Shown: positions 1 through 29,919 of the stretch, piece by piece
How the letters are laid out: every line of letters begins with the position of its first letter
Numbering within the stretch: position 1 is the stretch's first letter
IMG/VR virus record: IMGVR_UViG_3300016484_000060
Coordinates: 1-29,919 of that record
Length of the DNA stretch: 29,919 nucleotides
From: a virus
Lineage: Duplodnaviria; Caudoviricetes
Direction: 5' to 3' (one strand)
Position numbers and translations under genes: made by a program
Notes under the pieces: model-generated
Database searches by the model: none
What the model was told of the DNA's origin: nothing
Seen by the model: the letters and a program-made list of their open reading frames with translations, nothing else

Positions 1-12
1 TAGGAGTCGTAA

Positions 13-366
13 ATGAAGCTAACACCTGTAATTTTGAAAGAAATCTACGAAGTGTTAAGCATTTGCGAGCCATTCACCAAATGGAAACTACCCTATGCAG
101 ACGAGATTAAATTTGAGGTCACTCAGGACATGGACTGCATGGGGACTTACCTATATGACGATGGCGGTGATTACGAGCATACTATTACTATTAGTGCTGC
201 CCGTTGCGGTCATCTTGACACAGTTATACGCACTATGGCGCATGAGATGATTCATTGCTCTAGGCATGGAACAGTCACAGACGCTTGGTTAAAGCACGAT
301 AAGACCTTCAGAAGAAGGGCTCACTCAATCGCTACAGAGCTAGGATTTGACCCTTTAGAGCTATAA
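13..366 (+). CDS. SprT-like zinc metalloprotease
   Basis: HExxH motif (AHEMIH) with downstream H in WLKHDKTF; SD AGGAG at 2-6. Confidence 0.7.
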   Translation: MKLTPVILKEIYEVLSICEPFTKWKLPYADEIKFEVTQDMDCMGTYLYDDGGDYEHTITISAARCGHLDTVIRTMAHEMIHCSRHGTVTDAWLKHDKTFRRRAHSIATELGFDPLEL

Positions 367-367
367 C

Positions 368-385
368 TGTTGTAAAAATACAACA
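368..385. promoter_or_regulatory. palindrome TGTTGTA-N4-TACAACA, copy 1
   Basis: perfect 7-bp inverted repeat between convergent genes; same arms recur at 11686-11703. Confidence 0.5.
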
Positions 386-459
386 CTTTCCGATTATCTA
401 TGCAGAATTTATAATTTATAAACTCTCAATTTATATTTGCAAATTGTAAATACAAAAAG

Positions 460-675
460 CTATAAGACCTTAATTATCCCACCTAGGTACATAGCAACCG
501 CTACAGCTTCCACTACAAAGAGAGCGTGGTCTTTTGTACGCAACCCTACCATAGTCCAAAGAAAAGAGCCTGTAAGCCCAAATAATAGGTTTAAAGGGTA
601 TATATTTAGGCTAGTCAATCCTATGCCTAAAAGACACAGAATCGTACCAGCCCATTTATACCCATTTAGCCCCAC
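460..675 (-). CDS. small multi-pass membrane protein (71 aa)
   Basis: three hydrophobic segments; GTG start at 675 overlapping the upstream gene end is more plausible than the track start at 744. Confidence 0.65.
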   Translation of the reverse strand: MGLNGYKWAGTILCLLGIGLTSLNIYPLNLLFGLTGSFLWTMVGLRTKDHALFVVEAVAVAMYLGGIIKVL

Positions 676-896
676 TTGTGAACATCCCCTGTAAAGTCTT
701 TGGGGTACTCCAAGATAGGGTTGGCTAGAGCTTCTTGCATCCAATCAATATAGGTCTGTAGCTCGTCTAACGAGTCGCTAGATGCTTCTGCTCGCCCATG
801 AGCGTATGGTAGCCCATCGACATCAAAAAAAACTTCTCTGAGAGAGTAATAAACTCCCTCATCGGTATCTTCTTTGACTAGCCTAATATTCCACAT
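666..896 (-). CDS. hypothetical phage protein
   Basis: 76-aa acidic ORF tightly packed in the leftward operon. Confidence 0.7.
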   Translation of the reverse strand: MWNIRLVKEDTDEGVYYSLREVFFDVDGLPYAHGRAEASSDSLDELQTYIDWMQEALANPILEYPKDFTGDVHKWG

Positions 897-1013
897 TTAG
901 TGATTCTGTCCTTCTAATGGTTGTTCTACTTCTTTCTTATCCTGTTCAGGTTTCCAATTTTTCATTGTGTGTTCGATTGCTTCTCTAATTTTTTGTAATT
1001 CACTCTCAGGCAT
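897..1013 (-). CDS. small hypothetical protein (38 aa, not in ORF track)
   Basis: MPESELQKIREAIEHTMKNWKPEQDKKEVEQPLEGQNH fills the gap between neighbours almost exactly. Confidence 0.55.
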   Translation of the reverse strand: MPESELQKIREAIEHTMKNWKPEQDKKEVEQPLEGQNH

Positions 1014-1014
1014 A

Positions 1015-1188
1015 TTAAAGTCCATCATCTTCTAAAGTCTCTATTGTGTAAAAAGTCTCTTGGCAGTTAGAGCATTTATGCTTTCTTCTGACAAAATAAG
1101 TGTCATCATCGGTCTTAAACTGTCTAGTATCTAGGCAGTAAGTTTTATATTCTAGCTTATCTTTAGCATAGCACAAATGGCAAATCAT
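1015..1188 (-). CDS. NrdR N-terminal-like zinc ribbon protein
   Basis: CHLC...LDTR...VRRKHKCSNC..TFYTIE resembles the NrdR Zn ribbon pattern; GGAG precedes ATG at 1188; no ATP-cone. Confidence 0.65.
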   Translation of the reverse strand: MICHLCYAKDKLEYKTYCLDTRQFKTDDDTYFVRRKHKCSNCQETFYTIETLEDDGL

Positions 1189-1226
1189 TCCGTCTACTCC
1201 GAAAAAAGTAATAAGGTTCTCAAAAT

Positions 1227-1406
1227 TCATTTCTTTTCACAGTTAAAAACAACTGTGCCGACTCTAAACTGTTTCATTACAGAGCAGTCTGTTTTCACAT
1301 TGTTGTAACTAGAACCAGTACCAATAATATTGCCAATAGCAAATACGACCAATAAAACAATGATATTGTCTTTAATGTAATCCATTATTTTGTTAAAAGT
1401 TTTCAT
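1227..1406 (-). CDS. small membrane-anchored protein
   Basis: hydrophobic IIVLLVVFAIGNIIG plus two Cys; GGGAGA SD before ATG at 1406. Confidence 0.65.
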   Translation of the reverse strand: MKTFNKIMDYIKDNIIVLLVVFAIGNIIGTGSSYNNVKTDCSVMKQFRVGTVVFNCEKK

Positions 1407-1407
1407 G

Positions 1408-1866
1408 TTATCTCCCATACCAAGCTGCTGTAATATCTACAAAGTTATCTGATGTTATCTTCTTGGATTTGCCTACAACATAGCGCTTCTCCTTCCTAGG
1501 CGCTCTAGGCTTTCTTTCTTTTACTCTACGAAGTCCTAGCTCAGTCATACGAGCAAAACGAATCTTATCTCTTTCTGCTCTTTTTCTAATCTGTTCTTCC
1601 CTGAGTGTGTTCTTGTAATCTTCCATGCTAACAGATGGTTCATTACCCAAAGCGTAGACCCTAGACCAAGTGTGCTTTTCTACAACAAAGTCCTTGATAT
1701 AGACCTGTTTCTCTTTGAGTAGATACCGCATATAAGAGCGACAAATATCCTCATGGAGATTCATAATCTCTGTAATCTGTCTGCTAGTCTTTGGTGATTC
1801 CTTGAGCAATAAAATAATTTGCTGAAGTCTTTGTAAAGATTGATTTGTTTTAAAACTAAGTGCCAT
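1408..1866 (-). CDS. putative winged helix-turn-helix DNA-binding protein
   Basis: IILLLKESPKTSRQITEIMNLHEDICRSYMRYL HTH-like pattern followed by a beta wing and basic tail. Confidence 0.55.
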   Translation of the reverse strand: MALSFKTNQSLQRLQQIILLLKESPKTSRQITEIMNLHEDICRSYMRYLLKEKQVYIKDFVVEKHTWSRVYALGNEPSVSMEDYKNTLREEQIRKRAERDKIRFARMTELGLRRVKERKPRAPRKEKRYVVGKSKKITSDNFVDITAAWYGR

Positions 1867-1879
1867 ATAAACCTATCAG

Positions 1880-1941
1880 AAAAAAAGGGCTACTTGCGAG
1901 GTTAGTTGTATTACAGGGTTAAAGGGGACTCGCTTTCGCCC
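1880..1941 (-). ncRNA. structured RNA element, copy A (loop-E-type scaffold, U-tract)
   Basis: GGGC-GAAA-GCGAG-[28 nt]-CUCGC-AAGUA-GCCC-UUUUUUU on the minus strand. Confidence 0.55.
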
Positions 1942-1947
1942 ATATAC

Positions 1948-2100
1948 TTAATAACAATTAGTAGTGCAATTTCCACCTGCATAACAACAGGTCGTACAAG
2001 TAACAATACGACCACCTGATGTAATAGTGTGTGTTGAGCAATTAGCATACACCAAACTTGCTGATGCTGCCAACCATAATCCAATTAAAAGTTTTTTCAT
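1948..2100 (-). CDS. secreted cysteine-rich peptide (50 aa, not in ORF track)
   Basis: MKKLLIGLWLAASASLVYA signal-like N-terminus then NCSTHTITSGGRIVTCTTCCYAGGNCTTNCY with 6 Cys; SD AAGGAG. Confidence 0.8.
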   Translation of the reverse strand: MKKLLIGLWLAASASLVYANCSTHTITSGGRIVTCTTCCYAGGNCTTNCY

Positions 2101-2119
2101 GATTACTCCTTAAAAGGTA

Positions 2120-2204
2120 GGGCTACTCGCTGCGTCTATGGCAAACCTTTGACGGCACACTTCGGTAGTTTGCATGGCTAATCACATAGCATCCGCTTTC
2201 GCCC
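2120..2204 (-). ncRNA. structured RNA element, copy B (same scaffold, longer insert)
   Basis: GGGC-GAAA-GC...GC-GAGUA-GCCC enclosing stems CUAUG/CAUAG and GCAAAC/GUUUGC. Confidence 0.55.
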
Positions 2205-2212
2205 ATTGTTAA

Positions 2213-2452
2213 TTAAAATGGTACATCATCCGATAAATCTGCTACAGGCTTTGCAGCACTTGGCGCAGTCTTTTCTTGTATATCTCGCTCATAAACCCAC
2301 CCATCAAAACTTAATGGTAGGCTTTCAAATTTATACATAGTACCTTTGTCAGTTTCCATCTTGACACCAATCTTGAGGTAGCGAGTCTTTTCTTCGCCCT
2401 GTTTGTTAGTGTAAGTACCAGCTTTTGCTACAAGTTCCTTAGTTATTGCCAT
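2213..2452 (-). CDS. small single-stranded DNA-binding protein-like
   Basis: acidic C-terminal tail DDVPF typical of SSBs; lies after exonuclease and annealase genes. Confidence 0.7.
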   Translation of the reverse strand: MAITKELVAKAGTYTNKQGEEKTRYLKIGVKMETDKGTMYKFESLPLSFDGWVYERDIQEKTAPSAAKPVADLSDDVPF

Positions 2453-3059
2453 CTTTTAAACCCTTTAGTTTAGTTACTGTTTCGTCTACTTCTTGTAAGA
2501 AAGCAGACACTTCTTTCTCAAGATTCGCAATGTATTCATCGTCTCGATTAACTCGGACAACAAACAACTGCAAATCTTCAGGAAGTCTAGGGTCAAATGA
2601 AACAAAATCGCACCAAGCTCTGCCTGTTACTGCCATTTGTGTTTGCATTTGAGGTATATATTTACTAGGCGCTTTGCCTGATAGGATAGTCTCAATGGCT
2701 GTCTTAGAGTTTGGGCATTTAATCTCAATCAACCCATCATCCCCTACAAGACCATCAGGAGAGCAACCAAACATAGCAATAGACGAATGGTCAATAAATC
2801 CTACTTCATCAACTAAGACGCTTTTGTGAGCTTCATAAGCCATGCGAGCTTGAGGTTCAGTATCTGTACCCCATTGCATTGCATCATTCATATAAAGCTC
2901 GGCTTGCTGCCCTGTTAATCTTTCAACAACTAGCTCTGTTAAATAGTTAGCTCTTGAAGCACTAACACCTGTCTTTGTCTTTGCTAGGACATCAGCGACT
3001 CGGCTTGCTGTAACCTTGCCAAGTCTTGCCTTAAACCATTCTTCTGTTCTTTGTTCCAC
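2439..3059 (-). CDS. YqaJ / lambda-exonuclease family recombination nuclease
   Basis: QRTEEWFKARLGKVTAS, WG..TEP.AR, CSPDGLV, IEIKCP and QMQ motifs. Confidence 0.92.
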   Translation of the reverse strand: MEQRTEEWFKARLGKVTASRVADVLAKTKTGVSASRANYLTELVVERLTGQQAELYMNDAMQWGTDTEPQARMAYEAHKSVLVDEVGFIDHSSIAMFGCSPDGLVGDDGLIEIKCPNSKTAIETILSGKAPSKYIPQMQTQMAVTGRAWCDFVSFDPRLPEDLQLFVVRVNRDDEYIANLEKEVSAFLQEVDETVTKLKGLKDGNN

Positions 3060-3145
3060 TATCTACTCCCTATCCATAAAATTAAAGCTACTAAACCTAA
3101 TCCGATTAAAACACCTAGTAGTAAAACAAAACTAATCATCAACAT
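3059..3145 (-). CDS. single-TM micropeptide (26-28 aa, not in ORF track)
   Basis: MLMISFVLLLGVLIGLGLVALILWIGSR; its stop overlaps the exonuclease GTG (TAGTG). Confidence 0.55.
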   Translation of the reverse strand: MLMISFVLLLGVLIGLGLVALILWIGSR

Positions 3146-3314
3146 CTTGCATCTCTTTTAGAATGTCTGCAAGGTTGGTCGCATATTTAGCACACTCTCT
3201 AGCGCAGTTTTCTGCTGTAGCCCACTCGCCTTTGAGACAGTAATTATGCAACATTCTTACTTCTGCTTGCAAGTTAATCCATACATTTGCGTAATCTTTA
3301 TCGTAATCAATCAT
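3132..3314 (-). CDS. hypothetical protein
   Basis: 60 aa, AAGGAG SD, ATGA overlap with upstream ORF. Confidence 0.7.
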   Translation of the reverse strand: MIDYDKDYANVWINLQAEVRMLHNYCLKGEWATAENCARECAKYATNLADILKEMQDVDD

Positions 3315-3535
3315 TTATTTCTCCTTAATACTGTGGATTGGTGTTGTTTCAAAATCTCTAATGGTGCTGCTAATCTCTTAACTGCATTAGATGGGTGGCA
3401 ACACCATTTATCACCCATTTCCTTAATAATCGCTTGTGACTTGGCTAAGTTGTATTCAGGCATAAAGTCATAGACTGCCTTGTGTCTACCAGCTTTCATC
3501 ATTTGTCTAATTAAATTAATATCGTTATCTGTCAT
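3311..3535 (-). CDS. hypothetical protein
   Basis: 74 aa, ATGA-coupled on both sides. Confidence 0.7.
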   Translation of the reverse strand: MTDNDINLIRQMMKAGRHKAVYDFMPEYNLAKSQAIIKEMGDKWCCHPSNAVKRLAAPLEILKQHQSTVLRRNK

Positions 3536-4065
3536 TGCAAGGCTACCTTTCTTTCTTCTTTAGCTTTGTTAATACGAGCTAGAGCATCTTTGTCTTTCTG
3601 TGCGACCTTATAGGCATAGGCAAAGTTCTTTTTAAGCTCATCCATATCCTTAGACAAGATAATCATTTCTTCTAAAGAAACTGTGTCTACAAATGGCTCG
3701 CTAGAATCTAAAGCATCATGCTCAACTATCTCCATTGCTGTAACCCATAAATATCTTCGTGTATATGTTTCTACAGCACCTAAATTTTGAATTGGATGGC
3801 AACCTTTTAATTGAGCATCAGCCATAGGACTTGTAATTTCAATTTTGCTATTGTCATCTACAGATGTAATTGTTAGCGTGGCAAGTTCTTTGCCAAAACT
3901 AATAACCCCACAAAGACCATGCTTGTCAAATAGCTTGTTTATTGTTGGCAAAAAATCACCAAGCTCAAAATATTTATAACCAGCAAATTTATTATGACCT
4001 GATTTTGTAAGCTCAATTCCTTGTAACTCAATACGAGCTTTGTTTAGTTTTGTATATACATTCAT
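3532..4065 (-). CDS. erf: ERF family single-strand annealing protein
   Basis: KSGHNKFAGYKYFELGD and IQNLGAVETYTRRY (ERF GS.xTY.RRY-type motif). Confidence 0.88.
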   Translation of the reverse strand: MNVYTKLNKARIELQGIELTKSGHNKFAGYKYFELGDFLPTINKLFDKHGLCGVISFGKELATLTITSVDDNSKIEITSPMADAQLKGCHPIQNLGAVETYTRRYLWVTAMEIVEHDALDSSEPFVDTVSLEEMIILSKDMDELKKNFAYAYKVAQKDKDALARINKAKEERKVALQ

Positions 4066-4110
4066 GTTTTCTCCTTTAAAAACCCTATTATCAAAAACTA
4101 CTCTTACTTC

Positions 4111-4395
4111 TTACTTACAACCTGTTAGCTCTCGCTCTGCCATAACTTCTAACCAATCTAGGACTTCTGAATAAATAATGCGACCTAGTTGGTGTGTGTC
4201 CTTGTTATACAAAGCATCTTCAATGGCTTCTTTTTTCTTGTAAAGAATCTCATCTTGCAGAGCTTCCATGAAATTGTCGATATTGTCGATTCTGTATTTG
4301 GTATTGAGCAACTCATCTAATTGCTCATGAAAGGCATCTTCTGCCTGACATTGTTGCTGAAATGGTTGTTCTAACCAAGCGTCATAGTTCATCAT
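4111..4395 (-). CDS. hypothetical acidic protein
   Basis: 94 aa, strong AAGGAG SD. Confidence 0.75.
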   Translation of the reverse strand: MMNYDAWLEQPFQQQCQAEDAFHEQLDELLNTKYRIDNIDNFMEALQDEILYKKKEAIEDALYNKDTHQLGRIIYSEVLDWLEVMAERELTGCK

Positions 4396-4402
4396 TTTCT
4401 CC

Positions 4403-4486
4403 TTAACCTAAAAACCCAAAAGCCCACAAAATAACAGGAGTCATCAAGCAAGCACCTAAGAAAACACCACCTAAAATTTCTTTCAT
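4403..4486 (-). CDS. single-TM micropeptide (27 aa, not in ORF track)
   Basis: MKEILGGVFLGACLMTPVILWAFGFLG; preceded by the AAAGGGTTTA motif shared with other early genes. Confidence 0.6.
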   Translation of the reverse strand: MKEILGGVFLGACLMTPVILWAFGFLG

Positions 4487-4495
4487 ATAAACCCT

Positions 4496-4813
4496 TTATT
4501 TTTTAACCCAAATTTGTTTAAAGTTCCTTTTAGCGTTAGTTACACCTTGAAATCTAACCCAAACTTGCTTATGCGTTTCACTACGCTTTTGTTCAAATTC
4601 ATCTTGTTTTTGATTTACATAAGCCATAGCATCATCAAAAGACATAGGCTTTTTATCAATAAAAATTTTAACTTCGTAATTTGGATATTTAACTGGGTCA
4701 GGTCTAGCCCAAATTAATGCGTTATATGCTTCGTAATGAGCTAATTTTGAATTGCGAATTTTGATAGATTCCTTTAACTCACCATCTAAATATTTTTCAA
4801 TTAAATAAGCCAT
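4496..4813 (-). CDS. hypothetical protein, first gene of leftward operon
   Basis: 105 aa, AT-rich; no HTH or S24 peptidase pattern seen. Confidence 0.7.
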   Translation of the reverse strand: MAYLIEKYLDGELKESIKIRNSKLAHYEAYNALIWARPDPVKYPNYEVKIFIDKKPMSFDDAMAYVNQKQDEFEQKRSETHKQVWVRFQGVTNAKRNFKQIWVKK

Positions 4814-4923
4814 TTTTAAACCCTTTCAAAACCTAGTTAATAATTACTGCATACCCTGTATGATGGACTAGAATACTTACACGAAACTTACAAATATCAA
4901 TTATTTTTATAGGTGTTTACCCT
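4814..4923. promoter_or_regulatory. divergent control region
   Basis: strand switch point; direct repeat ACTTACA at 4875 and 4886; imperfect palindrome TAGGTGTTTACCCTA at 4910-4924. Confidence 0.6.
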
Positions 4924-5199
4924 ATGTATGCAAAAAAAGTAGATTTAACTCAAAAAGAGATAGTAGCAGCCCTTAGAAAAATGGAGTGTAGCGTATTCCA
5001 TTTACATACAGTTGGTCAAGGGTGTCCTGATTTATTAGTCGGGATTGACGGAAGAACATACCTTGTAGAAGTCAAAAAAGACGAGAAAGCCAAGTATACA
5101 GATGCTCAGTTAAAATTTATGACTGAATGGCGAGGTGCGCCTGTGGTTCGACTAAATTCTGAGAAAGATGCTATTGCATTTGTAAATTCTGTGATATAA
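4924..5199 (+). CDS. VRR-NUC / PD-(D/E)xK nuclease (resolvase-like)
   Basis: GCPDLLVG...LVEVK...TDAQLKF motifs. Confidence 0.82.
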   Translation: MYAKKVDLTQKEIVAALRKMECSVFHLHTVGQGCPDLLVGIDGRTYLVEVKKDEKAKYTDAQLKFMTEWRGAPVVRLNSEKDAIAFVNSVI

Positions 5200-5202
5200 A
5201 CT
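5174..5202 (+). promoter_or_regulatory. sigma70-like promoter for replication operon
   Basis: TTGCAT (5174-5179), 17-nt spacer, TAAACT (5197-5202). Confidence 0.55.
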
Positions 5203-5209
5203 TACCTTA

Positions 5210-5323
5210 ATCGCTTGGAGGCGATAGAGAGTAAGCCTTAGTCAGCAATCTGCACCTACTCGGTGTCCTCCAACGACAATGCCGCTACATTGTTGAGATT
5301 GCTGTCTAGGGCTTTTGTTTTTT
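5210..5323 (+). ncRNA. structured 5' leader with potential pseudoknot and terminator-like end
   Basis: multiple stems and 7-nt loop complementarity TTGGAGG (5215-5221) / CCTCCAA (5267-5273); U-rich tail just before the SD. Confidence 0.65.
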
Positions 5324-5334
5324 AAGGAGTAAAA

Positions 5335-6117
5335 ATGCCCAATAGATTGCTTAAAGAAGGCATTGTAGATTCGTCTTTGATTGATAATTTATCAGCCGAA
5401 GAAGAAGTATTTTTTTACAGATTGCTAGTAGTATCCGATGATTTTGGTCGCATGGATGCTAGAACAGCTATCTTGAAGTCAAGATGTTTTCCATTAAAAG
5501 AATTTAAAACTGAAAAGATTGATGGCTGGTTGCGGTCACTTGTCAGACATGGGTTAGTCACTATGTATAAAGTTGATGACAAACCATATTTACAAATTCT
5601 TAAATGGGAACAAAGAGTTAGAAGCAAAGGCAAGTATCCATCGCCTGATGGCTCACAACCTATTGACATTGTGCTGACAAATGACAGCGAATTGCTGACA
5701 GATGACGGCTTGGGTAAGGGTTTGGGTAAGGGAAAGGGAATGGGTAATGGGGGTAGCCGAGCTACAAGAATGGCTAATGATTTTCAATTACCTGATTCTT
5801 GGATAGAGTTCTGCAAAGAAAATAGACCTGATTTAGACCCACAAGCTACATTCTTAGAGTTTAAAGACTATTGGATTGCAAAAGCTGGTAAAGATGGTTG
5901 CAAAACCGATTGGGAAGCAACTTGGAGAAATTGGGTTAGAAGGGCATTTAGTAAGCCTGTTGTAAGCAAAAAGTCGGATGATAAGGCTTGGATGTTTAGC
6001 AATCAAGGTATAGAAGCTAAAGCAGTAGAGCTAGGAGTTAATACCTATGGTGTAGCTAACCACCAACAGTTGAAGGACAAGATTTTGCTAGTTATGGCTC
6101 AAAGGAATCTGCAATAG
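5335..6117 (+). CDS. phage replication initiator (lambda O-analogous)
   Basis: N-terminal RLL.VSDDFGR helical domain, central low-complexity repeats, C-terminal FKDYW...DWEATWRNW motif; position at start of rightward operon. Confidence 0.75.
   Translation: MPNRLLKEGIVDSSLIDNLSAEEEVFFYRLLVVSDDFGRMDARTAILKSRCFPLKEFKTEKIDGWLRSLVRHGLVTMYKVDDKPYLQILKWEQRVRSKGKYPSPDGSQPIDIVLTNDSELLTDDGLGKGLGKGKGMGNGGSRATRMANDFQLPDSWIEFCKENRPDLDPQATFLEFKDYWIAKAGKDGCKTDWEATWRNWVRRAFSKPVVSKKSDDKAWMFSNQGIEAKAVELGVNTYGVANHQQLKDKILLVMAQRNLQ
5672..5753 (+). repeat. putative origin: iteron-like repeats plus G-tract array
   Basis: TGCTGACARATGACRGC at 5672 and 5693 (21-nt period); seven G3+ runs at 5712-5753. Confidence 0.55.
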
Positions 6118-6311
6118 TGGATTTATTTGAAGATACAAGCTCTGAGTCATATAGGCATGAGTGCGAAGTTAGATGGGTAGCAACTATGCCACTAGCAGAA
6201 AGAAGAAAGTACCTAATGCTGGTTGATGACAAAAGAGGATTACAAGCAAGACTTAGACTACAGGAAGGGTTAGAAAGATTATGGCAGACAAGAAAGAAGC
6301 AATCGAAATAG
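6117..6311 (+). CDS. hypothetical phage protein
   Basis: 64 aa, TAGTG-coupled to initiator. Confidence 0.7.
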   Translation: MDLFEDTSSESYRHECEVRWVATMPLAERRKYLMLVDDKRGLQARLRLQEGLERLWQTRKKQSK

Positions 6312-6475
6312 CTGATGAGCTACTAGCCAAATACGATTTATTGAGCGTTAAGGCTGCTTTTACTATTCGTGAACTGTTGAAAGAAATAGACCGATTAGAG
6401 GATATTCGTACTTTTTATGCAGAAGAACAGGCTAAATATGCAAAGCCTATGGAGATACAATGGACAGACAAATAG
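6281..6475 (+). CDS. hypothetical coiled-coil protein
   Basis: 64 aa, overlapping neighbours. Confidence 0.6.
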   Translation: MADKKEAIEIADELLAKYDLLSVKAAFTIRELLKEIDRLEDIRTFYAEEQAKYAKPMEIQWTDK

Positions 6476-6792
6476 ACCCAAACTCAGCAATAGATTTCAT
6501 TATCAAGCATGGCGAGGAATTTGCTCAAGCCAAGGCAGATAGAGTCTATATTGAACAATTCCTAAAGAGCAAAAAAGCTATGCTAATGAATGACTGTCGC
6601 AATGAAACAGTCTCAAAAGCAGAAGCCTATGCCCTAGCCCATGCAGATTATCGAGTATTGCTAGATGGTCTGAAAGCTGCTGTATTAAAAGAGGAAACTC
6701 TCAAGTGGCATTTAGAAGCTGCTCGACTAAGGACTGAGGTTTGGAGAACTCAGGAAGCTAGTAACCGCCATGTAGAAAGGTCTGTGCGATGA
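6460..6792 (+). CDS. hypothetical helical phage protein
   Basis: 110 aa, GGAG SD. Confidence 0.75.
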   Translation: MDRQIDPNSAIDFIIKHGEEFAQAKADRVYIEQFLKSKKAMLMNDCRNETVSKAEAYALAHADYRVLLDGLKAAVLKEETLKWHLEAARLRTEVWRTQEASNRHVERSVR

Positions 6793-6839
6793 AAGAAGAA
6801 GCATTGAAGTTAGCTGATGAATTGGAGAAACAAAAATGA
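6789..6839 (+). CDS. 16-aa coupling mini-ORF or gene remnant
   Basis: MKEEALKLADELEKQK with ATGA overlaps at both ends. Confidence 0.4.
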   Translation: MKEEALKLADELEKQK

Positions 6840-7099
6840 TATATAAAACTTTTGAAGAGTGGAAAGCGGGTCGCTGGTTGGAAGATGGCGAGCCAAGAAC
6901 AGAAGCCTACACAGAAGATGAACTACTGCTTGTTGAGATGGGTTGGAAATATGGTTTTGATGCTGGTAAAGAACAAACAAAGCCATTAAGTGATGAGGAA
7001 ATACATGACATTTGGAAAAGTTTGTGGGAAGGCGGAAACATTGGTCATATTGCATATAACTATGCAAGAGCAATAGAAGAAAGGCATGGGATTAAATGA
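6836..7099 (+). CDS. hypothetical protein, nin-like region
   Basis: 87 aa ending KPLSDEEI...YARAIEERHGIK; GGAG SD. Confidence 0.75.
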   Translation: MIYKTFEEWKAGRWLEDGEPRTEAYTEDELLLVEMGWKYGFDAGKEQTKPLSDEEIHDIWKSLWEGGNIGHIAYNYARAIEERHGIK

Positions 7100-7286
7100 A
7101 GATATTAGTATTTATTGCATCATTTATTGGCGCATTGTTTGTATGGTGGCTTATGGGATTTGATTTTGATAGCCGAGGAATAGCAACAGGATGTGGCTTT
7201 ATTGTTTGTTTTTTGGTCGGTATATTAGGAACTCTATCTTATGACATTCATAAAAACAATTATTAGAAAGGCATGAGATTAAATGA
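7078..7286 (+). repeat. 22-nt direct repeats flanking a one-gene cassette
   Basis: AGAAAGGCATGRGATTAAATGA at 7078-7099 and 7265-7286, one mismatch. Confidence 0.8.
7096..7266 (+). CDS. two-TM small membrane protein (56 aa, not in ORF track)
   Basis: MKILVFIASFIGALFVWWLMGFDFDSRGIATGCGFIVCFLVGILGTLSYDIHKNNY; ATGA-coupled. Confidence 0.7.
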   Translation: MKILVFIASFIGALFVWWLMGFDFDSRGIATGCGFIVCFLVGILGTLSYDIHKNNY

Positions 7287-7489
7287 GCGCATTAGATACC
7301 CAAGTATCAGGCAATCACTACAAAATGCCTATTCAGCCTGTAGAGTTTATCCACAAGAACAATATTCCTTATATCGAGGGTAATGTTATTAAATACCTAT
7401 GCAGATGGCGCAATAAGAATGGCTTAGAGGACTTAAAGAAAGCTAGGCATTACATAGACCTATTGATAGAGATGGAGTCTAAAAAGTGA
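7283..7489 (+). CDS. DUF3310 / SaV-like protein (T7 gp1.7 nucleotide kinase-related)
   Basis: QVSGNHY, IQPVEFI, GNVIKYLCR, KNGLEDLKKARHY motifs. Confidence 0.88.
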   Translation: MSALDTQVSGNHYKMPIQPVEFIHKNNIPYIEGNVIKYLCRWRNKNGLEDLKKARHYIDLLIEMESKK

Positions 7490-7872
7490 ACCTAATGCGA
7501 AATCCTTTAGCCACTCATACTGACTTTAGAGATTTCAAAGGTCTGATAAAGACCAATCCTAAACTTACTCCTAGCAATTTGGACATGGTTTTGGAACGCA
7601 AGGGTAAATTTTTAGTGGGCGAATGGAAGCGAGAAAACGAGCAAATAAGCCAAGGTCAGAAGATTTTGCTCAAAAGCCTAGCCCTACAAAAAGACTTTTG
7701 CGTACTCATTATATATGGGCATACAGACGAAGAACAGACTGTCATCCACAAGTTTTACTTTCTTTCTCCTAAAGGAACACTTAAACTATGTGGCACATCA
7801 TTAGATGATTTAAAGGATTTCGTAACTCGATGGTATAACTATGCCGACCAAAGCGCAGAAAGCACACTATGA
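7486..7872 (+). CDS. hypothetical protein, possible PD-(D/E)xK fold
   Basis: NLDMVLE...LVGEWK...ISQGQ pattern. Confidence 0.6.
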   Translation: MNLMRNPLATHTDFRDFKGLIKTNPKLTPSNLDMVLERKGKFLVGEWKRENEQISQGQKILLKSLALQKDFCVLIIYGHTDEEQTVIHKFYFLSPKGTLKLCGTSLDDLKDFVTRWYNYADQSAESTL

Positions 7873-8107
7873 CAAAGTTGCAAGACTCGGATGTATTCTT
7901 TGCAGACATCTCGGCTATACCGATTCGCCATGCGAGATTCATCACATTCGTAGGGCAGGAAAAAGAGACACAGCACCTGTTATCGGATTATGTCCTGAAC
8001 ACCATCGAGGAAATACAGGGATTCATGGACTCGGTAGAAAAGCATTTGAGAGAAAGTATAATCTTACAGAGGAACAGCTTTTAGCAGAGGTAGAAAGCCT
8101 AATATGA
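7841..8107 (+). CDS. Ref-like (RecA-dependent) HNH nuclease
   Basis: GCILC...EIHHIR...IGLCPEHHRG..GIH...KAFERKY as in the P1 Ref family. Confidence 0.8.
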   Translation: MPTKAQKAHYDKVARLGCILCRHLGYTDSPCEIHHIRRAGKRDTAPVIGLCPEHHRGNTGIHGLGRKAFERKYNLTEEQLLAEVESLI

Positions 8108-8514
8108 ATATTGATGAGCGCTTATGGAATTGGTCTTACTATGTAACTTATTGGTTACAAGACCCTACTCCAAAACAACCTAAAACTTGTGCAAGTGCAG
8201 AAAAGAACTATAGCCCAATGCTAGGTCATGTTATGGATGATGAAGTCCCTGATATGCCTAGTGTAGATTGGCAAGATGGTGAGCTAGTCGAGTCTCTGAT
8301 GCGAAATATCCCTGAGCATAATCGAGCAGCTTTAAAAGCATATTATGTTTCTTATCCTTATCAATCCGACTACAATGTAGCTAATCATTTACGCTGTTCT
8401 GTTAAAAAATTTAAAAAAGACTTAGAAGATGGTCGGACACGATTACAACGAGAAATTAATAGGCAAGTATCAGGAAACAAGGCTTTGCGACAACTGTCGG
8501 ACAAAACAGCCTAA
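8104..8514 (+). CDS. putative Q-like late antiterminator / sigma region 4-like protein
   Basis: IDERLWNW N-terminus, C-terminal HTH-like segment; position before a promoter-short RNA-terminator unit. Confidence 0.6.
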   Translation: MNIDERLWNWSYYVTYWLQDPTPKQPKTCASAEKNYSPMLGHVMDDEVPDMPSVDWQDGELVESLMRNIPEHNRAALKAYYVSYPYQSDYNVANHLRCSVKKFKKDLEDGRTRLQREINRQVSGNKALRQLSDKTA

Positions 8515-8599
8515 ACACACAGGATTTATGCAGAAATTCAACAATGGACTAAACCAAAGGTGGCTGTGTTGTAGTTGTAAGGAAAAAATAGTAGAATAA
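8429..8599 (+). CDS. small zinc-finger protein (56 aa, not in ORF track)
   Basis: CDNC...WLCCSC; overlaps the Q-like gene by 86 nt and fills the gap after it. Confidence 0.55.
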   Translation: MVGHDYNEKLIGKYQETRLCDNCRTKQPKHTGFMQKFNNGLNQRWLCCSCKEKIVE

Positions 8600-8664
8600 A
8601 TACAAAAGCCCTAATAGCTGGACACTAAAAGGGCTTTCTAAACACAACAACTGGAAAGGAGTTG
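8569..8664 (+). promoter_or_regulatory. promoter and leader hairpins of the HNH gene
   Basis: TTGTAG-17-TAGAAT (8569-8597); hairpin AAAGCCCT/AGGGCTTT; hairpin CAACT-GGAAAGG-AGTTG covering the SD. Confidence 0.55.
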
Positions 8665-8666
8665 AT

Positions 8667-9164
8667 ATGTCTGACAAGTATTTTACATTCACAAAAGAAA
8701 AATTGCATAGTATTTTTTGCTATGAAAATGGTAATCTTTTTTGGAAAAGTCATAAATACAAAGCATACATTGGCAAAAAAGCAGGAACATTAAATCCTAA
8801 TGGGTATATTTATATATCTATTAATTCAAAGCAATATTTTGCTCATAGATTAATTTTTTTAATGAATCATGGGTATCTGCCAAAAACTATTGACCACATA
8901 AACAATAATAAATCAGATAACAGAATAGAAAACTTACGACCAGCTACCATTTCTGAAAATGGTTTAAACAGGAAAACATCTAAAAATAATTCTAGTGGTG
9001 TAAAAAATGTTGCTTGGTGTAAATCTTCAAAAAAATGGAAAGTTAGTATGACTGTCAATGGTAAAGATAAATACTTTGGTGTATATGATAATTTAGAATT
9101 AGCCGATTTAGTTGCTCAAGAAGCTAGAGATAAATTTCATGGAAAGTTTGCTAGACACAAATAG
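8667..9164 (+). CDS. HNH homing endonuclease with AP2-like C-terminal domain
   Basis: AHRLIF...IDHINNNKSDNRIENLR, then NNSSGVKNV.W...KW....YFGVY...A..AR..FHGKFA; AT-rich. Confidence 0.9.
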   Translation: MSDKYFTFTKEKLHSIFCYENGNLFWKSHKYKAYIGKKAGTLNPNGYIYISINSKQYFAHRLIFLMNHGYLPKTIDHINNNKSDNRIENLRPATISENGLNRKTSKNNSSGVKNVAWCKSSKKWKVSMTVNGKDKYFGVYDNLELADLVAQEARDKFHGKFARHK

Positions 9165-9165
9165 T

Positions 9166-9193
9166 TTGCAAAACCTTAAAAAAGGTATATACT
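9166..9193 (+). promoter_or_regulatory. late promoter (pR'-like)
   Basis: TTGCAA (9166-9171), 16-nt spacer, TATACT (9188-9193). Confidence 0.6.
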
Positions 9194-9199
9194 TTGCGT

Positions 9200-9280
9200 G
9201 GGGTAGTGTTTTCTACTCCGATGCGATTTTTCATGTAGTCTCCCTTCACGGATTTAGCCCTAGCAAATAGGGCTTTTTTT
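9200..9280 (+). ncRNA. short terminated late-leader RNA (lambda 6S/tR'-like), candidate sRNA
   Basis: 5' hairpin 9200-9219, pyrimidine-rich linker, intrinsic terminator. Confidence 0.55.
9256..9280 (+). terminator. intrinsic terminator (tR'-like)
   Basis: AGCCCTA-GCAAA-TAGGGCT followed by T6. Confidence 0.8.
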
Positions 9281-9291
9281 ATGGATTTATT

Positions 9292-9669
9292 ATGGACAAG
9301 AAACCTATGATTATGATTGGCTTGCTCGGTGGTAAGCCTGAAATGGCTGAAAAGAAAGAGGGCGGTCTCTTAGAAGCAGATGTAGAGTCTTGTCCTTTAG
9401 CTACACAAAACGAAACCATTAACGCTGGCAACAAAGAAAAAGCTATTGTTGTAGCCAAGTATGGTAAGCGCACAGACGCACAATGTAAGTCTTGCGAATA
9501 CTTCTGTACCCCTGACGAAATGCCTAACTGTGGCATCAAGAAGGGTATGGGATTCTGTAAGATTTACGAATTTATGTGTGCAGAATCAAATGGTTGCGAC
9601 TCTTGGGAGTCTGCCGATATGGAAGAAATGGAAGAATCTGAAGAAGAATCAGAGGATTACGAAGATTGA
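9292..9669 (+). CDS. Cys-rich protein with HiPIP-like motif and acidic tail
   Basis: QCKSCEYF...GFCKIY...NGCDSW. Confidence 0.55.
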   Translation: MDKKPMIMIGLLGGKPEMAEKKEGGLLEADVESCPLATQNETINAGNKEKAIVVAKYGKRTDAQCKSCEYFCTPDEMPNCGIKKGMGFCKIYEFMCAESNGCDSWESADMEEMEESEEESEDYED

Positions 9670-10298
9670 TTCCTAAAGTCCTACACTTTGTTTGGATTGG
9701 TGACGAGTCGAAAAGACCCGATAACTGTATTGATACTTGGCGAGAACTAAATCCTGATTACGAAATCAAGATTTGGGGAAACAAGGAACTCAAAGAAAAC
9801 AAGTGGTATAACGCTAGACACATGATGGCTATGGCAAAGCAAGAGCTTTGTGGAGTAGCAGATATGATGCGTTATGAAATCCTGTATGAGCATGGTGGAA
9901 TCACAGTCGATGCAGACTCTATCTGCCTAGCACCATTAGAGGATTGGTTATTAAAGCCTGATGCTTTTAGTCATTGGGAGAATGAGTTAGTGCGCCCTAA
10001 CTTAATACAAGTCAGTTTTATGGGGTCTGTGCCAAAGAATGTATTTTTTGGTCACTTGATTGAGACACTAAAGCACAAAGAAACAGTAGTAGATTCAATG
10101 GCTTGGGAGTCAGTTGGAACTAAGTTTATCTCTGAAATGTATAGAGAAACTGGTTATCCGCTAACGATTTACCCTAGTCATTACTTTAGCCGAGACCATT
10201 TCACAGGGCATAGCTACGAAGGGAATGGTCATTGTTTCGCTACTCAATTATGGGGTAGCACCAAAAACAACTATGATGAGATATGGAAGATAAAATAG
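9666..10298 (+). CDS. glycosyltransferase, GT32 / OCH1-like (DxD sugar-binding)
   Basis: IPKVLHFVWIG, ADMMRYEILYEHGGITVDAD motifs. Confidence 0.88.
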   Translation: MIPKVLHFVWIGDESKRPDNCIDTWRELNPDYEIKIWGNKELKENKWYNARHMMAMAKQELCGVADMMRYEILYEHGGITVDADSICLAPLEDWLLKPDAFSHWENELVRPNLIQVSFMGSVPKNVFFGHLIETLKHKETVVDSMAWESVGTKFISEMYRETGYPLTIYPSHYFSRDHFTGHSYEGNGHCFATQLWGSTKNNYDEIWKIK

Positions 10299-10909
10299 AA
10301 CTCAGAGATGGTTGGTGGTGGGCTAAAGACGATAAAGAAGGATGGGAATGGATTCCCTATGAACACACATTCTTTCACCAGTTAGTCAGATGGGTTGGTG
10401 GCAGAGATACAGTAGTTCAGGCTGGTGCTAACTGTGGCATTTGGATTAGAAGTTATGCACAAGAGTTCAAGAATGTTTACACATTTGAGCCTGATGATAT
10501 TAATTTTGAGTGTTTAAAGCGAAACATTACCGAGCCTAATGTTGTCATGCAAAAGGCTGCTCTAGGCGATAAAGTAGGACATTGCCATACTGTCGAGAAC
10601 ATTAAAGGCAATATGGGCGCTCAGAGGATTGAGCTAGGTGGCGATGTTCCTGTAGTCAGAATAGATGATTTACCACTAGAAGCCTGTGATTTAATCCAGT
10701 TAGATGTAGAGGGTTACGAGCATCAAGCTGTCTTAGGTGCGCTAGAAACAATAAAGAAATTCAAGCCTGTAGTAATATTAGAACTATGTGGTCATGGTCA
10801 GAAGTACGGATTTACCGACCAAGACACTATAGAAATGATGGAAAGTTTGGGCTACAAGATGGCTCAAAAAGTCATATCAGACTTAATATTTATCCCAAAG
10901 GAGTCGTAA
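10283..10909 (+). CDS. FkbM family SAM-dependent methyltransferase
   Basis: VQAGANCG, YTFEP, AALG, DLIQLDVEGYE..AVLGA..TI.KFKPV..LE motifs. Confidence 0.9.
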   Translation: MEDKIELRDGWWWAKDDKEGWEWIPYEHTFFHQLVRWVGGRDTVVQAGANCGIWIRSYAQEFKNVYTFEPDDINFECLKRNITEPNVVMQKAALGDKVGHCHTVENIKGNMGAQRIELGGDVPVVRIDDLPLEACDLIQLDVEGYEHQAVLGALETIKKFKPVVILELCGHGQKYGFTDQDTIEMMESLGYKMAQKVISDLIFIPKES

Positions 10910-11064
10910 TGAAAGGTCTCTACGCTAACATCCATGCTAAACGCAAGCGCATTGCAGAAGGCTCAGGCGAGAAAATGAACAAGGTCGGCAGTAAAGCTGC
11001 ACCAAGCGCTAAGGATTTCAAAGCTGCTGCTAAAACAGCTAAACCATACAAGGGCAAAAAATGA
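10909..11064 (+). CDS. small basic protein (51 aa)
   Basis: MKGLYANIHAKRKRIAEGSGEKM...; AAGGAG SD and TAATG coupling favour start 10909 over 10786. Confidence 0.8.
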   Translation: MKGLYANIHAKRKRIAEGSGEKMNKVGSKAAPSAKDFKAAAKTAKPYKGKK

Positions 11065-11225
11065 AAATGAACAAAAAAGGCGCTAACAAGATTAGCAAAG
11101 TCATGTCTGAATACAAGCATGGTCAGTTAAACATTGGTGGCTCAAACAAAAAAGTTAAGAGCAAAGACCAAGCCATTGCTATCGCTATGAGCGAAGCTGC
11201 TAAAGCTATGCGAGTCAAGAAGTGA
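11061..11225 (+). CDS. small basic protein, DUF6496-like (54 aa, not in ORF track)
   Basis: KISKVMSEYKHGQL...KVKSKDQAIAIAMSEA; ATGA and GTGA overlaps. Confidence 0.75.
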   Translation: MKMNKKGANKISKVMSEYKHGQLNIGGSNKKVKSKDQAIAIAMSEAAKAMRVKK

Positions 11226-11512
11226 AGATTAGAGAAGCTGCCAAGCTGTTCGAGAGAATCGGTGTAGAGGGCTACAACAAGCCCAAGCGTACTCCAAATC
11301 ACCCTACAAAATCTCATGTAGTCGTGGCAAAAGAAGGCGATACAGTAAAGACCATCAGATTCGGACAGCAAGGAGTTTCAGGTTCACCAGCTAGAAAAGG
11401 TGAGTCAGAAGCAGACAAGGCAAGACGAAAGTCATTTAAAGCCCGTCATGCTAAAAACATAGCTAAGGGAAAGCTAAGTGCTGCGTACTGGGCTAATCGT
11501 GAAAAATGGTGA
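11222..11512 (+). CDS. small basic phage protein
   Basis: GYNKPKRTPNHPTKSHVV...IRFGQQG...RRKSFKARH...SAAYWA..EKW. Confidence 0.8.
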   Translation: MKIREAAKLFERIGVEGYNKPKRTPNHPTKSHVVVAKEGDTVKTIRFGQQGVSGSPARKGESEADKARRKSFKARHAKNIAKGKLSAAYWANREKW

Positions 11513-11526
11513 GCAATCACTAACTT

Positions 11527-11685
11527 ATGTTTATAGTTCAATTAAGAAACCTTGAAACTAAATGGGATAGCTTTGATGACAAGGCAGAGTATCTCGGATT
11601 TTTATATCCATACTTACTGAAACTAGCAGACGAGCTAGAACAAGACGATATATATTTTGTAGGCGATTTGCCAATAGTGCATTAG
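11527..11685 (+). CDS. small acidic hypothetical protein (52 aa, not in ORF track)
   Basis: MFIVQLRNLETKWDSFDDKAEYLGFLYPYLLKLADELEQDDIYFVGDLPIVH; no clear SD. Confidence 0.45.
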   Translation: MFIVQLRNLETKWDSFDDKAEYLGFLYPYLLKLADELEQDDIYFVGDLPIVH

Positions 11686-11703
11686 TGTTGTATATTTACA
11701 ACA
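11686..11703. promoter_or_regulatory. palindrome TGTTGTA-N4-TACAACA, copy 2
   Basis: 29 nt upstream of terS start; identical arms to 368-385. Confidence 0.5.
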
Positions 11704-11732
11704 TCATCAACCAACACCCCTAGAGGATTGGA

Positions 11733-12032
11733 ATGGAAGCAGAACAAAAACTTGATAATTTAGAGGAAGAAAAATCAAGTCATGGCGGTTTACGAGTTGG
11801 TGCTGGTAGACCAAAAGGCTCTACAAATAAGATTCCTCGTGTAGCCAAAGAGAACATCATTCAGGCATTTGAAGAACTTGGTGGTGTAGAAGGTCTAGTA
11901 AACTGGGCTAAGACAGACCCTAAGAATCAGGGCGATTTCTACAAGATATACGGAAGACTGTTGCCTATTGAGAACAATATCTCAGGTGCAGATGGCGAAG
12001 ACATCAAGATGGTGATTTCTTGGCAGAAATAA
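11733..12032 (+). CDS. terS: terminase small subunit
   Basis: GG.R.GAGRPKGSTNK motif; immediately upstream of terL. Confidence 0.8.
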   Translation: MEAEQKLDNLEEEKSSHGGLRVGAGRPKGSTNKIPRVAKENIIQAFEELGGVEGLVNWAKTDPKNQGDFYKIYGRLLPIENNISGADGEDIKMVISWQK

Positions 12033-13276
12033 TCATTCCCTACAAACCGAGAGAACCACAGCTTGCTATCCACGATATGATGGATGGTAAGCGTTTTGGT
12101 GTTGTAGTGGCTCATCGAAGAATGGGAAAGACAGTCAGCGCTATTAATCAACTGATTAAAGATGCTGTTCTGTGCGAGAAAGAAAACCCTAGATATGCTT
12201 ATATAGCGCCTACTTATGGTCAGGCAAAGCGAGTAGCTTGGGATTACTTGTGTAAGTATGTAAGACCACTAGGTGCAAAAGAGAATATTAGCGAACTCAG
12301 AGTAGATTTCATGGGTCGCAGAATACAGTTGTATGGCTCTGATAATCCTGATTCACTCCGAGGACAATACTTTGATGGGGTAATCCTAGACGAGATTGGA
12401 GACCAAAACCCTAAGATATGGTCAGAGATTATTAGACCAGCCTTAGCAGACCGAATGGGTTGGTGTCTATTCATTGGCACACCTAAAGGGCAAAACCACT
12501 TTAAAGACCTAAGAGATAGGGCAGAAGATAGTCCTGATTGGGGATTGCTAGAGTTCAAAGCTAGTGAGACTAAACTGGTAGCCGAGGAAGAATTAAGGGC
12601 TGCTCGCCTTGAGATGGGCGATGACAAATACAATCAGGAATTTGAGTGTTCATTCCATGCTGCAGTTGAGGGTAGCTACTACGGAAAGCTACTAAACGAC
12701 ATTGAAGCTCAGGGCAAATTTATAGAAATTGTCCGAGATGATTTGTGTAGGACTGTGGCAGCTTGGGACTTAGGAATGGGCGATTCAACAGCTATTTGGG
12801 TAGCTCAGATAGCGAATCAAGAAATAAGAATCATGGACTATGTAGAGAATCATGGTCAAGGATTAGACTGGTATGTGAACTGGTTGCGAGAAAACAACTG
12901 GCACATAGCAGACCAATATTTACCACACGATGTAGAGGTCAGAGAGCTAGGAACTGGCAAGAGCAGACTAGAGATGCTACAGGGCGCAGGGTTGAATGTA
13001 ACAGTATTGCCTAGGTTATCGGTAGACGATGGCATACAGGCAGTACGCAGAATGTTACCTAAATGTTGGTTTAATATGCCTAAAGTTAGACAAGGAATGG
13101 ATTGTCTGAGAAACTATAGGCGAGAGTTTGACGAGAAGCGTAATGTGTTTTATGACAAGCCTTTGCACGACTGGGCTTCTCATGGAAGCGATGCTTTTAG
13201 ATATTTGGCGATGGGAATGGACACTAACAACTCATGGTCAAAGCCGATAAATGTAAATACTAAGTGGATAGTCTGA
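12020..13276 (+). CDS. terL: terminase large subunit
   Basis: Walker A HRRMGKT, APTYGQA, LRG, Walker B VILDE, GTP coupling motif, nuclease WDLG..D and H..DAFRY. Confidence 0.95.
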   Translation: MAEIIIPYKPREPQLAIHDMMDGKRFGVVVAHRRMGKTVSAINQLIKDAVLCEKENPRYAYIAPTYGQAKRVAWDYLCKYVRPLGAKENISELRVDFMGRRIQLYGSDNPDSLRGQYFDGVILDEIGDQNPKIWSEIIRPALADRMGWCLFIGTPKGQNHFKDLRDRAEDSPDWGLLEFKASETKLVAEEELRAARLEMGDDKYNQEFECSFHAAVEGSYYGKLLNDIEAQGKFIEIVRDDLCRTVAAWDLGMGDSTAIWVAQIANQEIRIMDYVENHGQGLDWYVNWLRENNWHIADQYLPHDVEVRELGTGKSRLEMLQGAGLNVTVLPRLSVDDGIQAVRRMLPKCWFNMPKVRQGMDCLRNYRREFDEKRNVFYDKPLHDWASHGSDAFRYLAMGMDTNNSWSKPINVNTKWIV

Positions 13277-15333
13277 TGGATAACGGAACACTAAAAGGCA
13301 TATTAGAAAACGAAATTGATAACGCTCTAGGCTTTATCGAAACCGAAACTACTTATGCTCGCAGAAAAGCACTCGACTTTTACAATCGTGAGCCTTATGG
13401 CAATGAGGTAGAAGGTCGTAGCCAAATCGTTACAGGCGAAGTCGCAGAGGTGATTGATGGTGCGTTGCCACAATTACTGCGTATTTTCACAGCATCAGAC
13501 GAAATGGTGCGCTTCGAGCCTAAGATGGCTGGTGACGAGGAAAAGGCTAAACAAGCTACAGAATATGTGAATTGGGTTCTAAACCACGACAATAGTGGTG
13601 TAATCCTGTTTCATAACTGGTTCAAAGACGCTCTCCTACAAAAGAATGGTGTTGTTAAGACCTACTGGGATGAGAAAGTAGAAATCACCAAAGAGAAGTA
13701 CGAGAATCTAAACGAAGAAGAATTAGCAATGCTTTTGGCTGACCCTGATATTGAGGTTTCTAGCCAAGAGACAGAAGAAGTAGGTACACAGTTAGACCCA
13801 ATGACAGGTGTAGAAGTTCCTGTGTTTTCCTACAATGTAGTCATTAAGAAGACTAACAAGACAGGCAAGGTAGTTGTAGAGAATGTGCCACCTGAAGAAT
13901 TCTTAATCTCTAAGAAAGCTCGTCATATCTCTGATAGCCCATTTACTGCTCATCGCAGATTGGTTACTCGCTCAGACCTGATTAACCTAGGCTACCCTAA
14001 AGATGTAGTTGATGAATTGCCAGTTTACTCAGACCTGACATTTTCAGAGGAACGAGTAGCTCGTTATCCACGAGGTGAGCAACCTGATGAGGATTCTCCA
14101 TTAGACAAAGCAATGCAAGAGATTGAGGTCTTTGAGTGCTTTATCCGAGTAGACAAAGACGAAGATGGTATTGCTGAGTTGCGTAGAATCGTTTACGCAG
14201 GTACAGAAATCCTAGAAGATGATGTAGCCGACTTCGTACCATTTGCTTCTGTAAGCCCGATTCCAATGCCACATAAGTTCTTTGGTCAGAGCTTGGCAGA
14301 CAGAGCGATGGACTTGCAGTTGATTAAGTCTACAGTTACCCGTCAAATCTTAGACAACCTTTATCTGACTAATAACCCACGAATGGGTGCAGTTGAGGGT
14401 CAAGTAAACCTAGACGATTTACTAACTGTGACTGCTGGTGGTGTAGTTCGCATGAAGAACCCACAGGCTTTAGTTCCTGTGAATATTGCCCCTACAGCTA
14501 ATCAGTCATTCCCAATGCTCGAATACTTGGATTCAGTCCAAGAGAAGCGCACAGGTGTTAATGCTCAAAGCCAAGGATTAGACCCTAACATCCTACAGAA
14601 TACGACTGCTACTGCTGTGGCTATGATGCAAAACGCTGCTGCAGGTAAGGTAGAGATGATTGCTCGTATCTTTGCAGAAACAGGTGTAAAAGACCTTTTC
14701 GAGAAGGTTCTACAGTTACTCTGCAAGTACCAAGACAAAGAGCGTGTAATCCGCTTGCGTGGTCGCTATGTGTCTATTGACCCTAGAGAGTGGGCTAATG
14801 GCTTTGACATCTCTATCAATGTCGGTCTAGGCACAGGCAACAAGCAAGAGCAGATGGCTATGATTGCTGCTGTATTGCAAAAGCAAGAGCAGATTCTAGG
14901 CACACAAGGCTTTAACAACCCATTGGTTAGTTTGACACAATACAGACAGACTTTAGGTCGCTTTATTGAAGCTGCAGGATTTAAGGATTCGACAGAGTTC
15001 TTCAAGGAAATTGCACCTGAGTTTGAGCAGATGATTGCACAGCCACAGCCACCACAGCCTGACCCTACAACACAGGCAGTCATGGCACAGGTTCAAGCAC
15101 AGATTCAGGCTGACCAAATGAGAGCGCAGAATGAGATTCAGGTAGCCCAAGCTAAGGCACAGGCTGATATTGAGTTGCAGAGAGAAAAGGCTGCAGCAGA
15201 GATTCAGTTAAAGCGTGAGAAAGCACAGGCAGACTTAGAAATTAAGACAGCCGAGTTCAATGCTGAAGCTAGATTGAAGGCTTTACAGGTAGGCGCAGGA
15301 CTTTCTAATACACCAAACATCCCTAATCTATGA
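13276..15333 (+). CDS. portal protein (P22-like with Q-rich barrel tail)
   Basis: follows terL by TGATG coupling; ~685 aa; long Q/A coiled-coil C-terminus. Confidence 0.9.
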   Translation: MDNGTLKGILENEIDNALGFIETETTYARRKALDFYNREPYGNEVEGRSQIVTGEVAEVIDGALPQLLRIFTASDEMVRFEPKMAGDEEKAKQATEYVNWVLNHDNSGVILFHNWFKDALLQKNGVVKTYWDEKVEITKEKYENLNEEELAMLLADPDIEVSSQETEEVGTQLDPMTGVEVPVFSYNVVIKKTNKTGKVVVENVPPEEFLISKKARHISDSPFTAHRRLVTRSDLINLGYPKDVVDELPVYSDLTFSEERVARYPRGEQPDEDSPLDKAMQEIEVFECFIRVDKDEDGIAELRRIVYAGTEILEDDVADFVPFASVSPIPMPHKFFGQSLADRAMDLQLIKSTVTRQILDNLYLTNNPRMGAVEGQVNLDDLLTVTAGGVVRMKNPQALVPVNIAPTANQSFPMLEYLDSVQEKRTGVNAQSQGLDPNILQNTTATAVAMMQNAAAGKVEMIARIFAETGVKDLFEKVLQLLCKYQDKERVIRLRGRYVSIDPREWANGFDISINVGLGTGNKQEQMAMIAAVLQKQEQILGTQGFNNPLVSLTQYRQTLGRFIEAAGFKDSTEFFKEIAPEFEQMIAQPQPPQPDPTTQAVMAQVQAQIQADQMRAQNEIQVAQAKAQADIELQREKAAAEIQLKREKAQADLEIKTAEFNAEARLKALQVGAGLSNTPNIPNL

Positions 15334-15560
15334 GCAAACCTGAACAGGCAAACCGATTATTAAACGATGATTTCTTCAAGGAACTTGTAGAAAATCAGAA
15401 AGTGTTGTATAAAAACAACATATTCAATAGTGCTGAAGATGATGTAGAGGGTCGAGAAAAGGCTCTCATCAAATACAGGGCGATTGAAGAATTTGTGGCG
15501 AGTATTCAAGCAATAGCTGATGAAAAACAGATTGCAAATAAACGCTGGAAGATTTTGTAA
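15330..15560 (+). CDS. small head-module protein
   Basis: 76 aa between portal and scaffold, ATGA-coupled. Confidence 0.7.
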   Translation: MSKPEQANRLLNDDFFKELVENQKVLYKNNIFNSAEDDVEGREKALIKYRAIEEFVASIQAIADEKQIANKRWKIL

Positions 15561-15581
15561 ACAACCGAAAGGTATCTAAAA

Positions 15582-16571
15582 ATGAGTGAAAACACCAATC
15601 CGCAAGGAAGTGTAACAGTAAGCCAAGCAGCTAACGCATTTTTGTCTTTGATGGACTCACCTACTGAGGAAGCTCAACAGGCTCAACCAGAGGTAGACCA
15701 ACAAGAACCAGTAGAGATGGAAGCCGAACAATCGGAAGAAGTCGAAGCCAGTTCAGAGGACTACACAGATGAAAGTGCGGAAGAAACTGAATACCAAGAA
15801 GAAGAACCCGAAGAAACCCCTACTTATCGTGTCAAAGTAGACAATGAGGAAGTAGAGGTCACTCTTGACGAGCTTTTACAAGGTTACAGTCGCACAAAGG
15901 ATTACACCAAGAAAACTCAGGCTTTGGCAGAAACTCGTAAGGCTATTGAAGCCGAGAAAGCGAGAATCGAAGAAGCTAAACAGTTGCGAGATACCTATGC
16001 TCAAAGGCTTCAGGTAATTGAGGAGATGCTCAGTCAGGGTGATGACAAAGAGAATCTTGCTGAATTAAAGGAAACAGACCCTATTGGCTATGCCATTAAG
16101 GTTGCCGAAAGAGCAGAAAAGGAAAAGCAACTTCAAGCTGTTCAAGCTGAAAGACAGCGCCTAGCGCAACAACAACAGCAAGAGCAACAAGAGGTGCTTA
16201 AGCAACATTTGGCTAGTGAAGCGCAAAAGCTCAAGGAGTGGATTCCTGAGTTTAGAGACGAAGCGAAGGCAGAAGTAGCTCGTAGGCAGATTAAAGAGTA
16301 TGCGAAATCTATAGGTTTCACAGACCAAGAGCTTGCGAATGTATACGATGCACGAGCAGTCCAAACGCTCTACAAAGCCATGCAGTATGAAAAGCTAGTA
16401 AAGGGCAAAGGTGTAGCTACTAAGAAGGTAGCCGAAGCGCCTAAGACTTTGAAAGCTGGAACTTCAAATCCACAGAGTTCCGAAAAGGATGCAGTTAAGA
16501 AGGATTTCCAAAAGTTGAAATCAACTGGTAAGAAAGCCGATGCTGCGAAATTATTTGAACGATTTATTTAA
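15582..16571 (+). CDS. capsid scaffolding protein
   Basis: very acidic N-terminus, YRVKVDNEEVEVTLDELLQGY..DYTKKTQ.LAE, coiled coil; precedes capsid gene. Confidence 0.85.
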   Translation: MSENTNPQGSVTVSQAANAFLSLMDSPTEEAQQAQPEVDQQEPVEMEAEQSEEVEASSEDYTDESAEETEYQEEEPEETPTYRVKVDNEEVEVTLDELLQGYSRTKDYTKKTQALAETRKAIEAEKARIEEAKQLRDTYAQRLQVIEEMLSQGDDKENLAELKETDPIGYAIKVAERAEKEKQLQAVQAERQRLAQQQQQEQQEVLKQHLASEAQKLKEWIPEFRDEAKAEVARRQIKEYAKSIGFTDQELANVYDARAVQTLYKAMQYEKLVKGKGVATKKVAEAPKTLKAGTSNPQSSEKDAVKKDFQKLKSTGKKADAAKLFERFI

Positions 16572-16582
16572 AGGATTTAGAA

Positions 16583-17533
16583 ATGCCTACATTTACAAGA
16601 TATGATGCGGTTGGCGCTCGTGAAGACCTGACCGATGTAATTTATAACATTAGCCCACAAGACACTCCAATTATGTCTTCTATCGGCAAGACCAAAGCTA
16701 CTGCTGTTTACCATGAGTGGCAGACAGACAGCTTGGCTGCTGTAGATACAGCTAACGCTTTAGTTGAAGGTGCTGATGCTTCTGCTGCTACATTGTCACC
16801 AACTACTCGTATTGGTAACTACACACAAATCGTGGGTAAGACAATTCAAGTTTCAGGTACTTTGGAAGCTGTAGACAAGGCTGGTCGTAAGTCAGAAAAG
16901 GCTTACCAATTAGCTAAGGCTTCTGCTGAACTCAAGCGTGACATCGAAGGCATCATTACTGCTAACCAAGGTCAAACTGCTGGTACTAGCTCATCTGCTC
17001 GTAAGATGGGTTCTTTGTTGTCTTACATCAAGACCAACACAAACAAAGGTTCAGGTACAACTGCTGGTGCAGACCCTACAACTATCGGTGTATCTACTCG
17101 TACAGATGGTACAACTCGTACATTCCAAGAGTCTATGCTCAAGGATGTAGTTGCTAAGGTATTCACTTCAGGTGGCACACCTTCAGTATTGATGGTTTCT
17201 CCTGCTCTTAAGCAAGTTGTTTCAGGCTTTACTGGCTTGGCTCAACATCGCTATAACAGCAATGCCAATGGCAATGTAACTATCCTAGCTGGTGCTGATA
17301 TGTACGCATCTGACTTCGGTGTGTTGCAAGTTGTTCCTAACCGCTTTATGCGTACTCGTGATGCTTTGGTACTCGACCCTGAGTATGCAGCACTCGCATA
17401 TTTGCGCCCATTCCAAACTAACGAATTGGCTAAGACTGGTGACTCTGAGAAGACACAAATTTTGGCTGAATTGACTTTGGAAGTTAAGAACGAAGCTGCT
17501 CATGGCGGTATCTTCGACTTGTCAGCAAGCTAA
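16583..17533 (+). CDS. major capsid protein (DUF5309 / SU10-like)
   Basis: REDLTDVIYNISPQDTP, HEWQTDSL, NYTQI, ELKRDIE, E.TLEVKNEAAHG motifs; followed by a terminator. Confidence 0.92.
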   Translation: MPTFTRYDAVGAREDLTDVIYNISPQDTPIMSSIGKTKATAVYHEWQTDSLAAVDTANALVEGADASAATLSPTTRIGNYTQIVGKTIQVSGTLEAVDKAGRKSEKAYQLAKASAELKRDIEGIITANQGQTAGTSSSARKMGSLLSYIKTNTNKGSGTTAGADPTTIGVSTRTDGTTRTFQESMLKDVVAKVFTSGGTPSVLMVSPALKQVVSGFTGLAQHRYNSNANGNVTILAGADMYASDFGVLQVVPNRFMRTRDALVLDPEYAALAYLRPFQTNELAKTGDSEKTQILAELTLEVKNEAAHGGIFDLSAS

Positions 17534-17549
17534 TTGTTGAAGTAGAATT

Positions 17550-17574
17550 GGGGTGGGGAAACTCACCCCTTTTT
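17550..17574 (+). terminator. intrinsic terminator after capsid gene
   Basis: GGGGTGGG-GAAA-CTCACCCC followed by T5. Confidence 0.85.
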
Positions 17575-17591
17575 CTTATAAGGAGAGGAAA

Positions 17592-17915
17592 TTGTCTAAA
17601 TTAGGCAATCTCGGCAACAATAAGACAGCCTACGCTGATGGCGATGGCGGACTAATTATTGAGACTAAAGTAGACCTTAGCGACTTTATCGCTGAGACAC
17701 AAGCTCAATATAAGAATAGAAGTGGTAGCACAGGATGGGGAGATAACCCACTTGATGAACGCAATAAGATTGCTACCATACCACCTGAAATCATAGAAGA
17801 CTTGAATCGTAAAGGCATCATGCGTGGCTACTTCATCGTAGACGAGCCAGCCATGAAGCGATGGTTAAACGACCCGATTAATCAAGTATTCCGTACTAGG
17901 GGTGGAAAAGTTTGA
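17592..17915 (+). CDS. hypothetical virion-module protein
   Basis: TTG start at 17592 after AGGAGAGG; ends WLNDP.NQVFRTRGGKV. Confidence 0.75.
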   Translation: MSKLGNLGNNKTAYADGDGGLIIETKVDLSDFIAETQAQYKNRSGSTGWGDNPLDERNKIATIPPEIIEDLNRKGIMRGYFIVDEPAMKRWLNDPINQVFRTRGGKV

Positions 17916-18538
17916 AAACAGTTGCTATTTGCATACCTGCTAGAGGGCAGATGGAAGTAGGAACTGCTTTTGATTTAGCTCGGATGGTCAATCATGTAGC
18001 CAGAAAAGGTGAAATACAGGTCAATCTGTATACATCTATGGGAACTCTGATATTTGACCAAAGAAACAATATGGTGGAATCAGCCCTAGAAGAAGGTGCT
18101 GATTATGTGCTTTTTATCGATGCAGATATGCGCTTTCCGAAAGATACGCTAGAAAGGCTTATATCGCACAATAAAGGCATTGTTGGGGTTAATGCTACTA
18201 CTAGGTCAGTTCCAGTAAAAGCGACTGCCAAGCACCTTATAATCGATTCTGATGGCACTTGTAATTGGAAACAGATTAGCTCTAAGAATAAGACAGGTTT
18301 ACAGATGGCTGATGGTATCGGCTGTGGGGTGATGTTAATTAGCAGAGAAACCCTAGAAAAGATAGAGAAACCTTGGTTCTTTTTTGAGTTATTACCTGAA
18401 AACAAGCTATTAGGCGAAGATATTTACTTCTGTGTCAAAGCAAAAGATGTAGGAATTGACACATTTATAGACCATGATTTATCACAAGAGATAGGTCATG
18501 TTGGCTCATACACTTACGGATGGCATGACATATCATGA
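17912..18538 (+). CDS. glycosyltransferase family 2-like (GT-A fold)
   Basis: VAICIP, RN..VE.AL..GADYVLFIDADM (DxD), G.GVMLI.R, GEDIYFC. Confidence 0.8.
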   Translation: MKTVAICIPARGQMEVGTAFDLARMVNHVARKGEIQVNLYTSMGTLIFDQRNNMVESALEEGADYVLFIDADMRFPKDTLERLISHNKGIVGVNATTRSVPVKATAKHLIIDSDGTCNWKQISSKNKTGLQMADGIGCGVMLISRETLEKIEKPWFFFELLPENKLLGEDIYFCVKAKDVGIDTFIDHDLSQEIGHVGSYTYGWHDIS

Positions 18539-19155
18539 GTTTTACTAACTATTCTGCGCTACAGACTACCATCGCTAACTACTTGGGTAGAACTGACCTA
18601 ACAAGTCAAATTCCTACTTTTATCCAGTTGGCTGAAACTCGACTAGCTCGACAGTTGCGTACTCGCTTGATGCTCAAGTCTGCGACTGCAAGCATGACTG
18701 CTGGAGACAATCGGGTAGCAGTTCCTACTGATTTTATGGAACTAAGGGATTTACATATCCAAGGCAACCCTAGGATTCCTGTGACTTATCTGTCTCCTAG
18801 CGCTTTCACAAGAAACGCTAGGGCAGAGGAGTCGGGAAAACCTTTGTTTTACACAGTATTGCAGACAGAGTTTGAGTTTGCACCTATCCCTGATTCAGCT
18901 TATGTATTAGAGATTCTTTACTATGCAAAACCTGCTCTGCTAAGTGGCTCAAATACTTCTAATGTGTTCTTGGCTAACTATCCTGATGCTCTGCTCTATG
19001 GCAGTCTGATGGAAGCCGAGCCTTATCTGATTAACGATGCAAGGGTTCAGTTATGGGCTTCTATGTACGACAGAGCAATAACAAACATTAACGATTCTGA
19101 CCAAAACTCAGAATATTCAGGTGTTCCACTAACAATGAAATTAGCTACTCAATAA
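18535..19155 (+). CDS. head-tail adaptor / tail tubular A-like protein
   Basis: IPTFIQLAE.RL.R.LR, P.D..PD..Y, YPDALLYGSL.EA; position after head genes. Confidence 0.75.
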   Translation: MSFTNYSALQTTIANYLGRTDLTSQIPTFIQLAETRLARQLRTRLMLKSATASMTAGDNRVAVPTDFMELRDLHIQGNPRIPVTYLSPSAFTRNARAEESGKPLFYTVLQTEFEFAPIPDSAYVLEILYYAKPALLSGSNTSNVFLANYPDALLYGSLMEAEPYLINDARVQLWASMYDRAITNINDSDQNSEYSGVPLTMKLATQ

Positions 19156-19165
19156 GGATTCAATC

Positions 19166-19552
19166 ATGGCTGAAATGTCGAATTATTTAGAAAATGCGCT
19201 GATTAACGCTACATTGCGTAACACAGCTTATACAAGCCCTGCTACTGTTTATGTTGGCTTGTTTACTTCTGACCCTACAGACGCAGGTTCAGGTACAGAG
19301 GTTAGTGGTGGCTCTTATGCTCGTACTGCTGTTACTTTTGGCGCACCTTCTAATGGCGCATCAACAAACAGCGCAGCAGTTGAGTTCCCACAAGCTACAG
19401 GCAATTGGGGAACAATTACTCATATCGGTATCTTAGATGCTTCTTCAAGCGGTAATCTTCTATACCACACAGCTTTAGATACTTCTAAGGTTATCCAAAC
19501 AGGCGATATTTTTAAAATTGCAACAGGTAATCTGAGCGTTACATTGTCATAA
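19166..19552 (+). CDS. virion structural protein
   Basis: Ser/Thr/Gly-rich beta protein, VYVGLFTSDP..TEVSGGSYAR..V.F. Confidence 0.7.
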   Translation: MAEMSNYLENALINATLRNTAYTSPATVYVGLFTSDPTDAGSGTEVSGGSYARTAVTFGAPSNGASTNSAAVEFPQATGNWGTITHIGILDASSSGNLLYHTALDTSKVIQTGDIFKIATGNLSVTLS

Positions 19553-20514
19553 TGCCACTAACTTTAGAACAGTTAGACCAATTTGGAAGTATCGATGACT
19601 TACAGTATTCCCTAGACCTAGATTGGTACGAAGATAGGGTTACAGGGAATTGGACACTAGAAGCCATCGATGCTATTGGCTCTATTGACAGCATTAACCT
19701 GTCTTTAGATAGCCCATATTGGAATGGACTAACTGTATATTTCTACAATCCAGCAAGCGTTACTGCTAATGCTAGTGTTGTCGCTAATGCCTACAGAGAA
19801 AGACTAGGCACAGGCGCAATCACAGGAGAAGCGACAGTTACTGCAAGCCCGACAAGAATTATGTTCTTCTCAGGCTCAATAACTGCCAATGCTCAGACAG
19901 AAGCTAATGCCTATGCAGTCTATTCAGGTGTGGGTAGCATTACAGCCAATGCTACTTGCTCTGCAAATGGCACAAGAATTAGGCTCTCCAATGGGTCTAT
20001 AAGCGCCTTAGCGACTGTTTCTGCTTCTGCCTATAGAGAGCTATTCGGCAATGCTCAAATAAGCGCTATAGCGACTGTTACAGCGAATGGCGCTAGGGTT
20101 GTAGACTTTAGTGGTGCTATTACAGGTTCAGCAACTGTTACTGCTGATTCAATCAGAATTAGAACAGGGGTCGGAAGTGTTAATGGATTATGCACAGTTA
20201 CAGCGCTTGGTGGAGTCGAATATTCGGGCGTGGCAAGGATTACAGGCATCTCAACAGTATCTTGCACAGCAAATGCAGTATTCTCAGCATCTAGCTCAAT
20301 TATATGTTCAGGCTCTGTTATTGCTCTAGGCAATATCATTGGGGATAATTGGACACCTGAAACAGCAGGTACAGAGTCATGGACACCTGAGACTCCTGAT
20401 GCGCCAAGTTGGACAGATATTCCTGCAAGTAATGATGTATGGACACAACAGGCAAGTAGCACAGGAACTTGGAATACTATGCCTAGCAACAACAATTCAT
20501 GGATAAATCAATAA
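19552..20514 (+). CDS. repetitive beta-strand virion protein (fibre or decoration)
   Basis: ~20-aa repeats like G.ITA.ATVTA...R; C-terminal Trp every 10 aa. Confidence 0.7.
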   Translation: MPLTLEQLDQFGSIDDLQYSLDLDWYEDRVTGNWTLEAIDAIGSIDSINLSLDSPYWNGLTVYFYNPASVTANASVVANAYRERLGTGAITGEATVTASPTRIMFFSGSITANAQTEANAYAVYSGVGSITANATCSANGTRIRLSNGSISALATVSASAYRELFGNAQISAIATVTANGARVVDFSGAITGSATVTADSIRIRTGVGSVNGLCTVTALGGVEYSGVARITGISTVSCTANAVFSASSSIICSGSVIALGNIIGDNWTPETAGTESWTPETPDAPSWTDIPASNDVWTQQASSTGTWNTMPSNNNSWINQ

Positions 20515-21962
20515 TGGCAAACCAAAGAATTACCTTCGGAGAGTGGCTACCTGACCAACCATCGGTGACAGGTGCATTAATGGCAGCTAATAATGTCTAC
20601 TCTAGGGCTATTGGCTATGGTGGTATTCCATTGGCTGTTGATTATTCACAAGCTGCTTCTGAGCCATTAAACAATGTTGTAGCTGGTAAAAACCCTGATG
20701 GAAGCACGACAGTATTCGCAGGAAGCCAAACAAACCTATATAAGCTAGATTCTGCTGATATGTCGCTAGATGATGTATCAGGCGCTACTTATGGCACTCC
20801 TGTAGACCAAAGATGGCGCTTTACTCAGTTTGGCAACAGAATTATTGCTGCTAATGGATATGACAAGCTACAAGGTTGGTTGTTAGGAACATCGACTTCT
20901 TGGTCTGATTTGGCTGCTGATGCCCCTACTGCTCGTTATGTAACAGTCGTTAGAGACTTCGTAGTTACAGGGCATATTGGCACAGCCTACCCATTTAGAG
21001 TCAAATGGTCTGCTATTAATAATGAAACTTCATGGACAGATTCAGCGACTACACAGTCTGACTATCAAGAGATTCCTGATGGTGGCTCTATCGTAGGTGT
21101 TACAGGTGGAGAGTTCGGGTTAATCCTAATGGATAGGTCAATCTATCGCATGACTTATGTAGGTAGTCCATTGGTATTCCAATTCGACAATATCAGCAGA
21201 AACCTAGGCTGTTATGAAGCTAACTCAGTTATTCAGTATCAAGGGGTAACTTTCTTCCTAGCAGACGATGGTTTCTATAGCTGTGATGGACAGAATGTGG
21301 TGTCAATCGGTGGCGAAAAGGTAGACCGCTACTTCTTTGCTGATGTAGACGAAGAATACCTATTCAATATGTCGGCTGCTATCGACCCTATTAAAAACTT
21401 AGTGATTTGGGCTTACCCATCTAAGGGACAGGGCGGTAATGTCAATAAGTTGTTGATTTATAACTTCCAAACTAAGCGATGGTCTAGCGGAACTACCAAT
21501 GTCACTAAGGTAGCTTCAGCTTCTAGCCCATCGACCACTTTAGAAGGTTTAGACGCTATTTCCCCATCTATTGATGCCCTAGGAACTAGCTTTGACTCTC
21601 GTATTTGGCTAGGCGGAAAACTGCTATTTGCAGGGGTCAGAGGAAATAAAATTGTCACATTTACAGGACAGAATTCTACTGCTACAATTCAGACAGGAGA
21701 ATTGTCTCTTGAAAATCGTAAGTCAGCAGTTACTCTAGTTCAGCCTATAGTCGATAATGGCTCTGCAAGTGTAGCTGTATTCTCAAGAGATTTGCTAACG
21801 ACTCAGGTGGTTTTTGGCACATCAACCGCAGCAAACTCAGAAAATAGGGTGTCAGTACGAAGCATGGGAAGATACCACAGATTACAGTTCACACCTACAG
21901 GCGATAATTGGGATGCCATTATCGGTGCTGATGTAGAGCTTGTGCCTATGGGTGGTCGCTAA
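20514..21962 (+). CDS. tail nozzle / DNA stabilisation protein (P22 gp10 or T7 gp12-like beta-propeller)
   Basis: ~480 aa beta-rich with RVKWSAINN...W and LIYNF..KRWS; TAATG-coupled start. Confidence 0.75.
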   Translation: MANQRITFGEWLPDQPSVTGALMAANNVYSRAIGYGGIPLAVDYSQAASEPLNNVVAGKNPDGSTTVFAGSQTNLYKLDSADMSLDDVSGATYGTPVDQRWRFTQFGNRIIAANGYDKLQGWLLGTSTSWSDLAADAPTARYVTVVRDFVVTGHIGTAYPFRVKWSAINNETSWTDSATTQSDYQEIPDGGSIVGVTGGEFGLILMDRSIYRMTYVGSPLVFQFDNISRNLGCYEANSVIQYQGVTFFLADDGFYSCDGQNVVSIGGEKVDRYFFADVDEEYLFNMSAAIDPIKNLVIWAYPSKGQGGNVNKLLIYNFQTKRWSSGTTNVTKVASASSPSTTLEGLDAISPSIDALGTSFDSRIWLGGKLLFAGVRGNKIVTFTGQNSTATIQTGELSLENRKSAVTLVQPIVDNGSASVAVFSRDLLTTQVVFGTSTAANSENRVSVRSMGRYHRLQFTPTGDNWDAIIGADVELVPMGGR

Positions 21963-22756
21963 TGTATCGTGTATTACCGCCATTTGGCTCTGACCCTCGT
22001 AATGTTGCTGAGGTCGTTAATGGCATTATGAATGGTAAGACCAATAACACAGGCTCTGTGACATTGGCTACAGGTGGCGCAAGCACTACAACTATTACTG
22101 ATGCTCGAATTGGCATAGATTCAGTTATTTTGTTGATGCCTACAGATGATGTAAGCGCTAGTAGTTATTTCCCTTATGGCGCTTTTCAGGATTCAACAGA
22201 CCAAACAGCAGGTAGCACGACTACTGCTTATGCAATGACTTATAACACCACAGATTATTCTGAGGGTGTTACTTTAGCAAGTGGTTCAAGAATTACAGCA
22301 GGATATTCAGGTTTATACAACCTACAATTTTCTGCACAGTTTGTAAATACAGATAGCTCAATTCAAGATGTTGATGTATGGTTCAGAAAGAATGGCTCAG
22401 ATATAGCTAATTCTAATAGTAAGTTTTCTGTACCAAATAGACATGGTAGCGTTGATGGTCATTTAATTGCAGGTTTAAATTTCTTTGTAGCTTTAGAGAA
22501 AAATGAATATGTTGAGATTATGTGGGCTACAACTAGCACAACAGTATCTATTCAACAGTTACCAACACAAACAAGTCCAACAAGACCAGCAACACCATCT
22601 GTAATTGCAACAATGAGCTATCTATCATCAAATGGGTACTCAAGTAATATTTTTACAAGCACTTATATTAGTTCAGTAACTAATGGAAGTGCAGTAATCA
22701 GTCATCCTGCAAATAGTATGGCAGGTAAGACATTTAAATATATAGTAGTAGGATAA
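21962..22756 (+). CDS. tail protein with C1q/TNF-like jelly-roll domain
   Basis: PYGAF...GLYNLQFSAQF...VWFRKNG...YVEIMW pattern. Confidence 0.6.
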   Translation: MYRVLPPFGSDPRNVAEVVNGIMNGKTNNTGSVTLATGGASTTTITDARIGIDSVILLMPTDDVSASSYFPYGAFQDSTDQTAGSTTTAYAMTYNTTDYSEGVTLASGSRITAGYSGLYNLQFSAQFVNTDSSIQDVDVWFRKNGSDIANSNSKFSVPNRHGSVDGHLIAGLNFFVALEKNEYVEIMWATTSTTVSIQQLPTQTSPTRPATPSVIATMSYLSSNGYSSNIFTSTYISSVTNGSAVISHPANSMAGKTFKYIVVG

Positions 22757-22768
22757 AAGGAAGCTATT

Positions 22769-23692
22769 ATGGCAGAAACAGTAACCACATCGTCTATTGA
22801 CCCAGCGCTTAGACCCTTCTTAACAGAAGGTCTACAGAGAGCTAGAAGTCTATTCCTAACAGGCGAGCAACCTAGATTCTTTGAAGGTCAGACTTATGTT
22901 AGCCCATCTGCTCAGACTCTACAGGCTTTACAACAGCAAGAGCAAATAGCTACACAAGCTAGTCCTGTTCTTCAGCAAGCTCAACAAGCCTACCAACAGT
23001 CTTTGGGTGGCATTGGTCAGACTGCTGCAGGTGGCTTCCTAGGTGCTAATCCTTTTCAAGCTCAAATGATGCAAGCTGCTACTCGCCCATTAGAGCAACA
23101 GTTCGCAAATCAAGTATTACCTAGCATTGCAAGTCTTTATTCTCGTGCAGGTCGTTATGGCTCAGGCGCTATGGAACGAGCTTTAGGAACAGCTACAGAA
23201 GCTCAGACTCGTGCATTGGGTGACATTACAGCTAATATTGCAGGTCAGCAATTCCAACAAGAGCGTGGCTTACAACAGCAAGCTCAGTTAGGTTTAGCTC
23301 AATTAGCATCTGCTGCACCTTCTATCTACTCACAGCAATTCTTACCATCTCAGCAATTAGCTCAGATTGGCGCTGCTCGTGAACAGATTGCTGCATTGCC
23401 ACTACAAGAGCAAATGCAAAGATTCCAATTCCAGCAACAATTACCTTATCAGCAGTTGTCAGGCTATTTATCATCTGTTTATGGTAGCCCAATGGGGTCA
23501 TTTGGTACACAGACACAGACCATGCCACAGAATCAGATGATTAATCGTCTAGCTGGCGCAGGTGTTGGTTATTTAGGTGGTCAGGCTTTAGGTTCATTCC
23601 TAGGCAACACACCATTTAGCTTAGGTAATGTTTCAGGCTATGGCTTAGGTGGTGCTGCATTAGGTGGTTTATTAGGTGGTGCATTGTTTTAA
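22769..23692 (+). CDS. internal virion / DNA ejection protein
   Basis: Q/A-rich helices and Gly-rich hydrophobic C-terminus. Confidence 0.65.
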   Translation: MAETVTTSSIDPALRPFLTEGLQRARSLFLTGEQPRFFEGQTYVSPSAQTLQALQQQEQIATQASPVLQQAQQAYQQSLGGIGQTAAGGFLGANPFQAQMMQAATRPLEQQFANQVLPSIASLYSRAGRYGSGAMERALGTATEAQTRALGDITANIAGQQFQQERGLQQQAQLGLAQLASAAPSIYSQQFLPSQQLAQIGAAREQIAALPLQEQMQRFQFQQQLPYQQLSGYLSSVYGSPMGSFGTQTQTMPQNQMINRLAGAGVGYLGGQALGSFLGNTPFSLGNVSGYGLGGAALGGLLGGALF

Positions 23693-24054
23693 TGATTATT
23701 AAAGATATTATCAGGGCTGATTTAGAGGGTGAAAGCCCTGATGATGTTATTAATAGAATTACAAATCACTTAGAAAATAATAAAGGTGTATTGCTAAGAA
23801 AAAATAACACAGTAATATTTGGTTATAAATTAACAGAAGATACTGTAGGTATGCACCTTTTTACAGTAGATAGTCCAATTAAAGTAGTTCGCTCAATAGA
23901 GTATTTTGTAAATGAAGCTCTGAATCGCAATATAAAAACTGTGTATGGTCTAACAGATAATAAACAGATGTATAGAGTTTTTAGATTGCTAGGTATAAAT
24001 GTCAAAGAATCAGACTTGCCACAATATAATTGGAAGTGGAAGATAAAGGATTGA
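23692..24054 (+). CDS. hypothetical protein, possible degenerate GNAT-like fold
   Basis: 120 aa, AT-rich, located among ejection genes. Confidence 0.55.
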   Translation: MIIKDIIRADLEGESPDDVINRITNHLENNKGVLLRKNNTVIFGYKLTEDTVGMHLFTVDSPIKVVRSIEYFVNEALNRNIKTVYGLTDNKQMYRVFRLLGINVKESDLPQYNWKWKIKD

Positions 24055-24055
24055 T

Positions 24056-24811
24056 ATGTCAAGTAGTGGTGTTCCAATAGTAGAAGATGTTGCACAACTA
24101 GGTGGCGCTCTTATAGAAGACCCACTCGGTACAGTTGGTAATGTAATTGAGGGTGCATTAGATAACCCATTAAAGACTGCTGCAACTGCTGCTGCTATTT
24201 ATTTTGGACTTCCTTATTTATCACAAGCTGTTGGCGCAGGTACTTTAGGTGCTAGTGCTGCTGCTGATGCTGCTTTTATTGGCGCTGATGCCGCTTCTTT
24301 AGCGTCACAAGGACTGTCTGCTGCTCAGATTGCATCAACTCTTGAAGCTGCTGGTGTTGGCGCTATGGCTGCTGCTGATGCTGCTGCATTAGCTAGTGGT
24401 GGTTTAGGCGCTACGCAAATTGCAAGTAACTTGGCTCAATATGGAACTACAGAATTATTTATTCCTGAAGCATTAAAGAGTATTCCTGTCGTTGATATGA
24501 CTAGAGAAGCAATAGTTACAGAAGGTGGTAATGTAGTTCCAGCAACTACTCTACCATCTGAGTTAGCTACTATTGATGCAGATTTGGCTAAGGCTGCTGC
24601 TGGTTATGGCGGTACAGGCTCAAGTATTCAAACTGCTATGAGAGGTTTTGGTTTAGCAAATAGTTTATTAGGCGCTCAAGCACCACAATCATTTGGTGGT
24701 ATTTACCAAGGTAGACAGGTAGCACCTAGAGGAATGGTTGATTACTCACCTACTCTAAGTCTTTTAGAAAATAGAGTAAGAACCCCTGATGTATCTTCAT
24801 TGTTAGGATAA
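24056..24811 (+). CDS. Ala/Gly-rich internal virion protein
   Basis: hydrophobic A/G segments, internal repeat DAA.LAS.GL.A.QIAS.L. Confidence 0.65.
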   Translation: MSSSGVPIVEDVAQLGGALIEDPLGTVGNVIEGALDNPLKTAATAAAIYFGLPYLSQAVGAGTLGASAAADAAFIGADAASLASQGLSAAQIASTLEAAGVGAMAAADAAALASGGLGATQIASNLAQYGTTELFIPEALKSIPVVDMTREAIVTEGGNVVPATTLPSELATIDADLAKAAAGYGGTGSSIQTAMRGFGLANSLLGAQAPQSFGGIYQGRQVAPRGMVDYSPTLSLLENRVRTPDVSSLLG

Positions 24812-24815
24812 GAAT

Positions 24816-26018
24816 ATGGCACTATTAGGAACTAGCCCATTAATGCAACTGCTCTCACCTGAGCAACAAGCAAGCACTCAAGAGTCTGCTTTGACTATGG
24901 GTGGATTGACAGCATTAGCTCAATTACTAGCAGCTTCAGGACCACAAAGACAGCCTATTAGCGCAGGTCAAGCGATTGGTAGCGCTTTGTTAGGTGGTAT
25001 TGGTGGCTATCAATCTAGCATGGATAAGCAGTTGCGAGATATTGCTACTACTGTTCAGCTACAAGATTTAGTGCGTAAACAGAAAGAAGCACAACAAGTT
25101 AAAGATGTTTTAGCTAGTGCTGCTAAACCTACATTCTCACAGGAAGTTGTGCCTGAAGGTCAAACATTAAGAGATGACCAAGGTGTTCTAACAATGGGCG
25201 CACAACCTAGACAAGTTACAGGTATGGAGTATGACATGAAGAAAGTCATACCTACTCTACAGGCTTTAGGTCGTTTTGACTTAATTAAGGATATTGCTCA
25301 AAGCCAACAAGAACTTCGTAAGTCAGGAATTATGGGTGGAGATATGACAAATATCCCAACACCATTCTCTGTCTACATTAATGCTGATAGTCCTAATGTT
25401 AGAACATTGGCTAAACAATACGAAGATTCATTCAGACGAGGTGTTATTACAGAAGAACAAGCTAATCGCTCATTAGAAGCATTGGCTCGTATGGAAGAAT
25501 CCTACCAAGGCAGAGTTGATAAGCAAGCAGAAGGTAAGAAGCCTACAGAGGGTGAAAGAAATGCTGCTGGTTTCGTGCAGCGTATGGAATTCTCAGAACA
25601 AAAGATTAAAGAAATTGAAGGCAAGGTTGCTCAAGCAAAACAAGAGGGTAAAAAAGTTTCAGAGCCTTATGAAACATGGCAAACAGCTACTGCAAGGTCA
25701 CTTCCTTTTGTTGGTGATTTTGCAGCAAGCAAAGTTTCTTCTGTTCAACAAAGAGCATTAAGACAAGCTCAAGAAAATTGGGTTCGTGCAAATCTGCGTA
25801 AAGAATCAGGCGCTGCAATCGGTAAAGAGGAAATGGATAAGGAAATTGCAACTTATTTCCCAACTGCAGCAGAAATAAATGACCCAGCAATTATTGCTCA
25901 AAAAGCACAAGCAAGACAGGTTACAATTGATGCAATGAGAAAGGCTGCAGGAAATGCTTACAAGCCTTTTGATATGTCTCAGTTTATGAAGCAAAATAAC
26001 TTAGAGCCAAGGAAATAA
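24816..26018 (+). CDS. internal virion / DNA ejection protein
   Basis: helical; C-terminal LRKESGAAIG.EE....YFP motif seen in podophage ejection proteins. Confidence 0.65.
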   Translation: MALLGTSPLMQLLSPEQQASTQESALTMGGLTALAQLLAASGPQRQPISAGQAIGSALLGGIGGYQSSMDKQLRDIATTVQLQDLVRKQKEAQQVKDVLASAAKPTFSQEVVPEGQTLRDDQGVLTMGAQPRQVTGMEYDMKKVIPTLQALGRFDLIKDIAQSQQELRKSGIMGGDMTNIPTPFSVYINADSPNVRTLAKQYEDSFRRGVITEEQANRSLEALARMEESYQGRVDKQAEGKKPTEGERNAAGFVQRMEFSEQKIKEIEGKVAQAKQEGKKVSEPYETWQTATARSLPFVGDFAASKVSSVQQRALRQAQENWVRANLRKESGAAIGKEEMDKEIATYFPTAAEINDPAIIAQKAQARQVTIDAMRKAAGNAYKPFDMSQFMKQNNLEPRK

Positions 26019-26020
26019 GC

Positions 26021-28078
26021 ATGGCAGATTATAAGAATTTTGAGAGAATTCTTCGCAATGTAGACAAGCTCAATTCACGAGCTATGTTGATGAATCCACA
26101 AGACTCTGCTCTTGAAATTCGTCAATATCTACAAGGTGAAGGATATACACAAGAAAGATTTTTTAATGCTGCCAAAAACTATGCTAAGGCTAAAGGCATT
26201 AAGGCTGAATATGGACTTCCTGAAGCTGCTATCCAAGGTTTAACATTTGGCTTTGGTGATGAGTTTGAAGCATGGATTAAGACTCTCAAAAACAAGCGCC
26301 CATACGAAGAAAATTTTGCTGCTGTTCAATTTGCAAAGCAAGAGTTTGAAGCAGAAAGACCTATAGCTGCTGCTGCTACAGAAGTATTTGGTTCTTTGCC
26401 TACAGCTATTTTAGGTGGTTCAACTGTATTAAGAGGTTTACAAGCTGTACCAAGAGCAGAGCAAGCTATTAGCTCATTATCTGCACCTACTAGACAATTA
26501 GGCGCTGCAATCACAGGCGGTGGTGTTACAGGTGGTATTGTTGGCGCAGGTCAAGCAGAAGAAGGTCAGCGTTTGCAAGGTGCTACAAGGGGCGCACAGT
26601 TAGGTATGTTGCTATCTCCTGTAGCTTTAGCTGGTGGCAAGGCTGTTGGAACTACTGCACAGAAAGTAGCAGATGTAACAGGCATTTCTAGTGGCGCACA
26701 AAGCGTAGTAGAAGCCACAAAGAATATCCCTATAGTTAGAGAGATTACAGGTAAAACAGCACAGTTCTTTGGCTTAACAGACGATGCTATTCAGCGCAGA
26801 GCAGATATGAAGATTATTCAGGCTTTGCAACAGGATAAGCTAACTGTAGACCAAATTCGTAGCGCAATGGATAACATCAGAAAATCAGGCTATAAACCTG
26901 AAACTATCATGGAATTTGGTGGTGATGCTACTAAGCGCCTAGGCGAAACTGTGGCTATGTACCCAAGCGCAACTACTGCTGCTACTAAATTAGTTGAGGA
27001 AAGAAAAGCAGGTCAAGCAGAGCGAGTCTTACTAGACTTCCAAAATGCCTTCAAGGTTAATGCCGATGCTACAGATATTGCTACTAAATTAGTCCAAGAA
27101 AGAGAAAAGTTAGCTAGACCACTTTATCAGGCTGCATACCAAAAAGATGCGGTTATTGAAGGAGAAGCGCTAGACAACTTTATGAAACTTCCTAAATTCA
27201 AGGAAGCCTACAATAAAGCTAGAGCATTGGCTGAATATGATGGTGTTAATTTGCCACCATTACAAGAGACAGGTAATGTCTTTAACCTACAGACAGCAGA
27301 CTATGTTAAGCGTGGCTTAGACGATGTTCTATTCGTTTCTAAGATGCCTACAAGCGGTATAGGTAAGACAGAGGTAGGTAAGCTAAAAGAGAAGCGCAAT
27401 GAGTTTGTAAACTTTGTAGATGACTTAGCCCCTGAAGAATACAAGAAAGCTCGTCAAGTTTACTCAGGCACTACTAGCATTGTTGATGCTATTGAGGAAG
27501 GTAAGAACTTCTTTAATATGGATGCTAGAGACCTTAAGGCTGCTTATGACAAGCTATCTCCTGCTGAAAAAGATGGTTTTGCCCTAGGTGCTTATGATGC
27601 AATTAAGGGCAAGATTATGTCAGGCGCAGATGGTGCAGACATGGTTAAACGCACATTTGGCTCTCCTGAAAAGCGTGAACAGATTCGTGTTTTGATTGGT
27701 GACGATGCCTTTAATCTATTAGAGTCACAGATTGGTAGAGAGCGCACCATGAGAACAACAGAGCAAATGATTGCAGGTAGCTCAAGAACACAGCCAAGAG
27801 CAGTAGGTCAGCAAGAATTTGAAGCTGATATGGCTTTGTTCCCACAGAGAGGTTTAGTAAGTGGCGCTATGGATTACCTTATTCGCTCTACAAGAGGTTT
27901 AGGTGGCATTACAGCAGAGCGCATTGCACCTGAGTTATTTTCTATTGACCCTAATGTCCAAGCTCGATTATTGAACAGACTAGGTACTTTAGACGATGTT
28001 TTAAGAGAAGAAGCTATAAGAAGTGGTGCAACTACAGGTGTAGTTAGTGGAGTTTCAGCGCCATCTTTGTTAGACTAA
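26021..28078 (+). CDS. large internal virion / DNA ejection protein
   Basis: QGLTFGFGDE motif, Gly-rich membrane-like segment, long helical body. Confidence 0.7.
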   Translation: MADYKNFERILRNVDKLNSRAMLMNPQDSALEIRQYLQGEGYTQERFFNAAKNYAKAKGIKAEYGLPEAAIQGLTFGFGDEFEAWIKTLKNKRPYEENFAAVQFAKQEFEAERPIAAAATEVFGSLPTAILGGSTVLRGLQAVPRAEQAISSLSAPTRQLGAAITGGGVTGGIVGAGQAEEGQRLQGATRGAQLGMLLSPVALAGGKAVGTTAQKVADVTGISSGAQSVVEATKNIPIVREITGKTAQFFGLTDDAIQRRADMKIIQALQQDKLTVDQIRSAMDNIRKSGYKPETIMEFGGDATKRLGETVAMYPSATTAATKLVEERKAGQAERVLLDFQNAFKVNADATDIATKLVQEREKLARPLYQAAYQKDAVIEGEALDNFMKLPKFKEAYNKARALAEYDGVNLPPLQETGNVFNLQTADYVKRGLDDVLFVSKMPTSGIGKTEVGKLKEKRNEFVNFVDDLAPEEYKKARQVYSGTTSIVDAIEEGKNFFNMDARDLKAAYDKLSPAEKDGFALGAYDAIKGKIMSGADGADMVKRTFGSPEKREQIRVLIGDDAFNLLESQIGRERTMRTTEQMIAGSSRTQPRAVGQQEFEADMALFPQRGLVSGAMDYLIRSTRGLGGITAERIAPELFSIDPNVQARLLNRLGTLDDVLREEAIRSGATTGVVSGVSAPSLLD

Positions 28079-28097
28079 TAGTAATTAAGGAATAGAT

Positions 28098-28835
28098 ATG
28101 CCAAAGACAAAAATCTCAGAATTTGATACAAACCCTGATAATAATACTGACATAAATAGTATTAATATCGCAGAAGGCTGTGCGCCTAGTGGTATTAACA
28201 ATGCCATTCGTCAGTTAATGTCTGACCTTAAAGATTGGTATGCTGGTACATCAGGCGATTCTCTAGCTGTAGGTGGTGGCGGTACAGGTGCTACTACTGC
28301 ATCAGGCGCTAGAACAAACCTAGGTCTAGGAACTATTGCAACACAAAACTCTAATAATGTCACAGTAACAGGTGGCTCTATTTCAGGTATTACAGACCTA
28401 GCTGTAGCTGATGGCGGTACAGGCGCATCTTCTGCTGCTGATGCTCGTACAAATTTAGGTCTAGTTATTGGCACAGATGTAGCTGGTATAGCTTCTACAC
28501 AGAGCTTTACTAGAGCGCAAAGAGGTGCAATCACAGCCTTGACTGATGGTGCAACTATTACTGCTGATTTTGCAGTAGCAAATAACTTCTCTGTTACTTT
28601 GGGTGGGAATCGCACTTTAGCAAATCCATCTAATCAGACAGCAGGTCAATCAGGTGTAATTGTAATTACTCAAGATGGCACAGGCTCAAGAACTTTGGCT
28701 TATGGTTCTAATTGGAAATTCCCTCAAGGTAGTGCACCAACACTTACAACTACTGCTAATGCTGTAGATGTTCTTGTATATTATGTTGAATCTTCTAGTA
28801 GGATTACTGCTAGATTAGTAGCTGATGTGAAGTGA
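28098..28835 (+). CDS. tail fibre, proximal part
   Basis: IAEGCAPSGINNAIR.LM anchor; two LAV..GGTGA..A..ARTNLGL repeats; QDGTGSRTL motif. Confidence 0.8.
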   Translation: MPKTKISEFDTNPDNNTDINSINIAEGCAPSGINNAIRQLMSDLKDWYAGTSGDSLAVGGGGTGATTASGARTNLGLGTIATQNSNNVTVTGGSISGITDLAVADGGTGASSAADARTNLGLVIGTDVAGIASTQSFTRAQRGAITALTDGATITADFAVANNFSVTLGGNRTLANPSNQTAGQSGVIVITQDGTGSRTLAYGSNWKFPQGSAPTLTTTANAVDVLVYYVESSSRITARLVADVK

Positions 28836-29377
28836 AGCATATACATCATATTATTCCTAAACATATGGGGGGTTCTGATGAGCCAAATAATCTCATTGAA
28901 TTATCTATAGAGCAACATGCAGAAGCCCATAAAAAATTATGGGAAAAATATGGATGTTGGCAAGATAAAGTGGCATGGAAAGCATTATCAGGGCAAATAT
29001 CTATTTCAGAAGCTAAAAAATTAGCTCAAATAGAGGGTGCAAAAAAAGGTGGGCTTTCATCAAAAAATAGAAAACCTACTGATGGACAAATATTGCAAGG
29101 TTTAAAAAATGTTCAATCAGGACATTTGGATAACATTAGAAATATAGATGCATGTATTAAAGGTGGCAAAACAGCAGGGATTCAAAGTTATAATTTAAAA
29201 AAAGGAATTTTTGACCCTAAAAATTATGGCTTAGGTGGCAAAATTGGTGGCAAAATTGGTGGCAAAAAGGCTTGTGTTTTAAATATACTTTGCCATGAAT
29301 GTGGAATGATTACTAATGCTATGGCGTATGCAAGGCACTCTAAAAAATCAGGACATATTATTAAGGAAAAAATATAA
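28832..29377 (+). CDS. free-standing HNH endonuclease inserted between tail fibre genes
   Basis: HIHHIIPKHMGGSDEPNNLIELSIEQHAEAH; AT-rich; C-terminal CHEC...H...H. Confidence 0.85.
   Translation: MKHIHHIIPKHMGGSDEPNNLIELSIEQHAEAHKKLWEKYGCWQDKVAWKALSGQISISEAKKLAQIEGAKKGGLSSKNRKPTDGQILQGLKNVQSGHLDNIRNIDACIKGGKTAGIQSYNLKKGIFDPKNYGLGGKIGGKIGGKKACVLNILCHECGMITNAMAYARHSKKSGHIIKEKI
29234..29269 (+). repeat. 12-nt tandem repeat x3 inside HNH gene
   Basis: GGTGGCAAAATT twice plus GGTGGCAAAAAG (GGKI repeats). Confidence 0.85.
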
Positions 29378-29919
29378 TGTCGGTAATACAAAATAATCTT
29401 TTGTTGGCAGGTGATGACCAATATAACCTTCAGCGTAGCTTGCGATTCCGTAGCTCTGCTACCGCTTATTTAAGTAGAACTCCATCTAGTGCTGGTAATA
29501 GAAAGACTTGGACTTATTCTACTTGGGTTAAAAGAGGTGCTTTAGGTTCTGCTGCTTCATTATTGGGGCATATTGATACAAGTGCATATCCGCAACATTA
29601 CATTAGATTTAACTCTGATAATACTTTGAGTTTTACTAGAGAGCTAAATCAATCTCCATCTACTGTTGCACAGCTTATTACAACTCAAGTATTTCGTGAC
29701 CCATCAGCTTGGTATCATATTGTTGTTGTATGGGATACAACTCAAGCCACAGCAAATAATAGAATGAGAATGTATGTAAATGGTGTTGAAATTACTTCAT
29801 TTTCTGCAAGAACAAATCCTACTCAAAATAGTGATGGCGATATAAATAACACTATTCCAACTGCTATTGGTGGTGTTATTCCATTTAGCACAGTAGTTAA
29901 TTTATATGATGGCTACCTA
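29377..29919 (+). CDS. LamG / concanavalin A-like tail fibre or receptor-binding protein (truncated by window end, not in ORF track)
   Basis: MSVIQNNLLLAG...SLRF...YLSRTPSSAGNRKTWTYSTWVKR...FRDPSAWYHIVVVWDT...YVNG; open to window edge. Confidence 0.85.
   Translation, partial: MSVIQNNLLLAGDDQYNLQRSLRFRSSATAYLSRTPSSAGNRKTWTYSTWVKRGALGSAASLLGHIDTSAYPQHYIRFNSDNTLSFTRELNQSPSTVAQLITTQVFRDPSAWYHIVVVWDTTQATANNRMRMYVNGVEITSFSARTNPTQNSDGDINNTIPTAIGGVIPFSTVVNLYDGYL

Follow-up and report, generated by a model that had tools for sequence, protein, structure and literature searches.

In accounts of the plasmid ColIb-P9, a GGCG hairpin loop pairs with a downstream CGCC to switch rep on, and Inc RNA bound to the same loop switches it off (PMC4705826); the target-loop motif is given as UUGGCG (PMC4705826; PMC10724649). 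The CI RNA of phage P4 is described as being cut from a transcript and pairing with seqA and seqC, with termination before the replication genes (PMC4825925; PMC3632133); it terminates by pairing with the upstream seqA, and represses the replication genes by premature termination (PMC4825925). C4 is reported as an RNA of three stems and two recognition loops that RNase P processes (PMC5320573), and IsrK of Gifsy-1 as a terminated short RNA that activates translation through orf45 (PMC4825925). Among catalogued RNAs, c4-2 is listed as a distant homolog of a known RNA (Weinberg 2017; PMC5737381), DNAVirus_187 as an anonymous candidate, and DNAVirus_4653 as a 124 nt candidate with 43 sequences, 37 of them freshwater and 13 upstream of YdaU/DUF1376 genes (Fremin et al., 2023; PMC10690425).

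Here we analyzed the leader of a replication initiator gene in 29,919 nucleotides of tailed-phage DNA (IMG/VR record IMGVR_UViG_3300016484_000060), the whole of which is referred to as the window. The leader belongs to a family of structured leader RNAs of phage replication operons that is real and strongly supported. Judged on sequence and predicted structure, it appears to be a member of neither the C4/P4 nor the IncI/IncB family, as it has no Rfam match, a different helix order, no second target, no leader ORF, an exposed Shine-Dalgarno (SD) sequence and no conserved antisense promoter. No description of the family was found in a literature search, with the alignments of c4-2 and of Fremin et al. 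lying outside the comparison.

Results

The initiator gene and its structured leader

The window, estimated to be 81% complete, carries its recombination genes on the left, and those for terminase, portal and capsid lie on the right. The initiator gene (5335-6117, plus strand, ATG at 5335) encodes a replication initiation protein of 260 aa (phrog_1408, E 1.5e-25). An endonuclease/resolvase-like gene precedes it on the same strand (4924-5199; phrog_93, E 5e-16; a weak VRR_NUC match fell below the cut-off), and its 3' end overlaps the putative leader promoter. No integrase or CI-like repressor was found in PHROG and Pfam scans of the submitted window ORFs. Elsewhere in the window, glycosyltransferase-like (DXD family) and methyltransferase genes were seen at 9666-10909 and 17912-18538, and a second gene in the structural region was weakly glycosyltransferase-like.

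Folding of positions 5209-5323 on the plus strand gave z = -5.80, with 0/200 shuffles equally stable (5174-5345, z = -5.06), and the fold of the opposite strand was 10 kcal/mol worse. The architecture is a 5' hairpin, P0, followed by a three-way junction closed by a long stem, P1; every helix listed by a first-pass annotation of this DNA was present. P0 (stem 5210-5214/5221-5225, 4/5 pairs covarying) displays the first recognition site, X, as a 6-nt loop (5215-5220, UUGGAG in the window), the seventh base of X being the G that closes P0. The second recognition site, Y (5229-5233), is single-stranded and directly 5' of P1. P1 (5233-5314) consists of P1a (5233-5241/5306-5314), which adjoins a U-run, a 1x1 mismatch (5242/5305) and P1b (5243-5251/5296-5304), and 17/17 of its pairs covary in alignment A2 (see below). 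Within the junction, hairpin P2 (5252-5256/5262-5266), supported by covariation, displays Y' (5257-5261); then come X' (CCTCCAA, 5267-5273), a 7-nt junction strand complementary to X, and P3 (5274-5281/5288-5295), a structural hairpin of variable length and variable loop with 3/4 base pairs covarying. The multibranch structure that had been proposed earlier is therefore there, with the amendment that X' sits in a junction strand and not in a hairpin loop.

The U-run of the putative intrinsic terminator (5313-5323) abuts the SD sequence AAGGAG (5324-5329). Sequence and folds place the SD outside the folded element. The anchor pattern occurs once in the window (0/100 shuffles) and the leader element is single copy there. 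A short hairpin on the minus strand at 8598-8691, with the outer letters of P1a and a U-run (weak match to model R1), is probably a plain terminator.

A candidate sigma70-type promoter is seen at 5174-5202 on the plus strand (-35 TTGCAT, 5174-5179; -10 TAAACT, 5197-5202; alternative TG-extended -10 TATAAA, 5195-5200), which would put the transcription start at approximately 5209-5210. It is weak by consensus and was absent from the output of the consensus promoter scan, which gave no hit to back the promoter and start that had been predicted here. Across the family, however, promoter-like sites cluster just upstream of P0 (96 matches in two adjacent 3-nt bins among 119 listed members, a set that leaves out the window row), suggesting that the RNA likely begins at P0. 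Reading X itself as a -35 box was rejected, with no suitably spaced -10 by eye on either strand and no matching promoter bin.

The Rfam search proposed with the first-pass annotation gave no match for the window in Rfam 15. Searches of 18 homolog loci (E up to 5) also gave none, and the C4 model run alone found nothing in the window even at E 10. A MIR5200 match (22.5 bits, cut-off 70) was dismissed as a chance stem match.

Two long-range pairings covary across the family

At least 154 distinct leaders passed a filter on P0, P1 and P2 only, in three combined scans of viral contigs and metagenome. Scan 1, of viral contigs, used the outer-stem letters alone and gave at least 120 loci; filtering these for an internal CTGC and a T-run, without any long-range pairing, left at least 70 distinct leaders including that of the window. 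Scan 2 dispensed with the outer-stem letters and scan 3 covered the metagenome. In scans 2 and 3 the patterns prescribe purine or pyrimidine at positions of X and X', so the chance level of X:X' complementarity is raised.

In the 70-sequence alignment 98.4% of cells were paired, two-sided changes were present in 24/43 pairs, and the covariation score was 0.397 (0.145 shuffled, at most 0.086 slid). Alignment A2, fitted to the nested structure and more diverse, had 96.3% of cells paired and a score of 0.591. The complementarity of the X loop to CCTCCAA at 5267-5273, read from the window alone in the first-pass annotation and put forward there for comparison among homologous leaders, held throughout: X:X' was 100% paired in the 70 sequences, with three positions co-changing in 10, 10 and 12 sequences, and X' was the exact complement of X in 154/154 listed members. 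The same annotation missed a second covarying pairing, that of Y with Y' (5229-5233 with 5257-5261), for which 5/6 pairs covary and 93.8% of cells are paired in the 70 sequences. In A2 this pairing dropped to 81%, probably because loop-length variants fall out of register. An alignment-free parse gave a mean Y:Y' of 5.98 bp versus 2.91 with shuffled partners (n = 122 listed members; this parse left out members with a short P2 loop, such as the window, which the 154-member set includes). In a held-out metagenome set, X was exactly matched in 26/26 new members versus 7/76 pattern matches failing the structure filter, and in the same 26 members the Y:Y' mean was 5.7 bp versus 2.6 with shuffled partners.

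Bases in the junction and loops vary in step with X and Y, and almost every invariant base is paired. The commonest X loop was UUGGCG (105/154 listed members), and the 154 listed members carried 61 P2 loop variants and 73 X/Y' codes. Nine of the 13 groups sharing identical P1 and P2 stems contained more than one code; five X variants and the 61 loop variants recur on differing stem backgrounds, while kinship inflates the covariation counts. The elements of the window and of locus L030 (1958-2089) are near-identical, differing by one compensatory X/X' change (X at 5215-5220) and a few linker bases, and this pair offers natural material for a comparison of pairing specificity. Faster evolution of the recognition pairs was looked for and not seen: on a tree of the 75/122 rows with canonical geometry, the rates of change of X and Y did not exceed those of the peripheral stems P0 and P3, which gives no support for diversifying selection. 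The covariation fits pairing in cis and in trans alike.

Terminator and knot geometry

P1 was 17 bp long in 91/122 listed members and had a mismatch 8-10 bp below the junction in at least 110/122. The 8 nt after the last G-C pair contained at least 7 T in 115/122, these members having been chosen without a U-run filter, and the U-run is kept while the letters of P1a vary (19 variants). No A-run matching the U-run was seen on the 5' side of the stem, which is the layout of a one-strand terminator. A simple terminator scan of the window misses P1 and its U-run, owing to the long insert within P1.

Y ended 0-1 nt from the base of P1 in 100/120 listed members, and Y' lies at the opposite end of that stem. 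Since Y abuts P1, and P1 ends in the U-run, formation of Y:Y' in cis should exclude the terminator. At 2.8 Å per base pair and 6.5 Å per free nucleotide, a rough distance estimate indicated that Y:Y' in cis needs 3 bp of P1a to be opened if P2 folds back, or 6 bp if P2 stacks; knot and terminator would accordingly be alternatives, and in this model the conserved P1 mismatch marks where the opened segment would end. X' and Y' are made approximately 33-50 nt before the 3' strand of P1a, so the read-through knot would be a kinetic state, and X:X' was part of the minimum-energy fold in intermediates ending at 5275 and 5296. Summed over X and Y, mean stacking came to approximately -21 kcal/mol, and the cost of opening P1a was 17.5 ± 2.6 (n = 115; values free of loop and pseudoknot penalties). 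As the stacking energy is barely above the opening cost, a kinetic antiterminator is the most fitting description of the knot.

The consensus scan gave no conserved reverse promoter, with at most 15 matches in any reverse bin able to make antisense RNA (119 listed members). All three frames of the leader are stopped in the window, and any open frame was present in 42/122 family members versus 62% in shuffles. A search of 75 loci (307,718 bases) for a second, downstream X..Y target gave 7 scattered non-trivial sites, with approximately 3 expected, and none in the window. The linker is 8-14 nt long, and no processing signal for 5' trimming was found. An anti-SD role for Y' or X' was rejected, as GAGTA recurs in the SD region of the window but not across the family.

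Genes behind the leader and occurrence of the family

Among listed members the median distance from the stem to the start codon was 17 nt. Of 67 next genes scanned in listed members, 36 encoded initiator, primosomal or loader proteins of several unrelated families; the others were 6 ParB-like, 6 endonucleases, 1 helicase and 18 ORFs of 66-79 aa without assignment. DUF1376 was present in 17/23 hand-picked next genes. Five of 38 loci with initiator relatives carried the leader (L003, L006, L004, L005 and L030); it stood directly before rep in L003 and L006, and other DNA intervened in L004, L005 and L030. The window's own element (5322) is followed by a different gene in a contig from a DNA run; the one run presumed to be RNA had no contig spanning the element, which argues neither way. 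With the same leader standing before differing genes, it seems that the leader stays while the gene behind it is exchanged.

The close relatives L004 and L005 (2545-3000) and L030 have a different first gene behind the same leader. Together with the frequency of an endonuclease as the first gene (6/67), this suggests an insertion hotspot between leader and rep. The ORFs of 66-79 aa stood right after the terminator in 18/67 cases (for example L041, L046, L049, L108, L109, L112, L114, L117 and L119). Many appear related by eye and could be an accessory regulator; they had 0 PHROG matches, and 0 Pfam matches in the 3 tested.

In L211 (2571-4907), a member with the rare UUGGUG loop follows the gene for a family A DNA polymerase that contains an intein, so the leader is also found in a different replication module. 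Weak R1 matches at L074 (1448-1599, 27 bits) and L116 (1466-1577, 22 bits) have the stem, junction and U-run with no clear X loop, and are possibly distant or unrelated three-way-junction terminators. The closest initiator relative (L001, 75% identity) has a different leader (2845-3000) that is nested in the same manner: within a three-way junction, two hairpins have loops complementary to a 5' hairpin loop and to a linker segment. By eye, an ATG-started ORF runs through that leader to the rep start and its stem has no U-run behind it; the fold gave z = -2.8, with 0 Rfam matches.

Among pattern matches in the genome contigs, 2/16 were real members. One lies within an integrated prophage of Polynucleobacter sp. 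UK-Kesae-W10, which also carries an integrase, a divergent HTH repressor, an initiator and a DnaC-like loader. Such scarcity in cellular genomes is a poor fit to a purely lysogenic-immunity role. Model R2, run over two samples of 151 genomes from the family and genus of G001 with approximately 23 candidates scored per genome, found only G001. The window element had one chance match in the annotated phage collection; the Polynucleobacter member had two partial matches in uncultured phage records, and the plasmid collection gave nothing. CI scans covered the nearest three ATG-started ORFs per locus. No CI-type match was found in 138 upstream ORFs of 50 viral loci (5 were Cro-like), and 98 ORFs of 39 viral loci contained one HTH_3 protein (4 Cro-like), which suggests that the viral loci of the family have no CI beside the leader, within those three ORFs.

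Discussion

The nearest structural likeness is to P4 CI with seqA-seqC and to P1/P7 C4 (RF01695, a1b1 target). These share with the leader a three-way junction within the controlled transcript, in which two recognition segments, one in a hairpin loop and one in the next junction strand, match upstream sites, one of them a loop. The C4 rows and drawing text of PMC2864571 show a similar recognition hairpin and junction, and a target loop of YYUGRYAR compared with CUUGRYRG here. The structural hairpin, however, is 3' of the recognition segments in the leader and 5' in C4. The outer stem of the leader is itself followed by the U-run, a downstream second target (compare seqC and a2b2) and a small ORF are lacking, and the leader directly precedes initiator genes rather than an antirepressor. 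Complementarity to an upstream site of the same transcript was thus found, whereas a match to the Rfam C4 model and a 5' structural hairpin were not.

With ColIb-P9/IncB the leader family shares, in most of its members though not in the window, a UUGGCG hairpin loop that pairs with a downstream CGCC before an initiator gene, and in both the cis pairing is predicted to be activating and trans binding to the same loop repressing. It differs in its transcriptional layout, its two pairings, and the lack of a leader peptide and of a counter-transcript promoter; the would-be repressor is the leader itself. IsrK offers a further analogy, as a terminated short RNA would act in trans on its own read-through transcript, but the leader has no Rfam match and no ORF, and the predicted sign is negative. 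The DNAVirus_4653 rows describe a 124 nt element and give no terminator or mechanism, and our leader model has 125 positions. With DUF1376 next genes in both, the leader family may already be catalogued as DNAVirus_4653, without name or mechanism, a comparison made by description only.

Our cautious working model, for which we see an even chance, is a self-targeting RNA attenuator, in which a double pseudoknot in cis gives read-through and the terminated leader RNA restores termination in trans. Transcription would start at the P0 hairpin. X pairs with X' and Y with Y', as the covariation shows. From the geometry, Y:Y' in cis would hold the 5' strand of P1a open, so that no terminator forms and the initiator gene is transcribed. 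Terminated transcripts would release a three-way junction of approximately 105 nt displaying Y' and X', perhaps 5'-trimmed; in an untrimmed product X might reach X' in cis across the 8-14-nt linker and so mask it. The released RNA would bind X and Y of new transcripts and block the knot, leaving P1a free to close and terminate. A naive cell would see a burst of initiator followed by shut-off, with code-specific exclusion of like phages. We infer both the polarity and the trans action of the leader RNA.

A purely cis-acting attenuator, in which elongation speed, pausing or a protein sets the balance between knot and terminator, the RNA arises as a by-product and the codes are subject to neutral drift, is possible though on the unlikely side. 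It would account for all of the covariation and for X and Y changing no faster than P0 and P3, and it agrees with the lack of a second target and with the closeness of the knot and terminator energies. It needs an additional trigger, however, and no conserved protein partner is present upstream or downstream; moreover, the leader's own putative promoter means that a short RNA showing X' and Y' would be made anyway, and the loop and junction resemble known antisense modules. The opposite polarity, with termination as the default and the short trans RNA switching the operon on, seems improbable to us. It has a precedent in IsrK, where a short terminated RNA activates the read-through form of the same transcript (PMC4825925), and the full-length fold is the terminator state, but binding of X and Y leaves both strands of P1a free, with no evident block to the terminator, and IsrK acts on translation via a leader ORF, none being conserved here.

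The first-pass annotation had likened the leader to the IncB/IncI rep leaders, and the commonest loop, UUGGCG, is indeed the target-loop motif reported for ColIb-P9, with a CGCC partner before the rep gene. An arrangement of that type, in which a separate counter-transcript across P0 would repress what the knot activates, is nevertheless very doubtful: reverse promoter matches downstream of the element reach at most 15 per bin against 96 forward (119 listed members), and the translational gating of the original comparison finds no support, as the SD and start codon lie exposed downstream of the stem and neither a leader ORF or peptide nor a conserved antisense promoter was found. We also think it very doubtful that the element is a stand-alone small RNA with its own terminator and with host or phage targets elsewhere, the knot being structural or protective. 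The promoter-to-terminator unit of approximately 105 nt and the varying next gene would suit this, yet the tight spacing to the start codon and the replication context are kept, and Y:Y' is incompatible in cis with a closed stem. The riboswitch-like element and the ribozyme that had also been suggested have in their favor the double-pseudoknot topology next to a terminator. Both hardly deserve credence, since nearly all invariant bases are paired, so that neither a fixed pocket nor a catalytic core is left, since bases of the junction and loops change together with X and Y rather than being fixed, and since Rfam gave no match. Among the options raised at first, an attenuator with a released terminated product is the most likely reading of this conserved replication-operon leader.

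Extending the self-targeting attenuator to the whole family, we suggest tentatively, and with less than even confidence, that in a widespread aquatic phage family mostly without a recognizable CI by the replication module, one RNA of approximately 105 nt would serve as promoter-proximal switch, terminator and repressor. With cis knotting and trans binding in competition, it would be an RNA-only counter of phage copy number in the cell, and its 70-plus X/Y codes would define immunity groups. If true, this would be the most compact antisense attenuator of its kind, with target, antiterminator, terminator and regulator in approximately 105 nt right in front of phage replication initiators, and it would link the copy-number logic of IncI plasmids with the RNA immunity of P4/C4 phages. 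Dozens of RNA switch codes, natural and possibly orthogonal, would become available from the family, one member of which is present in a sequenced Polynucleobacter isolate. For phages without an evident CI, it would be a way to limit replication or to exclude kin.
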